64,000 nucleotides of DNA from Vulcanimicrobiota bacterium (GTDB taxonomy: Bacteria > Vulcanimicrobiota > Vulcanimicrobiia > Vulcanimicrobiales > Vulcanimicrobiaceae), in NCBI GenBank assembly GCA_963714015.1, contig OY970223.1, positions 1,472,001-1,536,000 on the forward strand, given 5' to 3'. How positions within the stretch are numbered: the stretch's first letter is position 1; each line of letters opens with the position of its first letter. Below are positions 1-64,000 of the stretch, one piece after another. Under the pieces are notes generated by a model, which made no database searches, had not been told where the DNA came from, and worked only from the letters and a program-made list of their open reading frames with translations. Made by a program: the position numbers and the translations under genes.

Positions 1-1
1 T

Positions 2-343
2 CTTCATCTCGTCGACGGCAGCGGTCTCGCGCACGCCGACCGCGTGGCCTCGATCACGCTGGCGCGAATCCTGGCTCGCTTCGACGCGGACCCCCGAGGT
101 AACGAACTGTATCGGCTGCTGCCGCGCGGGGGCAAAGACGGGACGCTGAAGATGTATCATTTTGAGGGCGCGGCGGGACGCGTACGGGCCAAGAGCGGCC
201 ATTTGAGCGATGCCGCTTCGCTGGCGGGGTACGTTGAAACGAGACGGCACGGGCGAGTCGTCTTCGCGTTCATGATTAACGGATCGCCCGGGGATCCCGA
301 TGCGGCGATAGTTTCGGCCGTCGATCGAATCGCGGAACGATAG
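2..343 (+). CDS. dacB: D-alanyl-D-alanine carboxypeptidase/endopeptidase (PBP4, peptidase S13), C-terminal part; truncated by window edge
   Basis: LPRGGKDGTL...VRAKSGHLSDAASLAGYV...FAFMIN matches the S13 C-terminal KTG-like motif. Confidence 0.8.
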   Translation, partial: LHLVDGSGLAHADRVASITLARILARFDADPRGNELYRLLPRGGKDGTLKMYHFEGAAGRVRAKSGHLSDAASLAGYVETRRHGRVVFAFMINGSPGDPDAAIVSAVDRIAER

Positions 344-356
344 CTTTAGGAGAGTA

Positions 357-1751
357 ATGCTCGATCGACAAACGCTCGAACGCCTCGTTTCGATTGCGCT
401 CCGGCGCGGAGGCCACTATGCCGACGTGTTCTGCGAACGCAAGCTCGTTACGTCGTTCCGGCTTCAGTCCGGACACATTCACGAAAGCGCGCTCAGCGTC
501 ACGCAAGGGGTCGGCGTGCGCGTCATCGTGGGTGAATCCGCCGGATACGCATACTCGGACGATCTTTCGATCGAAGCGCTCGAAGAAGCGGCGCGCGTCG
601 CATCACTGATCGCTCGGGAAAACTCGGACGGCATGCACAGTGTGGAGATCGCTCGCAAGGACGTCGCTTCGTTCTACGACAGCGCTCGTCGCGAGCACGC
701 GCCCCCAGATGAATACGTCCGGCTGCTCGAGCGCGCCGACGCCGCCGCCCGGGGATATCATCCGCGAGTAACCGCGGTGAACGCGCACGTTTCGGACGAG
801 TTGCAGGACGTCTGGATCGCGACGAGCGACGGAAGATGGCTGCACGATCACCGGCCCCTGATTTCGTTCGGTGTTCAGGTCGTTACATCGAAAAACCACG
901 AGCGCGCTCAAGGATACGTCGGCGACGGCGGCCGCACGTCGATAGCGTTTTATGATGCGCGCACGCCCGAATCGATCGCGTGTGAGGCCGCTTCGATCGC
1001 CGCCACTAATTTGGAGGCGGTTCCTGCGCCGGCGGGCGAGATGGAAATGATCGTCGGCAGCGGCGGCGGCGGCGTGCTGCTGCACGAGGCGGTCGGACAC
1101 GGATTGGAGAGCGACTTCAATCGTCAGGGCGTCTCCCTCTACAGCGGGCGCATCGGCGAGCGCGTCGCAAGCGAATTGGTAACGATCTACGACGACGGCA
1201 ATCTCCCCGGCGAGCGCGGCAGTATCTCGATTGACGACGAAGGCAACCCGGGCAGCCACAAAGTGCTCGTCGAGCGCGGCGTGCTGCGCGGATACATGCA
1301 GGATCACCTCAACGCGCAACTGATGGGCGTGCAGTCGACCGGAAACGGGCGGCGTCAGTCGTTCCGCGTTTTACCCCAGCCTCGGATGTGCAACACGCAC
1401 ATGCCCAGCGGCCAGTCGTCCGTCGACGAAATCATCGCAAGCACCAAGCGCGGAATTTACGCCAAGTCGTTTGCAGGCGGTCAAGTGGAGATCAGCCGGG
1501 GCGACTTCGTTTTCATGGTGGCCGAAGGCTACCTGATAGAAGACGGTAAGGTGACCGCGCCCGTAAAAAACGCGACTATCGTGGGCAATGGCCCAGACGT
1601 CATGACCAAGGTCGTCGCGGTGGGCAACGATAGCCGTCTTGCAAACCGTCACTACACATGCGGAAAGGGCGGTCAATACGTTCCCGTCGGCGTCGGAATG
1701 CCCACGGTGAAGATCGCCTCGATTACCGTCGGCGGATCCCATGTCGAGTGA
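357..1751 (+). CDS. tldD: TldD metalloprotease
   Basis: HEAVGHGLE zinc motif, PRMCNT, C-terminal CGKGGQYVPVGVGMPT; SD AGGAG upstream. Confidence 0.93.
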   Translation: MLDRQTLERLVSIALRRGGHYADVFCERKLVTSFRLQSGHIHESALSVTQGVGVRVIVGESAGYAYSDDLSIEALEEAARVASLIARENSDGMHSVEIARKDVASFYDSARREHAPPDEYVRLLERADAAARGYHPRVTAVNAHVSDELQDVWIATSDGRWLHDHRPLISFGVQVVTSKNHERAQGYVGDGGRTSIAFYDARTPESIACEAASIAATNLEAVPAPAGEMEMIVGSGGGGVLLHEAVGHGLESDFNRQGVSLYSGRIGERVASELVTIYDDGNLPGERGSISIDDEGNPGSHKVLVERGVLRGYMQDHLNAQLMGVQSTGNGRRQSFRVLPQPRMCNTHMPSGQSSVDEIIASTKRGIYAKSFAGGQVEISRGDFVFMVAEGYLIEDGKVTAPVKNATIVGNGPDVMTKVVAVGNDSRLANRHYTCGKGGQYVPVGVGMPTVKIASITVGGSHVE

Positions 1752-3093
1752 AATGAGCGCATCTCAGGCACTCGAATTCGGACAAGCGGCCGTCGATCGC
1801 GCGCTGCAAGCCGGAGCCTCGCAAGCGGAAGCGGAAATTTCGATCAGCCGGCGATTCTCGACCGAGGCGCGCGACGCCACGATAACCAAACTGGAGCAAT
1901 CCACGGGGAAATCGCTTCACGTTCGCGTCTTCGCGCAAGGCCGAAAGGTATCGCTCATCACCACCGACTTCGAAATGCAGCACGTTTACGATTCCATCGA
2001 AGCGGCGGTCACGCAGGCTAGGCACGTTGCCGCGGATCCATTTTCGGCGTTGCCCGAGGCGCAGCAAAGGCATCCGATGGACGAGTTGGATCTCGAGCTT
2101 TACTCCGGTGACGTGGCAGAGCGGGAAGCACAGTCGAAGATCGACGAAGCGCTCGACATGGAGCGGCGAATCCGCGCCGGCGATGCGCGCGTGACGAACA
2201 GCAACGGCGCACATGTCGGCGACACCATCGGCACGGTAGCTCTCGTCAATTCCAACGGATTCTCCGGCGCGTATCGCTCGACTCGAGTTCATCGTTCCGT
2301 AAGTCCCGTGGCGTTGGACGGCCGGAACAAGCGGACGGGTTCCTACGGAACGGCGGCCCGCCGGTTGACCGATCTCGAAGATCCGGACGTCGTGGCCAAC
2401 AAAGCGGTCACGCGCACGGTGAGCCTTTTCGGCGCCCGCAAACCGGCGACCATGCGGGTTCCGGTGATTTTCGAACGTGACGTCGCCGCATCGGTGCTCT
2501 CCGACTTGTTTTCTGCCGCAAATGCCGCGAACGTCGCGATCGGAAATTCCTGGCTTGCGGAGCGGGCGGGAGAGGTCATCGGGAGCGAACTCGTAACGAT
2601 TGTCGACGACGGGATTCTGCCGGGACTGCTGGGCACCGCGCCCTTCGACGGGGAGGGCGTTCGCACTCGCAGAACGGTAGTCTTCGAACGCGGTGTTTTT
2701 CGAACTTTTCTTTACGACACGTACTATGCGCGCAAGCTGGGAGCCGAGTCTACGGCAAACTCGACCGGCGGCGGCATCGGCCCAAACAACTTTTACTTCG
2801 CTCCCGGCAAATCGACGCTCGACCAGCTCGTCGAGCAAACGGCCCGCGGGATCCTGGTTATAGACACGATCGGTTTTGCTACCGAGCACGCCAGCGGTAC
2901 CTACAGCCGCGGCGCGCGCGGTTTTTACATCGAGAACGGCGAAGTCGCCTATCCCGTGGAAGAATTCACAATCGCCGGTACGTTCGCCGAGATGCTTGCA
3001 GGCGTCGACGCGGTCGCAAACGATCTGCGTTTCGACGCGGGCGTCGTATCGCCGTCATTCCGCGTCGCCGAGATGACCGTTAGCGGCGAATGA
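1741..3093 (+). CDS. pmbA: PmbA/TldE family protein
   Basis: FDGEG motif, SGTYSRGARGFYIENGE, SPSFRV; overlaps the tldD end. Confidence 0.9.
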   Translation: MSSEMSASQALEFGQAAVDRALQAGASQAEAEISISRRFSTEARDATITKLEQSTGKSLHVRVFAQGRKVSLITTDFEMQHVYDSIEAAVTQARHVAADPFSALPEAQQRHPMDELDLELYSGDVAEREAQSKIDEALDMERRIRAGDARVTNSNGAHVGDTIGTVALVNSNGFSGAYRSTRVHRSVSPVALDGRNKRTGSYGTAARRLTDLEDPDVVANKAVTRTVSLFGARKPATMRVPVIFERDVAASVLSDLFSAANAANVAIGNSWLAERAGEVIGSELVTIVDDGILPGLLGTAPFDGEGVRTRRTVVFERGVFRTFLYDTYYARKLGAESTANSTGGGIGPNNFYFAPGKSTLDQLVEQTARGILVIDTIGFATEHASGTYSRGARGFYIENGEVAYPVEEFTIAGTFAEMLAGVDAVANDLRFDAGVVSPSFRVAEMTVSGE

Positions 3094-3136
3094 CACGAAC
3101 GAGACACACGAGGCTGGACGGAGCGCCCTTTTAACG

Positions 3137-4573
3137 ATGGTCAACATTAGTTTCACTCTCATAATGCGGATCGAGATGCCCAACAGTCCCGGCGCTTTCA
3201 ATCAGGTCGCTTCGGCGATTGGTGACGCAGGCGGAGTGATTGCGGCGGTAGACATGCGTTCGGTCAGCAAAACCAGCGTGGTGCGCGACTTCACCGTAAA
3301 CGTCAGCTCCGACGTCGTAGGAAAAAACGTCCGAGACGCGGTCGAAGGGCTCGAAGGCATCACCGTCATCAGCGCATCCGACAGCACGTTCCTGGCGCAT
3401 TTGGGCGGCAAGATACAAGTTGAGCCGAAGATCCCCGTCAAGACGCGGCAAGACCTCTCCACGGTCTACACGCCCGGCGTCGCGCGCGTCTCGATGGCTA
3501 TTGCCGCAGACCCGGCTAAGGCGTTCAATCTCACGATAAAACGCAACAGCGTCGCAGTGATCTCGGACGGTACCGCGGTGCTCGGTTTGGGGGACATCGG
3601 CCCGCTGGGAGCCCTTCCGGTAATGGAAGGCAAGGCGATGCTCTTCAAACAGTTTGCCGGCATCGATGCGTTTCCGATCTGTTTGGACACCAAAGACGTG
3701 GACGAGATCGTCGAAACCGTCGTTCGCATCGCTCCGGTTTTCGGCGGCATCAATTTGGAAGACATCGCAGCGCCGCGTTGTTTCGAAGTAGAGCGCCGGC
3801 TGATCGAGCAGCTCCAGATTCCGGTGATGCACGACGATCAGCACGGGACGGCCGTCGTGATTTTGGCGGCGCTGATCAACGCTGCGAAGGTCGTCGGCAA
3901 AGAGCTCGCCGATCTGCAGATTGTCGTCGCCGGCAGCGGCGCCGCGGGCACCGCAACGATCAAGATGCTTTTGGGCGCAGGAGTGCGCGACGTCATTCCC
4001 GTGGACCGGGCGGGGGCGATCAACCGCAACGAACGGTACGAAAACTCACATTGGCGTTGGCTGGCCGAAAACACGAATCGCGAGAACCGCCGAGGCGCCC
4101 TCTCCGAGGTGCTCAAAGGCGCGGATGCGTTCATCGGTGTCTCGGCGCCGGGAATTCTACAGCCTGCCGATATCAGCAGCATGGGGCGCGACCCGATCGT
4201 GTTCGCAATGGCTAATCCGACGCCCGAGATCATGCCCGACGTCGCCGCACCGTACGTCGGCGTCATCGCAACCGGGCGCTCGGATTTTCCGAATCAGGTA
4301 AACAACTTGCTGGCGTTTCCGGGGATCTTCCGGGGCGCGCTCGACGCGAGAGCGAGCCGGATCACCGAACGGATGAAGCTCGCGGCTGCGCACGCCATCG
4401 CCTCAATCGTCGGCGAAGACGAACGCAGCGCGGAATACATTATTCCGAGCGTTTTCGACGTGCGGGTCGTCGACGCGGTCGCGAAGGCAGTGGCCTCGGC
4501 AGCGGTCGACGAAGGGGTCGCGCGGCGTCAGCTGGTCTTGTCCGAAGGGGAAGATATCACGGCGGGTACGTAA
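3137..4573 (+). CDS. NAD(P)-dependent malic enzyme with N-terminal ACT domain
   Basis: VYTPGVA, SDGTAVLGLGDIG, MEGK, NLEDI, HDDQHGT, ANPTPEI, TGRSDFPNQVNN; about 80-aa ACT-like N-terminus. Confidence 0.92.
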   Translation: MVNISFTLIMRIEMPNSPGAFNQVASAIGDAGGVIAAVDMRSVSKTSVVRDFTVNVSSDVVGKNVRDAVEGLEGITVISASDSTFLAHLGGKIQVEPKIPVKTRQDLSTVYTPGVARVSMAIAADPAKAFNLTIKRNSVAVISDGTAVLGLGDIGPLGALPVMEGKAMLFKQFAGIDAFPICLDTKDVDEIVETVVRIAPVFGGINLEDIAAPRCFEVERRLIEQLQIPVMHDDQHGTAVVILAALINAAKVVGKELADLQIVVAGSGAAGTATIKMLLGAGVRDVIPVDRAGAINRNERYENSHWRWLAENTNRENRRGALSEVLKGADAFIGVSAPGILQPADISSMGRDPIVFAMANPTPEIMPDVAAPYVGVIATGRSDFPNQVNNLLAFPGIFRGALDARASRITERMKLAAAHAIASIVGEDERSAEYIIPSVFDVRVVDAVAKAVASAAVDEGVARRQLVLSEGEDITAGT

Positions 4574-4589
4574 CCTATCGTCAATTAAC

Positions 4590-4660
4590 CGGGGACCCCG
4601 CCCGCGAATAGATGGGCGGCGGCGTGAAGCGCTCAGCGCGGATACGCCTGTTTGAAGGAG
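4590..4660 (+). repeat. Dispersed copy of the structured intergenic element also found (reverse strand) in the 33.1-33.4 kb tandem array
   Basis: GGGGACCCCGCCC-N10-GGGCGGCGGCGTGAAGCGCTCAGCGCGGATACGCCTGTTTGAAGGAG aligns with GGGGGCCCCGCGCG...GCGGGGGGCGTGGAGCGCGGAGCGCGCATACGCCTGTTCAAACGAAGGAG. Confidence 0.75.
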
Positions 4661-4664
4661 GCAT

Positions 4665-5357
4665 ATGGCGCAAGCGAAGATCCTGGTCATCGAGGACGAC
4701 GAAGATATCGCAAAGCTCGAGCAGACCGTGCTCGAGCGCGCAGACTATGAAGTCCGCGTTACCGGGAGCGGTGCCGAGGGTTTGGAACTAGCCGACACGT
4801 ACAAACCCGACGTCGTCATCTTGGATATCGGGCTTCCCGACATCTCCGGCTTGGACGTCTGCACGTCGCTTTCGAATTCGAATAATGCGTTCGTGCTCAT
4901 GGTGAGCGGACACTCGCGCGAGCAGGATGTGCTGCTCGGACTAGGTCTGGGAGCCGACGATTATATCACCAAGCCCTTCTCGGGCAACGAACTCGTGGCG
5001 CGCGTTGCGTCCTTCTTGCGGCGCCGTGAGAAGTATCTGCAAAAGAAAGAAGACGCGGGCGTGCTGCAGGTCGGCACCTCGAAGCTCATCCGCGACTTCC
5101 ATACGCTCAATAACGACGGAAAGAACGTCTCGCTTACCGCGCTCGAGTTTCGCCTCTTATGGTTTCTTGCCGAAGCCGAAGGCCGGCTGCTCACTCGCGC
5201 GCAGATTCTGGAACACGTTTGGAACGACACGTCGGGCGTACCCACCCGCGTCGTCGACGTGCACATCGCGGCTCTGCGCAAGAAGTTGACGGAGGTCGGA
5301 GCGCCGGTCGAGATCGCGAGCGTGCGCGGCATTGGCTACCGTCTCGACACGAGATAA
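4665..5357 (+). CDS. OmpR-family response regulator
   Basis: Receiver domain (IEDD, ILDIGLPD, ADDYITKPF) plus winged helix (VVDVHIAALRKKL, VRGIGYR). Confidence 0.93.
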   Translation: MAQAKILVIEDDEDIAKLEQTVLERADYEVRVTGSGAEGLELADTYKPDVVILDIGLPDISGLDVCTSLSNSNNAFVLMVSGHSREQDVLLGLGLGADDYITKPFSGNELVARVASFLRRREKYLQKKEDAGVLQVGTSKLIRDFHTLNNDGKNVSLTALEFRLLWFLAEAEGRLLTRAQILEHVWNDTSGVPTRVVDVHIAALRKKLTEVGAPVEIASVRGIGYRLDTR

Positions 5358-6807
5358 CGGCGCGCTTCGGATCGTTCTCGAACCGAGCGATCCGCGGCCG
5401 CTCTACGTCCAAATCGCAGATCAGCTCGTCGAGTCCATTGACGCGGATCGCCTAAGGCCGGGCGACCGTCTCCCGGCAATGCGCGATCTGGCCCGGCGGT
5501 TGGATTGCGCACTCGTCACCGTTTCACAAGCTTACGAACTGCTCACTGCGCGCGGCAGGGCCGTGTCGCGCGTCGGCAAGGGCACCTTCATTGCAGAGCC
5601 TGAGGATCGCAGCAAGCCGTTTGCGCGCCGCTGGGAGCCGGATTTGCCGCGCCTGGCGCGCGCGGAACGCATGGAAGGCGTGATGGAGCAGCTTTTGCGC
5701 GCGACTGCTCCCGGCGCCATCAACCTCGCAAGCGGCCATCCCGCTCCCGAAACGTTTCCGCTTGCGGACTTCGCCCGCGCCTTCCATCGCACGCTGGTGG
5801 AAGATCCCGCCGATCTCATGCAATACCGATCGGCGAGCGGCGATCCGGATCTTTGCGGCTCCCTGAGCGCGCTGCTGCGGACGCGCGGTTGCGCCGCGCA
5901 CTCCGAAGACATCATCGTCTGCTCCGGAGCGCAGCAAGCCGCCGATTTGGTTGCCAACGTCTTACTCGAAGCGCGCAGCGTCGTCGCATCCGAGAGCCCG
6001 ACGTACTCCGGAACGCTCGGCGTTTTCGACGCGCGCGGCGCAACTTACGTTGAGGTTGCGAGCGACGTCGACGGCATCCGTCCGGACGACGTCGAGCGCG
6101 TGTTCAGCGAATACCGCCCGCGACTGCTGTACCTCAATCCAATTGCGCAGAATCCGACCGGCGCGGTTTTGCCGCAGCGCCGCGCGAAGCAGATCGTTGC
6201 GCTCGCCAGACGCTATGACGTGGTCATTCTGGAAGATCAGACGGGCTGGCAGCTCACGTACGATGCGGCGGCGCCGCCGCCGCTTGCCGCATTCGATACG
6301 GACGGCCGCGTCGTGATTATGGAGAGCCTCTCGAAGTCGATCTTTCCCGCGCTGCGCATCGGATATCTCTATTGCAAAGGAACGCTCGCGGAAGCGCTTT
6401 CACTGGCGAAGGCGCGCACCGACGTTTTCACCTCGACCCTCACGCAACGGGCGCTTTGGCGATTCATGAACTCCCCTGCGTACGGGCGACACCTGCGCTC
6501 GGCGCGCGCGCTCTACTTGCAGCGCCGGAACGCGTTCGTGCAAGCGCTCGCGGAGTTCGTCCCCTGGGCGGACGTCCGTCCGCCGGCAGCGGGAATGAAC
6601 GTCTGGCTCGCGCTGCCCGCGCGCCTCTCGACGCAGGCCGCATTTGACGCGTGTGCGCGCCAGGGCGTCTTGGTCATGCCGTGCGATTCGTTCTATCCGA
6701 CGCGAAAAGGACCGCCGGCCGTCCGCCTATCGTTCGGCCATCTGACCCTCGAGGAAAGCCGTGAAGCGGCCCGCCGCCTTGGCGAAGCGCTCAACGGGCT
6801 CCTCTAG
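5332..6807 (+). CDS. MocR/GabR-type GntR regulator with PLP-aminotransferase domain
   Basis: N-terminal GntR HTH (PLYVQIA...LRPGDRLPAMRDLA), QNPTG, SLSKSIFPALRIGY. Confidence 0.9.
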   Translation: MATVSTRDNGALRIVLEPSDPRPLYVQIADQLVESIDADRLRPGDRLPAMRDLARRLDCALVTVSQAYELLTARGRAVSRVGKGTFIAEPEDRSKPFARRWEPDLPRLARAERMEGVMEQLLRATAPGAINLASGHPAPETFPLADFARAFHRTLVEDPADLMQYRSASGDPDLCGSLSALLRTRGCAAHSEDIIVCSGAQQAADLVANVLLEARSVVASESPTYSGTLGVFDARGATYVEVASDVDGIRPDDVERVFSEYRPRLLYLNPIAQNPTGAVLPQRRAKQIVALARRYDVVILEDQTGWQLTYDAAAPPPLAAFDTDGRVVIMESLSKSIFPALRIGYLYCKGTLAEALSLAKARTDVFTSTLTQRALWRFMNSPAYGRHLRSARALYLQRRNAFVQALAEFVPWADVRPPAAGMNVWLALPARLSTQAAFDACARQGVLVMPCDSFYPTRKGPPAVRLSFGHLTLEESREAARRLGEALNGLL

Positions 6808-6851
6808 CGCGGCGGCAGGGGAGCTTTAGCGGCCGTCAGTATGCGACGCGG

Positions 6852-9605
6852 GTGAACTCGCTGCGTTTCCCGGCGGCCTTGGCCGCCGCGCTCATGCTGG
6901 GTGCTGCCCCGATGCCGGCCGTCTACATCGCCCCCGCCGGCTTCCGCCCCGCCGGTGCCCCTCGTCCCGGCAACCCTTACGACGTCATTCTCCCCAACGG
7001 GCGCATCGTGGCGCCGGTCGGACGCAGTGTGGCGGTCGGAATGAACGCGCTTGGGGTGACGCTTTCTCCGGACGGCAAGTTCGCCGTCGTGACGAACGAC
7101 GACGAGTTGGAAAGCGGAGTCCAAAGCCGGATCGTTGCCGGCGTGCGCGGCGGTTACAGTCTTGCAGTCGTTAACACCGCCACGATGGCCGTAACGGACG
7201 TCTACAGCAACGACGGCGTGAAATTCTTTCTCGGCGTCACAGCCCTGAAAGACCCGGCTCGTCCGGACCGCACGCTGGTAGTCGCCGCGGGCGGCGGATC
7301 TCAGAACGTTCAGTTCTTCGAACTGGACGCAGCCGGCCGGCTTCATCCGCTGGGCACGCCGCTCGCGATGCCTGCCGCGTACGATGCGCAATACGCAAAC
7401 CTGAATCAGACGTTTCCCGGCTGGATCGCCCTTGCACCCAATCAGCGTTCCGCGTACGTGGTCAATAGTCTGGCGAATACCGTGACGTCGGTCGATTTGC
7501 GCCGTCGCGCCGTAACGGGGACGGCGCCCGTGGGCTTTTTCCCTTATGCTGCGGGCGTTGCGGGAAATCGCCTGCTCGTTACCGATCCCGGCCTGATGCG
7601 CTACGCTAAGTTGCCGCAGCCGGTGCGCACTCCGCAATTTCAGAACGTCTCGTTTTCGCCGGCGCAGAGCTCCGCGCTCTCGTCGGTACTGCTCACCGGC
7701 TCGGGAGCGGTATCGACGGCCTCGCAGACGTCGACACCAATGGACCCTCCGCCCGACGGATTGAATGACGTCGGCGGCGCCGCTCCGACGGCGATCGCGA
7801 TTTCGAAGAACCGCCGCTACGCCTTCGTCTGCATGACCAACGTAGATCGCGTTGCGACCGTCGATGTGTTCGGCGTTCCTCGGGTGGTCGGCGGCCTGCA
7901 ATTGCGGTTGTTCGATCGCGCGCCGTTCGGGACGCAGCCGGACGCCATCGCGCTCAGTCCGGACGGAAAACGCCTGTACGTTGCGCTTGCGGGAATGAAC
8001 GCAGTCGCCGTCTTGGACGCCCGCGATCCGACGCATCTGCACCGGCTGGGATTGATCCCGACGGGATGGTATCCCACCGGTATCGCCGTTTCACGAAACG
8101 GGCGTTTTCTTTACGTGGCGAATGCCAAAGGCTTCGGCCAAGAGCCCGGATTCGAAGGCGGACCGAAGTTGGACGACAACGTTCTGTGGTCCACGCTGCA
8201 GCGCATCGATCTCCACAGGCTTCCGCTCGGAAAGACGACCCTCTCAGCGCTCAACTACAATCGTCTGGCGATCCGTCCGGTCGAGAATCCAATCGTCCCC
8301 CCACTGCGCTCCGGCCGGCGCAGCAGCGTGATTCAACACGTCGTCTTTATCCTGGAAGAGAACAAGACGTACGATGCGATGCTCGGCGATCTGACCGACG
8401 GGCAAGGGCACTGGTGGGGCAAAGGCGATCCTTCGCTGGTCTCGTTCGGAACGACGGTTACGCCGAATCTGCATGCGCTGGCATATCAATTCGGGCTGGC
8501 AACGAACTTTTACGCGGACTCGGAAGAGTCGGACGCCGGCCATCAATTTGCTGCAGCCGGAATCGCAACGTCTTACGCGGAAAAGACGCTGAACGTTCAC
8601 TATAGCCGGACGCCGCTGGATCTGAAGAATGAAGATCCCGAAGATTATCCGCGCGAAGGCTACATCTTCAATGCACTCGCGCGGGCGGGGTTGACATACC
8701 GCGATTACGGCGATTTGCTGCGCGTCTCCGGATACGACGAGGGCGCAGCCGACGATCCCAAGGCGGACGATCCGTTCTACCGCGGCTTGACCGACGCAGA
8801 CGCGCCGACCAGCGGACTAGGCGGCTTGTATGATTTCGACACGCCGGCATTGGCGGCTCTCGGCGGACACGTGGACGAAAATTATCCCGGTTGGAACCTT
8901 CGCATCCGCGACGTGCGCCGCGCCAAAGAATTCATCCGCGACTTCAGCGAGCTGGAGCAGCAGAACGACGTTCCGGCTTTTACGTATATTTGGCTGCCCG
9001 ACGATCACACCGGCAGCGGGCCCGGCATACCGCCGATTCCGGAAGAAGTCGCCGACGGCGATCGCGCGCTCGGAACGATCGTCGACTTTCTCACGCACCA
9101 GCCGACATGGGGCTCGACGGCGATTTTCATTACGCCCGACGACGCGCAGAGCTCGCGCGATCACGTGAGCGAGCACCGCTGCTATGCGATCGTCGTCTCG
9201 CCGTACGCCAAGCGGCATTATGTAGGCGACGTGCATCTTTCTACCGTCAGCATCCTAAAGACTGAGGATGAACTGCTGGGACTGCAGCCGCTCTCGTTAG
9301 GCGACCTGCTTGCCACCGATATGTCGACGTTCTTCACGCCGGCGGCCGACCCAACGCCGTACACGGCCCTTCCGGTGCCGGTTCAAACGGCCAGCGTGGA
9401 AGGGCGCCGCATCGCCGCGATGCTCGAGCAGACCGATCAGAGTGGTCCGGACGCGGACGTCGAACGTTCGGCACGGATCGTTGACCTCTCGCGTCAAGCC
9501 GACGCGCTGGCTGCTCGGCGCTCCGTCCTTTCACCGCAGGAGTACGACGCACGGCAAAGCGAGCTGTACGCGGCCGCTCTGGAGGCTTTGAGTTCAAAAG
9601 AATGA
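6852..9605 (+). CDS. Secreted YncE-like beta-propeller fused to a phosphoesterase/alkaline-phosphatase-superfamily domain
   Basis: Signal peptide, repeated LSPDGK-type blades, IPTGWYPTGIA, HVVFILEENKTYDAMLGD, WLPDDHT, PDDAQSSRDHV. Confidence 0.82.
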   Translation: MNSLRFPAALAAALMLGAAPMPAVYIAPAGFRPAGAPRPGNPYDVILPNGRIVAPVGRSVAVGMNALGVTLSPDGKFAVVTNDDELESGVQSRIVAGVRGGYSLAVVNTATMAVTDVYSNDGVKFFLGVTALKDPARPDRTLVVAAGGGSQNVQFFELDAAGRLHPLGTPLAMPAAYDAQYANLNQTFPGWIALAPNQRSAYVVNSLANTVTSVDLRRRAVTGTAPVGFFPYAAGVAGNRLLVTDPGLMRYAKLPQPVRTPQFQNVSFSPAQSSALSSVLLTGSGAVSTASQTSTPMDPPPDGLNDVGGAAPTAIAISKNRRYAFVCMTNVDRVATVDVFGVPRVVGGLQLRLFDRAPFGTQPDAIALSPDGKRLYVALAGMNAVAVLDARDPTHLHRLGLIPTGWYPTGIAVSRNGRFLYVANAKGFGQEPGFEGGPKLDDNVLWSTLQRIDLHRLPLGKTTLSALNYNRLAIRPVENPIVPPLRSGRRSSVIQHVVFILEENKTYDAMLGDLTDGQGHWWGKGDPSLVSFGTTVTPNLHALAYQFGLATNFYADSEESDAGHQFAAAGIATSYAEKTLNVHYSRTPLDLKNEDPEDYPREGYIFNALARAGLTYRDYGDLLRVSGYDEGAADDPKADDPFYRGLTDADAPTSGLGGLYDFDTPALAALGGHVDENYPGWNLRIRDVRRAKEFIRDFSELEQQNDVPAFTYIWLPDDHTGSGPGIPPIPEEVADGDRALGTIVDFLTHQPTWGSTAIFITPDDAQSSRDHVSEHRCYAIVVSPYAKRHYVGDVHLSTVSILKTEDELLGLQPLSLGDLLATDMSTFFTPAADPTPYTALPVPVQTASVEGRRIAAMLEQTDQSGPDADVERSARIVDLSRQADALAARRSVLSPQEYDARQSELYAAALEALSSKE

Positions 9606-10438
9606 CGACCGCGCACACGTCCTGGGGTCCGCGTCTGGTTGCAAATCCGACCGGCGCGCTGCGAGCGGCGATCGCCGTGACGCCGCCGCCCGCGATAGAA
9701 CTGGCAAAGGCGTTGCCGGGCGAACCGGGTTCCGTTCACGCGCGTGCAGCATCGCAGCATGCGATCCTCGTCAAGATGCTGGAATATTTCGGCTGCACGG
9801 TAACCGTGCTCGATTCGCATTCCGCCGATCCCTTCGCGAGCTCGGTTGCCGACGCGGCGCTCGTCTTTGAGAACGGAGCGGTAATCTTGCGCCCGTCGTC
9901 GATGACGCGGCGGCCGCAGAGCGCTTGGCTCGAAGACCGTTTGCACGAGCTCGACGTACCGATTGCAGGGCACATCAGTGCGCCGGGCTTGCTCGATGGT
10001 ACCGACGTCTTGACGGCGGGAAATACGGCGTTCATCGGCATCGGCCGGCGCAGTAACGAACTGGCTCGTAGCGGCTTCAAGCAGATAGCGAAAGCCCACG
10101 GGTTTGAAACGTTGGAAGTAAAACTCGCGGACGGCGTGCCGTCGCTGCGCTCGGTCGCGGGCGTCCTCGCTGCGGATTCGCTGGTGCTCGCGCCTCCCGA
10201 TCTGCTCGATCACGCGGCGTTCAATGGATTCAAGACATTCGTCACCCCGCGCGGTCAGGAGCTCGGCGCAGGCGTTCTAAACATCGGCGAACATCACGTC
10301 ATCGCGGACGTGCGCTTTCGCAGCGTGAACCAGATGCTGCGTCGCGGCGGAATCGCCGTCGAGGCGCTGGACCTTTACGACTTCGATCGAATCGGTATTT
10401 CGGTTTCCATGCTCGTCGTCGATCTGAAACGCGTCTAG
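9602..10438 (+). CDS. Amidinotransferase/DDAH-fold protein with apparently lost catalytic residues
   Basis: RAASQH, VADAAL, RRPQS, LDGTDVL...FIGIGRRSNE pattern; catalytic His and Cys positions substituted. Confidence 0.72.
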   Translation: MTTAHTSWGPRLVANPTGALRAAIAVTPPPAIELAKALPGEPGSVHARAASQHAILVKMLEYFGCTVTVLDSHSADPFASSVADAALVFENGAVILRPSSMTRRPQSAWLEDRLHELDVPIAGHISAPGLLDGTDVLTAGNTAFIGIGRRSNELARSGFKQIAKAHGFETLEVKLADGVPSLRSVAGVLAADSLVLAPPDLLDHAAFNGFKTFVTPRGQELGAGVLNIGEHHVIADVRFRSVNQMLRRGGIAVEALDLYDFDRIGISVSMLVVDLKRV

Positions 10439-10452
10439 GAGTTCGCACGGGG

Positions 10453-11190
10453 TTGCGCATCGCAATACTGTCGGACATTCACGGCAATCTCGTCGGATTG
10501 GACGCGTGTTTGGCCGATCTGCAGCAGCAGGGAGGTGCCGACGCCGTCGTCGCCGCGGGCGACCTTTGCATGGACGGCCCTAAGCCGAAGAAAGTCTTGC
10601 AGCGGCTGCAAGAGATCGGCGCGCAATGCATCAAGGGCAACACGGACCGGTATCTAAGCGCGTCCGGGGAATCGGAAATGCACGGCGCCGAAGATTCGGA
10701 GCGTCCGCGCATCGCGTGGATTCGATCGGATTTAGGCGAGAAGTGGCTGACTTGGATGCGCGACCTGCCGTTCGCGCTGCGATTCGGCGAGGAAACGAAT
10801 CAGCTGCTCGTGGTTCATGCGAATCCGCTCGATGACGAAGAGCATCTTTGGCCCGATGCCGACGAACCGACCCTCGAGCGGCTGATCGGCAAGGAAAGGG
10901 CGAGCACGATCGCCTTCGGTCACCTGCACCTGCCTTACGTGCGCATTTGGCGTGCGAAAATGCTCGTCAACGTCTCTTCCGCCGGACTGCCCAAGGACGG
11001 TGATCCGCGCGCTTGCTATGCGATCCTCACGGAGCGTGACGGCGGCTGGGAAATCAAGCACCGCCGGGTCGCTTTCGACGTCAAGAAAGTTGCAACCCAA
11101 TTGGCCGATTGCGGGATTCCGGGGAGTGCGGAACTCATCACCACCCTTCGCCGCCACCGGTACAAACGATTAAAGAATCTCATTCCCTAA
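10453..11190 (+). CDS. Calcineurin-like metallophosphoesterase (YfcE/YPO family)
   Basis: SDIHGN, GDL, KGNTD, VVHANP, FGHLHLP, GLPKDGDPRACY. Confidence 0.88.
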   Translation: MRIAILSDIHGNLVGLDACLADLQQQGGADAVVAAGDLCMDGPKPKKVLQRLQEIGAQCIKGNTDRYLSASGESEMHGAEDSERPRIAWIRSDLGEKWLTWMRDLPFALRFGEETNQLLVVHANPLDDEEHLWPDADEPTLERLIGKERASTIAFGHLHLPYVRIWRAKMLVNVSSAGLPKDGDPRACYAILTERDGGWEIKHRRVAFDVKKVATQLADCGIPGSAELITTLRRHRYKRLKNLIP

Positions 11191-11219
11191 ACGGAGCAAT
11201 CCGCGCCGGCGACGCTGCA

Positions 11220-11936
11220 GTGCCGGCGATCGACCTCGCGCACGTTCTCAAACGCTACGGACGATTCACGGCGGTCGACGACGTCTCGCTGCGCGTGAAT
11301 GCCGGCGACTTTTTCGGCTTTCTCGGGCCTAACGGCGCGGGCAAGACGACGACGATCAACGCCATCGTCGGCCTCGCCCGCATGAATTCAGGCTCCATCA
11401 AAATCCACGGCTACGACAACCTCACGCAGTGGCGCGAAGCGCGCCGCCTGGTGGGACTGGCGCCTCAAGAATACAATTTCGACCGCTACCTCTCCATCCG
11501 CGACATCCTGATCTATCAGGCCGGATACTTCGGCTTGCGGCCCAGAGAAGTCGCCGACCGCGCCGATATGCTTCTGGACCGCTTTGGTTTGGCGTCCAAG
11601 GCGAAGCAGGATTACATGAAGCTCTCGGGCGGCATGAAGCGCCGTCTCACGCTCGCGCGCGCGCTCATCCATTCGCCCAAGCTCTTGATTCTCGACGAAC
11701 CCACGGCGGGCGTGGACGTCGAACTGCGTCTCGAACTTTGGGATCTGCTGCGCGAATTGAACGGCGACGGCATGACGGTCTTTTTGACGACGCATTATCT
11801 GGAAGAAGCGGAGGCGCTTTGCCGCAACGTCGGCATCATCCGGGCGGGCAAGTTGGTCGCGCTCGAGCCCATGCAAGATCTGCTGGCGCGCGAAGGTAAG
11901 CGGCTGCAAGAGGTCTTTTTGGAGCTCACGCGATGA
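11220..11936 (+). CDS. ABC-2 exporter ATP-binding subunit
   Basis: GPNGAGKTT, LSGGMKRR, ILDEPT, TTHY; start chosen at GTG 11220 (uncertain). Confidence 0.9.
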   Translation: MPAIDLAHVLKRYGRFTAVDDVSLRVNAGDFFGFLGPNGAGKTTTINAIVGLARMNSGSIKIHGYDNLTQWREARRLVGLAPQEYNFDRYLSIRDILIYQAGYFGLRPREVADRADMLLDRFGLASKAKQDYMKLSGGMKRRLTLARALIHSPKLLILDEPTAGVDVELRLELWDLLRELNGDGMTVFLTTHYLEEAEALCRNVGIIRAGKLVALEPMQDLLAREGKRLQEVFLELTR

Positions 11937-12713
11937 TCGCGGCAGATCGTTTCAATGCCGTAGGGATGCTCACGCTGATCAAGCGTGAAATGGTACGCAG
12001 CCTGAAGATCATCAACCAGGTGATCTGGCCGCCGATCATCACGACGCTGCTTTACGTCTTCGTCTTCGGCGTTTCGCTGGGCGGACGAATCCGGATGGAT
12101 CCCGGCACCAGTTACGCGGAGTTCCTGATTCCCGGACTCATCATGCTCCAGGTCATCGACTCGTCGTACGGTGAGTGCAGCAGCTCGCTGTTCCAAGGCC
12201 GTTTCATGAACTCCATCCAGGAGATCCTCATCGCTCCGATGTCGGCCGGCGAGATGGTGTTCGGGTACATTTTAGGAAGTCTTGACTCGCGCGCTCCTCA
12301 TCGCCAACATGATCATGCTGCTCGGGTGGGCACTGGTGCACGCGCTGCCGAGCGAATGGGGACTGTATTTCGGCATCATCGTGGTCGTGTCGCTGCTGTT
12401 TTCGGCACTCGGGGTCGTCTTCGGACTGCTTGCGGAAAAGTTCGATCATCTCGCCGTTCTGACCACCTTCGCCATAACGCCGCTCGTCTTCGTCGGCAGT
12501 GCCTTCACGCCGGCGCACTTTCTTTCGGGCGCGATTCTGCGCTTCGAATACGTCAATCCGATGTTCTATGCGATCGACGCGTTCCGGCATAGTTACACTG
12601 GACAAAGCTATTTGCCGCTCGGGCTATCCGTCGCGGTGCTCGCCGGGCTGATGGCGATCGCCCTCGGTACGGCGCTGCGAATGGCGATTATCGGCTACAA
12701 ACTGCGCACTTAA
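11933..12713 (+). CDS. ABC-2 permease (YadH-like), split by a +1 frameshift near 12283
   Basis: ORF 11933..12592 (PGLIM, SIQEILIAPMS) continues in the frame of ORF 12282..12713 (NPMFYAIDAFR). Confidence 0.85.
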
Positions 12714-12724
12714 GAGAGGATCGT

Positions 12725-13066
12725 ATGCTGCTGCTATCCGTCGTACTCGCACTATCGCCATGGAAGGGTCATTTGCCGCCCGCGGCGACCCAGGGTACCG
12801 CTGCGTATAAGCTGACTGTCCACGGTGAGCCGAATCAGGACCTGCAGTTGAGGGCCGAGGGCGTTCCGCAGGGATGGATAGCGTCGTTTTGCACCGGCGA
12901 GCTCTGCTCTCCGATGCGCTACTCGATGCATTTGAACGCGCGTGGTGCCGGCAGCGTGGAGTTTCAAGCGATTCGCTTGGATGACGGCGCCGCTAAACAC
13001 GCCCGAGTCGTGGTGAGATCCGATAAAGGCGGTTCCGCCGCCGTTGCAGTTACCGATCGCCGGTAA
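12725..13066 (+). CDS. Small secreted hypothetical protein
   Basis: SD GAGAGGA, hydrophobic N-terminus, GWIASFCTGELCSP. Confidence 0.65.
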   Translation: MLLLSVVLALSPWKGHLPPAATQGTAAYKLTVHGEPNQDLQLRAEGVPQGWIASFCTGELCSPMRYSMHLNARGAGSVEFQAIRLDDGAAKHARVVVRSDKGGSAAVAVTDRR

Positions 13067-13880
13067 TAAAAGGGTTGTGCGCCTTCTCCCAGCCGACTTT
13101 GCTGGGAGGTCCGTGCCCCGGCATCAGCACGGTGTCGTCGGGCAGCGTAAAGATCTTCGAGCGCACGCTGTTCAAGATGTCGTCGTAGGTACTGGCGTCG
13201 CCGTACGCACCGCCGACGCTTCCGGCAAAGAGCGTATCGCCGGTGAATAGCGTCGATTTGAAGAGGAACGATGATGAACCGTCGGTGTGTCCGGGCGTGT
13301 GGAGCAGGCGAATCCGGACGTCGCCGAACGGAAGCTCCTCTTCATCCTTGACGAGCAGCGCGCCTTTACCGGCGCTGCCGATTGCGTGCACGTCGGCTTT
13401 GTGCATGACGATCTTCGCGTGCGGAAAATTTCGCGCAATCTCAGCGGTCGCGTCGCAGTGATCGGCGTGTTTGTGCGTGACCAGCAGATACTCGAGATGG
13501 TACTGCCCTTGGGCGAGCATGCGAAGCAAGTTTCCCGGAATGCCCGCGGGGTCGACGAGTGCGGCCCGCTTGCCGCCGTCTAAAAAGAATATGTAACCGT
13601 TGCTGGGATGCGGATCGTGCGGGTGGTGCCGGACATCCGTAACGGAGATAGGATCGGGTTGCCAGCGCTGCGCCGCGGCGTCCGCAAACTTTCCGGGATC
13701 CAGCCGTAGGGCGCGCGCCATTTCGCGCGCTTCATCGTCGTCAGGCGCGCCGCGGCCTTTCGTCCATTGTGAAATGCGCTCGGCCTCGATATTGCATGCG
13801 CGGGCAAGCGCGGGGATGCTCGTGCGCGTGCCGCGGAGCGCCTTGCTCAGAACGTCGGCGAATTCGTCTTCCAGCGCCAC
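13050..13880 (-). CDS. MBL-fold hydrolase (glyoxalase II-like) with N-terminal HTH-like domain
   Basis: THKHADH, HTPGHT, FTGDTLF, PGHGP, EKAHNPF; N-terminus SIPALARACNIEAERISQWTKG. Confidence 0.85.
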   Translation of the reverse strand: MALEDEFADVLSKALRGTRTSIPALARACNIEAERISQWTKGRGAPDDDEAREMARALRLDPGKFADAAAQRWQPDPISVTDVRHHPHDPHPSNGYIFFLDGGKRAALVDPAGIPGNLLRMLAQGQYHLEYLLVTHKHADHCDATAEIARNFPHAKIVMHKADVHAIGSAGKGALLVKDEEELPFGDVRIRLLHTPGHTDGSSSFLFKSTLFTGDTLFAGSVGGAYGDASTYDDILNSVRSKIFTLPDDTVLMPGHGPPSKVGWEKAHNPFITGDR

Positions 13881-13958
13881 GCAGAGCCGTTTGCACAGTG
13901 GCCGCGCCGGGCCTGCGATGCAACCGGAAGCCCGGACGGCCGGGTCGAAGCCCATGCC

Positions 13959-14897
13959 ATGGAACGCCTCCTCATCATCGGTTCGGGACCCGCCGGGCTG
14001 ACCGCCGCAGTATATGCGGCGCGCGCAAATCTTTCGCCCCTGGTCCTTGCCGGAGGAATGTACGGCGGTCAGCTGATGCTGACTACCGAGGTCGAGAATT
14101 ATCCGGGATTCCCCGAGGGCATCATGGGGCCGGAATTGATGATGAAGTTTCGCGAGCAGGCCGAACGGTTCGGTGCACGCATCGAAAATGTCGACGCCGT
14201 AGGCGTCGATTTCACGAAGCGCCCGCTGGTCGTGCGGACCGCCGACGCCGAATACGCCGCTCGCAGCATTATCGTAGCCACCGGTGCGAGCGCGCGCTGG
14301 CTAAACATTCCGGGCGAAGAGCACTTACGCGGACGCGGCGTATCGACGTGCGCCACTTGCGACGGTGCGTTTTTCCGCGACAAACACATTGTGGTCGTCG
14401 GCGGCGGTGACTCGGCGATGGAAGAGGCGCTGTTCTTGACGCGCTTCGGGCGCAAAGTAACCGTCATTCACCGCCGGGATCACTTGCGCGCCAGTAAAAT
14501 CATGGCCGATCGCGCGACTGCCCACGGCAAGATCGGGTTCGTCTGGAATACGGTCGTCGAAGAAGCAGTCGGCGAAGGTCACTTGCGCGCCTTACGGCTG
14601 CGCAACCTGGCCGACGGATCGCGCACCGAATTCGCGGCCGATGCGCTCTTCATCGCCATCGGCCACGATCCGAATACCGGCATTTTTCGCGGTCAGCTCG
14701 ATCTGGACAAGGCCGGCTACATCATCTCGCCCGACGGTACCGCGACGAACGTCGAAGGGGTCTTCGTTGCGGGAGACGTCTACGACATCAGGTATAAACA
14801 GGCGGTTACCGCCGCAGGCTCGGGATGCAGAGCGGCGATGGACGCGGAGAAGTACTTGGAGGCACTCGAGTTTCCGATGGAAGAGGCAATTGCCTGA
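13959..14897 (+). CDS. trxB: Thioredoxin reductase
   Basis: IIGSGPAGLTAA, CATCDG, GGGDSAMEEA, HRRD, AGD, QAVTAAGSG. Confidence 0.96.
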   Translation: MERLLIIGSGPAGLTAAVYAARANLSPLVLAGGMYGGQLMLTTEVENYPGFPEGIMGPELMMKFREQAERFGARIENVDAVGVDFTKRPLVVRTADAEYAARSIIVATGASARWLNIPGEEHLRGRGVSTCATCDGAFFRDKHIVVVGGGDSAMEEALFLTRFGRKVTVIHRRDHLRASKIMADRATAHGKIGFVWNTVVEEAVGEGHLRALRLRNLADGSRTEFAADALFIAIGHDPNTGIFRGQLDLDKAGYIISPDGTATNVEGVFVAGDVYDIRYKQAVTAAGSGCRAAMDAEKYLEALEFPMEEAIA

Positions 14898-15012
14898 GCG
14901 CGAATTGCAAAGAAAGGTGGAAGTCTCAGCAAGGCGTCCGGATCGATCGAACGCGCATGGAATGGACATTAACGCAGAAGGAACCCGAGTAACGGGCCTT
15001 TTCGCGTCTCTT

Positions 15013-15363
15013 TTAAGCTCCGGAACAGATAGTACTTCGCTCTGCGCTGCTTAAGCTCCGTATAGCCGGAAACAGGTGATTGTCTAGTGTAATTGCGCCG
15101 GTAAGGGCGTAACCTCCGGCCGATAGCGTACTGCGCTGTGCGTTTGTAACACGTTGCTTGAATAGCGGCCCCATCTGTCGTGTAGAAGGCTTACATCCTG
15201 CCCACGTGTATGCGACGATCAGTTCATCGCGAGAGATTCGTCGAATACTCCGAATGCGCATTATGGCTTCCAGGGCATTGGTAAACGACGTAGTGGTGTA
15301 CCGCATTGCTGCTCCCCCGGAGGCAGCGGCAGCGATAGAGAGCCCAAGGGATGCCAGAAGCAT
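15013..15363 (-). CDS. Possible orphan membrane/secreted protein in a visibly lower-GC intergenic segment
   Basis: 116-aa ORF with hydrophobic N-terminus; no recognisable motif. Confidence 0.3.
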   Translation of the reverse strand: MLLASLGLSIAAAASGGAAMRYTTTSFTNALEAIMRIRSIRRISRDELIVAYTWAGCKPSTRQMGPLFKQRVTNAQRSTLSAGGYALTGAITLDNHLFPAIRSLSSAERSTICSGA

Positions 15364-15485
15364 CGCTGCGCCGGCTACCAGTCCTTTGATCTGTTCGCTC
15401 CGGTTCTCTCACGTTCCACAGAAGCAATACACCGCAGCATTGCGGCAAAGCTTCATCGGCGCACGCGCCATTTGAGTGAGAACGC

Positions 15486-16811
15486 CTAGACGCATGCGTT
15501 GGAGCCGACAATCGCCTCCAGATCGGCGATCGACTTGGGAATATCCGCCGTCAGATTTTCGTTGCCGCCGTGCGTCACGAGAATGTCGTCCTCGATCCTG
15601 ATTCCGATGCCTTTAAAGCGCTCGTCGCACGAAAGATCGTCGTTAACGTAGATGCCGGGTTCCACCGTCGTTACCATCCCGGGTTCGAACAAGCGGTGTA
15701 AATCGTTGTCGTCGCGGTACCTCCCGGCATCGTGAACGTCCAATCCGAGCCAGTGACCGCTGCCGTGCATGTAATAATCGCGGTAGCGGCCCGTTTCGAT
15801 GTTTTCGTCGACGGTGCCCGAGAGAAGGCCCACATCCACGAGGCCTTCGACGATGGTTCGAACGCAAGCGTTGTGAAAATCCCGGCACGAGACGCCCGGC
15901 CGCACACAGTCGATTCCGGCAAGTTGAGCATCGAGCACGATCTCGTAAAGCGCGCGTTGTTCGGCGGTGAAGCGGCCGTCAACCGGCCACGTCCGCGTGA
16001 CGTCGGATGCGTAGCACTCGAACTCCGCGCCGCTGTCGACCAAAAGGAGATCGCCCGCCCTCAGTTCGTCGCGCACGGTCGTGTAGTGCAGGGTCGTGGC
16101 GTTCGCGCCGCCGGCGACGATCGACGTATAGGCAGGCGTGGCGCCGGCGCGCTGGTACTCGTACTCGATGAGCGCTTCGATTTCGTATTCACGCAAACCG
16201 GGGCGCGTCGAAGTCATCGCCGCCCGGTGACCCGCGGCGGTTATCAAAGCGCCGCGGCGCATGATCTCGATCTCGGCGGTATCCTTTCGCAGCCGCATCT
16301 CGTGCAGCACGATGCCGGGATCGGCGATGAAGTTTGGGGCGCGCCCCGCCCGGCGCGAGCGTTCGCGCGCCGCTTCCAGAACGCTTTGCATGCGCCGGTC
16401 GAACGCTTCGTCGCGGCCGATTCCATAGTAAAGCGCATCGATGCTGCATAAGTATTCCGGCAGCCGCGCATCTATTTCGTCAATGGGGAAAGCCGCGTCT
16501 ATGCCGAGCGTTTCGCACGCACCCTCTACGCCGAGCCGCCGGCCGTTCCAGATTTCGTGCGCCCGGTCGTTGGGATGCAAAAAGAGCACGCTCCGTTCGC
16601 ATTCGTGCTGCGGAGCGAGCACCAAGACCGCATCCGGTTCGTTAAAGCCCGTAAGATAATAAAAGTCCGAATCCTGGCGGAATTCGTATTCGGAATCGCC
16701 GTTGCGCAGCCGCAGATGTGCCGCCGGTATGACGGCAGCGGCCTTGCCGAGTTGGGCACAGGCGCGCGCCCGCCGGCCGCTGTACAGGCGCATGTTCGCG
16801 GGTTCTTTCAT
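15486..16811 (-). CDS. pepP: Xaa-Pro aminopeptidase
   Basis: FRQDSDFYYLTG, DSGAE, YASDVTRT, HGSGHWLGLDVHD, TVEPGIY, GIRIEDD. Confidence 0.94.
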   Translation of the reverse strand: MKEPANMRLYSGRRARACAQLGKAAAVIPAAHLRLRNGDSEYEFRQDSDFYYLTGFNEPDAVLVLAPQHECERSVLFLHPNDRAHEIWNGRRLGVEGACETLGIDAAFPIDEIDARLPEYLCSIDALYYGIGRDEAFDRRMQSVLEAARERSRRAGRAPNFIADPGIVLHEMRLRKDTAEIEIMRRGALITAAGHRAAMTSTRPGLREYEIEALIEYEYQRAGATPAYTSIVAGGANATTLHYTTVRDELRAGDLLLVDSGAEFECYASDVTRTWPVDGRFTAEQRALYEIVLDAQLAGIDCVRPGVSCRDFHNACVRTIVEGLVDVGLLSGTVDENIETGRYRDYYMHGSGHWLGLDVHDAGRYRDDNDLHRLFEPGMVTTVEPGIYVNDDLSCDERFKGIGIRIEDDILVTHGGNENLTADIPKSIADLEAIVGSNACV

Positions 16812-16818
16812 CGCTGCG

Positions 16819-17838
16819 CTACGATATTTGGTTGTAGTCGCGCTCGGCCTTCTTTCCGAGCGCCGTGAGAACGGATTCGGATATCGCGGACGCGCTTTGG
16901 TGACCCCGCGCTCGCCCGGCGGCGATTCCTCCGTTCGCAGGAAGAAGCCGCACCGCCAGCGCGCAGGCCCGGCTCACCATTCGGGGCGCTACGCCTTGCG
17001 CGAGCGCCAGCAGTTTTGCCGGCAGCGAGATGACGATCTCCGGCTCACCACGCAGGGCCGCATCGACAACCGCGCGAGCCGCGCTGCCGGCTGCAACCGA
17101 TGCTCCCGGCAGCGTCCCTGACAGCTTGAACCACGCGTACTCTTTGCGATGCTGTGCCTTGAACCAGGCGTTGCGAGGGCTTCCCGTGCGCATGAGTCCC
17201 GGACAGACCGTCGTAACGAAAATATTTTCCGCTCGCAGCTCCGCGCGAAGTCCTTCGGAGTATCCGACTGCCGCGAACTTGCTCGCGCAATACGGCAAGA
17301 GATGCGGAACGCTGACCTTGCCGCCGATCGAGGTAACGTTCACGATCCGGCCGCCTCGCTGACGCCGGAAAATCTCGAGCACCGCTTCCACGGCGTGGTA
17401 CATGCCCCAGAAGTGCGTATTCATCGCATCTTCATAATCGGCGCGGGTCATTGCCGCCGCCGGACCGACGGCGATCGTGCCGGCGTTGTTTACGAGAAGG
17501 TCGATCCGTCCGAGTTCGTCGTACGCGCGGGCGATCGCGCCGCGTACGTCGTCCTCGTTACGGACGTCGCAGACTAGGGTGAGCACGCGCGTTCCCAAGC
17601 CGCGCAGCCGTTCTGCCGCCGCCTCCAACGTTTTTGGATCGCGTCCGCAAATCGCGAGGGCGGCGCCGCGGCGCGCGCACTCGATTGCAATAGCCAAGCC
17701 TAACCCGCGCGAAGCGCCGGTGATAAACGCAACGCGGCCGTCGAGGCGCTGCTTGCGTGCTAGGCGAACCGCCGCGCGAAGCGCGGCACCCGTTGCGGCA
17801 GCGCATACCGCGGCGGCGACTATTCTTCGATCCAGCAT
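16819..17838 (-). CDS. Short-chain dehydrogenase/reductase
   Basis: TGASRGLG, NNAG, YCASK, VCPGLMRTGS. Confidence 0.9.
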   Translation of the reverse strand: MLDRRIVAAAVCAAATGAALRAAVRLARKQRLDGRVAFITGASRGLGLAIAIECARRGAALAICGRDPKTLEAAAERLRGLGTRVLTLVCDVRNEDDVRGAIARAYDELGRIDLLVNNAGTIAVGPAAAMTRADYEDAMNTHFWGMYHAVEAVLEIFRRQRGGRIVNVTSIGGKVSVPHLLPYCASKFAAVGYSEGLRAELRAENIFVTTVCPGLMRTGSPRNAWFKAQHRKEYAWFKLSGTLPGASVAAGSAARAVVDAALRGEPEIVISLPAKLLALAQGVAPRMVSRACALAVRLLPANGGIAAGRARGHQSASAISESVLTALGKKAERDYNQIS

Positions 17839-17873
17839 GGTGTGAGCTACCCATTCCAGGGAAAACAACCGGC

Positions 17874-18248
17874 GTGAACGAGCGAAATACGACTACGGTC
17901 AAACTCTTGGCTGCCGGTGCGGCGGCAGGGCTCACGCTTACTTACATTGCGCGAGCATCGCGGGCGCGCATGCGCAAGCCGATAATGCAAGCGGCGACCG
18001 TTGTGGCGCCGCGCGGGCGCGTCGAAAGCTTCATCGAGTCGCGCGAACGGATGCTGGATGCGCTTCAATCCAAAAACCTCTATGCGAACATCGAACGGCT
18101 GGAGCTGCGCGACGCTCCGAGCGACCGCGGCACGGAGATCTGTCTGACGATGCGCGGCGTCGGCAAGTATGCCGTCAAAGATATCTTACGGCGCGCCAAG
18201 GCACTGATCGAGTGCGGCGAGATTCCCACCGGGAGGCGATACGCATGA
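17874..18248 (+). CDS. Hypothetical protein resembling a shortened SRPBCC/cyclase-like protein
   Basis: DAPSDRGTEI and C-terminal LRRAKALIECGEIPT resemble SRPBCC proteins that precede FDH-like genes; ATGA-coupled to the next gene. Confidence 0.55.
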   Translation: MNERNTTTVKLLAAGAAAGLTLTYIARASRARMRKPIMQAATVVAPRGRVESFIESRERMLDALQSKNLYANIERLELRDAPSDRGTEICLTMRGVGKYAVKDILRRAKALIECGEIPTGRRYA

Positions 18249-19471
18249 AAGCCGTCGTTTGGAACGGCGTCCACGACGTTCGCGTCGAGGGCGTCAAAGA
18301 CCCGGAACTGCTCAACCCGCGCGATGCGATTCTTCGCGTGACCGCAACTGCGATCTGCGGGTCCGATTTGCATCTCTACAACGGGTTCATGCCGACCATG
18401 CAGCCCGGCGACATTCTCGGGCACGAGTTCATGGGCATCGTTGAAGAGGTGGGGCCGTCGGTACGGAATCTCCGCCCCGGCGATCGCGTCGTCGTGCCGT
18501 TCAACATCGCATGCGGCAACTGCGAACCATGCATGCGCGAGCGCTGGTCGCTATGCGACAACTCCAATCCGAACGCGTCGATTCCCGAACGCCTCTACGG
18601 CTATTCTTGCGGAGGACTGTTCGGCTATTCGCACATGTTCGGCGGCTATTCCGGCGGTCAAGCGGAGTTCGTTCGCGTGCCCTTCGCGGACGTCGGTCCG
18701 CTGAAAGTGCCTGACTCGCTCGAGGACGACGAAGCCTTGTTTTTAAGCGACATCTTTCCGACCGGATACATGGCTGCGGAAAATTGCGACATTCAGTCGG
18801 GCGACGTCGTCGCGGTCTGGGGATGCGGACCAGTCGGACAGTTCGCCATTCGCAGCGCAGTTCTCATGGGCGCCGACGTCATCGCAATCGATCGCATTCC
18901 GGTGCGGTTGGACATGGCTCAGGCGGGAGGCGCGCGCACGCTCAACTTCGATGAAGTAAACGTTCTCGAAGCCCTTCACGAAATGACGGGCGGCCGGGGA
19001 CCGGACGCATGCATCGACTGCGTGGGCATGGAAGCGCACGGTGTAACGCCCGACGCCATTGCCGACAAAGCCAAACAAACGGTTCGCCTGCAATTCGATC
19101 GGGCGCACGTCTTTCGTCTGGCCACTCAGGCCATAGGCAAGGGGGGCACGCTTTCGGTCCCGGGCGTTTACGGCGGATTCATCGACAAGATCCCGATGGG
19201 GACGATCTTCGAAAAAGGCTTGCAGATTCGCACGGGCCAGACGCACACGCATCGGTATCTGCGCCCGCTGATGGCGCTGATACGCGAGCGGAAAATCGAT
19301 CCGTCGTTCGTGATCACTCACCGCGGTACGCTGGACGACGCCCCGAATTACTATGCCCTGATGGCCAAACATCGCGACGACTTCGTCAAGTCGGTGCTGG
19401 CTCCGGGCGTCGAGGCCTACCGGGCCGGTAACCGAGCGGGAAGCGAGGAATTGGAGTTTAGCCGCCGGTAA
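18245..19471 (+). CDS. Zinc-dependent alcohol/formaldehyde dehydrogenase (FDH-like MDR)
   Basis: ICGSDLH, GHEFMG, CGNCEPC...C, LSDIFPTG, GCGPVG. Confidence 0.92.
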   Translation: MKAVVWNGVHDVRVEGVKDPELLNPRDAILRVTATAICGSDLHLYNGFMPTMQPGDILGHEFMGIVEEVGPSVRNLRPGDRVVVPFNIACGNCEPCMRERWSLCDNSNPNASIPERLYGYSCGGLFGYSHMFGGYSGGQAEFVRVPFADVGPLKVPDSLEDDEALFLSDIFPTGYMAAENCDIQSGDVVAVWGCGPVGQFAIRSAVLMGADVIAIDRIPVRLDMAQAGGARTLNFDEVNVLEALHEMTGGRGPDACIDCVGMEAHGVTPDAIADKAKQTVRLQFDRAHVFRLATQAIGKGGTLSVPGVYGGFIDKIPMGTIFEKGLQIRTGQTHTHRYLRPLMALIRERKIDPSFVITHRGTLDDAPNYYALMAKHRDDFVKSVLAPGVEAYRAGNRAGSEELEFSRR

Positions 19472-19480
19472 TCGGCACGA

Positions 19481-20677
19481 GTGAACGATTCTTCCGGCTG
19501 GAATCTGCGCGGACTGACGACGAGCGCAGCCGCTCACGGCGTGAGCGATCTTTATTCCGGGATGGTGCCGCTCATGATCTTCACGATTGTGAGCTTGCAC
19601 CATCTTTCGCCGCTCTATCAAGGCGCCGTTGGATTTCTTTGGTATTTGACGAGCTCTATCGTGCAGCCGCTTTTCGGCGCGTATGCCGATCGCGCCGGGC
19701 GGTGGTGGTTCCTGCCGGCGTCGGTGACGCTTACGGTCTGCGCCGTCTCGGCAATGGGGCTTTCGACCGGTTTAGCGATGCTCGCAGCGCTCGTGGCGAT
19801 CGGCGGGCTCGGTTCGGCCGTAATGCACCCCGAGGCAGGGAGATATGCGGCGCTCTTGAGCGGGAACCGAAAATCGGGCGGCATTTCCATATTCCAAATC
19901 GGCGGCGCCGTCGGGTATGCATTCGGTCCCCTGCTGATCGCTGCCGTGATTCAGCGTTATGGTCCCGCAGGATCCGTCCGAACCGCAGCGCCGGGCCTTG
20001 TGGCGGCGGCGGTGATTTGCGCGCTTACATTCGGCATCAAATCCGCCGCCCAGCGAGCCCAGCGCCTCCACGAATCGTCCCTGCAATCGCAACCGGCGCG
20101 AGTCGACACGTTCGGCGTAACGCTTCTGGTTGCCGGAACTGCGTTGCGGTATCTCGTCGCCGCTTCGTTCATGACGTTTCTCCCGAATCTGATCGTCGGA
20201 CGCGGCGGAAGCATTGCCGATGCCGGCGCGATGGTGACCGCTTTCTTGGGCGTCGGTGTTGCCGGTTTGTACGTTGGAGGCCGGCTCGGCGATCGCTTCG
20301 GCGCCGTGCCGATTGCGGTCTGGAGCCTTGCCGCGTCGGCCCCGGTACTGCTCGGGTTCTTTCTGCTCAGCGGCGTGGCGGCTACGGCGGCGCTGCTGCT
20401 CGGCAGTGTGCTGCTGACGGTCCAGAGCGCACCCAGCGTTGCGATCGTGCAAAAAATGCTGCCGCGCAACCTCGGCATGGCTCTCGGGTTGATGAACGGC
20501 GTTGCGTTCGGTGCCGGATCGGCATTGGTTACGGGCGTTGGTTTTGCGGTCAGCAAGATCGGTGCGTCGAATGCGCTTTTCGAGCTTAGCGTTATGCCGA
20601 TTCTCTGTGCTCTGGCTTACTGGCTTGCCGGCCGCCGGCTGCAATTGCGCTATCACAGGGAGCTTGCGCAGGCGTGA
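19481..20677 (+). CDS. MFS transporter (Fsr-like)
   Basis: HGVSDLY, QPLFGAYADR, GLGSAVMHPEA, GGRLGDRFG; multiple TM segments. Confidence 0.85.
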   Translation: MNDSSGWNLRGLTTSAAAHGVSDLYSGMVPLMIFTIVSLHHLSPLYQGAVGFLWYLTSSIVQPLFGAYADRAGRWWFLPASVTLTVCAVSAMGLSTGLAMLAALVAIGGLGSAVMHPEAGRYAALLSGNRKSGGISIFQIGGAVGYAFGPLLIAAVIQRYGPAGSVRTAAPGLVAAAVICALTFGIKSAAQRAQRLHESSLQSQPARVDTFGVTLLVAGTALRYLVAASFMTFLPNLIVGRGGSIADAGAMVTAFLGVGVAGLYVGGRLGDRFGAVPIAVWSLAASAPVLLGFFLLSGVAATAALLLGSVLLTVQSAPSVAIVQKMLPRNLGMALGLMNGVAFGAGSALVTGVGFAVSKIGASNALFELSVMPILCALAYWLAGRRLQLRYHRELAQA

Positions 20678-20683
20678 CCAAAC

Positions 20684-21766
20684 CTACGTGAGGGCCGCCA
20701 ACAGGGCGATCGCATCTTGATTGAGCGCTTGGCGTTCGATCTTCGGATGCGTTAAATAAAACAGCGCCATGGTGCGCAGTGCGAAGACGTGCGCCCGCGG
20801 CATCCCCAGCTCAGCGAAGCCGAGCCGCGCGCGTTGCGCAAACGTCCGGGCGCGGGCTGCGAATTCTTGGGGCGCTGCATATCGCGAAACCCAGTTCAGC
20901 TCGCCGTGCGCGCGGTCTTCGGCTTGGTCGATAAAAGAGTCGAGCAGCACGTGAAGTGCGCAGAACGACGGAAAGTACGCATCGTATGCCGGGCCGATCC
21001 GGTCGAAATCACTGCAGAACGCTTCATACAACGGCGCATAGACGTGAAATTGTGAGCCTGCGGCTGCCGCGAACTCCCACCAGGTGAGATCGTATTTCGT
21101 GCCGGCGCGGTCGTACCAAGCCACACACGCCGCTTCTCGTTCTCCCGAAGGCAGGTGACTGAACGTCTGGGTATCGGCGTAGAGCGCGGCGGCGCGACGA
21201 AAGTACGGCAGCAGCAGCTCATGCGGACCCAGCCGTTTTAGCGCGCGGCGCGTGAGCCGAACGAGCGAAGCGAGATAGTCGCCGTCATCGCCCGGCGGTC
21301 CGTACAAATAGTATTCGTGCAGCGGACGAGCGGGATCGAGCGCATCGGCAAGGGCTTCGTGCAACTGCCGGAATGCGCGAGGCGGTGTTTCCGGATGACG
21401 GTCGCACAGGGTGTCGAGAAAGTCGTAAACGGCTTCGAGCGGCGCGACGATTTCTATGTAGTGCTCGCGTGCGCCGCTCGGCAAGAACGTGGAGAGGATG
21501 CACGCGCCGGCGACGTGATAAGCTTTCGAACGCAGACTTGAAACTGCATGAGCCCGGAGCTGAGCGTCCGGTATCCGATCGGCCAGATGCTGCAGCCGCA
21601 CGAGCGCCGCGCGAGCGAGCGGCACGACGTGCACCAAAAATCTGCGAAGATCGAAGGCATCGTCCATTCCGCCGCGGAGCAGATACTGCAGCCGGGGCGG
21701 ACTGAGCAGCACTCGCCGGACGGCCCAGCCGATCTCGGCCGACAACGCCCCTGCCTCCCGGCTCAA
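20684..21766 (-). CDS. DUF2600 / YtpB-like (tetraprenyl-beta-curcumene synthase family) terpene cyclase
   Basis: SLRSKAYHVAG, YDFLDTLCDR, FRQLHEAL, DDGDYL, WWEFAAAAGS, LHVLLDSFIDQAED. Confidence 0.78.
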   Translation of the reverse strand: MSREAGALSAEIGWAVRRVLLSPPRLQYLLRGGMDDAFDLRRFLVHVVPLARAALVRLQHLADRIPDAQLRAHAVSSLRSKAYHVAGACILSTFLPSGAREHYIEIVAPLEAVYDFLDTLCDRHPETPPRAFRQLHEALADALDPARPLHEYYLYGPPGDDGDYLASLVRLTRRALKRLGPHELLLPYFRRAAALYADTQTFSHLPSGEREAACVAWYDRAGTKYDLTWWEFAAAAGSQFHVYAPLYEAFCSDFDRIGPAYDAYFPSFCALHVLLDSFIDQAEDRAHGELNWVSRYAAPQEFAARARTFAQRARLGFAELGMPRAHVFALRTMALFYLTHPKIERQALNQDAIALLAALT

Positions 21767-21767
21767 G

Positions 21768-22988
21768 CTAGATTCCGCCCACGAAGCGTCCCGGATTCAG
21801 TATGCGATTCGGATCGAATTGCGCTTTGAGCGCGCGCATCTTCTCAATGCTCTCGGGCGGCAGTCCCCACGGATCCAGGGCGGTTCGAATCGGCGCGTCG
21901 CCGCTCACGATCGCGCGGCGCGGCGCAACGGCGCGCAGGCCCTCGTCGGCCGACTCGATCTTTTCGGCAAACGCGCGCCTGTCGCGCTCGCTCAGCCGCA
22001 GATATACATCACCGTTCATGACGTCGAACAGCAAATCCGTGAACAGCTCATGACGATGCGCCGCATCCCGCAGGGCCGTGGCGCGTTCTTCTGCGGTTGC
22101 GGGATCTCCGAGCACGCGAAACGTCAACGAACGTTCGCCGAGCGGTGCAATGCACGCGTCGAGGCAACTCTGAAACCGTTCTAATGCGCCCGAGTCGACC
22201 ACGGTCGTCCGGGGAACCCCGGCTCGGCCGAGCGAAGAGCGCGCCTCCAACGTTGCGCGGTCGACGAGCGATTGCGAGCCCTCGAGCAAGATGAAAATGC
22301 GGCCGTCTACGTCGTCTTCACCGCTTACCGTCTTGCGGAACCCTTCCAGGCAGAACGTTGCCGCCGGCGTCACGTTCATTGCGGCTATTTGCGCAATCGC
22401 GCGCGTTCGCGAACCTTCGGGAAGCGGCGCTATGAGCGCGCGGCGGCACTGCGGCAACGGCAGCGTTTTGAAGTTTACGCGCGTCAGTACGCCAAGTGTC
22501 CCGAAGGATCCCGCGTAGAGCTTGCTCATGTCGTATCCCGTAACGTTTTTGACGACCATGCCGCCTGCATTTGCAACTGTTCCGTCGGCAAGCACGACTT
22601 GAGTGCCGATCAACAGATCGCGCGCGCGCCCGTACAGATGACGCCGCGCGCCGAGCCATCCGGCGGCTATCGTGCCCCCTACCGTAGCATCGTTGCGCAG
22701 CGGCGCATCCAGCGGAACGAACTGACCGTGCGCCTCAAGATGGGCCTCGAACGCGGCTACGCGCATCCCCGCTTGAACCGCGCACGTCAGATCGTGAAAT
22801 TCGTGGACGATGAGCGCATCGAGTCGCAACGTCGACAAGCGCACCGCATCCCGCTCGAGCGCGGCTCCGGCGGCGTGCAGCGTGTCGCCGCCGCTCACGC
22901 TTACCGCTGTGCGTTCGCTATTGCACTCGGCGAGCGTTGCGGCAAGTTCCTCTACCGACTTCGGCGTCCGGCTTCTCGAGCGAATCAC
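21768..22988 (-). CDS. glcE: FAD-binding oxidoreductase, GlcE-like subunit
   Basis: ATVGGTIAAG, GGMVVKNVTGYDMSKLYAGSFGTLG, FDPNRILNPGRF; GTGA overlap with glcD. Confidence 0.8.
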   Translation of the reverse strand: MIRSRSRTPKSVEELAATLAECNSERTAVSVSGGDTLHAAGAALERDAVRLSTLRLDALIVHEFHDLTCAVQAGMRVAAFEAHLEAHGQFVPLDAPLRNDATVGGTIAAGWLGARRHLYGRARDLLIGTQVVLADGTVANAGGMVVKNVTGYDMSKLYAGSFGTLGVLTRVNFKTLPLPQCRRALIAPLPEGSRTRAIAQIAAMNVTPAATFCLEGFRKTVSGEDDVDGRIFILLEGSQSLVDRATLEARSSLGRAGVPRTTVVDSGALERFQSCLDACIAPLGERSLTFRVLGDPATAEERATALRDAAHRHELFTDLLFDVMNGDVYLRLSERDRRAFAEKIESADEGLRAVAPRRAIVSGDAPIRTALDPWGLPPESIEKMRALKAQFDPNRILNPGRFVGGI

Positions 22989-24379
22989 CGAACCTCGCCG
23001 CAGCCGGCCCCGGCGGGAAAGATCTTCTCGGGGTTGAGCAAGCGTTTGGGATCGAAAACTTCGCGTACGCGCGCCATCGCGGCGAGGTCTTGCGTGGTGA
23101 ACACGCGCGTGAGAGTTCCCCGCTTCTCGTAACCGATGCCGTGCTCGCCGCTGATCGTGCCGCCAAGGTCGACGGCCGATTGAAGGATGTCGTTTCCCGC
23201 GTCGATCACGGCGCCCACTTGCCGGCTGTCGCTGCGATCGTACATCAGCAGCGGATGGAGGTTGCCGTCGCCTGCATGAAAGACGTTGGCAACTTTTATC
23301 GACCGCGAAGCGCACGCCTCTTCGACTGCGCGAAGCGCTTGCGGCAGTTTGGTGCGCGGCACGACGACGTCTTGAATGTAGTAGTTGGGCGCAAATCGTC
23401 CAGTCGCTCCGAGCGCGCCTTTGCGTCCCGCCCACAACGCATCGCGCTCTTCCTGCGAACGCGCGGCGCGGCAAGAAGAGGCTCCGTGCTCTTTGAGCAG
23501 ACGCACGATGAGCGCTTCGTAGAGGTTGAGATCGTCCTCCAAGCCGGCGCTTTCGATAAGCAAAGCTGCTCCCGCATCTTTGGGATAGCCGCACGCGAAC
23601 GCCGCTTCCACGGCCTGCAGCGCGAGCCGGTCCAGCATCTCGAGCGCCGTCGGAACGATTCCCGCCCCGATGATCGCCGAGACAGCATTCGACGCGCTCT
23701 CGACGTCGGGAAAAGCGGCGAGCCACACGCGCACTGCTTCGGGCATGCGGAGCAAACGCACCCAGGCGGAACACGTCACGGCCAGCGTTCCTTCGCTGCC
23801 GACCAGCGGTCCGGTCAGATCGTATCCGCTCTCCTCGACCCACGTGTTCAGCACGTCGCCGCCGTCGTCGACGATCTCCAAACCGAGCACGTGGTTGACG
23901 GTCGTTCCGTAGGAGAGGCAATGCGGTCCGCCGGCGTTCGTGCCGATGTTGCCGCCGATCGTCGAAGCGCGCTGCGACGACGGATCGGGAGCATAAAAAA
24001 GGCCGGACGATGCCGTCTGACGCGAAAGGTCGAAATTTACCAGACCGGGCTGCACGCGCGCGCGGCGATTGCGCACGTCCAATTCCAGGACGCGGTTCAT
24101 GCGCGCGAACGAGAAAACGACTCCGCCGGTGACGGGAACCGCACCTCCGCACAAGCCGGTTCCGGCGCCGCGCGGTACGATAGGTTCGCCGCAGGCGCGC
24201 GCAATTTTAACCGCAGCAACCACCTCGCGCGTCGACGACGGCAGCACGACTGCAGCGGGCTGCCGCCCTTGCGAATATGCGTCGAAGGCGTAGACCTCCA
24301 GGTCCGCGTCGTCGGTTTTCACCGCATCGGCGCCGAGCGCATCGATCAGCCGCCGGCGAAGTTCCTCAAGCACTTGCAT
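22985..24379 (-). CDS. glcD: FAD-linked oxidase, GlcD-like subunit
   Basis: PRGAGTGLCGG, PDPSSQ, GSEGTL, HAGDGNLHP, SGEHGIG. Confidence 0.85.
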   Translation of the reverse strand: MQVLEELRRRLIDALGADAVKTDDADLEVYAFDAYSQGRQPAAVVLPSSTREVVAAVKIARACGEPIVPRGAGTGLCGGAVPVTGGVVFSFARMNRVLELDVRNRRARVQPGLVNFDLSRQTASSGLFYAPDPSSQRASTIGGNIGTNAGGPHCLSYGTTVNHVLGLEIVDDGGDVLNTWVEESGYDLTGPLVGSEGTLAVTCSAWVRLLRMPEAVRVWLAAFPDVESASNAVSAIIGAGIVPTALEMLDRLALQAVEAAFACGYPKDAGAALLIESAGLEDDLNLYEALIVRLLKEHGASSCRAARSQEERDALWAGRKGALGATGRFAPNYYIQDVVVPRTKLPQALRAVEEACASRSIKVANVFHAGDGNLHPLLMYDRSDSRQVGAVIDAGNDILQSAVDLGGTISGEHGIGYEKRGTLTRVFTTQDLAAMARVREVFDPKRLLNPEKIFPAGAGCGEVR

Positions 24380-24425
24380 TGATTTAGAAGGAACTGCAGC
24401 GCGTGCCTTTAAGGCCATCTTCGGC

Positions 24426-24953
24426 GTGTTTTTCTTTCAAAAAAAGAAGAAGCCCGAGCGGAGCAACCCCACGATCAAGCCGGTCGCTCCCGGGAGTCCC
24501 GCCCAAAAGAGAACGGCATTTCGGATGCCGGTCGAATTCGACGTCGTCTACACGCAGGACGGCCGTCGCGGGCGGCGCGGTGCCCGCGCCAATGATTTGA
24601 GCTCCGGCGGACTGCGGCTCTCCTGTGACGAGGATTTCGTCAAAGGAACGATCCTTACGCTCGAATTCAAATTGCCCGACGACTTCCTGGCAAACATGAC
24701 GATCGAAAAAGAAGTCTACGAGCAAAGCCCGTTCGGACTTCGGCCCGAGTCGATCAAGGTGCAGCCGCACGGATTCAACCCGATGAAGATTCAGGCCAAG
24801 GTTTTGGCGACGTTTTTCAATCTGGAGCGCAGGAAGTTTGCCCAGGGCATGGCGTTCGTGAACATCGACCTCAAGACGCAGGACGAGATCCAACGCTTCA
24901 TTCATCTATGGCAGCTTAACTACATCCGCACACGCCGCGGCGACTTGGGCTAA
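24426..24953 (+). CDS. PilZ-domain protein
   Basis: QKRTAFR (RxxxR) and DLSSGG (DxSxxG) c-di-GMP-binding motifs. Confidence 0.8.
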   Translation: MFFFQKKKKPERSNPTIKPVAPGSPAQKRTAFRMPVEFDVVYTQDGRRGRRGARANDLSSGGLRLSCDEDFVKGTILTLEFKLPDDFLANMTIEKEVYEQSPFGLRPESIKVQPHGFNPMKIQAKVLATFFNLERRKFAQGMAFVNIDLKTQDEIQRFIHLWQLNYIRTRRGDLG

Positions 24954-26174
24954 TACAACAAGTATTTGGCGCGAACCGTCATGAACCGCGCGAGCTCCGG
25001 CTCCCAGCGCGCTTCGACGTCGTCGGCTGATAGATCTGCGCGAAGCGCGTTGCCGAGCAGATCCGTTCCCCAATCCTTCGCGAGCGGCGCAGCTTCGATT
25101 TTGAGCGTGTGCGGCGAGACGTCGCGCACAGCCGCGAGAATCTCGACCGCCGTGCGGACCGCCGGAAAAACGGCTGGGTCGAAAACGTCGAGCTCGACGC
25201 CCGAGTACTGCGCCCCCTGTTCACCGCCGAACAGCGGCGACCAATACGACGGACGAAAATACACGCCCGGGATCTCGCGTTCGTTGAGCACGTCCCCAAG
25301 CCGGTACGGATCGAGGTTAACCGCGCCTGCGTATTTGAACGGCTTGGTCGTGCCGATTCCGCCGTTCAGACCGGCGTTGTCAATCAGACCGGTACACGGA
25401 TAGACGACGGTGGTGCTCCATTCGGGAATATTGGGAGAAGTCTGAACCCATTGCAGGCCTGTATCGGGCCAGAGCATCGAACGTTGCCATCCCTGCATCT
25501 TTACGACACGCAGCTTTGCGCCGATCCCGAAGTGCGCGTTGAACAGGTGAGCCAATTCGCCTACGGTCATGCCGTGCCGCATCGGTATCGGATACAATCC
25601 GATAAATGATTTGAACCTCGGATCCAGCACCGGCGCTTCCACCATTACCCCGCCGATCGGATTGGGGCGATCGAGTACCCAAATCTCTTTGTCGAATTCT
25701 TTCGCGGCTTGCATTGCGTACGCCATCGTAGAGACGAACGTGTACGGCCGCGCTCCGACGTCTTGGATGTCGAAGACGAGCGCGTCGAGGGCATGAAGCA
25801 TTTCAGCCGTGGGCCGGCGCTGCGGTCCATAAAGGCTGTAGACCGGCAACCCCGTGCGCGGATCGGTATAGGACGCAACGAAGGCGCCGGCGGGACGATC
25901 GCCGCGAAGGCCGTGCTCCGGCGAGTAGATTGCTTTGACGCAGACGTTGCGGTTTGCTTGAATCGCATCGACGATGCTGACCAGCTCCGATGTAACGCCG
26001 GTTTGGTTCGTGATGACGCCGATACAACCGCCGGAAAGATCGCGCCAGCCCGTCTTCAAAAAAACCTCGTCGCCTAGAACGATGTTCGCAGGGGGCAGCG
26101 TTGCAGCGCGGGCGTCGAGGCGAGGCACCGCATGCCGCAGCGCCGGCTAGGCCCAAAAAGGTTCTCCTAAACAA
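24950..26174 (-). CDS. namZ: Exo-beta-N-acetylmuramidase NamZ (DUF1343) with Tat-like signal; frameshift near 26128
   Basis: ITNQTG, SPEHGLRG, FDIQDVGAR, LDRPNP, RHGMTVGE, TSPN; the MFRRTFLG signal lies in an adjacent frame. Confidence 0.85.
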
Positions 26175-27003
26175 ACTCGGGCTCGGCGGTGACCGGGATG
26201 ATCTCCGCAGCCTGGGCGCGCCGGAAGAGTTCGCGTACCGCAGCGATCCCTTCCTCGCCGACGTCGTCGCTGAACTCGTTCACGTACGCCGCAATGTGCT
26301 TGCGCATTACCTCTTCACTCATTTCGGCTGCGTGCCGGCGCACGTACGGCATGACCGCGGCTTCGTTTTCGCGCGCGAAGGCCAGACTGCGGCGAATGGC
26401 ATCATCGATTTCGCCGGCTTCGCCGTCATCGAAATCGCGGCGGATGAGAATCGCGCCGAGCGGGATCGGCATGTTCGTCCGCGACTCCCACCATTCGCCG
26501 AGATCGGCGACCTGCACCAGGCCCTGATCTTGGTAGGTGAACCGCGATTCATGGATGATCAGCCCCGCATCGACCGTACCGCTCTTCACTGCGTCCAGGA
26601 CCATGTCGAAACGCATGGCAATCGTCTGCGGACGGATGCCCATTGCGAGGCGCAGGAGCATGAACGCAGTGGTCATCTCACCCGGGATCGCGACGATCTT
26701 CGAACGATACTCTTCGAGTTGGTTTCCGCTGCCCGGCTTGGCGACGAGCAAGGGGCCGCAGCCGCGACCGAGCGCGCCTCCCGATCGCAGGATGCGGTAA
26801 TCGTCCGTGAGCAGCGGAATGGCGCCGTAGCTGACCTTCGTGAGCTCGTAATCGCCTTTCAGCGCCGAGTTGTTCAGGTTCTCGACGTCCTCCAGCTGCA
26901 CGCGCACTTTAGGCACTTGTTCGAGCAAGTTGTTGGTGAGTGCCGCAAAGATAAACGTGTCGTTCGGACACGGAGAGTAAGCGAGCCTGAGCGTCTTATC
27001 CAC
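26167..27003 (-). CDS. mqnD: 1,4-dihydroxy-6-naphthoate synthase
   Basis: YSPCPNDTF, GGALGRGCGPL, IIHESRFTY, PIPLG, YVNEFS. Confidence 0.92.
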   Translation of the reverse strand: MDKTLRLAYSPCPNDTFIFAALTNNLLEQVPKVRVQLEDVENLNNSALKGDYELTKVSYGAIPLLTDDYRILRSGGALGRGCGPLLVAKPGSGNQLEEYRSKIVAIPGEMTTAFMLLRLAMGIRPQTIAMRFDMVLDAVKSGTVDAGLIIHESRFTYQDQGLVQVADLGEWWESRTNMPIPLGAILIRRDFDDGEAGEIDDAIRRSLAFARENEAAVMPYVRRHAAEMSEEVMRKHIAAYVNEFSDDVGEEGIAAVRELFRRAQAAEIIPVTAEPEFV

Positions 27004-27604
27004 TGCTGCTTCCACTGAGCGTGAGGAGCGCCGAGAGAACCTTTTGGACGCCTTGCACCCCCGACTCGAAATCCCAACGGCTCTCGCTGCGATCGCAGGC
27101 GATGTTCGAAATACCGCGCACTTCGATTGCGGGGATCGCCGCGACTTCGGCGGCACGCAGAACGGCAAACCCCTCCATGCTTTCGATTCCTACGCCGTGC
27201 TTTGCCAACCGGGCTGCGGTCGCGCCCGTAGCGGTAACGCGCGGAACGGTGATGCCGCGGACGCTGCGATACCCAAGTTCGACCAGACGATCGACCAAGG
27301 TCAGATCCGATCCGGCGCGATCGACGACCCGTGCACCGTCGGGGAGTTCGATCGGCGAGCCGCTTTCCAGGTCCAGTTCGAAGATTTCCTCACTTACGAC
27401 GACGCCTTCACCGATCTCGGCCATGCCTTCGAATGCGCCGGCGATGCCGGCACTAATTACCAAATCGTAGCGGCTCTGCGCCAGCGCGCGTGATACGGCT
27501 ACCGCGGCCTCAACGGGGCCGACTCCGGTCACGAGCATCTCGACGTGCTCCGGCGGCCGGAAGGTCCCGAGCTCTTTTCCGACCGCGCAGGCAATCAGTA
27601 TCAC
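26996..27604 (-). CDS. mqnB: Futalosine hydrolase
   Basis: TGVGPVEAA, SAGIAGAF, ESMEG, EVRGISN; adjacent to mqnD. Confidence 0.85.
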   Translation of the reverse strand: MILIACAVGKELGTFRPPEHVEMLVTGVGPVEAAVAVSRALAQSRYDLVISAGIAGAFEGMAEIGEGVVVSEEIFELDLESGSPIELPDGARVVDRAGSDLTLVDRLVELGYRSVRGITVPRVTATGATAARLAKHGVGIESMEGFAVLRAAEVAAIPAIEVRGISNIACDRSESRWDFESGVQGVQKVLSALLTLSGSSSG

Positions 27605-27617
27605 GAGGAACGCGTCA

Positions 27618-28193
27618 CTACGGCACGCCGATCAATTTGTGCGTTTGAAGCGAAAGACGGAACCGCGAAGGGTGGCTTTTGGCGTAATCGAGAGCGAGTT
27701 GAACGTTCGCAGCTTTGTTGCCTTCCGGTTGCAGCAGTACTGAGGGCTTCTCCGCAAAAAGATCGAGCCACTCCTCCGGGACGCGGCCGTCCACGATGAG
27801 CTTGACTTCGTTCGCTCGTTGAGCCATGCGCGCATCGACTCGTTCTTTGGGAGAGACGCAGAGCCAGACGTCAGGCGGAAGCTCGGTGAAGATGGTTCCA
27901 TTCGACTCGATGTGCACGCGCCGGCCGTCTTCGCGCAAAGCGTCGATCAATTGAAGCGTCTCGCGCTGTGCGAGCGGCTCGCCGCCGGTCAGAATAACCA
28001 TCGGGCAGTCGCCGCCGATCTCCCGGACGCGAGCGACGACGTCCGGTACGTTCGCAAAAAATTTGAGCGAATAATCGGTGTCGCAGAAATCGCACGCGAG
28101 ATTGCAACCGGCAAGGCGCACGAACACCGCCGGCGTTCCGGTGTACGCGCCTTCGCCTTGAATGCTGTAAAAAATCTCCGCGAGCTGCAGCAC
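27618..28193 (-). CDS. queE: 7-carboxy-7-deazaguanine synthase (radical SAM)
   Basis: EIFYSIQGEG, CNLACDFCDT, TGGEP, ESNGT, LSLQTHK. Confidence 0.93.
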   Translation of the reverse strand: MLQLAEIFYSIQGEGAYTGTPAVFVRLAGCNLACDFCDTDYSLKFFANVPDVVARVREIGGDCPMVILTGGEPLAQRETLQLIDALREDGRRVHIESNGTIFTELPPDVWLCVSPKERVDARMAQRANEVKLIVDGRVPEEWLDLFAEKPSVLLQPEGNKAANVQLALDYAKSHPSRFRLSLQTHKLIGVP

Positions 28194-28558
28194 TAGGCGA
28201 AGTCGCTCCGGCGCAGCGTGGCACACGACGTCGCCGTTTCCCAAAGCACCAGCTCCTCCAAACCGGGAAGCGCTTTGTCCAGACGCTGCCAGACCCATGT
28301 GACGATATTCTCGCACGTGGGATTCTCGAGCGCGTCGTTGAGCGAGGTGTGATCGAGCACGTCGATGACTTGCTCGTGGACGACGGCGCGCACGACGTCG
28401 AAGTCCTCGATCATGCCGGTTGCCGGTCCGGTGCTCTGCAGCGGTCCCCGAAGCGCCACTTCGAGCCGGTACGAATGGCCGTGGGGCCGGGCGCATTTGC
28501 CCAGATGGTAAGGGAGAACGTGCGCGGCCTCGAACCGGAAGTGCTTACGAATTTGCAC
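28193..28558 (-). CDS. queD: 6-carboxy-5,6,7,8-tetrahydropterin synthase
   Basis: FEAAH, CARPHGHSY, LDHTSLN, NPTCEN, LWET. Confidence 0.92.
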   Translation of the reverse strand: MQIRKHFRFEAAHVLPYHLGKCARPHGHSYRLEVALRGPLQSTGPATGMIEDFDVVRAVVHEQVIDVLDHTSLNDALENPTCENIVTWVWQRLDKALPGLEELVLWETATSCATLRRSDFA

Positions 28559-28586
28559 ACTGCCCGGGTTCGAGGTATGCCGTATC

Positions 28587-29456
28587 GTGAGCCTTCGCAT
28601 CAACCGAGCGGAGTTGGTCATTACCGCGGTTACAGCTGAGGCCGCGGCTCCGCGCTTGAACACCGGTTTGTACGAAGTCGGCGCCGATGGGCGGCCGTTC
28701 GTACTCCCCAGCGTGGGCGGCATTAATCCCAACGTCAGGGTTGGCGACCTCGCCTTCGGATTCGCCGCCGATCACATCGAGCCGGCAGTCAGCCTGCGCA
28801 ATCCGGACGATCGCTTGAACGCGGCATTCAATACGCTCGCGTGCATCGGGAACGAAGCGGTCGTGTTGACCGGCGATGCGAAAGGCGCTAAAGGCGTCGT
28901 TACCGGAAAGCACGGCGGCATCGAACACGTCATGGTCGATTTTCCGCCGGAGATCATGCGCAAGATGGCGATCGGCGATCGCGTGCAGGTATGGAGTTGC
29001 GGCTTGGGTTTGAGACTGCTGGAGACGCCTGACGTCGGCGCGTTCAATGCGGATCCGGATTTTCTCGAAGCTTGGGCGCCGGAAGTGCGGGCCGACGGAA
29101 CGCTCGCAGTGCGAGTTGCAAAAACCGTTCCCGCAGCCGTCATGGGATCCGGCCTTGGACGTTCGACGGTCGTGCGCGGCGACTACGACATTCAGACGTT
29201 CGACGACGAAATGGCCGAAAAATATGGGCTGCGCGAGCTTCGTCTGGGTGACGTCGTCGCGATTCTCGACGCGGATCATTCGTATGGAAGAATTTACCGG
29301 TCGGGAGCGGTCTCCGTCGGCGTCGTCGTCCACGGCCGATCTTTCGTCGCGGGTCACGGTCCGGGCGTAACGACTTTGCTGACCTCGCCGGAGGGTAGAA
29401 TTTACCCGGTGATCGACCAGACCGCAAACCTCGCCACAATACTGAAGCTCCGGTAA
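28587..29456 (+). CDS. DUF4438-family protein
   Basis: LPSVGGINPNVRVGD, ADHIEPAVS, ACIGN, TGKHGG, MGSGLG, GDYDI, AGHGPG. Confidence 0.75.
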   Translation: MSLRINRAELVITAVTAEAAAPRLNTGLYEVGADGRPFVLPSVGGINPNVRVGDLAFGFAADHIEPAVSLRNPDDRLNAAFNTLACIGNEAVVLTGDAKGAKGVVTGKHGGIEHVMVDFPPEIMRKMAIGDRVQVWSCGLGLRLLETPDVGAFNADPDFLEAWAPEVRADGTLAVRVAKTVPAAVMGSGLGRSTVVRGDYDIQTFDDEMAEKYGLRELRLGDVVAILDADHSYGRIYRSGAVSVGVVVHGRSFVAGHGPGVTTLLTSPEGRIYPVIDQTANLATILKLR

Positions 29457-30427
29457 TGGACGCCCAGCGCGCTTTGTTTTCGGCAGTCAACCAACTCATC
29501 GCCGCGCGCAGCGTCGAAGACTTGGATCGCGGGCTGGTCGAGGTCTCGCCCGGCGCAGCGGGGTTCGAACGCGTCGCCCTGCTCGCGCTCCCGACGATGC
29601 AGCAACCCGCCCGCGTGCGCTTCGTGCGCGGCACTCCAGCGCTCGACTTGAACGACGTCCCCGACTCCTCGCCTCTGGCTGCGGGCGGGGTCCTGAGCGG
29701 GGACATGGCCGGAGCATCGGGCGATGCCGAAGAGCCGCACCGCGGGGTCCAGGGTTCCTACGTCCTTGCGCCGCTTCGGGAGAGGGAGCGCCCCGTTGCG
29801 CTGGTGTACGCCGATTCGCTGCGGGAGAGCGCGAGCCCGGACGAGGCTCGGGAAGCGTTGCTCCACGTTCTGGCCGTCGCCGGCGTCGTTCGTGCCGGCC
29901 TGAATCTCGCACTGGAACGAGATCGCCTGCTTGGAGAACTCGACTCGGCCTCACGGGTCGACCCGCTCACGGCTCTGTCCAACCGTCGGGTCTTCGAAGA
30001 GCGTCTGGCAGGCGAACTGCACCGCAGTGCGCGCAGCCGGCGCCCGTTCGCCCTGGCCCTCTTTGACGTGGACCGGCTGGATGAGATCAACCGCACCTTC
30101 GGGCGACCGGCGGGCGATGAGGCGCTGCAGCACTTCGGGGCGGTGCTGCGCGGCCGGGCGCGTCACATGGACCTGGCGGCACGTCTGGCGGACGACGAAT
30201 TTGCCATGTTGCTGGTGGACGTCGACCACCAAGCCGCCCGTTCCGTGGTCGAACGGGTTTTGGACGGCGCTCGCGAAGCTAGCCTATCGGTTCCCGCACG
30301 CCTTTCAGTTTCTGCCGGAATCGCTCTGAACTACCCGGTCGATACGGCTGAAACGCTGATGGAGAGAGCCCAAGCGGCACTCGCCGACGCCAAACGGTCC
30401 GGCCGCGATAGGACCAAGATTATGTAA
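29456..30427 (+). CDS. GAF-like plus degenerate GGDEF-domain protein
   Basis: DPLTALSNRR, FDVD, INRTFG, RLADDEF in place of GGDEF. Confidence 0.82.
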   Translation: MDAQRALFSAVNQLIAARSVEDLDRGLVEVSPGAAGFERVALLALPTMQQPARVRFVRGTPALDLNDVPDSSPLAAGGVLSGDMAGASGDAEEPHRGVQGSYVLAPLRERERPVALVYADSLRESASPDEAREALLHVLAVAGVVRAGLNLALERDRLLGELDSASRVDPLTALSNRRVFEERLAGELHRSARSRRPFALALFDVDRLDEINRTFGRPAGDEALQHFGAVLRGRARHMDLAARLADDEFAMLLVDVDHQAARSVVERVLDGAREASLSVPARLSVSAGIALNYPVDTAETLMERAQAALADAKRSGRDRTKIM

Positions 30428-30457
30428 AGGCTGCGATTCTATGGGAATAAGGGTACA

Positions 30458-30643
30458 GTGAAGCACTCGCGTCCCGCACTTACCAGCGACATCCTGCCGA
30501 AGGACTACGAGCTTCGAAAGAACGCACGCTTGCGCGAACGTGCCGAATCTATTGCGGTGCTAAGCGCCATGGCGGCATTCTGGGCCCTGGTCTTTACGCT
30601 GAATTTCTTCGTCGGTCAGTTCTCAACGCCGCTCATTCGCTAG
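30458..30643 (+). CDS. Small single-TM hypothetical protein
   Basis: 61-aa ORF with one hydrophobic helix filling the intergenic space. Confidence 0.5.
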   Translation: MKHSRPALTSDILPKDYELRKNARLRERAESIAVLSAMAAFWALVFTLNFFVGQFSTPLIR

Positions 30644-30650
30644 TCCGACC

Positions 30651-32057
30651 CTACAGAACCCCGGAAGGTCCCATACCTTCCAAGCGCTTCTTTAGATCGG
30701 CAAGGAAGCCGCTGGCGACGTAACCGTCGACGACGCGGTGGTCGAGTGAGAGGCAGACGTTCATCATTTGACGCACGGCAATTGCATCGTCGGCCGTGAC
30801 GACGGGCTTTTTCACGACGGTTTCCATCGTAACGATGCCCGCCTGGCCGCCGTTGATGATCGGCGCCGAAGCGTATGAACCGTTCGCGCCGTTGTTGTTG
30901 ACCGTGAACGTTCCGCCTTGCAGATCGTCGGCCGAGAGCTTAGCGCGGCGCGCTCGCTCGATCAGATCGCCCGACGCCAGCGCCAAGCCTTTGATCGAGA
31001 GTTTATCGGCGTTCTTAACGACCGGAACGACGAGATTCGTCGGCAGACCGATCGCGATACCGACGTTGACGTTCTTCTCTACCGCGATGCCTTCGGGCGT
31101 AAAGCGCGCGTTCATCAGCGGGAAGGTCGCCAGAGATTCCACTACAGCTCGGACGAAGAACGGCAACAACGTCAGCTTATAACCGGTGTCGCGCTCGAAT
31201 TTATCTTTTTCGCGCGTGCGCCATTTCCAGACGTTGGTCACGTCGACTTCAACCATCGACCAAGCGTGCGGCGCGGTATGCTTGCTCTCCACCATGCGCT
31301 GCGCGATGATTTTCCGTGCCGAGCTCAGCGGAATGAGCGTGCCCGGAATCGGTTCCCCGTAGGTGCTCGTTCCGCTCGGCGGCGTTTGCGCAGGGGGCGC
31401 CGTGGGCGGCATCGCGGGAGCGCCTGTAGCGGCGAAATTCGTTCCCACGCCGACGGCCTGGCCGACCGCGGCCGCCGGGCCCATACGCGCCGCCGTCAGC
31501 ACGTCTTCAGCCGTGACGCGCCCGTTTGCGCCGGATCCCCGCAGCGTTCGAATGTCGATATGATGCTCTCGCGCCAACTTGCGCACGGCCGGCGACGTAC
31601 CTCGCAGTGCCGTTTCAGGAACCTGCTCCGGCTGTCCCACGCGCGCATGGCCGTTTCCGACGTGTTTGGTCGGCATTTCCGGAATATTGAATCCGGGAAC
31701 CGGCTCGGCATTCGCGCTCTCGGCCATGGCCGACCGCGATTGCGGCGGATTCGAAGCACTCTGTGCAACCTGCGCCGCCGGCTCCGTTCCGGGCGCATTC
31801 GTCCCGGTCGCCGCACCGACTTCATCGATCACGGCAATCGGCGTGCCGGTCGCAACGGTCGTCCCTTCCTGCACCAGAATCTCGCGCAGCGTGCCGGTCA
31901 CCGGCGCCGGAACTTCCGAATTTACTTTGTCCGTCGAAACTTCAAGGAACGCCTCGTACTTTTCGACCGGCTCGCCGGCCTTCTTGAGCCAGCGCTCCAC
32001 GGTTCCTTCGGTAACCGTCTCGCCCAACTGGGGCATCGTAATCGTCGTCGCCATCAT
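30651..32057 (-). CDS. 2-oxo-acid dehydrogenase E2 (dihydrolipoamide acyltransferase, BCKDH-like)
   Basis: Lipoyl domain MPQLGE...STDKVNSE, E3-binding SPAVRKLA...GSGANGRVT, DHRVVDG. Confidence 0.93.
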   Translation of the reverse strand: MMATTITMPQLGETVTEGTVERWLKKAGEPVEKYEAFLEVSTDKVNSEVPAPVTGTLREILVQEGTTVATGTPIAVIDEVGAATGTNAPGTEPAAQVAQSASNPPQSRSAMAESANAEPVPGFNIPEMPTKHVGNGHARVGQPEQVPETALRGTSPAVRKLAREHHIDIRTLRGSGANGRVTAEDVLTAARMGPAAAVGQAVGVGTNFAATGAPAMPPTAPPAQTPPSGTSTYGEPIPGTLIPLSSARKIIAQRMVESKHTAPHAWSMVEVDVTNVWKWRTREKDKFERDTGYKLTLLPFFVRAVVESLATFPLMNARFTPEGIAVEKNVNVGIAIGLPTNLVVPVVKNADKLSIKGLALASGDLIERARRAKLSADDLQGGTFTVNNNGANGSYASAPIINGGQAGIVTMETVVKKPVVTADDAIAVRQMMNVCLSLDHRVVDGYVASGFLADLKKRLEGMGPSGVL

Positions 32058-32128
32058 GTATCCTTATTCGTTCGTGCGATTCTGCCGATGCGGAACCCCG
32101 ACCATAGGGTCCAGGCCGACAGTCGCTT

Positions 32129-33133
32129 TTAGAATTTCACGAGCTCGCGCATAGCGTCGGCCATCTCGGCTGGAGAAGACATGTACTCTTCCTCCAGTGG
32201 GAGCGCGTAGCCCATCGCCGGGACGTCCGGTGCCGCGAGACGTCGAATCGGCGCGTCCATCTCGAAGAATGCTTCTTCCGCGACCATTGCGCTGATTTCG
32301 GCGCCGATGCCGCCGAACTTGTTGTCCTCGTGAATGATGAGCAGCTTGCGCGTCTTGCGGATGCTTTCAAGAATCGTCGTGCCGTCCATCGGACGGATCG
32401 AACGCAGGTCGATGACTTCGACCGACATGCCTTCGTTCTCGAGTGCGTTTGCCGCTTCGATCGCCCAATGCACGTACAAACCGTAAGACACGACCGTCAG
32501 TTGTGTGCCGGCTTTTTTGACGTCGGCCTTGCCGATCGGGATCGTGTAGTGACCGTCGGGCACTTCGCCTTTGATCAGGCGATAGGTCTTCTTGTGCTCG
32601 AGAAAGAGGACCGGATCCGGATCGTCGATAGCCGCATTCAGTAAGCCTTTGACGTCGGCGGGGAATGAGGGCGCCACGATCTTGAGGCCCGGAACGTGGT
32701 AGAACAGCGCTTCAATCGATACGGAGTGCGAAAGCGCGCCGCGAACGCCGCCGCCGTATGGCGTGCGGATAACGAGCGGGCACGTGTATTCACCGTTGCT
32801 GCGATAACGCGTCTTGGCCGCTTCGCCGACGATTTGATTGTATGCCGGGTAGATGAAGTCGGCAAACTGAATCTCGGCGATGGGCCGCAGGCCTTCCATA
32901 GCCATGCCGACCGCGATACCGACGATCGACGCTTCGGCGATCGGCGTGTCGATCACGCGTTCCGGCCCGAATTCCTTGATGAAGTCCTTCGTGATCAGGA
33001 AGACGTTGCCGCGATTGCCGACGTCTTCGCCGAGTATGACCGTGCGGTCGTCGTTCTTCATCGCCTCGTACAACGTCGCGCGCACCGCTTCGACGTTGTT
33101 CAGAATCTGCGACGTGCCGGCGGCTACTGCCAT
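32129..33133 (-). CDS. 2-oxo-acid dehydrogenase E1 beta subunit
   Basis: LGEDVG, DTPIAE, EIQFADF, HSVS, FLEHK, IDLRS; SD GAAGGAG before ATG 33133. Confidence 0.94.
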   Translation of the reverse strand: MAVAAGTSQILNNVEAVRATLYEAMKNDDRTVILGEDVGNRGNVFLITKDFIKEFGPERVIDTPIAEASIVGIAVGMAMEGLRPIAEIQFADFIYPAYNQIVGEAAKTRYRSNGEYTCPLVIRTPYGGGVRGALSHSVSIEALFYHVPGLKIVAPSFPADVKGLLNAAIDDPDPVLFLEHKKTYRLIKGEVPDGHYTIPIGKADVKKAGTQLTVVSYGLYVHWAIEAANALENEGMSVEVIDLRSIRPMDGTTILESIRKTRKLLIIHEDNKFGGIGAEISAMVAEEAFFEMDAPIRRLAAPDVPAMGYALPLEEEYMSSPAEMADAMRELVKF

Positions 33134-33258
33134 GGCTGCCACGCTCCTTCGTTTGAACAGGCGTATGCGCGCTCCGCGCTCCACGCCCCCCGCACGCTAA
33201 GCGCGCGGGGCCCCCGACCTTCGGTCCCCTTGCCAAGGTTGAATGTGGTCACTGCCAT
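33124..33258 (-). CDS. Repeat-encoded mini-ORF 3 (44 aa, MAVTTFNLGKG...EGAWQPWQ)
   Basis: ATG overlaps the stop of mini-ORF 2 (SD variant GAAGAAG); its stop overlaps the E1beta ATG. Confidence 0.5.
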   Translation of the reverse strand: MAVTTFNLGKGTEGRGPRALSVRGAWSAERAYACSNEGAWQPWQ

Positions 33259-33383
33259 GGCTGCCACGCTTCTTCGTTTGAACAGGCGTATGCGCGCTCC
33301 GCGCTCCACGCCCCCCGCACGCTAAGCGCGCGGGGCCCCCGACCTTCGGTCCCCTTGCCAAGGTTTAATGTCGTCACTGCCAT
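33249..33383 (-). CDS. Repeat-encoded mini-ORF 2 (44 aa, MAVTTLNLGKG...EEAWQPWQ)
   Basis: SD GAAGGAG plus ATG overlapping the previous stop; open to the next junction. Confidence 0.5.
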   Translation of the reverse strand: MAVTTLNLGKGTEGRGPRALSVRGAWSAERAYACSNEEAWQPWQ

Positions 33384-33439
33384 GGCTGCCACGCTCCTTC
33401 GTTTGAACAGGCGTATGGGCGCTCCGCGGTCACTGCCAT
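33374..33439 (-). CDS. Repeat-encoded mini-ORF 1 (21 aa, MAVTAERPYACSNEGAWQPWQ)
   Basis: SD GAAGGAG plus ATG overlapping the E1alpha stop; ends at the next junction stop. Confidence 0.5.
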   Translation of the reverse strand: MAVTAERPYACSNEGAWQPWQ

Positions 33440-34458
33440 GGCTGCCACGCTCCTTCGTAGAGATTCGCGTATAGTTCGGATGGGGCCGGGTAGGCCATAG
33501 TCTCGGCTTTGTCGGTCGCTTCGTTCGTTTCGCGAAGCACGTCTTTCTTGAGCGCCTCGATGCTTTGTGCGTTCAGCACGCCCGCATCGGTCAAGATGCG
33601 CTCGAAGCGCGGAACCGGATCGAACTTGCGGTTCTCCGTAACCTCGTCCTTGGTGCGGTAAGTCATGTCGTTGTCGTCGGTCGAGTGCGCCAGAAAACGA
33701 TAGCATACGCCCTCGATCAAACTCGGACCGCCGCCGCTGCGCGCGCGATCCATTGCGCGTTTCACGACGTCGTACGTCGCAATCGGATCGAATCCGTCGA
33801 ACTGCTCGCCCGGCATACCATAGCCTTCCGCGCGCTTGAAGATGTTAGGCTCCGCCATCTGCTGGTCCAGCGGCGTGGAGATCGCCCATTGATTGTTCTC
33901 GACCAGCATCACGAGCGGCAGCTTGTGAATCGACGCGAAATTCATGGACTCGTGCCACTCGCCTTCGCTCGTCGTTCCGTCGCCGCAGGTTACTAGAACG
34001 GCGCGCCCCGTTTCCTTGCGATATTTCATCGAATACGCGGCACCGACAGCGTGCGGAATGTGCGCGGCCAGAATCGAGGAAAACGACATCAGCCCGGCAC
34101 GTTTGGACGAATAGTGGTTCGGGAACTGGCGGCCGCCGTTGTGGTCGGCGGCCCGCGCGAATATGGAGAGCATGATCTCGTAAGCCGACAGACCGATGCC
34201 GGTCGCTAGGCCGAGATCGCGATAGTACGGCGCGAGTATGTCCTTGCCGCGCTCGAACGCCATTGCCGCGCCCGCCTGCAGCGCTTCGTGCCCCTCACTT
34301 CCGAGCGCAAAAGGCACCTTGCCTTGGCGGTTGAGTTGAAAGCCGCGGTTGTCCAATTGCCGCTGCAGCAGCATATTACGGAATATCGCGACCAGCTGTT
34401 CGTCGGACAGCCCATGCCGCTCCAGTGTTCCGCGCACTTGAGTATTCGTTTTTGCCAT
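33430..34458 (-). CDS. 2-oxo-acid dehydrogenase E1 alpha subunit (paralogue 2)
   Basis: GHEA, PYYRD, CGDGTTSEGEWHE...VENNQWAIS ThDP motif, YRFLAHSTDD. Confidence 0.93.
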   Translation of the reverse strand: MAKTNTQVRGTLERHGLSDEQLVAIFRNMLLQRQLDNRGFQLNRQGKVPFALGSEGHEALQAGAAMAFERGKDILAPYYRDLGLATGIGLSAYEIMLSIFARAADHNGGRQFPNHYSSKRAGLMSFSSILAAHIPHAVGAAYSMKYRKETGRAVLVTCGDGTTSEGEWHESMNFASIHKLPLVMLVENNQWAISTPLDQQMAEPNIFKRAEGYGMPGEQFDGFDPIATYDVVKRAMDRARSGGGPSLIEGVCYRFLAHSTDDNDMTYRTKDEVTENRKFDPVPRFERILTDAGVLNAQSIEALKKDVLRETNEATDKAETMAYPAPSELYANLYEGAWQPWQ

Positions 34459-34478
34459 ATGTCACGTTTCCTGAGCTG

Positions 34479-35504
34479 TTACTGCCATGGTTTCCACGAG
34501 TTCGCGTAGACGTCCGTGTAGAGAGCCGCGGTCTCGGGATACGGCATTGCTTCCGCCCTGTCCGTGGCTTCGTTCGCCTCGGCCAGTACGGATGACTTCA
34601 CGGACTCCGCCTGCGCCTCGGTGATCACGCCGCGCTCCACCAACAAGCGTTCGAACTTCGGGACGGGATCGTCTTTTCTCCGGGTGGCGACTTCTTCGCG
34701 CGAACGATAGGTTCGGTCGTCGTCGTCGGTCGTGTGCGCAAGAAAGCGGTAGCACTTGGCTTCGACTAAAGTCGGTCCGCCGCCGTGCCGCGCGCGGTCC
34801 ATCGCGTCCTTTACCGTCGCATATACTGCGAGCGGATCGAAGCCGTCTACGCGCATACCGGGAATGCCGTATCCGGCAGCGCGCTTATAAATATCCGGCT
34901 GACCCATTTGCCCTGAGAGCGGCGTGCTGATAGCCCACTCGTTGTTCTCGCACAGAAAGACTACCGGCAGCTTGTGGACGCTCGCGAAATTGAGCGACTC
35001 GTGCCATTCCCCCTCGCTCGTAGCACCGTCCCCGAACGTGGTCAAGACGGCGCGGCCGTGCGCTTTGCGCAATTTGAGCGCGTATGCGGCGCCGACGGCA
35101 TGCGACGTCTGCGCGGCGATGATGGAGCTGATGGTGTACATTCCCAGCCTCTTGCTGGCGTAGTGATGCGGAAACTGACGTCCGGCGCTATGGTCGCCGG
35201 CTCGGGCGAAAAGCGAGAGGAGGACCTCGTAAGGAGTTAACCCGACGCCAAGCTCGAGGCCCAGATCCCGATAATAGGGGACCAGGATGTCCTTGCCGCG
35301 CTCGAACGCCATGGCTGCGCCCGCTTGAACGGCCTCATGACCTTCGCCGGCTGAAGCGAACGGGATTTTGCCTTGCCGGTTCAGTTCGAAGCCGCGCCCT
35401 TCTAAACGGCGGTGCGTAAGCATGATGCGCCAAATTGCGATCAACTGCTCGTCGGTCAAACCGTGCCGTTCGAATTGGACGCCGGAAGCAGCTTTGGAGG
35501 TCAC
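34479..35504 (-). CDS. 2-oxo-acid dehydrogenase E1 alpha subunit (paralogue 1)
   Basis: GHEA, PYYRD, FGDGATSEGEWHE...CENNEWAIS, YRFLAHTTDD. Confidence 0.93.
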   Translation of the reverse strand: MTSKAASGVQFERHGLTDEQLIAIWRIMLTHRRLEGRGFELNRQGKIPFASAGEGHEAVQAGAAMAFERGKDILVPYYRDLGLELGVGLTPYEVLLSLFARAGDHSAGRQFPHHYASKRLGMYTISSIIAAQTSHAVGAAYALKLRKAHGRAVLTTFGDGATSEGEWHESLNFASVHKLPVVFLCENNEWAISTPLSGQMGQPDIYKRAAGYGIPGMRVDGFDPLAVYATVKDAMDRARHGGGPTLVEAKCYRFLAHTTDDDDRTYRSREEVATRRKDDPVPKFERLLVERGVITEAQAESVKSSVLAEANEATDRAEAMPYPETAALYTDVYANSWKPWQ

Positions 35505-35607
35505 GGTCCGTAGGTCACGCGCATCTGCACGCGAATCCTGCCCGGATTACATGCGCCCCTCGGGCAAGCGAGTTCACGGCCCGTAGGGGCGTGCCGATAC
35601 AGTTTGG

Positions 35608-37395
35608 GTGTTAGCTGAAGTGCATCAGGACTATCAGGTTCGGCGGCTCTCGATGCTGCGGGCGTACCGCATTCTGGAGACGCCCCAGGATTCGCGCTAC
35701 GACGGAATTACGGAACTGGCCGCCCGCCTGGCCGATGCGCCCAAGGCCCTTCTAGCCTTTGTGGACGACGAGCGCGTCTGGGTAAAGTCCGCCTTCGGCT
35801 GTGAACTCAAGGGCGACCAGCCCGGATTACTAGACTTTCTGACATCCGAAGACGGCCGTCGCATTGCGCTGCCTGCAGCTTCGCGTGACAAACGGCTTGC
35901 GCGTTATCCGTTCATCAAGGCGCTCGTTGCCGTTCCGCTGGTCACGCCGTCCGGCCACGCGATCGGCTATCTCGCTGCGTTCGACGGCGTTGAAAGAGCC
36001 GATTTCGACAATGCACGCGCCGATGCGCTGCAAGCGCTGGCAAAGCAAACCGTCGATCTGCTCGAGCACGACGCCGCAAAGCGTGCCATTACGCTGCGCG
36101 ACGAAGAAGTCTCGCGTTTGGAGTCCCGTATCGCGCGTTTGCAGGCAGCCGATCCCGCGCCGATGGCCATGCCGTGCTCCTTGTTTCTGGATCGTCTCTC
36201 GAAAACGCTGTCCGTTTGTCCTACCAAAGCCGCGCTGCTCTTCATCGATATTCACGCATTCACGCGCGTCAATATCGCGTACGGCCGCGATGCGGGCGAC
36301 GATGCTCTGCGTGAGACCGCCGCTCGGATACGCGAGTGTATCGGCAGCCGCGACACGTTCACGCGGCGTGATGCGGATCATTTTGCAATTCTCGTCGACG
36401 AATTCGATCCGGTCGCGGCAGCGCGGCTGCGAGCGCGTTTGGAAGAGCCGTTGACCGCCCAGAGTGTGCGGGGCGTGCATCTCTCCGTTCGCATCGGCGG
36501 AGTGCACTTGCGGCAAACGGCGGCTGACGAACGCCCGGATCGCGTGCTGCAGCTCGCCGAACGCGCCGCGGCCGATTCGATCGGTTCCGTCGCGTTCGCC
36601 ACCGCAGCGCACCGCGAAAGCGTTCTTTCGAGCGATGCCGTGCTCATGCGCCTGGTTGCCGCGGTGGAACAAGGTTCGATCGACCTGCATTATCAGCCGC
36701 TCGTCGAAGCGCAAACGGAACGGTTTATCGGATTCGAAGCGTTGGCTCGCTGGACGTTGCCCGAAGGCATGCGGGTTGAACCCGCCCAGTTCATGGAACT
36801 TGCCGATCGCTACGGCCAAGCATTCCCTTTAGGTGAGCAGCTGCTGCGCAAAGCTTGTTCGGCCTGCTGCGAGTTCGTAGGAGTCGATCCGGATTTCGTT
36901 TTGCACGTCAACGTCTCGCCGGTGCAGCTCTCTCATCCGCTTTTCGAAGTCTGCGTCAACGACGCGCTGCGCCTAAGCGGCATGCCTGCGAAAAACCTGT
37001 GCCTCGAGATTACCGAAGCAGCGGTCGCACAGCCGGAGATCATCGGACCGAAAATGGCGCGGTTGCGCCAAAGCGGCTTGCGCTTTGCGCTCGACGACTT
37101 CGGAATGGGATACTCCTCACTCAGCCACGTGAGGCGCCTGCCCGTCGACGCGCTCAAGATCGACCGCTTCTTCGTAAGCGGCGCCGGCGACGAGATCGCC
37201 GATCCTCCGATCGCGCGGACCGTTACGACGCTCGCCAAGGAGCTCGGTTTGATCGTTGTCGCGGAAGGCGTCGAGACCGAGCAGCAAGCCGCGTTTTTGC
37301 GAGGGCTAGGCTGTGATGTGCTGCAAGGCTACTATTTCGGACGCCCCGCCCCGATTTCGCCCGCCGGCGCAAACTTGGGCCGGCGGGCGAAATGA
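35608..37395 (+). CDS. GAF-GGDEF(degenerate)-EAL c-di-GMP phosphodiesterase
   Basis: GAF (RLSMLRAYRILET), DADHF in place of GGDEF, FEALARW, DDFGMGYSSL, KIDRFFV, AEGVET. Confidence 0.88.
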   Translation: MLAEVHQDYQVRRLSMLRAYRILETPQDSRYDGITELAARLADAPKALLAFVDDERVWVKSAFGCELKGDQPGLLDFLTSEDGRRIALPAASRDKRLARYPFIKALVAVPLVTPSGHAIGYLAAFDGVERADFDNARADALQALAKQTVDLLEHDAAKRAITLRDEEVSRLESRIARLQAADPAPMAMPCSLFLDRLSKTLSVCPTKAALLFIDIHAFTRVNIAYGRDAGDDALRETAARIRECIGSRDTFTRRDADHFAILVDEFDPVAAARLRARLEEPLTAQSVRGVHLSVRIGGVHLRQTAADERPDRVLQLAERAAADSIGSVAFATAAHRESVLSSDAVLMRLVAAVEQGSIDLHYQPLVEAQTERFIGFEALARWTLPEGMRVEPAQFMELADRYGQAFPLGEQLLRKACSACCEFVGVDPDFVLHVNVSPVQLSHPLFEVCVNDALRLSGMPAKNLCLEITEAAVAQPEIIGPKMARLRQSGLRFALDDFGMGYSSLSHVRRLPVDALKIDRFFVSGAGDEIADPPIARTVTTLAKELGLIVVAEGVETEQQAAFLRGLGCDVLQGYYFGRPAPISPAGANLGRRAK

Positions 37396-37423
37396 GCCGG
37401 CTCTCCGCGCGTGCCGAAAGCGG

Positions 37424-38944
37424 CTACTGCATGAGCGACTTCATGTAAAGCATATGACTCGAATAGTCGAAGATCAGATCGAAATTCGAGAGCATATTTC
37501 GCCCGATTAACCCGTCATAATCGGTATCCTCAAACCGGTTGCTCTGCGCGACCATGACCGAGGCGTCCGCGAATTCCATACTGCCGATTGCGAAGCGGCT
37601 GAACGTGTACTTTCGAAAGTCGACGCGCTGTCCCGCGACACCCTCCACTTGACCCAGAACGTCTCCTTGCCCGTTCGGCTTAAACCGGTGAAAATAATGA
37701 TCGTAAAGCATCGTATCATCGGCTCCTAAATCGATCACGAACGCACCAGCGACGCCGTTGAACTCCGCGCGAGCCCGAGGCACCAAGTCGTCAGTTTGGA
37801 TTGGAACCCCGACCCAAGGCGCGGTCATCGGAGAAGCTGACGGAGCAAGCATTTCCAACCGGTTTTGGGCAAAATCGACCGCGATCCGAGCACTCGAGAA
37901 GAAGTCGCCTCCGAGCAAACCCACCACTTTTCTATCGCCCAGCATTCGAGTAAAGGGAATTGCTAGAGCTGCGACGTCGTTTGCGTGCAGATCGCCCAGA
38001 GCCAGCTCCGGAAATCGCGTGCGTCCCTCCGAATAGTCGCCGCCGAAAGACGCCTTACGGACGTCTGCAATACGCAATCCCAGCTGCTGCGCTACACCGG
38101 AATCGATCACGATACCGGAGGATCCCGAGTCCAACTGAAAGTCCAAGCCGCGATTTCCGACGGTTACCCGAACGATGATTCCGCGATCGGTAAAGTCCGC
38201 CGGTACCTCGACCGAGCTGCGGCCGCCGAGATCGAAGACCGGCCGGCTTGGTGGGATCGCGAAGTTTACCGAGGAGGGACTGACCGGTTCGAACGTTTGT
38301 ACGCGAGCCGTCCAGGCATTTTCCGGCTCAGCGTCGGCATACGAGATGCTTGACGCGTACGTAACCCCGTATTGCTTGCGATAATCGCCGTACGTGTAGG
38401 AGTATTGCCGGCCGTCGTACCCGGTGGTTTCGACCCGATGGAGCAGAAACGTGGAAGCATCGTAGTAACGCCTCTGCAGTAACCCGCTAAGCGGTTTAAG
38501 TTCGAGCACGACGTAGGCGGGATCGCCGGTCGTAATCCCGAGCACGTGTATGTCCGACTGCGCAGAGCTCGCGTTTTCGATCGCGTTTCTGAACGGATTT
38601 TCGATCGTATGGAAGTCGTCGGTGAGCATGACGGTGCCGTTTGCGTCCCGATCCCAAGAAATGCCGTGATACGATCCCGATGCGGTCTCGAATCCGCCGT
38701 CATCCACTTTTTCAACGTTGTCCTGGTCGTCTTGATAACTGTCGGTTTGCCAGGTGTCACCATTCGCACCCGTCGATTGCACAACGCGGTGATAGACGCC
38801 GCGGACTACCTCTCCGCGCGCAGCGGACGCCTTGGATAATACTTGAGCCGGGGTCATCGACGTGGGCGCGTAGGTTTCGTCGGCTTGCGCAACGGAACAC
38901 GCAAAAGCCGCCGCAATCAAAGACCCGGTAAACCAGAACTTCAT
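37424..38944 (-). CDS. Secreted protein with two retropepsin-like aspartyl protease domains
   Basis: Signal peptide; FQLDSGSS...GLLGGDF and FVIDLGAD...GLIGRNML. Confidence 0.78.
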   Translation of the reverse strand: MKFWFTGSLIAAAFACSVAQADETYAPTSMTPAQVLSKASAARGEVVRGVYHRVVQSTGANGDTWQTDSYQDDQDNVEKVDDGGFETASGSYHGISWDRDANGTVMLTDDFHTIENPFRNAIENASSAQSDIHVLGITTGDPAYVVLELKPLSGLLQRRYYDASTFLLHRVETTGYDGRQYSYTYGDYRKQYGVTYASSISYADAEPENAWTARVQTFEPVSPSSVNFAIPPSRPVFDLGGRSSVEVPADFTDRGIIVRVTVGNRGLDFQLDSGSSGIVIDSGVAQQLGLRIADVRKASFGGDYSEGRTRFPELALGDLHANDVAALAIPFTRMLGDRKVVGLLGGDFFSSARIAVDFAQNRLEMLAPSASPMTAPWVGVPIQTDDLVPRARAEFNGVAGAFVIDLGADDTMLYDHYFHRFKPNGQGDVLGQVEGVAGQRVDFRKYTFSRFAIGSMEFADASVMVAQSNRFEDTDYDGLIGRNMLSNFDLIFDYSSHMLYMKSLMQ

Positions 38945-38996
38945 ACCGGCAAATTCAGTGCGAAGCGCCCGCGGCCCCGCTCAAACGCACGATTTT

Positions 38997-39971
38997 TCAG
39001 CGCTGAGGGCGCAGAATTCGAGCGGCCGTGAGCGTGCCGTAGATCAACGCCAGACCGCAGCCGACGACCGCGGCCGTAAACCCGGTTACGATCGACACCG
39101 AACCGGGCGCGCTGGTAAAGATATCCAGCCCTCCGGATCCGCGCGGAAAGCCCGGGAGTAAATAGGGAAAGATCGTTTCGGCGGCGCTCGCGACGATAGC
39201 CGCGAGGAAGATCGAAGATCCCCCGAACTTGCCCAGAGCGCTCGGTATAAAACGGACAGCGGCCAAAGAAACGAGCGCGCACACCGGCGCAATCGCCGAA
39301 AGCAGGCCGATCGAAATAGTGTGAATCCGCATCGTCGAAATGGTGACTGCGAGGTAGAGCGCAAGCGCCGCGAACCAGAGCGCATCGCGTGATTTGCCGG
39401 CACGCGCCGCAACCGCCGGATCGTCTATTCGCAGCACCGCGTATGCGCTCCCATGCATCGCCAGCGCGGCGACCGCCAGTAAACCGACGGCCGCGGCGTA
39501 GGGATTCAACAAGAAGCCGAACGTGCCGTTGAAGTAGCCGGCCGCATCGAGCGGCACGCCGCGCACGATATTTCCCAGTGCCAGACCGAAGAGCAGCGCC
39601 AGCAGCGCGCTTGAAAGAAACAATACCGCGTCCCAAAAGCCGCGCCAAAGTTCCGAAGGGAAGTGATTGCGCAGTTCCATTGCCATGCCGCGCCCCATCA
39701 GCAGCCACAGCACGATGATGAACGGAAGATAGAAACCGCTGAACGAGGCGGCGTACGCCTTCGGAAAGATTGCGAACAGCGTCGCGGCAGCGGCGATCAG
39801 CACGACTTCGTTGCCGTTCCAGAAGGGCGCGATCGCCGTCAGCGAGGCGGCGCGCTCGCGGTCCGTTCTTGCAAAGAAAAGATACGCGGTTCCGAGCCCC
39901 AAATCCCAGCCGTCGAGTACGACGTACGCCGCGAGCATTGCCGCGATCAAGACGAAAGCGGCGACGTTCAT
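38997..39971 (-). CDS. cydB: Cytochrome bd oxidase subunit II
   Basis: YVVLDGWDLG, PFWNGNEV, FPKAYA, RGMAMELR. Confidence 0.93.
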   Translation of the reverse strand: MNVAAFVLIAAMLAAYVVLDGWDLGLGTAYLFFARTDRERAASLTAIAPFWNGNEVVLIAAAATLFAIFPKAYAASFSGFYLPFIIVLWLLMGRGMAMELRNHFPSELWRGFWDAVLFLSSALLALLFGLALGNIVRGVPLDAAGYFNGTFGFLLNPYAAAVGLLAVAALAMHGSAYAVLRIDDPAVAARAGKSRDALWFAALALYLAVTISTMRIHTISIGLLSAIAPVCALVSLAAVRFIPSALGKFGGSSIFLAAIVASAAETIFPYLLPGFPRGSGGLDIFTSAPGSVSIVTGFTAAVVGCGLALIYGTLTAARILRPQR

Positions 39972-41281
39972 GCGACGCCCTCGCCTATCTCACGAAGGAC
40001 CAAGACCAAGAAGAGCACGCCGAGCAAAAAGTAAATGCCGGTAAAGCCGATGGCGGTGAATATTGCTTCGCCCGCAGCCACGTTCGGCGAGCCGCCTTGT
40101 GCCGTTCGCATAAGGCCGTAGATGATCCATGGCTGGCGGCCGACCTCGGTCGTTACCCAGCCGGCTTCGTTTGCGACGTACGGAAAGGGCATCGCCAGCA
40201 TCAGCGCCCACAGGAGTGCGCGGCTTGCGTAGAGTCGGCCGAAAATCAGCAGCAGCGCCGACCCGCCCATGATCGCGATGAAGATCGTCCCAAGGCCAAC
40301 CATGATGTGGTAGGCATAGTACGTCAGCTCCACCGGAGGGCGCAGTTCCTTCGGATAGGACGTCAGCCCTTGGACGTTTGCCGTAAAATTGCCGTAGGCA
40401 AGAAAACTCAGGAGATCCGGAACGTAGACGGGATCGATGAGCGCGCTATGCTGAACGTCCGGCATGCCGATAATCGCGAGCGGGGCGCCGCGTTCGTTGT
40501 GGAACAGTCCTTCCATTGCCGCAAGCTTCACGGGCTGCGAGTGCGTCACGTCGGCACCGTTGCGATCGCCCGTGGGAAAAACGGCGATCAGCGATCCGGC
40601 CAACCCCGCGGCAACGCCGGCCCGGACGAAGCGTCTCCCAAAATCCGGCTCCCGCCCGCTGAGCAAATAATACGCGCCCACGCCGGCGACGATGAAACTG
40701 CCGGCGACGAACGCGCCCGTCATTACGTGCGCGTACTGCCACCAGGCGAACGGCGAGAGCAGCACCGTGCCGATGGATTTAAGCACCAGCACGCCGTTCG
40801 GTCCGACGGCGTAGCCCACCGGATGCTGCATAAACGCATCGGTAACGACGATGAAGAAACCCGAGAGCCACGATCCGATCCAGAGCATGACGGCGGAGAG
40901 CGCATAAAATCCGGGCCTGACCGTATCGCGGGCGTAGATAAAAACGCCGAGAAACACCGACTCGAGTAAGAAAGCGAAGACGCTCTCCATCATCAGCGGC
41001 TGACCGACGATCGCTCCGGCAGCGGTCGAAAACGCCGCCCAATTGGTTCCGAACTGAAACTCCATCGGAATACCGGTGACGACGCCCGCCGCAAAATTTA
41101 TCGTGAAGATCTTCGTGAAGAAACGAGCCGCGCGCATTGCGTCGGGATCGCCGGTTCGAACGCTCGTCACGGCGAAGTAGGCGATGAACGGCGCAAGGCC
41201 CATCGTTCCGATCGGGAAGAGATAGTGGAACATGATCGTGAACGCGAATTGGATCCGATCGGCCAGTATCGCACTCTGCAT
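39968..41281 (-). CDS. cydA: Cytochrome bd oxidase subunit I
   Basis: RIQFAFTIMFHYLF, GIPMEFQFGTNW, QPVKLAAMEG, GWVTTEVGRQPW. Confidence 0.95.
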   Translation of the reverse strand: MQSAILADRIQFAFTIMFHYLFPIGTMGLAPFIAYFAVTSVRTGDPDAMRAARFFTKIFTINFAAGVVTGIPMEFQFGTNWAAFSTAAGAIVGQPLMMESVFAFLLESVFLGVFIYARDTVRPGFYALSAVMLWIGSWLSGFFIVVTDAFMQHPVGYAVGPNGVLVLKSIGTVLLSPFAWWQYAHVMTGAFVAGSFIVAGVGAYYLLSGREPDFGRRFVRAGVAAGLAGSLIAVFPTGDRNGADVTHSQPVKLAAMEGLFHNERGAPLAIIGMPDVQHSALIDPVYVPDLLSFLAYGNFTANVQGLTSYPKELRPPVELTYYAYHIMVGLGTIFIAIMGGSALLLIFGRLYASRALLWALMLAMPFPYVANEAGWVTTEVGRQPWIIYGLMRTAQGGSPNVAAGEAIFTAIGFTGIYFLLGVLFLVLVLREIGEGVA

Positions 41282-41382
41282 CGCGACCCTCCGCAGATTA
41301 CGGTAGACCCGCGCGCCTAGCGGCACCTCCTGCTTAAGTCGCTCCAGGTCCGTCCGAACTGCGGCGAGAAGCGGCTCGGCAC

Positions 41383-42543
41383 ATGGTTGCCGGAATAGAC
41401 GCGCCCCTCGACGATCTGGTGCGGCATCGCCGCCACTTTCACATGCATCCCGAACTTTCGATGAAAGAAACGGGCACCGCGGCGTATATCGAACGCGAGC
41501 TGCGCGCGCTCCAGCTCGACGAGATTCGAACCGGCGTGGGGCAGACCGGTGTGATGGGCACGCTCCGCGGTGGACGGCCCGGCCCCGTGACGCTGCTGCG
41601 CGCGGATATCGACGCGCTTCCCGTGACGGAGACTGCCGACGTTCCATACCGGTCGCAGCATCCCGGCGTGATGCACGCATGCGGACACGACGCGCACATC
41701 GCAATTTTGCTCGCATCGGCAAAAGAACTTTCAGCGCGGCGCGCCGAGATCCACGGTACGCTGGTCTTTTGCTTTCAGCCCGGCGAGGAAGGGTTCGCGG
41801 GCAACAAGCTGATGATCGAAGACGGAGCTCTCGAGAATCCGCACGTCGATCGCTGCTTTGCGCTTCACGTTTTCAGCGGCCTGGAAGTTGGGAAGATCGG
41901 CGTGCGCGACGGCCCGTTCTTTGCCTCGTCCGACGAATTTCACTTGACGATTCGCGGAAAGGGCGGACACGGGGCGATGCCCGAGCGCGCGATCGATCCG
42001 ATCGTCGCCGGCGCGCATTTCGTAACCATGCTGCAGACGATTGTGAGCCGTGAAGTCGCACCGAAGAATCCGGCCGTCTTTACCGTCGGCAAATTCCAGG
42101 CGGGCTCGACCTTCAACGTGATTCCGAATGAGGCGGAGATGGAAGGGACCGTGCGCAGCTTCGATGCCGAGGTGCGCGCGTCGATGCCGGAGCGGATGGA
42201 GCGGATCCTCAAAGGCCTAGCCGAGGCGATGCGCGTCGATTACGATCTCAAGTACCGTTACGGCTATCCCCCGACTGTGAACGACCCGGCGATGAACGAG
42301 ATCGTACGTGACGTGGGAGCACGCATGCTGGGACGCAAGAACGTCGCCTATCCGCACGATATCGTGATGTGGGCAGAGGATATGTCGTACATGCTCGAAC
42401 AGCGGCCGGGATCGTATTTCATCGTCGGCGCGCGCGGACCCAAACTCGGCGTGTATCCGCAGCACAGCGCGAGTTATGACATCGACGAGAACGCGCTCGA
42501 AGCGGGCTTCAAAATGATGGTGGGCCTAGGTCTGCACGCATAG
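41383..42543 (+). CDS. M20D amidohydrolase
   Basis: RRHFHMHPEL, RADIDALP, MHACGHDAH, FQPGEEG, GKGGHG, AED. Confidence 0.92.
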   Translation: MVAGIDAPLDDLVRHRRHFHMHPELSMKETGTAAYIERELRALQLDEIRTGVGQTGVMGTLRGGRPGPVTLLRADIDALPVTETADVPYRSQHPGVMHACGHDAHIAILLASAKELSARRAEIHGTLVFCFQPGEEGFAGNKLMIEDGALENPHVDRCFALHVFSGLEVGKIGVRDGPFFASSDEFHLTIRGKGGHGAMPERAIDPIVAGAHFVTMLQTIVSREVAPKNPAVFTVGKFQAGSTFNVIPNEAEMEGTVRSFDAEVRASMPERMERILKGLAEAMRVDYDLKYRYGYPPTVNDPAMNEIVRDVGARMLGRKNVAYPHDIVMWAEDMSYMLEQRPGSYFIVGARGPKLGVYPQHSASYDIDENALEAGFKMMVGLGLHA

Positions 42544-42587
42544 CCCGCGCGGCGGTGACTGACGCCGTGGCGAGTTGCGCCCAGCCC

Positions 42588-42755
42588 CTAATCCGGATGC
42601 CGGTCGATGTCCTCGCGGATTGCGCCGGCGGTTTTTTCGGCGTACTGCCGCAGCTTGTCGGCGCCTTTGCGCAGGAGTCCGCCTAGCTGTGAGACGGCCT
42701 CTTCGGCCTGTGCCTGCGTTTGCTTGACCGCTTCTTGAAATTTGTCTTCGTTCAT
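42588..42755 (-). CDS. Small helical hypothetical protein (55 aa)
   Basis: MNEDKFQEAVKQTQAQAEE...; ATGA-coupled to the upstream ORF. Confidence 0.55.
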   Translation of the reverse strand: MNEDKFQEAVKQTQAQAEEAVSQLGGLLRKGADKLRQYAEKTAGAIREDIDRHPD

Positions 42756-43090
42756 TCGGGCTCCGTCACTGTAAGTACCCAGCGGATCGCTCGAGCGTAC
42801 TGGTCCAGCTCTTGAACCGTGCGCCGCAGCCATGCGGTGGTCGTGTCCTCGTGCCTTTTGATACCCTGGAGCGCGTCCAACTGTTTCGCGTAGATGCGTG
42901 CCTGGTCGAGTTGCTCCTCGATCTGCGGCCACCGCGTGCGAAGCGTCTGCTCCGACGCATCGGGAGGTCGGTCGATGATCGGCGGAGCCTGGGCTTGCGG
43001 GTGGCCTATGGCAAACTCCAGACGCGCGAGCGCGTAGTCGCCGCTCACGCGGATGAACGAAGCCAGCAGTTGTACTAGGCGCACCTCCAT
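42752..43090 (-). CDS. Hypothetical protein (112 aa)
   Basis: MEVRLVQLLASFIRVSGDYALARLEF..., the 3' part of ORF 42752..44044 that does not overlap the + strand gene. Confidence 0.6.
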   Translation of the reverse strand: MEVRLVQLLASFIRVSGDYALARLEFAIGHPQAQAPPIIDRPPDASEQTLRTRWPQIEEQLDQARIYAKQLDALQGIKRHEDTTTAWLRRTVQELDQYARAIRWVLTVTEPE

Positions 43091-43129
43091 CGCGGGAGCG
43101 CTTCTGCGTCTCGCCGAACGGGGCCCCTC

Positions 43130-44371
43130 GTGAATTCGGTGGGAGATAACAGGCGGTACGTCATCGTCGGGAATGGCTTTGCCGGAACGACCGCCGCCGA
43201 ACAGCTGCGCAAACACGACCCCACCTGCAGCATCACCCTGTTTACCGACGAGCCATATACGCTGTACAACCGGATAGCGCTGCCTCCGCTGCTTCGCAAG
43301 CAGGTCACGCAGCAGAAGGTGATCATGCGGGACGTCGCATGGCACGAGAAGCAAGTCATCGATCTGCATCTGCGGACCCGAGTCGAGAAAGTCGTTCCCG
43401 AAGAGCGCGTGATAATGGCGAACGGCAAATCGTATCCGTACGACGCGCTGCTGGTTGCCACCGGCGGACGGCCAAATGCGCATCCGGCGCCCGGGTGCGA
43501 CGGCGCCAACGTTTATAACTTTCAGTACATGGACGACACGCTCGCAATCTCCCAGGAACTGGAGACCGCGAAGGCCGGCGTCGCGATCGGCGGTTCCTTC
43601 ATCGCCTACGAGCTTGCGGAAGCGTTCATCTCGCGTAAGGTCGAGACGCACTGGATCATGCGCGGTCCGCGCGTCCTGCACCGCATGTTGGACGAGATCG
43701 CGGGCGAGCTGATCGACGAGGCCGCAAAGACCGACGGCGTGCACATGCATTATGGGGACGAAATCATGGAATTCGTTCGCGACAACGGCGTCGTCAAGAA
43801 ACTGCGCACCAAGAACGGCGTCGAGATCGAGGCGCAGTGCTACGGCGTCGGCCTGGGACTGGCTTTGAACACGGAAGTGCTCGCCGGAAGCGGCGTCGAG
43901 ATCAGCAAGAACGGCATCCTTTGCGACGACCATCTGGAGACGAACGTCAAGGGCATCTTTGCCGCCGGAGACATCGCCGACTTTTACGATCCGATCCTCG
44001 AAATGCGCTATCGTATGGGAACGTGGAACAACGCCGGTGCGCACGGAAAAGTCGTCGCGCAGAACATGATGGGCGGCAGCGTATCGTACGACGACGTCCC
44101 CGAGTACTCGAGTCTGCTGTTCAAGGGCCAGACGATAACGCAGTTCGGGCTTTCGCCGGAATACCGGAGCGACATCGAGACCGTGTTTTCAGTCGATCGC
44201 GAGAAGAAGTGGTACCGCGCGCTTTACTTCTGGGAAGATCGTCTAGTCGGCGGCTGTTTCATGGGCAAAGGCAACCGCAGCGGTAAACGCAAGTACGTCG
44301 AGGCCATCAAATCCAAGCACCGCTATCCCAAACCGGAGTGGAAGACGATGCTCGAATGGACGCACGACTAG
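43130..44371 (+). CDS. NAD(P)/FAD-dependent oxidoreductase (ferredoxin/rubredoxin reductase-like)
   Basis: IVGNGFAG, YNRIALP, LLVATGG, IGGSFIAYE, IFAAGD. Confidence 0.88.
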   Translation: MNSVGDNRRYVIVGNGFAGTTAAEQLRKHDPTCSITLFTDEPYTLYNRIALPPLLRKQVTQQKVIMRDVAWHEKQVIDLHLRTRVEKVVPEERVIMANGKSYPYDALLVATGGRPNAHPAPGCDGANVYNFQYMDDTLAISQELETAKAGVAIGGSFIAYELAEAFISRKVETHWIMRGPRVLHRMLDEIAGELIDEAAKTDGVHMHYGDEIMEFVRDNGVVKKLRTKNGVEIEAQCYGVGLGLALNTEVLAGSGVEISKNGILCDDHLETNVKGIFAAGDIADFYDPILEMRYRMGTWNNAGAHGKVVAQNMMGGSVSYDDVPEYSSLLFKGQTITQFGLSPEYRSDIETVFSVDREKKWYRALYFWEDRLVGGCFMGKGNRSGKRKYVEAIKSKHRYPKPEWKTMLEWTHD

Positions 44372-44381
44372 AGCGCCGGAC

Positions 44382-45731
44382 TCAAACAGTGACGGTCGTT
44401 CCGCGGACGGCAACGTCGGCAGCCCAGCCGTATTTGGCGCGAACTATCCCGCAGAGGCTTTGCGCGGCCGGCGGATCGCCGTGCACCGCGTAGAAGTGCG
44501 GTTTGGCCGTACACGTGTCGAGCCAGCGCTGAATCTCGTCGCGATCGGCGTGCGCGCTGTAGCCGGTGATGTTGCCGGTTGCGGCTTGCACCGGCAGCAG
44601 ATCGCCGAAGATCCGAATCGTCTTCGCGCCCGACATGAGTATCGAGCCAAGCGTTCCGGCGCCCTGATAGCCGACGAATAAAATCGTCGCCTTCGGATCC
44701 GAGACGTGGTTGTACAGGTGATGCAGCACGCGCCCGCCGGCCGCCATGCCGCTGGCGGAGACGATCAGATGCGCGCCTGTTACGTGATTGATTGCTTTCG
44801 ATTGATCGGTCGTCACCGCAAGCGTGACATTGTCCGCGCCGAACGTCTTGCCGTTTTGTGCGGGAAGCGGTTTGCGCGCTTCCGGAAACTTCTCGAACAA
44901 CTCGTCGACCTTCTCGGCCATGGGACTGTCCAGATAGATCGGCAGCTGCGCGATCTGCGGATTGCGCGCTTGCAGCTGGCCCATTGAAAACAAAATTTCC
45001 TGGGTGCGTTCGACGGCGAATGCCGGGATGACGATCGCTCCGCCGCGTGCTATGGCCTGCACGAGCGTTTGTTCCAGGGTGCCGAGCGCATCCGGTGGAT
45101 GCACGCGATCCCCGTACGTCGACTCGCAGATCAGCGTCTGCGCCGGCCCCATGGGCGTGGGGTCGTAAAGAAGCGTGCGATTGTATCGCCCGGCATCGCC
45201 TGAAAACACGATCCTGTTCCCGTCTACGTCGATTTGGACAAACGCGGAGCCGATGATGTGCGCCGCATTCTGAAAAGTCGCGGTCATGCCGCAAACTTGA
45301 AACGGCTTTGCGAGATCGATAGCCTTCGTGAACTGGATCGTCCGCTGCACGTCCGCTTCGTTGTAGAACGGCGGAGGCGCATAATGCTCGTTGTGCATCC
45401 CTCGCTTGTGCAAGTGACTCTGCAGATTCACCGCGTCTTCGAGAACGATCGCCATCAGCGCACGCGTCGCCGGCGTCGCGTAAATGGTTCCACGGAATCC
45501 GTCGTGCACGAGTTTCGGCAAATAGCCGACATGATCGATATGACCGTGCGTGATGACGATGGATTGAAGCGATTTGGGATCGAACGGAAGCGGCAGCGAG
45601 TTCATCGCCGTAACGCTTTGCAGACCCTGGTATAAGCCGCAATCGACCAACAGGCTCTGTCCGTTGTTTTCGAGCAGATGTTTGCTGCCGGTGACGGTTC
45701 CGGCGGCGCCGATGAAAGTTAACTCAGGCAT
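44382..45731 (-). CDS. MBL/beta-CASP RNA-metabolising metallo-hydrolase
   Basis: GAAGTVTGS, THGHIDH, AHIIGSA, ESTYGDR, PAFAVERTQE, SASGM, SAHAD, VHGD. Confidence 0.9.
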   Translation of the reverse strand: MPELTFIGAAGTVTGSKHLLENNGQSLLVDCGLYQGLQSVTAMNSLPLPFDPKSLQSIVITHGHIDHVGYLPKLVHDGFRGTIYATPATRALMAIVLEDAVNLQSHLHKRGMHNEHYAPPPFYNEADVQRTIQFTKAIDLAKPFQVCGMTATFQNAAHIIGSAFVQIDVDGNRIVFSGDAGRYNRTLLYDPTPMGPAQTLICESTYGDRVHPPDALGTLEQTLVQAIARGGAIVIPAFAVERTQEILFSMGQLQARNPQIAQLPIYLDSPMAEKVDELFEKFPEARKPLPAQNGKTFGADNVTLAVTTDQSKAINHVTGAHLIVSASGMAAGGRVLHHLYNHVSDPKATILFVGYQGAGTLGSILMSGAKTIRIFGDLLPVQAATGNITGYSAHADRDEIQRWLDTCTAKPHFYAVHGDPPAAQSLCGIVRAKYGWAADVAVRGTTVTV

Positions 45732-46317
45732 GCGTCTCCTGCACGATCGGTCCGCGATCGAAGGCTTTGGAACTGGGCATGGACGACGTGCGCCATATCC
45801 CCAAACAACGATCCACCAGCTGCTCGGGATCGTCGTCGCTAATAATCGTCGATCCGGTGCTCTTTTTCACCAATTCGGCAATACGTTCGAATTCGTTGGA
45901 GATGCCGCCCGAGTCGCGCAGAACGCCGATGAGCTTGCCTTCGTCGTAGGCGATGCAGAACTCGCCGAGCGTTCCGCTGCGCCCGCCGACGAAGAGTACG
46001 AAGTCGGAGCTGTGAATGTTGTGCGTCTCGCGGCCCATCAATCCCGAGCCGGTAAAGACCATCGCGGTATACGGCTGGAGCGGCGAACCGTAAACCTGCA
46101 CGTGCTCTTCGCTCGAAAGCGCCGGAGATACGCCCAAGCTCACGCCGCCTAGTTCGTGCGCGCCTAAAACTGCAGCATGCGGTAAACCGGGACAAGCTCC
46201 CGTGACGATCGTGCAGTCGCGCCTTGCAATCTCGCGACCGAGCCGGCGCGCCAGATCCAACTGCGCATCGCTGATCGCCCCTCCGGCCGAACCCATGACG
46301 CCGACTTGAGTCTTCAT
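45724..46317 (-). CDS. LOG/SLOG-family nucleotide-binding protein (TIGR00725-like)
   Basis: GVMGSAG, VTGACPGLP, GLMGRETHN, GGRSGTLGE. Confidence 0.8.
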   Translation of the reverse strand: MKTQVGVMGSAGGAISDAQLDLARRLGREIARRDCTIVTGACPGLPHAAVLGAHELGGVSLGVSPALSSEEHVQVYGSPLQPYTAMVFTGSGLMGRETHNIHSSDFVLFVGGRSGTLGEFCIAYDEGKLIGVLRDSGGISNEFERIAELVKKSTGSTIISDDDPEQLVDRCLGIWRTSSMPSSKAFDRGPIVQETHA

Positions 46318-46355
46318 AAAATGAAAGCTCCTCCCGAACGACGCATACCGTTCGG

Positions 46356-47120
46356 GTGAACGACTACGGCGCCCTGGTGCGTAGATGGAAGGCGCTTCGC
46401 GCGCGGTACGACGTTACGGTACGTGAAGTGGCATGCGTCGGAGCCGGCCGCACGCTGCTCTGTGCAGAGAGTGCAAATGCGTCTGCGCCGCTTGTGGCAA
46501 TCGCCGCCGGCGTGCACGGCGACGAACCCGGGGGGCCTTGGGCGTTGCTGCATCTCGTTGAATGCAAAGAGCTCGACGATCGCTACGCGTACCGCATCTG
46601 GCCGTGCACCAATCCGAGCGGATTCGAGCTGGGAACGCGTGAGAACGCGGAAGGAATCGACGTGAACCGGAGCTTCGGCCGCGGAGGACAGACGCCGGAA
46701 GCGCGCGCTATTCTGACGGCAAACCGCGATCGGAAGTACGCTCTCTCGATCGATCTGCATGAAGACTGCGATGCGCGTGGATTCTACTGCTATGCGTACG
46801 TCGACGCGGCGTGTGCGCGCGCCGCAGTCGACGCCGTGCGCGAGGCCGGGTTCGCCATACAAGATCTCACGCAATGCGATCTCGGAGCGCCGTACCGGCA
46901 GACGGAACTGGACGACGGAGTCGTGCGTCCGGCTTCGGAAGAGGAAATCGCAGCCATCGGCGGCCTGTCCTATAACCTTTCCCTCATCCGGCATGCAGCC
47001 CAGCGGGCGCTCACGTTCGAGACGCCAAGCACGCTGCCGCTCGTCGAGAGGATTACCATTCACCGGATCGCGGTAAAGGCGGCGCTCCAGGCACTTTCGA
47101 AGCAGCAGCCTCATGGCTGA
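46356..47120 (+). CDS. M14-family metallocarboxypeptidase / AstE-AspA-like
   Basis: AGVHGDEPGG, NPSG, REN..GIDVNRSF, IDLHED, TFETPS. Confidence 0.85.
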   Translation: MNDYGALVRRWKALRARYDVTVREVACVGAGRTLLCAESANASAPLVAIAAGVHGDEPGGPWALLHLVECKELDDRYAYRIWPCTNPSGFELGTRENAEGIDVNRSFGRGGQTPEARAILTANRDRKYALSIDLHEDCDARGFYCYAYVDAACARAAVDAVREAGFAIQDLTQCDLGAPYRQTELDDGVVRPASEEEIAAIGGLSYNLSLIRHAAQRALTFETPSTLPLVERITIHRIAVKAALQALSKQQPHG

Positions 47121-48765
47121 ACGTGATTCCCTCGAAGTCGACGTCCTTTTCGTAGGTGCGGGCCCCGCGAGTTTGGCGGGTGCTATCCGGTTGATGCAGC
47201 TGGCGAAAGCGAACGGCAAAGAGCTGGAAGTGCTCGTGATCGACAAAGCCGGCGAGATCGGCAACCACGGGCTGTCGGGCGCGGTGATGGATCCCCGCGC
47301 GCTTGACGAGTTGCTCCCGGATTGGCGCAGCGAAGCTCCGGTGGAAGCGCCGGTCAGCGGCGATCAACTCTGGCTGCTCACGAACACCGGCCGCATCAAA
47401 GCCCCGATCGTTCCGCCGATGATGAACAATCACGGCAAGTACGTCGCATCGCTGCAGAAGATCGTCAAGTGGATGGCTTCGAAGGCCGAGGAAGCCGGCG
47501 CTCAAGTCTTCGGCGAGTTTCCGGGGCAGGAACTGTTATGGGACGGCGATCGCGCGATCGGCGTGCGTACGGGCGACAAAGGCTTGGACAAACATGGTAA
47601 TCCCAAGCCGAACTACGAACCCGGCGCCGACATCCTTGCGAAGATCGTCGTGCTCGGCGAAGGGCCGCGCGGTACGCTTGCAAAGCAGGCGATTCCGCGT
47701 TTGAATCTGCACGAAGGACGCGAACCGCAAGTCTATGCCGCGGGCGTCAAAGAACTTTGGCAGTGTCCTCCCGGTTCCGTTCAACCCGGCAGCGTGATTC
47801 ATACGATGGGCTTCCCTCTTCCGAACGACACGTTCGGCGGCGGATTCATCTACGGCATGGCCGGCGACATTCTGGATATCGGCTTCGTCACGGGCCTCGA
47901 TTATAAAGATCCGACGACGGATCCGCATAACGTCTTTCAGCTTTACAAGACGCATCCGGCCGTGCGCGAACTGCTCGACGGCGCCAAGCTCCTGCGCTAC
48001 GGCGCGAAAGCGATTCCCGAAGGAGGCCTTTACGCTATGCCGCGGCTGTACGGCGACGGCTTGCTGCTGATCGGCGATACGGGCGGGTTCCTCAACGGAA
48101 TGCGGCTCAAAGGCGTTCATCTGGCCACCAAATCGGGGATGCTCGCCGCGGAAACGGCGTTCGAAGCGCTGCAAGCCGGCAAATACGATCGCGATCAACT
48201 GTCGTCAATGGAGAGCCGGTTCAAAAATTCGTGGGCGTACGATGAACTCTACAGCGCCCGAAACTTTCACCAAGGGTTCAAAAACGGTCTGGTCAACGGC
48301 ATGCTCAACACGGGCCTGGGAATGTTCACGAAAGGCCGCGGTTTTGGACTTTCCGATCGGCTTCGCGGGGAACCGGGGTTCGAACGCATGGAGAAGCGCG
48401 GCTACCGGCCCAAGGAATCGGCGCGCGCCCCGATCGACAACGTCGTTACGTTCGACAAGCTCACCGACGTGTTCAATAGCGGCACGATGCACGAAGAGGA
48501 TCAGCCGTGCCATCTGAAAGTCGCGGATACGGGCATCTGCCGCGACAAGTGCACCGTTGAATATGGGAATCCGTGTCAGTACTTTTGTCCGGCTAAGGTC
48601 TACGAACCGATGTTCGAGAAAGCGGGAGACGGCGTAACCGGCGCGTTGACGATCAACTTCACGAACTGCGTGCATTGCAAGACGTGCGACATCGCGGATC
48701 CGTATCAGATCATCACCTGGGTCCCTCCGCAGGGCGGCGAAGGTCCCGTATATACCGCGATGTAA
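47113..48765 (+). CDS. Electron transfer flavoprotein-quinone oxidoreductase
   Basis: VGAGPASL, LSGAV, GVKELW, YGAKAIPEGG, HEEDQPCHL, CPAKVYE, NCVHCKTCDI. Confidence 0.94.
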   Translation: MAERDSLEVDVLFVGAGPASLAGAIRLMQLAKANGKELEVLVIDKAGEIGNHGLSGAVMDPRALDELLPDWRSEAPVEAPVSGDQLWLLTNTGRIKAPIVPPMMNNHGKYVASLQKIVKWMASKAEEAGAQVFGEFPGQELLWDGDRAIGVRTGDKGLDKHGNPKPNYEPGADILAKIVVLGEGPRGTLAKQAIPRLNLHEGREPQVYAAGVKELWQCPPGSVQPGSVIHTMGFPLPNDTFGGGFIYGMAGDILDIGFVTGLDYKDPTTDPHNVFQLYKTHPAVRELLDGAKLLRYGAKAIPEGGLYAMPRLYGDGLLLIGDTGGFLNGMRLKGVHLATKSGMLAAETAFEALQAGKYDRDQLSSMESRFKNSWAYDELYSARNFHQGFKNGLVNGMLNTGLGMFTKGRGFGLSDRLRGEPGFERMEKRGYRPKESARAPIDNVVTFDKLTDVFNSGTMHEEDQPCHLKVADTGICRDKCTVEYGNPCQYFCPAKVYEPMFEKAGDGVTGALTINFTNCVHCKTCDIADPYQIITWVPPQGGEGPVYTAM

Positions 48766-48827
48766 ATCGAACGAGAACAAGCGTACACTCGCATGCCTCC
48801 CATTTCCCGGAGGCGATCCATACGCTG

Positions 48828-49994
48828 ATGCGAAGTGCCAACAGAGTGAACACCGGTTTTCGGACAAGCGGCGACGTTGCAGTCATCGGGGCGGGGATCA
48901 TCGGTCTTTCGATTGCGTTCGAATTAGCGGCTCGCGGCGCTACGGTGCGAGTGTACGATACCGGCGAACCGGCGAAAGCAGCTTCCTGGGCAGCCGCCGG
49001 CATGCTTGCTCCGCTTACTGAAAGCATTCCCGACGACGCGATGCGCCGCTTGTGCGAATCATCGCTCGCGCTCTACCCGTCGTTCGCACAGACGATTGCC
49101 AATGTGAGCGGCGTCGATCCGCATCTTCGTCTCGACGGCATCATCACTGCAGCGTACGGCCCGGAAAGACTGGAAGAGCTGACCGATCGAGCGGTCGAGC
49201 TGCAATCTTGCGGCCGCAGGGCGACTATGCTCGATCGGGACGAAACGCTGTCCGCCGAACCCGCGCTGTCCCGCACCGTCGCCGGCGCGCTGTTCGTTGA
49301 AGGCGAAGGACAGATCGATAACCGGCGCCTAGGACGCGCACTCGTCACGGCGTGCGAGGCGGAAGGCGTCCGAATTCAAATCGGAATCGAATCTCTGCTC
49401 GTCGAGTGCGACGAGCGCCGAGCATTGGGCGTCAGAACGGATCGCGGCTTCTTCCCGACGGGCGCCATCGTCAATGCGGCCGGCGCTTGGGCCTCGAGAA
49501 TTCCCGGCGTTCCCGACCACTGCATTCCGGCGGTCTATCCGGTCAAAGGCCAGATGATCGCCATGGAAATCCCCGTCGGGTTCGTCCGGCGAACGACCTG
49601 GGTGCCCGGCGCCTACCTCGTGCCGCGCCCCGATGGACGCTTGCTCGTGGGGGCAACGGCCGAGAATGCGGGCTACGACGTCCGCGTCACTGCCGGCGGA
49701 CTTGAGAATTTATTGCGCGCCGCGGTCACAGCCGCTCCGGCGCTGCGCGATTTTACTGTGAGCGAGGCGTGGGCGGGCCTTCGCCCTGGAACTCCCGACG
49801 AGCGTCCGTTCCTTGGCCCCACCTCGCTCTCCGGTTATTATCTGGCAACAGGGCACTACCGCAACGGCATTCTGCTCGCGCCCGCCACGGCGCGAATGAT
49901 TGCCGACGCCGTCGAAACCGGCGCTGCGGAAATTTCTCCGGAATTCTCGCTCGAACATCGAAGGGAGTCGCGTGAGAGCGTCAATCAACGGTGA
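48828..49994 (+). CDS. thiO: Glycine oxidase
   Basis: VIGAGIIG, ASWAAAGML, PVKGQ, WAGLRP, GHYRNGILLAP; upstream of thiS/thiG. Confidence 0.92.
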   Translation: MRSANRVNTGFRTSGDVAVIGAGIIGLSIAFELAARGATVRVYDTGEPAKAASWAAAGMLAPLTESIPDDAMRRLCESSLALYPSFAQTIANVSGVDPHLRLDGIITAAYGPERLEELTDRAVELQSCGRRATMLDRDETLSAEPALSRTVAGALFVEGEGQIDNRRLGRALVTACEAEGVRIQIGIESLLVECDERRALGVRTDRGFFPTGAIVNAAGAWASRIPGVPDHCIPAVYPVKGQMIAMEIPVGFVRRTTWVPGAYLVPRPDGRLLVGATAENAGYDVRVTAGGLENLLRAAVTAAPALRDFTVSEAWAGLRPGTPDERPFLGPTSLSGYYLATGHYRNGILLAPATARMIADAVETGAAEISPEFSLEHRRESRESVNQR

Positions 49995-50172
49995 GCCGCG
50001 CGATCTTCCCGAAGGGCTGAACGTCGCGCAGTTGCTGCATCACTTGAACGCGCCCGACCGCGGAATCGCGGTCGCGAAAAACGATCGCGTCGTTCGGCGC
50101 GCGGCTTTTGCCAGCGAGCCGGTCCGGGATGGCGATCGAATCGAGATCATCAAAGCAGTCGCAGGAGGCTGA
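49972..50172 (+). CDS. thiS: Sulfur carrier protein
   Basis: INGE, IAVAKND, GDRIEII, C-terminal GG; SD GGGAG. Confidence 0.92.
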   Translation: MRASINGEPRDLPEGLNVAQLLHHLNAPDRGIAVAKNDRVVRRAAFASEPVRDGDRIEIIKAVAGG

Positions 50173-50178
50173 AGCACT

Positions 50179-50959
<781 letters not shown>

Positions 50960-50961
50960 CG

Positions 50962-51281
50962 GTGTTCGAAATTCCGGTCGAAGAGCTCGCGCGCTGGCGC
51001 GCAAGCGGCAAAGAGTTCGTCCTCCTCGACGTACGCGAACCGCAGGAAGTGGCGACGGCGGCACTGCCGGGAGCACTGCACATTCCGATGCGGCAAGTTC
51101 CCACGCGGACGCGGTGAGATTCCACGCGGCGTCGAGGTCGCGGTGCTCTGCCATTACGGCGGCCGCAGCGAGCGCGTCGCGCGTTTTCTGGAGCTCGCAG
51201 GGATTCGTAGGCGTCTACAACGTCGAAGGCGGCATCGACGAATACGCTTTACGCGTCGACCCCTCGATTCCGCGCTATTAG
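50962..51281 (+). CDS. Single-domain rhodanese/sulfurtransferase, two +1 frameshifts (about 51110 and 51200)
   Basis: LLDVREPQE...LHIPM | VLCHYGGRS | VYNVEGGIDEYALRVDPSIPRY across three frames. Confidence 0.85.
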
Positions 51282-51824
51282 GAAAAAGTGAACGCGCCCG
51301 GACGACGGCGCGGCGTGTGCCCAGCGTCCGGCAACGTCATCGACGTTGCGCTCCTCCAACGAATCGATTTGAAATAGCGGTATCAACATTTCGCGAAGCT
51401 GCGGCTCGGTGAAGTACGTATGGGCAACGCCGGGCTCGTCGCCTTCCGTTTCGGCGAACGTCGAATCACCCAAACGCACGCCCCTGCCGTAGCGTGCGTC
51501 GCGAACGGAAGCGAAGGTTGCGTAAAAGGGCGCCGATGATTTGAGCGATTGGGCAACGCGGGCCAATCCGGACGCAATTTCGTCAGGCGCCCCGTGCAAG
51601 AACGCGTGCGTGCTGATCGCAGCGTCGAAGAACCCTTGCCGGCACGGCGGCTCTTCACGTGATTCGACGGCTAAGCCGGCTGCCGTCAATGCGGTGCGGT
51701 TGCGGCCGCTGCCCATTCCGATCTCCAGAACGCGCGCGCCGCGCTGCGTTTGAAGCGCGTGCACGAGTGCGTCTGCGAGCGGATGGGGCCGGAGCTTCTC
51801 TGTGTCCGGAGAATGATCGGTCAT
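51249..51824 (-). CDS. Class I SAM-dependent methyltransferase
   Basis: RVLEIGMGSGRN, FDAAIS. Confidence 0.75.
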   Translation of the reverse strand: MTDHSPDTEKLRPHPLADALVHALQTQRGARVLEIGMGSGRNRTALTAAGLAVESREEPPCRQGFFDAAISTHAFLHGAPDEIASGLARVAQSLKSSAPFYATFASVRDARYGRGVRLGDSTFAETEGDEPGVAHTYFTEPQLREMLIPLFQIDSLEERNVDDVAGRWAHAAPSSGRVHFFLIARNRGVDA

Positions 51825-51916
51825 GCGTTCGCTGCCTCTGATTATCGCGGCCGCCGCAAATGACCTTGCTTTACGCCCCGGCTCTCCGGCTACCGGCCGG
51901 GAAAGGAATCGTAATC

Positions 51917-52372
51917 GTGCTCGAACCCGGCGCGCAGATGCCGCGCGTTGAAACCGTCGACGACACCGGTAAAAGCGTCAATACCGCGGACTTTCTGGGA
52001 TCCACGCTCGTCCTTTGGTTCTATCCAAAAGACGATACTCCGGGTTGAACGAACGAGGCGTCGCAGTTTCGCGACGCGTACGCGCGCTTCCAAGCCAAAG
52101 GCGCAAAGATCGTGGGCGTGAGCAAAGATTCGGTTTCCTCGCATACGAAGTTCAAGGAGAAGTACGGCATTCCGTTTCCGCTTCTCGCCGACACCGGCGC
52201 AGCGGTTTGCGATGCATTCGGGACGATCAGCGACAAGAACATGTACGGCAAGATTCTCAAAGGCATTACCCGCGCGACTTTTTTGATCGACGCGTCGGGC
52301 ACGATTCTGAAAGTCTGGCCTAAGGTGAGGGTCGAGGGCCACGCAGAGGACGTTCTCACATCGTTGCCCTGA
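51917..52372 (+). CDS. bcp: BCP/PrxQ peroxiredoxin, putative selenoprotein (in-frame TGA 52046-52048 at the peroxidatic Cys)
   Basis: FYPKDDTPG-TGA-TNEASQFRD...GVSKDS...LLAD...RATFLID...VEGHAE in one frame; SD GAAAGGAA. Confidence 0.9.
52049..52077 (+). promoter_or_regulatory. Putative bacterial SECIS hairpin
   Basis: Perfect stem GCGTCGC (52058-64) / GCGACGC (52071-77), loop AGTTTC with G at position 2; 16 nt separate the TGA from the loop. Confidence 0.72.
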
Positions 52373-53160
52373 ATGCGGGAGAACTGCGCCTGCTCGTGGC
52401 CGGTTCGAGCCCGTCCGTGCCGCGGCCGGGTAGCGCGTCCAGCTGCTATTTAGTCGAGAGCGCAAACACCCGAGTGATTCTCGACTGCGGCAGCGGATCG
52501 CTGGGGAGCCTGCAGCGGTATGCCGATCCGCTGCAATTGGACGCGGTAGTGGTTTCGCACTTTCACCCCGATCACGTTTTCGATCTGGTGCCGCTGCGCT
52601 ACATGTGCGCGTTCCTTCCGGGGCGCGCGCGACCGATGGACCTCTACGTGCATCCGGGCGGATCGAGCAGTCTGCGGCGGCTCGCCGCGGCAACCGCGAC
52701 TTCGGACGAGGCGCACTTCTTCGATCGGGCGTTCGTCACGCGCGAGTACGCCCCCGGGCGCCAATTATCGATCGGGGATTTACTGTTCGATTTTGCCCAA
52801 ACGGTGCACTACATCGAGGGATACGCGGTTCGCGTCCGTTTTGAGGGGGTTTGCGTCGCGTACTCTGCCGATACCGCTCCGGCGGAATCCGTCGTCGAAC
52901 TCGCGCGCGACGCCGACGTGTTCGTGTGCGAATGCGCGCTCGGAGCGCGCGGAGCCGACCGCAGGCCGCGCGGTCACTGCAACGCCGTGGAGGCGGGGCG
53001 CATGGCAAGCCGGGCCGGCGTAAAATTCCTATTGCTGACGCACTACAGCGCTCACCCATCGCCCGAGGAGTTTCGCGCCGCGGCAGCCGAGGTCTATGGC
53101 GGACCTATCGCCGTTGCCGAGGAGGGCTGGAACCGGACTCTCCGGTCCGGAGCGTTATAG
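52369..53160 (+). CDS. MBL-fold hydrolase (RNase Z/YhfI-like); start uncertain (CTG 52369 or GTG 52396)
   Basis: SSCYLV, LDCGSG, SHFHPDH, YSADT, FVCEC, GH, LTHY. Confidence 0.85.
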   Translation: MNAGELRLLVAGSSPSVPRPGSASSCYLVESANTRVILDCGSGSLGSLQRYADPLQLDAVVVSHFHPDHVFDLVPLRYMCAFLPGRARPMDLYVHPGGSSSLRRLAAATATSDEAHFFDRAFVTREYAPGRQLSIGDLLFDFAQTVHYIEGYAVRVRFEGVCVAYSADTAPAESVVELARDADVFVCECALGARGADRRPRGHCNAVEAGRMASRAGVKFLLLTHYSAHPSPEEFRAAAAEVYGGPIAVAEEGWNRTLRSGAL

Positions 53161-53188
53161 GCTTCGGCGACCGGGTACGCTACCCGTC

Positions 53189-53374
53189 ATGGAACGTCTA
53201 GACGATGAAAATCGAACGATCGAACGAAGCCGTGTCGAGCACGGAAACGTCGAAAGCGCGCCTACCGACGAGTACGACGCCGATTCGACCGGCGGCCGCG
53301 CCGGCTCCGAAAGCGAAGAAGACGACGTTTCTTCCGGCCTCTTGGGTTCGACCGAGAACCTCGACACCGAATAA
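53189..53374 (+). CDS. Small acidic, probably disordered hypothetical protein
   Basis: 61-aa D/E/S-rich ORF filling the gap between convergent genes. Confidence 0.5.
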   Translation: MERLDDENRTIERSRVEHGNVESAPTDEYDADSTGGRAGSESEEDDVSSGLLGSTENLDTE

Positions 53375-53379
53375 ATCCG

Positions 53380-53932
53380 CTAGTTGTCGGTTTTCGCGTG
53401 TCCCCGCGGAAGTGAAAACTGGATCAGAGAGCGCACCGGTGCAAGGCCGCGGCTCACGACCGCGCAGCAAGTAACGCGCAGGTTGAGTTCCTCCAGGCGC
53501 GCTTTTAGCTGCAAGCAGCTCGCGTCCGCTGCTGACGACGTCCTCGATGAGCAGCACCTTTTGACCGGGATCGTATGGGCCTTCGACGTACTCGCCGGGA
53601 AACGCCCCGTAGCCCTTGGGTTCCTTTCGCACGGCGAGCAGCGGTATATTGCTCATCTGCGAAACGGCCGTCGCGATCACGACCCCTCCCAGTTCCGTCC
53701 CGGCGATAAGATCCGGATTGATCTCAGCGATGATCGGCACGAAGAAGCGAGCGATGCGGCGCAGCACGTGCGGATCGGAGAACAGCCGGAACTTGTCGAT
53801 GTAATAATCGCTCCGGACGCCGCCGGAGAGCACGTAGTCGCCGCGCGTAAGTGCGCGCTCGACGATGGTCTTTCTAAGCCAATTCAGATCGGGAAACCGG
53901 CCGATAGGATCGGGCGAACCTAAATACTCCAT
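53380..53932 (-). CDS. pyrE: Orotate phosphoribosyltransferase-like protein, +1 frameshift at TTTT 53503-53506
   Basis: GDYVLSGGVRSDYYID, VRKEPKGYG, LLIEDVVSSG; the corrected frame ends KARLEELNLRVTCCAVVSR...*. Confidence 0.75.
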
Positions 53933-55548
53933 TGCCACGCGTTCCAAGTCTCAATCGCCGGATTCGGGGCGAAGCCTTTGAACGCTACGTTCACCGGCTG
54001 CATGAAGCGCTGGTACCACAGATAGAGCATCGGGTTGTCGCGTTGGAGAAGTTCTTGAATCCGGAAATACGCTTGTTTGCGGGTCGCTTGATCGTAGTTT
54101 TCCAAGGCTTTTTTCTGGGCCGCTTCCATCTCGGGATTGCAGTAGTGGGCATAGTTGTAACCGTGAGGCGCTTCGTTTGCGCAGGTCATCTGCGCCGAAT
54201 CATCGGGGTCGATGCCGGCCGACCAGCCGACGAGTGAGATGTCGAATTTGCCGCTCTGGAGGATCCCGCCTTCACCCGCGGGCGCGAAAAGCACGTCGCC
54301 GTCGAAATATTTGACCTGCGCCTGAACGCCGATCTGCTCGAGCATGGCTTGGATGACGACACTGTTCTTGCGCCTGGTGGTATTGCTGTTGTCCGTGACG
54401 ATGACCAGAACGAGCGGCTGGCCGTTTTTCGTCATGATGCCGTTTTTTGCCGGCGTCCAGCCGGATTGCTGCAGCAAGGCTCGAGCTTTCTGGGGATCGT
54501 ACGGCGTCTGAGTGACGTTCGGATCGAACGACCACATGAAGGGCGGCTGGTCCTCGGTAGCCTCCTTCTCTTGGCCGTACGTCGAGGTTTGAACGAGACG
54601 CCGCTTGTCGATTCCGTAAGCGATGGCTTGCCGCACCAGCGGATCGGATACGAACGGATGCGATAGATTCAAATGCATGTACTCGTAGCCGTTGACGTCG
54701 TCCCATGCTATGCGCACGCCGGGAATCCGCTCGATGGTCGGATAGTTGTTGATGGACGCCTCGAACATCCAGTCGACGTCATGGGTTCGCAAAAGATTGA
54801 CCGTGGTGTCTTCGTTCGGCACGATGCGGATCGAGATTTCGTTCAGGCCCGGCTTTCCCATGAAGAAACCCGTGTTTGCAGCGAGTTGGACGTGATCTCC
54901 GTGCACCCATCGCACGAACTTGAAGGGGCCGTCGCTGACGTCCGGGTTGCTGTTGAACGGAATCTCGTTCACGTTCGGATACTTCGAAAGCACGTGCGCC
55001 GGAACGATCTCCTGCGGAGCGTCGCTGTCGGCGAAGAACGTATTGACGAACGGGGCAAACTTGGCTTTCAGATGAACGATTACGGTGAAGTCGTTCGGCG
55101 TGTCGATGCTGCTGACGTAGTCGTAACCGTGCCGGCTGATCACGTTGTTGTCGGAATTCATGATCGCCTGCCACGTCCATTTGACGTCTTTGCTCGTTAC
55201 CGGGACGCCGTCCGTCCACTTGGCGTCCTTGCGCAAGTGATAGGTTATCGTCAACCCGTCCTTGCTGATGCCGCCGTTCTGCTGAGTCGGCACTTGGGTT
55301 GCAAGCATCGGTATCGGTTCGGCTTTCGGGTTCGCCGTCAGGAGCGGCTCGAACATCAAGCGCGCCAGCATGGCGTCCGTCGTATTGCTTTGCAGCAGCG
55401 GATTGAGATTTTTGAAGTCGGACTGCACCGCAACTCGCAGCACACCGGCCTGCGTTCCTCTGGGGGCGCTGCCCGTGGAGCCCCCGCCCGTTTGCGTGCA
55501 CGCAGCTAATACCGCGCACAGCACGGCGGGCGCCAGGGCGCGCTTCAT
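53920..55548 (-). CDS. Peptide/nickel ABC transporter substrate-binding lipoprotein (family 5)
   Basis: Lipobox LAAC, LNPL, WTDGVPVTSKDV, GPFKF, VRQAI. Confidence 0.9.
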   Translation of the reverse strand: MKRALAPAVLCAVLAACTQTGGGSTGSAPRGTQAGVLRVAVQSDFKNLNPLLQSNTTDAMLARLMFEPLLTANPKAEPIPMLATQVPTQQNGGISKDGLTITYHLRKDAKWTDGVPVTSKDVKWTWQAIMNSDNNVISRHGYDYVSSIDTPNDFTVIVHLKAKFAPFVNTFFADSDAPQEIVPAHVLSKYPNVNEIPFNSNPDVSDGPFKFVRWVHGDHVQLAANTGFFMGKPGLNEISIRIVPNEDTTVNLLRTHDVDWMFEASINNYPTIERIPGVRIAWDDVNGYEYMHLNLSHPFVSDPLVRQAIAYGIDKRRLVQTSTYGQEKEATEDQPPFMWSFDPNVTQTPYDPQKARALLQQSGWTPAKNGIMTKNGQPLVLVIVTDNSNTTRRKNSVVIQAMLEQIGVQAQVKYFDGDVLFAPAGEGGILQSGKFDISLVGWSAGIDPDDSAQMTCANEAPHGYNYAHYCNPEMEAAQKKALENYDQATRKQAYFRIQELLQRDNPMLYLWYQRFMQPVNVAFKGFAPNPAIETWNAWQWSI

Positions 55549-57588
55549 CACACGGCTGCCTTGGGGCCGGTCCACTTTCCGGGAACGGGGTCGAAACGCT
55601 CGTGGCGCCACGAATACGTTCCGAGTCCGTGCGTAGCGGTACGAAGCTCGGTGATATAGCGAGAGAGTTCGACTTGCGGAACGTCGGCCTCGACGACGTC
55701 GTGGCCGGGTTTATCGGCGGGATTCATCCCCAGAATCTGCCCCCGCTTGCCGGTCAACTGTTGGATGACGGCCGACGTGTATTGTGTGGGAACCGTCACC
55801 ATGACGTGCACGATCGGTTCCAGGACGGCGGGGTTGCATTTAGGCAGCGCTTCACGCACCCCCATTCCCGCCGCGGTCTTGAACGACTGCTCGCTCGAGT
55901 CGACGTCGTGGTATGCGCCGTCGAAGAGAATCACGTGCACGTCGGTGACGGGATAGCCCCCCACGCTGCCGTGCATGAGCGCTTCGCGAACGCCTTTTTC
56001 GACAGCCGGAATGAACTGACGGGGCACGACGCCTCCGACGATCTGGTCTTGGAACGTTACGCCGTTGCCGCGTTCCCGAGGTTGAAAGCGCAGCCAGACG
56101 TCTCCGAACTGACCGTGCCCACCGGTTTGATGCTTATAGCGCGAATGGATCTCGGTCCCGGAAGTGATCGTCTCTTGGTAGGGGATCGAGGGCGGCGCGG
56201 TCATGACCTCCACCTTGAATTTGCGGGTGAGCCGCTCGACCGCAATGGACACGTGCTGCTCGCCGTTTCCAAGCAACAGCAGTTCGTTCGTGATCGCCGC
56301 GCGTTCCAGCCGCAGCGACGGATCCTCGTCGATGATCCGGGCGAGCATCTGCGAAATCTTCGCTTCGTCCATGCGCTCTTTGGGTTTGATCGCGACCGCA
56401 AAAACCGGTTCCTCGTGCGGCACGCGCGGCAAGAGCACCTTGGCGCCGTCGGTCAGCGTGTCACCCGTGGAGACGCTCTCAAGGCGGGCAATCGCGACGA
56501 TGCTTCCTGGACCCGCTTCACTTACCGCCTCCTGTTTCTTTCCCTGAAGCCGGTACAGACCGGACGAGCGAACTCTTTCGCCGTTCTTCGAAATGTTCGT
56601 GAGCGTGGCATCGGCTTTGAGCGTGCCGCTGAGCACGCGCACGACGGAAAGTTTTCCCGATTGCGGATGGATCATCGTCTTAATTACGGATGCAATCACG
56701 GGACCGGACGCGCTTGGTTCGATAGGACGCCCTTCCGCGTCGACCATCGGCGCGTCGGCGGGTGAGGGAAACCATTTCTCGACGGCCCGCACGAGTGGAC
56801 CGACACCAAATCCGGTCAAACCGGCGGCGGCGATCACGGGGATTATTTGATCGTGCGAGCACTCGTCGCAGAGATCTTTCTGGACCTCGTCCTGCGCAGG
56901 TTCGACGCCTTCCAGCAGCTCTTCCATCAGGTGATCGTCGAAGTCGGCCATCGCCTCGAGCAGCGCGACGCGCGCGATCTCGACCGCGTCTGCAATCTCT
57001 GCCGGAACCTCGCCGTCTTTCAGCTTTATCGCCTTCGTAGAAATATGCCCGGCGCTCGGCGAGATCGACGAATCCTTTGAAATTTTCGGCCGCACCGATA
57101 GGCCATTGCTCGGCCACCACGTGACGGCCGTAGCACGACTGCAGCGCGTCGAGCGTGCCTGCGAAATCGGCTCCGGGACGGTCCATTTTATTGATGACGA
57201 AGAGGTGCGGCATCTTGCGCGACTCGATGTAGTCGACGAGAATTCTCGTTTGCGCGACGCGCGCGGGGTCGCCCTCGATTACCACTAGAGCGGCATCGCA
57301 GCCGGAGAGTGCGAGCTTGGTCTCTTCGAAGAAATCGACGAAGCCCGGACAGTCGACGAGCGTGACGTCGATGCCGTCGGCCACGCAGTGACCGAAGCCC
57401 ACCGTCGTTGATTGCGCGTGATTGATGCACTCGGGCTCGTAGTCGGTCGTCGTCGTTCCGTCGATGACGCTTCCCTTACGGCCGATCGCCTCGCAACGCG
57501 CGAGAATCGCCTCGGCCAAAGTCGTCTTTCCGGCGTGGTGAGAGCCGACAATGCCGATGTTGCGTACGCGAGAGATGTCGGACGCCAT
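55548..57588 (-). CDS. Elongation factor G-like protein (EF-G2), +1 frameshift near 57026
   Basis: RNIGIVGSHHAGKTT, DCPG, NKMDR | GEQH, KHQTGGHGQFG, GGVVPRQFIPAVEKG, YHDVDSSE, LEPI. Confidence 0.9.
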
Positions 57589-57606
57589 ATGCTCTCCTTG
57601 CGAGTA

Positions 57607-59268
57607 TTAACGTCGTTTGGTGGCGGTTTTCTTCGTGGCCGCCCGTTTCGCGGGCGTAGCCTTGCGTTTCGGAGCTGCGCTCTTCTTGCTTGGCGATTTC
57701 TTCGCGGACGTAGCTTTCTTCGCCGCCGCCTTTTTTACCGGCGCCGCTTTCTTTGCGGCAGCCTTCTTTGCCGGCGCAGCTTCTTTTTCGCAGGTGCCGC
57801 TTTCTTGGCGGGCGGCTTGGCGGCGCTGGTTTTGGCGACGGCCTTTACCGCTTTTGCTGCGGTCTTTTTGGCTGGCGGTGCAGCTTTCTTTGCCGGCACC
57901 AAAGCGGCCGCAGCCTTTGCCGGCTTGGCTTTGGATGCTGCGACGGGCGGCTTTGCGGGCGAGCGCGACGGCGGTTTGGGCGCCGGCTTGGGTGCCGGCT
58001 TTGGGACCGGCTTTGGTTCTTTGGCCGTCTTCGAGCTCTTTAGCGGCCTTGAGCTCTTTGGCAGCCTTCGGCGGCGTTTTCTCTTTTGCGGTTCCCTCGC
58101 CGGCCTGGTCTTTGACCGGTTTTTTGGTGACGCGCGCCGGACCGCTCGCGCGTTTGCGCGGGCCGGAGTCGTGACCCGTTTTTGACGCAGTCTGGCGTTC
58201 GCGCGCTTCTTCGGCCTCGTCACGTTCCGGAAGGCCGAGTTCGGCCCGGCCGAATCCGCTGATGCTGCTGCCCGGTTGCTGCACCGGTTCTTGCGATTTG
58301 ACTTGCTGAAGGTGCTCTTTGGTCGCGCGCAGCGCAACACGCGCCAAGCGGCCGTTCACGGGAAAGACGATTTCGTTGATCCCCGCCTCGTCGAGCAGTT
58401 TGAGAATCTCCGCGAAACCGTTTCCCTGATCTTTGGGGCTGTGCGCGTCGGAGCCGATGGCGATGCCGACGTTCTTCGCTTTGGCCTTTTTCATCAGACG
58501 CGCGAGCGCTTCGCGGTATTTTGCCTTGAGTTCTTGAGGGTTGTCGCGGTAAAGGTAGCGCGTGTTGATCTCGATCGCCATGCCGCGGGAAGCGCACGCG
58601 TCGAGCAGTCGATCCTCGTGCCGCTCGATTGCGGACGGCCAGTGGCCGAAGTTCGCCGGCGCGTAGAAATGTGCGAGGATATGGCCGGGAAGCTTTTCGA
58701 TGTCCTCGACCAGCTTGGCCATATACAGCTCCCAAACGCGTTCGGTCCCGACCACTTCGTAGAGATCGCGAAACTCCGCGTTGTCGAAAGCCCATTGCCA
58801 GTCCGGGCCCTTTTCGGGGTGTTCGATCGTCAGAAAGTGCACCGCGCGAAGCATTCCGTCGGGCCGCATGGCGTCGACGATGTTTTGCGCATCGGGTCTG
58901 GCGCGCGGATCGTTGTCGACTTCCGCGCCGATCGAAAACCGCATGCCGCGGCGTAAACCCTGCGATACTACAGCGGCATGCGCGACGTCTACGCCCGCGG
59001 TTTCTGCTGCGCCGTACAAATCGCCGGCTTCCGCAAGTTTGATCGCGCGCCGAACGGTGTGCACCGCTCCCGGATCCTCGAATGTGAGGTAGTTGATGTG
59101 ATCCGCGACCATCATGAACCGCGGAGAACCCCGGCGGCATGCATGATAGAACCACAAGAACAGCATGCGAGCCGAGTACGCGATCGGCCGCTCCTCGGCG
59201 AACGCTTTGTGCTCGCCTTTCGCGTGACCGTGCACGTCGGGGATGGCAGCGATACGCGGGTCGTTCAG
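57607..59268 (-). CDS. PHP-domain (HisJ/histidinol-phosphatase-like) protein with long Lys/Ala/Pro-rich histone-H1-like C-terminal tail
   Basis: DVHGH, ADH, GAEVD, AVH, AIEINT, IGSDAHSP; tail PAKKAAAKKAAPVKKAAAKK. Confidence 0.8.
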   Translation of the reverse strand: MNDPRIAAIPDVHGHAKGEHKAFAEERPIAYSARMLFLWFYHACRRGSPRFMMVADHINYLTFEDPGAVHTVRRAIKLAEAGDLYGAAETAGVDVAHAAVVSQGLRRGMRFSIGAEVDNDPRARPDAQNIVDAMRPDGMLRAVHFLTIEHPEKGPDWQWAFDNAEFRDLYEVVGTERVWELYMAKLVEDIEKLPGHILAHFYAPANFGHWPSAIERHEDRLLDACASRGMAIEINTRYLYRDNPQELKAKYREALARLMKKAKAKNVGIAIGSDAHSPKDQGNGFAEILKLLDEAGINEIVFPVNGRLARVALRATKEHLQQVKSQEPVQQPGSSISGFGRAELGLPERDEAEEARERQTASKTGHDSGPRKRASGPARVTKKPVKDQAGEGTAKEKTPPKAAKELKAAKELEDGQRTKAGPKAGTQAGAQTAVALARKAARRSIQSQAGKGCGRFGAGKESCTASQKDRSKSGKGRRQNQRRQAARQESGTCEKEAAPAKKAAAKKAAPVKKAAAKKATSAKKSPSKKSAAPKRKATPAKRAATKKTATKRR

Positions 59269-59978
59269 CGTTCTACTTCCTTTACGCCGCGGGGGATCCA
59301 CATCGGGGCGCTCTTCGCCGCGCGGGGCGCCGTACGCTCGGGTGTGCCGCGCCGATCGACCCAAGGTACGACCGTTTCGATGAGGACCTCGAGGGCGCGC
59401 TTCATCATCTCGAACGACATCGAGGGCGTGCTCTCCGGGCTCAGCACGGCCGCTTGGTTCGGTAAGAACGGCAAGTGCACGAGGCCCGCCACGATGGGCG
59501 GCGCGGCTGACTCGGCGGCACCCAGAAGTTCGTACAAGCCCTGGTTGCAGAGAAACGTGCCTGCCGAGTTAGACACGTATCCGGGGATACCGTTCTCGAC
59601 CCAGGCGGCAAGGATTTCGTTCAAGGGCAGCGTCGAGAGTCGCGCTTCAGGGCCGCCCCGCAGAATGCTGTCGTTCTTGCGCATTACGCCGACGTTGTCG
59701 GGCTGCGGAAAGTCCAGGACGTTGACGGCGAGGCGCTCAAGCGCCAACGACGCGCGTCCGCCGGCTTGACCAGTCAAGACGGCGATGTCGGGAGCCGTCT
59801 CGGTGATAGCGCGCTGCAGCCGTTCACCGATATTTCGAGTCTCGACCGGGAAAACCCGAACGGCAATAGGACGCCCCGCGAGGAGGCGTCCGTCAAAGCT
59901 GCGTGCGACGAGCGCACTGGGGTTGACTTTCTCGCCGCCGTACGGCTCGAAGCCCGCAATGAGGACGTGTTTGGCCAC
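59265..59978 (-). CDS. pcp: Pyroglutamyl-peptidase I
   Basis: GFEPYGGEKVNPS, GQAGGR, ERLAVN, SAGTFLCN, GLVHLP. Confidence 0.93.
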   Translation of the reverse strand: MAKHVLIAGFEPYGGEKVNPSALVARSFDGRLLAGRPIAVRVFPVETRNIGERLQRAITETAPDIAVLTGQAGGRASLALERLAVNVLDFPQPDNVGVMRKNDSILRGGPEARLSTLPLNEILAAWVENGIPGYVSNSAGTFLCNQGLYELLGAAESAAPPIVAGLVHLPFLPNQAAVLSPESTPSMSFEMMKRALEVLIETVVPWVDRRGTPERTAPRAAKSAPMWIPRGVKEVER

Positions 59979-60029
59979 CTTCTAAAAAGTTAACCGCAAT
60001 TGGCCGTTACCCTGTTGCCGAGCAGATGT

Positions 60030-60068
60030 AAAAGCAAATCGCTCCGCTGATGCGGAGCGATTGCTTTT
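60030..60068. terminator. Strong, probably bidirectional intrinsic terminator
   Basis: AAAAGCAAATCGCTCCGC-TGAT-GCGGAGCGATTGCTTTT inverted repeat with A/T tails. Confidence 0.75.
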
Positions 60069-60240
60069 GCTTCACGAAGGCAACGCCTATCCGGCGCAAC
60101 CTCCGATCATCGTTGAGCGAAAACTGTCCGTACTAACGATAACCACCTCCTCCGTCCGGCCGTTTGCCCTCGTTCGTCTCTCTCTGAGGGATCCGCGGAC
60201 TGATTTGCAGATCGAGTTCAGCGCCGGGGCGCTGGAACCT

Positions 60241-60972
60241 TCATCGCCCGTAGCCTTCCATCTTGAGCAGCCGAGCTTTCATTTCGACGCCGTAACCGTA
60301 GTTGTGCAGCGCTCCGCTGGAATCAACCACGCGATGGCACGGAAAAAAGAGCGGAAGGGGATTGCGCGCCATTACCTGGCCGACGGCTCGAGCTGCGCGC
60401 GGACGGCCGATCGTCTGAGCTACCCATGCGTAGCTGCGCACCTCGCCCGGTGGAATCTTGGCGGCTGCTTTGAGCGCTGCTTGCTCGAACGGCGTGAGAT
60501 CGCTGATGTCGACGACGCTTTCGTCGACGCGCCACGTACGGAAGAAGCCGTCGAAAAGATCTCCGAGCCACTGCGGCGTCTCTCCGGTGACCACCGGGCG
60601 GCGCAACCGGTGCTCGATGCGTTCGCGAACGGCCTCGAGCAGCTCGCCGCGATCCAATCCGATGTACGTAATTCGCGTTTCTTTGTAGCCCACGTGCACG
60701 CGGCCGATCGGCGTGTCGATGACGGTGAGCGTAATCGGCTCGTCCCGGTGGCGATGCTTCAGAACGGCGAGGTGCTCGACGACTTTCTTCGCCAAATCAC
60801 ACGACGGGATCGGCGGCGGCAAGCAGGAGAGGCAGTACGCCACGCCTTCGTATTCCTCGTACAGATCCTGGCAAGGCGGGCAGGTGTGCAAGTGGCCGAG
60901 AACGGCTTCGCGCATCGATTGATCGCCGTCGCGAATGTCATCCCACAGCGCCTCTACTTCACGACAGCGCAT
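60241..60972 (-). CDS. ogt: Zinc-finger (zf-HC2 anti-sigma-type) domain fused to methylated-DNA-protein-cysteine methyltransferase
   Basis: N-terminal C-x23-HLHTCPPC; C-terminal IPPGEVRSY, RAVG, PCHRV active site. Confidence 0.88.
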   Translation of the reverse strand: MRCREVEALWDDIRDGDQSMREAVLGHLHTCPPCQDLYEEYEGVAYCLSCLPPPIPSCDLAKKVVEHLAVLKHRHRDEPITLTVIDTPIGRVHVGYKETRITYIGLDRGELLEAVRERIEHRLRRPVVTGETPQWLGDLFDGFFRTWRVDESVVDISDLTPFEQAALKAAAKIPPGEVRSYAWVAQTIGRPRAARAVGQVMARNPLPLFFPCHRVVDSSGALHNYGYGVEMKARLLKMEGYGR

Positions 60973-61609
60973 GAACGGTTGCTCCTTGGGGCACGATTCT
61001 TCCGATCTGCGGGCCGAGAATTCTCCGCAGGATGCGCACGGCGCGGTGGACGTGCGATTTCACCGTCCCGATCGGTTGATCGAGAATCTCGGCTATCTCG
61101 GGGTGGCTGCGGCCTTCGATGAACCGGAGCGTCGCGGCAGCGCGCAAGTGCATCGGAAGCTGCAAGAGCGCTTGTTCGACCAGCGCCATGTCGGCGTTGC
61201 GCTCCAGAATGTTCTCCGGCTGCGGCGGCCCTTGGCGTGCCGAGCTGCGCAGGACGGCGTCCGCGTCCGCCATGGCATCCAACGCGACACTGGCCGGGCG
61301 CTTGCTGCGCAGACGGTTGCGCGTCACGTTGAGCGTAATCGTATAGAGCCACGGCTGCAGCCGCAGTTCCGACCGCTGCTCGGCGGACATCTTTGCGAGG
61401 GCGCGATAGGCTCGCACGAACGCGTCTTGGACGATTTCTTCGGCATCCTCGCGGTTGCCCGTCATACGCAAGGCAAAGCCGTACAGACGGCGCTGATACT
61501 CGTCGACGATCTCATCGAAACGCTCGATGCCCGGCGCGCCGGCGGCGGCCGTTCCTCGCGTGGCTGCGGTCAAGCTCTTGCTCGCCTTTTTCGGTGCCGC
61601 GGATGGCAC
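60959..61609 (-). CDS. ECF sigma-70 factor
   Basis: DAEEIVQDAFVRAY, WLYTITLN, EIAEILDQPIGTVKSHVHRA; SD GAGGGAG before GTG 61609. Confidence 0.92.
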   Translation of the reverse strand: MPSAAPKKASKSLTAATRGTAAAGAPGIERFDEIVDEYQRRLYGFALRMTGNREDAEEIVQDAFVRAYRALAKMSAEQRSELRLQPWLYTITLNVTRNRLRSKRPASVALDAMADADAVLRSSARQGPPQPENILERNADMALVEQALLQLPMHLRAAATLRFIEGRSHPEIAEILDQPIGTVKSHVHRAVRILRRILGPQIGRIVPQGATVHALS

Positions 61610-61870
61610 GATATACTCCCTCGTCAGGAGTGGCGCTGCGACGCTCATACACGCGTCCAGAACCACTGCGCGGTGCAAAGGTTTCACATCCTGGGTCTGG
61701 GTCCCTTACCCGCAAACGAGCGGTTAAGTTTCGAGCCGCCCGAAGGATGCCGGCTCAACGCTGGGCGAACTTCGTGACATGACGCCTCAAGCGTTCATGA
61801 ACACTTTCGAAAACCGCTGCGGCGCATCGAGCGCTCAGCGGTTTTCTGTTATAGAACGAGGTAGCGCGGT

Positions 61871-62263
61871 ATGGAACATGCGATCGAACCACGGGACATC
61901 TCTTTTGACGCCTACACCATGTGCAGCTTCCTCCCGAATCTCGACTCCTCGCGAGCGATTCCGCTGGTGCTGATCGGCTACCGTCATGGAGAAGATCCGT
62001 GGTTCGTTTGGCTCGTACCGAAAGAAGGCTTGGGCGCCGACGGCCTGACGGGCGATCCGTACTACGCCAAGGTTCTGCGCGATCCGCGCGGCTATTTCCT
62101 CAAGAAACTCGACAAATACGTCGAAGAAACCGGCAGTGTCCGGCGCGGCATAGAAATGCTGATCGACTGCCACCAAAACCACCTGGCCTTCACGCCTCTG
62201 GTTTCGCTCATCGAGCGGCCCTTTTCTCACCCGATGCGAGTGGAGCTTTCAGCCGCCGTTTAG
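61871..62263 (+). CDS. Hypothetical protein
   Basis: 130-aa ORF with SD GAGGT, divergent from the sigma gene; no motif recognised. Confidence 0.65.
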   Translation: MEHAIEPRDISFDAYTMCSFLPNLDSSRAIPLVLIGYRHGEDPWFVWLVPKEGLGADGLTGDPYYAKVLRDPRGYFLKKLDKYVEETGSVRRGIEMLIDCHQNHLAFTPLVSLIERPFSHPMRVELSAAV

Positions 62264-62349
62264 ACCTTTTTAGTTGTTGCCGCTTGGCGGCAGCATTCTC
62301 CGTCTCGGCCGCACACGCTTCAGCCGGGCATGCCGCTCCCAAACAAATG

Positions 62350-63111
62350 CTAGTGCGAGTCGGCTTCCGTTTGGGATGGACCGGAGTCGTCTGCTTTGAT
62401 GGTGCGTTTGTAGACGATTTTGACCGGCGAGGCGCGGCCGTGCTCTTGCAGCGTGCCGGAAATTGAGAGCGACTCGGTCAGGGCCAGCAGCAGCGAATCG
62501 CCGCGGAGGGCGTAATATGCGGTGCCGTTCATACGCATGGAGCCGCTGATTGACATCTGGGCGTGATCGGGGAGCGGTCCAACCATAGGTCCGGCGGCGT
62601 CGAAATCGACGGCGAGCGCGGGCCGTCCGCTCACGCGGGCGGTTTGGCCGCGTTCCAGATACCCGTGGAGCGTGCCGCCGGTCATTGGAGCCGGAAAGAC
62701 GAACGGCACTCGTCCGGAGAGGTGGAGCAAGTCATGCAGGGTCGAGCTGTCCAGTTCGATTGCAAAAGGCTGGTTAAGGACGGTCAGATAGTCCGGATCC
62801 AAGTCGGTCTTGTCGCGCAGTTCCCCCTGCGGCGTCATCTCCTGAACGAAGGTCGCCCGCGCCGTTACACTGCCGGCCACGTCGGCCCGCGTGTAGCGCG
62901 CCTGCGCGGTAAAGCGCGTGGAGCCGTCCTTGCGCGTGATGGCCAGTGTTTGCACGCCGCTGTAGGCGATGCTTGTGCGCAATTCTCCCTGGCCGATTTG
63001 GTAAGAGTCGTTACCGCTGACCAGGTAGCGCTGGTCCGCGGCCGCCGGAACCGCGAGCGAGAAGACCGCGGCGAGCCCGAAACCGGTGAATCGTTTGCCC
63101 CGAGAAGTGAT
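62350..63111 (-). CDS. Secreted hypothetical protein; start uncertain (ATC 63111 proposed)
   Basis: ORF 62350..62982 extends upstream in frame through a signal-peptide-like RGKRFTGFGLAAVFSLAVPAAA-DQ. Confidence 0.6.
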   Translation of the reverse strand: MTSRGKRFTGFGLAAVFSLAVPAAADQRYLVSGNDSYQIGQGELRTSIAYSGVQTLAITRKDGSTRFTAQARYTRADVAGSVTARATFVQEMTPQGELRDKTDLDPDYLTVLNQPFAIELDSSTLHDLLHLSGRVPFVFPAPMTGGTLHGYLERGQTARVSGRPALAVDFDAAGPMVGPLPDHAQMSISGSMRMNGTAYYALRGDSLLLALTESLSISGTLQEHGRASPVKIVYKRTIKADDSGPSQTEADSH

Positions 63112-63272
63112 GGCCCGCTCTCTTTCTAGGTGGTATCTCAGGAAAGGTTGTATCTATTATCCCAGGGATTTAGTTTTTGCGAAACGTCGGTTAGATACGT
63201 TTTCGTTGAAACTTTGCTGCCGATATTCTGGGTAGGGAGAAATGTGTACCTAATGAGGGGCTCGACCGAAGG

Positions 63273-64000
63273 ATGAAACCGCTGCGCATCGTCCTAGCGA
63301 TGGTGCTGGCGATAGCATTGCCCTTTGCCCCCGTTCCGGCCATGAGCGCCCCAACTGCTGAAATCCCGGCGACACCCGTGGCGGTTTCGACCACGCTGCA
63401 GCAAATTTATCAGCGCGCGTACGACGAGGCCTATAGCCGCCATGCCGTGGCCGAAGCCGACGGAACGACGTTTGTTTCGACTGGCGACATCGATATGGAG
63501 TGGCTGCGCGATTCGAGCGCGGTCATGACGCCGTACATCGGGCTGGGCCGCACGGACTCCTACGTCCGGACGATGCTGCGCGGCACGATTGCGCGGCAAG
63601 CCAAGTACATTCTCATCGACCCTTACGCAAACGCCTTTACCGAAAATTATCGCGTCGCCGAGCGCAAGTTCGAGATGGACTCGCTCCTGTATCCGATCTG
63701 GTTCTCGTACCTGTACTGGAAGGGGACCGGAGACCAATCGATTTTCACGCCCGAAGTGCAGCGCGCGTTCAAGACGATTCTCGTCACGTTGCGCACCGAG
63801 CAGAGGCACCACCAGCGCTCGCATTACCGCAACCCTGAATTGGCGAACGGCGGCATGGGTACGCCCGTTGCCTACACGGGTTTGGTGTGGACCGGTTTCC
63901 GTCCGTCCGACGATGCAGCGCGCTATCAATACAACATCCCGGACAACATGCTCGGCGTCGTCGTTCTTCGCGACCTGACCGAGATTGAGAAGGCGGTCTA
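63273..64000 (+). CDS. Glycoside hydrolase family 125 (metal-independent alpha-mannosidase-like), secreted; truncated by window edge
   Basis: Signal peptide; TFVSTGDIDMEWLRDSS, IDPYANAF, ERKFEMDSL, TGFRPSDDA, YNIPDNM. Confidence 0.88.
   Translation, partial: MKPLRIVLAMVLAIALPFAPVPAMSAPTAEIPATPVAVSTTLQQIYQRAYDEAYSRHAVAEADGTTFVSTGDIDMEWLRDSSAVMTPYIGLGRTDSYVRTMLRGTIARQAKYILIDPYANAFTENYRVAERKFEMDSLLYPIWFSYLYWKGTGDQSIFTPEVQRAFKTILVTLRTEQRHHQRSHYRNPELANGGMGTPVAYTGLVWTGFRPSDDAARYQYNIPDNMLGVVVLRDLTEIEKAV

What the first reader, a model, noticed from the sequence alone, without database searches (positions are those of the whole stretch)
33124..33458. MIRU-like repeat array that duplicates an overlapping stop/start junction and relays translational coupling through three mini-ORFs
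Seen: on the minus strand the junction GAAGGAG-CGTGGCAGCC-ATGGCAG-T(GA/AG) contains the SD, the E1beta ATG and the E1alpha stop codon. It occurs four times, with periods of 56, 125 and 125 bp. Each period plus the 10-nt overlap is divisible by 3 (66, 135, 135) and contains no internal stop. Every inserted unit is therefore an ORF (21, 44 and 44 aa) that starts inside the previous stop region and ends with the same ...AWQPWQ* overlapping the next ATG. The chain runs E1alpha, ORF1, ORF2, ORF3, E1beta. The units carry GC hairpins (CCTTG-C-CAAGG, GACC-TTC-GGTC, CCCCGC...GCGGGG, GGCGT...ACGCC). Known analogy: mycobacterial interspersed repetitive units (MIRUs, e.g. in senX3-regX3) carry small ORFs that keep operon coupling. 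Inference: this is a non-autonomous element or VNTR that inserts at gene junctions without polarity and may tune E1alpha:E1beta stoichiometry through copy number.
Basis: partly seen in the sequence, partly recalled or inferred. Interest (0 to 1): 0.85.

Follow-up and report, generated by a model that had tools for sequence, protein, structure and literature searches.

The report
Repeat array relaying translation between genes
A small hairpin-forming repeat has landed between two subunit genes of a 2-oxoacid dehydrogenase in an uncultured soil bacterium. It was copied together with the genes' overlapping stop/start signal, so three throw-away mini-genes now probably hand ribosomes on to the second subunit, much like the MIRU repeats of mycobacteria.

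Summary
On the minus strand the 27-nt E1alpha/E1beta junction occurs four times (periods 56, 125, 125), giving open mini-ORFs of 21, 44 and 44 aa. Each starts at a copy of the E1beta ATG and stops 10 nt into the next copy.

The insert is not a local oddity. Its roughly 90-nt core is a dispersed, sense-oriented, three-hairpin repeat with strong covariation. A covariance model finds 37 matches in this Eremiobacterota genome and matches in 16 of 24 same-family genomes. Most copies end right at a start codon. None of 50 orthologous E1 loci has a copy at this junction, so the insertion is lineage-specific.

Unusual features:
- the duplicated target is 27 nt, against 4 nt in MIRUs;
- the E1alpha stop codon is newly made at the insertion boundary;
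- no Y1 transposase was found in the genome.

Relay translation is likely but untested, because every mini-ORF has E1beta's own initiation region. Copy-number tuning of stoichiometry has no support. Public reads could not verify the copy number.

This scan found a sister subfamily before, on other DNA of this same genome (e1-7712014), and analogous repeats in other phyla. I class it as a new variant of a known kind (MIRU-like).

The parts
34479..35504 (-). E1 alpha paralog 1 (341 aa), first gene of the operon
   Evidence: Pfam E1_dh 6.3e-86. 65% identical to paralog 2. NCBIfam best hit is PDH E1 alpha, below its cut-off.
33430..34458 (-). E1 alpha paralog 2 (342 aa). Its present TGA stop lies in junction copy J1.
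   Evidence: Pfam E1_dh 8e-79; sequence read.
33430..33456 (-). Junction copy J1: AAGGAG Shine-Dalgarno, 10-nt spacer, ATG at 33439, TGA at 33432-33430
   Evidence: The 16S tail carries CCUCC.
33374..33439 (-). Mini-ORF 1, 21 aa
   Evidence: Translation.
33401..33429 (-). Truncated repeat unit: only the last 29 nt of the core (half of hairpin 3 plus the tail). Equals a full unit minus 69 nt.
   Evidence: family D2; weak model hit 19.5 bits.
33374..33400 (-). Junction copy J2
33276..33373 (-). Full repeat core, unit 1 (98 nt): 5' part GACGACATTAAACCTTGGCAAG, then hairpins H1, H2, H3 and the tail TGTTCAAAC
   Evidence: Model R1 hit at 33271-33357, 101.2 bits; structure.
33249..33383 (-). Mini-ORF 2, 44 aa
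   Evidence: Translation.
33249..33275 (-). Junction copy J3 (GAAGAAG variant)
33151..33248 (-). Full repeat core, unit 2 (98 nt). H1 about 33216-33226, H2 33188-33210, H3 33160-33187.
   Evidence: Model R1 hit at 33146-33232, 99.7 bits; alignment A1 row 1.
33124..33258 (-). Mini-ORF 3, 44 aa. It ends in the ancestral TAG that overlaps the E1beta start.
   Evidence: Translation.
33124..33150 (-). Junction copy J4, the working E1beta initiation region (ATG at 33133)
   Evidence: Orthologous junctions.
32129..33133 (-). E1 beta (334 aa)
   Evidence: Pfam Transket_pyr and Transketolase_C. NCBIfam NF006667 335.8 bits, over its cut-off of 321.
30651..32057 (-). E2 acyltransferase (468 aa)
   Evidence: Pfam 2-oxoacid_dh, Biotin_lipoyl and E3_binding.
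4574..4662 (+). Another copy of the same repeat subfamily in this window. It fills the stop-start spacer before a response-regulator gene, brings its own GAAGGAGG, and has no relay ORF.
   Evidence: Model R1 50 bits. Filled versus empty sites in G001, G013 and G009. No relay ORF.

Best explanation
The array is a lineage-specific insertion, followed by tandem amplification, of a dispersed structured repeat of Baltobacteraceae-type Eremiobacterota. It sits at the 10-nt stop/start overlap of the E1alpha and E1beta genes.

The insertion duplicated 27 nt of the target: the Shine-Dalgarno sequence, the E1beta ATG and most of the E1alpha stop. A new TGA stop for E1alpha was made at the left boundary. 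The 125-nt block (core plus junction) was then duplicated, and one copy lost 69 nt in frame.

Every junction copy is an exact copy of E1beta's own initiation region. Every period is 2 mod 3 with no stop in the relay frame. Ribosomes leaving E1alpha, or loading afresh, therefore most likely translate three throw-away peptides of 21, 44 and 44 aa. Each terminates with the native 10-nt geometry over the next ATG. This would melt the very stable hairpins, avoid an untranslated 335-nt gap and carry translational coupling through to E1beta.

I read this as damage limitation by, or selective survival of, a selfish element. It is the MIRU principle, not a regulatory device.

Shown: the anatomy, family membership, the RNA-type structure, and absence from orthologous sites. 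Inferred: transcription through the array, translation of the mini-ORFs, relay of coupling, and the order of events.
For: Anatomy.

Family:
- blastn and nhmmer find copies before gyrA-, rplK- and rplJ-like genes and a response-regulator gene.
- Model R1 gives 37 matches in G000.
- R1 matches in 16 of 24 same-family, 1 of 5 same-order and 0 of 11 same-class genomes.

Structure:
- 22 copies are 94% paired, 7 pairs carry double changes, and 0 of 500 shuffles reach the observed values.
- G-U at one pair in 22 of 22 copies, and a better fold of the sense strand (-172.9 versus -154.1 kcal/mol), point to the transcribed strand.

Position:
- 21 of 26 G000 loci have the element's 3' end within -8 to +12 nt of a same-strand start codon.
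- 17 of 22 scored loci have an ORF of 12 aa or more that stops within -12 to +4 nt of that start.
- Several are complete ATGA-to-ATGA chains, for example genome 161001/161132, 792725 and 2279723.

Empty sites: the junction is a direct overlap, with no model hit there, in 50 of 50 other E1 loci.

Other points:
- The initiation regions of the mini-ORFs are identical to E1beta's from the Shine-Dalgarno sequence to 8 nt after the first base of the ATG, apart from one base in J3.
- The anti-SD CCUCC is present in the 16S tail.
- No promoter-like or terminator-like site lies inside the array.
- The joint chance of both periods being in frame and open is about 0.04.
Against: - No expression, ribosome or read data exist for this organism.
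- Open frames are cheap in this G+C-rich sequence: probability 0.44 by chance.
- The relay design is not universal in this subfamily. The in-window copy at 4574-4662 and the rplJ copy have none. Only 7 of 19 subfamily-I loci in relatives have one.
- E1beta keeps its own good Shine-Dalgarno sequence, so it may not need coupling.
- A 27-nt target duplication is unlike the 4-nt repeats reported for MIRUs, so the insertion route may differ from the rest of the family.
- Neighbouring junction palindromes (GCCAUGGC) can pair with each other in the predicted fold and might hinder initiation rather than help it.
- Each termination-reinitiation step is expected to lose ribosomes.
Confidence: 0.55

Rival explanations
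1. Neutral passenger. The repeat inserted and slipped to 2.4 copies. E1beta is translated independently from its own Shine-Dalgarno sequence at J4. The mini-ORFs are an automatic by-product of duplicating a junction that holds both a start and a stop, and they have no effect on E1beta.
For: - The open frame has a chance probability of 0.44, and the frame property overall about 0.04, which is not overwhelming.
- J4 keeps a perfect AAGGAG.
- Other subfamily-I copies work without a relay.
- The units are nearly identical (98%), so the array is young and little tested by selection.
Against: - Both independent unit lengths are in frame, and so is the 69-nt deletion.
- The sister subfamily shows stop-on-start tails at most loci.
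- Identical initiation regions make it hard for the mini-ORFs not to be translated.
Confidence: 0.25
2. The RNA structure is the function. The stable hairpins H2 and H3 act in the operon mRNA as a processing site, a decay barrier or a pause site. They set different levels of the E1alpha and E1beta-E2 segments, as intercistronic REP sequences do in enterobacteria. The ORFs are incidental.
For: - Strong, strand-specific covariation of the hairpins.
- Sense-strand fold z-score of -2.7.
- The family always lies in sense orientation inside transcription units.
- The REP precedent is listed in the references of PMC3184786 (Stern et al. 1988; reference entry only seen).
Against: - Translating ribosomes would unfold the hairpins if the mini-ORFs are used.
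- Presence is patchy among orthologous sites and genomes, which fits a mobile element better than a conserved regulator.
- There is no U-tract or terminator.
Confidence: 0.1
3. Adaptive rheostat. Copy number varies between cells or strains and tunes the E1alpha:E1beta ratio.
For: - Tandem arrays with different unit numbers occur at other loci of the family: 2 or 3 units at six G000 loci.
- Tandem repeats are prone to slippage (general knowledge).
Against: - No second strain or read set carrying the locus was found.
- An obligate alpha2beta2 enzyme gains nothing obvious from skewing the ratio.
- A second E1alpha paralog already sits upstream.
Confidence: 0.07
4. Assembly artefact: the array or its copy number was created by the assembler.
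For: - The genome is a single-contig metagenome assembly.
- No public read or contig bridges the array.
Against: - The units differ by 3 substitutions, and one carries a clean 69-nt deletion.
- Similar arrays of the family occur at several other loci and in other genomes.
- The flanking genes are intact.
Confidence: 0.03

Closest known systems
MIRU, mycobacterial interspersed repetitive units (Supply et al. 1997). I saw them only as passages in PMC12548453 and PMC3184786; the original paper was not read.
   Same: - Size 40-100 bp, tens of copies per genome, G+C-rich internal inverted repeats, often in tandem.
- They lie inside operons at start codons in gene orientation.
- They carry small ORFs whose ends overlap the flanking stop and start, so the insertion is thought to do little harm to expression.
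   Different: - An unrelated phylum (Eremiobacterota).
- Sequence relation was not tested.
- Here the overlap is 10 nt and comes from a 27-nt duplicate of the host junction, not a 4-nt ATGA repeat.
- The relay start sites are exact copies of the host gene's own initiation region.
- A three-hairpin structure with covariation is conserved.
- No strain-level VNTR evidence.
The sister subfamily in the same genome (tail TTTTAAAATGA), noted earlier by this scan as e1-7712014
   Same: - The same covariance model detects both subfamilies.
- Same hairpin plan, sense orientation, start-codon adjacency and tandem arrays with periods of 121-131.
- Relay ORFs chained by ATGA overlaps.
   Different: - The sister subfamily carries its own stop-start-stop tail (TAA, ATG, TGA within 8 nt) and its own 5' GGGGAGG plus ATG.
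- The E1 array has lost the TAA (TGTTCAAAC) and uses duplicated host sequence instead.
REP/BIME elements and their RAYT transposases (PMC2817692 and PMC3184786; abstract or passage seen)
   Same: Short G+C-rich hairpin repeats inside transcription units. Intercistronic copies can affect mRNA fate.
   Different: - REPs usually number over 100 per genome, occur in alternating orientations and lie after genes.
- REPs are tied to a Y1 transposase. PF01797 gives 0 hits in G000.
- This family is sense-only and sits 5' of start codons.
Synthetic bicistronic-design coupling cassettes (mentioned in a passage of PMC12548453, its reference 78)
   Same: A short leader ORF ends on the start codon of the gene of interest, so that arriving ribosomes unfold structure and reinitiate.
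   Different: Those are man-made and single-step. Here there is a natural three-step chain on a mobile repeat.

Membership tests
MIRU-like intercistronic relay repeats (design class) | Dispersed short repeat (40-100 bp), tens of copies per genome | tested here: met
   The core is 87-98 nt. There are 37 model matches in G000 and 1-38 in 17 other genomes.
MIRU-like intercistronic relay repeats (design class) | Lies at start codons inside transcription units, in gene orientation | tested here: met
   21 of 26 G000 loci have a same-strand start within -8 to +12 nt. 13 of 19 subfamily-I loci in relatives have one within -14 to +48 nt.
MIRU-like intercistronic relay repeats (design class) | Small ORF in the repeat whose ends overlap the flanking stop and start codons | tested here: met
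   Met for this array. Family-wide it is partial: 17 of 22 G000 loci and 7 of 19 subfamily-I loci in relatives.
MIRU-like intercistronic relay repeats (design class) | Tetranucleotide direct repeats flanking filled sites | tested here: not met
   Here the duplication is 27 nt. Copy 4574-4662 shows no clear duplication against its empty sites. ATGA occurs at both ends only in sister-subfamily loci.
MIRU-like intercistronic relay repeats (design class) | Empty orthologous sites in relatives (mobility) | tested here: met
   0 of 50 other E1 loci carry it at this junction. Empty sites for copy 4574-4662 were seen in G001, G013 and G009.
MIRU-like intercistronic relay repeats (design class) | Copy number varies between strains (VNTR); transcribed within a polycistronic mRNA | not testable with these tools
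   No run or contig holds the array.
MIRU proper (mycobacterial family) | Sequence homology to mycobacterial MIRU units | not tested
   No MIRU sequence was available from a tool. Rfam has no match in 32500-34000 above chance.
REP / REPIN with RAYT | Cognate Y1 (IS200/IS605-like) transposase in the genome | tested here: not met
   PF01797 gives 0 matches in G000, which is 89.6% complete. The control genomes gave hits in 6 of 14.
MITE | Terminal inverted repeats at the element ends | tested here: not met
   The repeat finder lists only internal hairpin arms and the junction palindromes. No pair joins the two ends of a unit.

The most novel reading that the evidence does not exclude
Baltobacteraceae carry a so far undescribed class of start-codon-seeking, RNA-structured repeats. 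They spread without a Y1 transposase, possibly by microhomology-guided template switching. The element tail ...AAACGAAGRAG matches the target ...CTACGAAGGAG, which would explain a templated insertion plus an 18-27-nt duplication. They survive because they rebuild a stop-on-start relay. At the E1 junction the relay is built from the host's own initiation region, giving a natural copy-number series that sets how much coupling reaches E1beta.
Probability: 0.15. Interest if true: 0.75.

Novelty: new variant of a known kind. Interest (0 to 1): 0.5.

Why it matters
MIRUs are, in the texts I could search, the only repeats said to insert at start codons and keep genes expressed through a coupled mini-ORF (no paper among those listed uses 'MIRU-like'). 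An independent family of the same design in an uncultured phylum suggests that translation-relaying selfish DNA is a general solution rather than a mycobacterial curiosity. This array is a clean natural test case: three exact copies of a gene's own initiation region chained at a fixed 10-nt overlap.

It also matters for annotation:
- such arrays create false small genes and false N-terminal extensions (ORF listing gives a 351-aa E1beta from an upstream GTG);
- they can change the stop codon of the upstream gene.

Tried and rejected
- Reads: the look-up of sequencing runs listed 7 runs. The best holds 0.19 of the sampled words, and no RNA holder is listed. Read laying on 4 runs gave only short contigs of relatives or low depth. 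None bridges 33124-33458, so copy number and VNTR status remain open.
- Metagenome contig scans for the unit's 5' part and for tail plus junction: 0 hits each.
- Rfam: only two chance-level sRNA matches outside the array.
- Y1 transposase or RAYT partner: none found.
- Terminal inverted repeats: none found.
- Promoter or terminator inside the array: none found.
- Donor copy: no other G000 sequence matches the unit's first 22 nt. A similar 5' part (ACCACAT...AACCTTGGC) was seen only in one G002 copy (L097).
- I considered that the shared element before the rplK- and rplJ-like genes might be a ribosomal-protein leader. I rejected this because the same element precedes unrelated genes and is absent from orthologous sites.
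- My first ORF script and the chain script mis-called some gene starts. For the E1 array it took an in-frame GTG 9 nt upstream, and it scored 1234977 as 'no start near'. Those rows are counted as stated, not corrected.
- One search failed on a strand argument and was repeated correctly.
Full report
**1. The observation**

Reading the minus strand of 32900-33700 shows the 27-nt string GAAGGAGCGTGGCAGCCATGGCAGT(GA) at 33456, 33400 and 33275. The third copy has GAAGAAG. A fourth copy, ending in TAG, starts at 33150.
- The periods are 56, 125 and 125.
- TRF and the repeat finder report the same array: 2 copies of 125 nt at 98% identity, and 3 copies of the 56-nt segment.
- Pfam identifies the flanking genes as E1 alpha (33430-34458), E1 beta (32129-33133) and E2 (30651-32057).
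- NCBIfam places them nearest PDH-type heteromeric E1. Only the beta subunit scores over its curated cut-off.

Translation gives open frames of 21, 44 and 44 aa. Each begins at the ATG of one junction and ends at the stop of the next. The 21-aa ORF is the 44-aa ORF minus 23 codons, so the 56-nt unit is a 125-nt unit with an in-frame 69-nt deletion.

**2. What the insert is**

blastn of the array against the whole 3.56-Mb single-contig genome showed that the core is not unique. The 27-nt junction and the first 22 nt of each unit are unique to this locus.

Copies of 78-92% identity lie just 5' of genes that I read from their first codons as gyrA-, rplK- and rplJ-like, and of a response-regulator gene at window 4574-4662. 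nhmmer with a seed profile confirmed these.

The best E1beta relatives in the genome collection are Eremiobacterota (WPS-2/Vulcanimicrobiota), mostly Baltobacteraceae or Cybelea MAGs. A DNA search of 40 relatives found the core scattered in several of them. I fetched 20 such places.

**3. Structure**

An alignment of 22 copies from six genomes (A1) has three hairpins:
- H1, a short GGCC-GAA-GGCC;
- H2, a 10-bp stem;
- H3, a two-tier stem (GGCGUG...UACGCC around GCGC-NNN-GCGC).

RNAalifold recovers H2 and H3. Counting pairs on my structure gives:
- 94% of cells paired, against 29-57% when the partners are slid by 1-3 columns;
- 7 pairs with changes on both sides;
- 0 of 500 shuffles reaching the observed values.

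Most covariation is in the middle of H2. H3 hardly varies. One pair is G-U in 22 of 22 copies and another is G-U in 8. On the other strand these would be C-A mismatches. The sense strand of the array also folds better than the antisense strand: -172.9 kcal/mol (z -2.7) against -154.1 kcal/mol (z -1.7). The structure therefore belongs to the transcribed strand.

**4. The family**

A covariance model (R1) finds 37 matches in G000 at E <= 1. They fall into two groups:
- the subfamily of the E1 array (subfamily I), which ends ...GGATACGCCTGTTAAA;
- a commoner sister subfamily (subfamily II), which ends ...GGAGCGCCTTTTAAAATGA.

In relatives the model matches 16 of 24 same-family genomes, 1 of 5 same-order and 0 of 11 same-class, with 1-38 matches per genome. 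These tallies include the unpublished genome G023. The tallies include G021, G023 and G036.

Grouping the G000 matches gives 26 loci:
- In 21 of 26, the 3' end of the proximal unit lies within -8 to +12 nt of the start codon of a same-strand downstream gene.
- Four have no such gene, and one was not resolved.
- In 17 of 22 loci scored by my chain script, an ORF of 12 aa or more stops within -12 to +4 nt of that start.
- The stop is an NTGA overlap in 11 loci, a TAA just before the ATG in 5 and a TAG in 1.

Complete chains occur, for example genome 161001/161132 (gene, 35 aa, 30 aa, gene). Others are 792725 before an atpA-like gene (34 aa) and 2279723 between S17-like and L14-like genes (23 aa, ATGA at both ends).

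The sister-subfamily tail TTTTAAAATGA holds a TAA, the ATG and a TGA in the three frames. A ribosome arriving in either non-gene frame therefore stops within 8 nt of the start.

I confirmed that the locus holds a model match (1234977-1235057) and read its sequence.

For subfamily I the picture is looser:
- Of 19 loci in relatives, 13 have a same-strand start within -14 to +48 nt and 7 have a relay-type ORF.
- The in-window copy at 4574-4662 has stops in all frames. Compared with empty sites in G001, G013 and G009, it simply fills a 9-27-nt spacer and brings its own GAAGGAGG.

**5. The E1 junction in relatives**

I printed the junctions of 39 Eremiobacterota-type loci. By my reading, about 32 show the same overlap...TACGAAGGAGCNTGG(G/C)A(A/G)CC(A/G/T)TGGC... 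with the stop a few bases later. The rest have other short junctions.

Model R1 run over 51 E1 loci hits the alpha/beta junction only in G000's own locus. That is 0 of 50 others. One weak hit in L022 lies after E1beta.

In one search, the alignments of the E1alpha 3' end and the E1beta 5' end overlap or abut in the relatives. For example, G002 aligns at 33266-33533 and 33507-33756. The array is therefore a recent, lineage-specific gain.

**6. How it was built (inference)**

After ...ATGGCAGT the three upstream junctions continue GAC..., while the last continues AGCC... like the relatives.
- The element's left end is therefore GAC(C/G)ACATT.... A similar 5' part occurs in one G002 copy.
- The present E1alpha stop TGA is made of one target base plus two element bases.
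- The ancestral TAG survives only in J4.
- The right end of the element (...TGTTCAAACGAAGRAG) resembles both the native tails of other copies (...TTTCAACGAAGA...GTTTGAAGGAGG) and the target (...CTACGAAGGAG).

A templated insertion by template switching at this 9-nt microhomology would give exactly such an insert plus an 18-nt re-copied stretch. This is a hypothesis only.

No Y1 transposase, no terminal inverted repeats and no donor copy were found.

**7. How it most likely works**

- The array has no promoter-like or terminator-like site, so it should be co-transcribed with the operon.
- Each of J1-J3 is identical to E1beta's own initiation region, from AAGGAG (AAGAAG in J3) through the ATG and five more bases.
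- The 16S tail carries the canonical anti-SD.

Whatever lets ribosomes start E1beta should also start the mini-ORFs, and each mini-ORF ends with the same 10-nt stop-over-start geometry as the native junction. I therefore expect a chain of termination-reinitiation or fresh initiation steps. These would keep H2 and H3 melted and leave no long untranslated stretch.

The evidence for selection is modest. Both independent lengths (125 and 56) are 2 mod 3, and the frame is open. The chance of this is about 1/3 x 0.44 x 1/3 x about 0.75, roughly 0.04.

Points against the relay reading:
- E1beta's own Shine-Dalgarno sequence may suffice.
- The junction palindromes can pair with one another in the predicted fold.
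- No expression data exist.

Copy-number tuning of subunit ratio is unsupported.

**8. Comparison and novelty**

The design matches MIRUs as described in the passages I read (PMC12548453, section on functional consequences; PMC3184786, MIRU section). Those are 40-100 bp, about 40-50 copies, inside operons at start codons, with an ORF coupled at -4 nt, tetranucleotide direct repeats and empty sites in a relative. I did not read Supply et al. 1997 itself.

The differences here are:
- the phylum;
- the conserved three-hairpin structure;
- the 27-nt duplication and the 10-nt overlap;
- the reuse of the host's own initiation region.

A full-text search for such repeats listed nothing on Eremiobacterota repeats or 'MIRU-like' elements among the papers shown. 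That is a limited search, not proof of absence.

Within this scan the kind has been met before, in this genome and in Acidimicrobiia, Rokubacteria and actinomycetes. I did not check those notes.

Verdict: a real feature, and a new variant of a known kind. Moderate interest.

Noticed in passing
window 34479-35504 and 33430-34458 (-): There are two tandem E1 alpha paralogs (65% identical) ahead of a single E1 beta. A second ORF of 250 aa or more just upstream of E1alpha-2 was found by script in 24 of 37 relatives' loci (not each was verified as E1 alpha). Second DNA hits about 1070 nt upstream appear. The duplication is therefore old and conserved.
   Followed up: partly
window 34462-34488 (-): E1alpha-1 also ends ...PWQ* with CCATGGCAGTAA. 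The embedded ATG opens an 8-codon ORF (MAVTAQET*) that stops 3 nt before the E1alpha-2 ATG. In relatives the spacer differs, so this is probably incidental.
   Followed up: partly
G000 genome 161001-161205, 524549-524865, 707633-707964, 950904-951105, 2436755-2436962, 2759819-2760025: Tandem arrays of 2 or 3 units of the sister subfamily, with periods of 121-131 nt, lie directly before gene starts (a gyrB-like gene, an aminotransferase-like gene and others). Several have ORFs running or chained through all units to an NTGA overlap.
   Followed up: partly
G000 genome about 1028900-1029550 (L113): The region before the gyrA-like gene holds two subfamily-I copies 325 nt apart. It also holds tandem sub-repeats of about 44 nt that begin with the H1 motif (GGGCCGAAGGC...CACTCAAACGAACGTAAA), suggesting that the family is modular.
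   Followed up: no
L022:4038-4115: In a WPS-2 MAG a weak family match (31 bits) lies just after E1beta, at the E1beta/E2 junction of the orthologous operon.
   Followed up: no
G000 genome 1902731-1902827 versus L093 (G002): The copy between the nusG-like and rplK-like genes is full length in G002. In G000 it lacks H1 and the 5' half, apparently through an internal deletion. The site has therefore been occupied since before the two species split.
   Followed up: no
window 29456-30427 (+) and 35608-37395 (+): GGDEF and GGDEF-EAL genes flank the dehydrogenase operon on the opposite strand.
   Followed up: no
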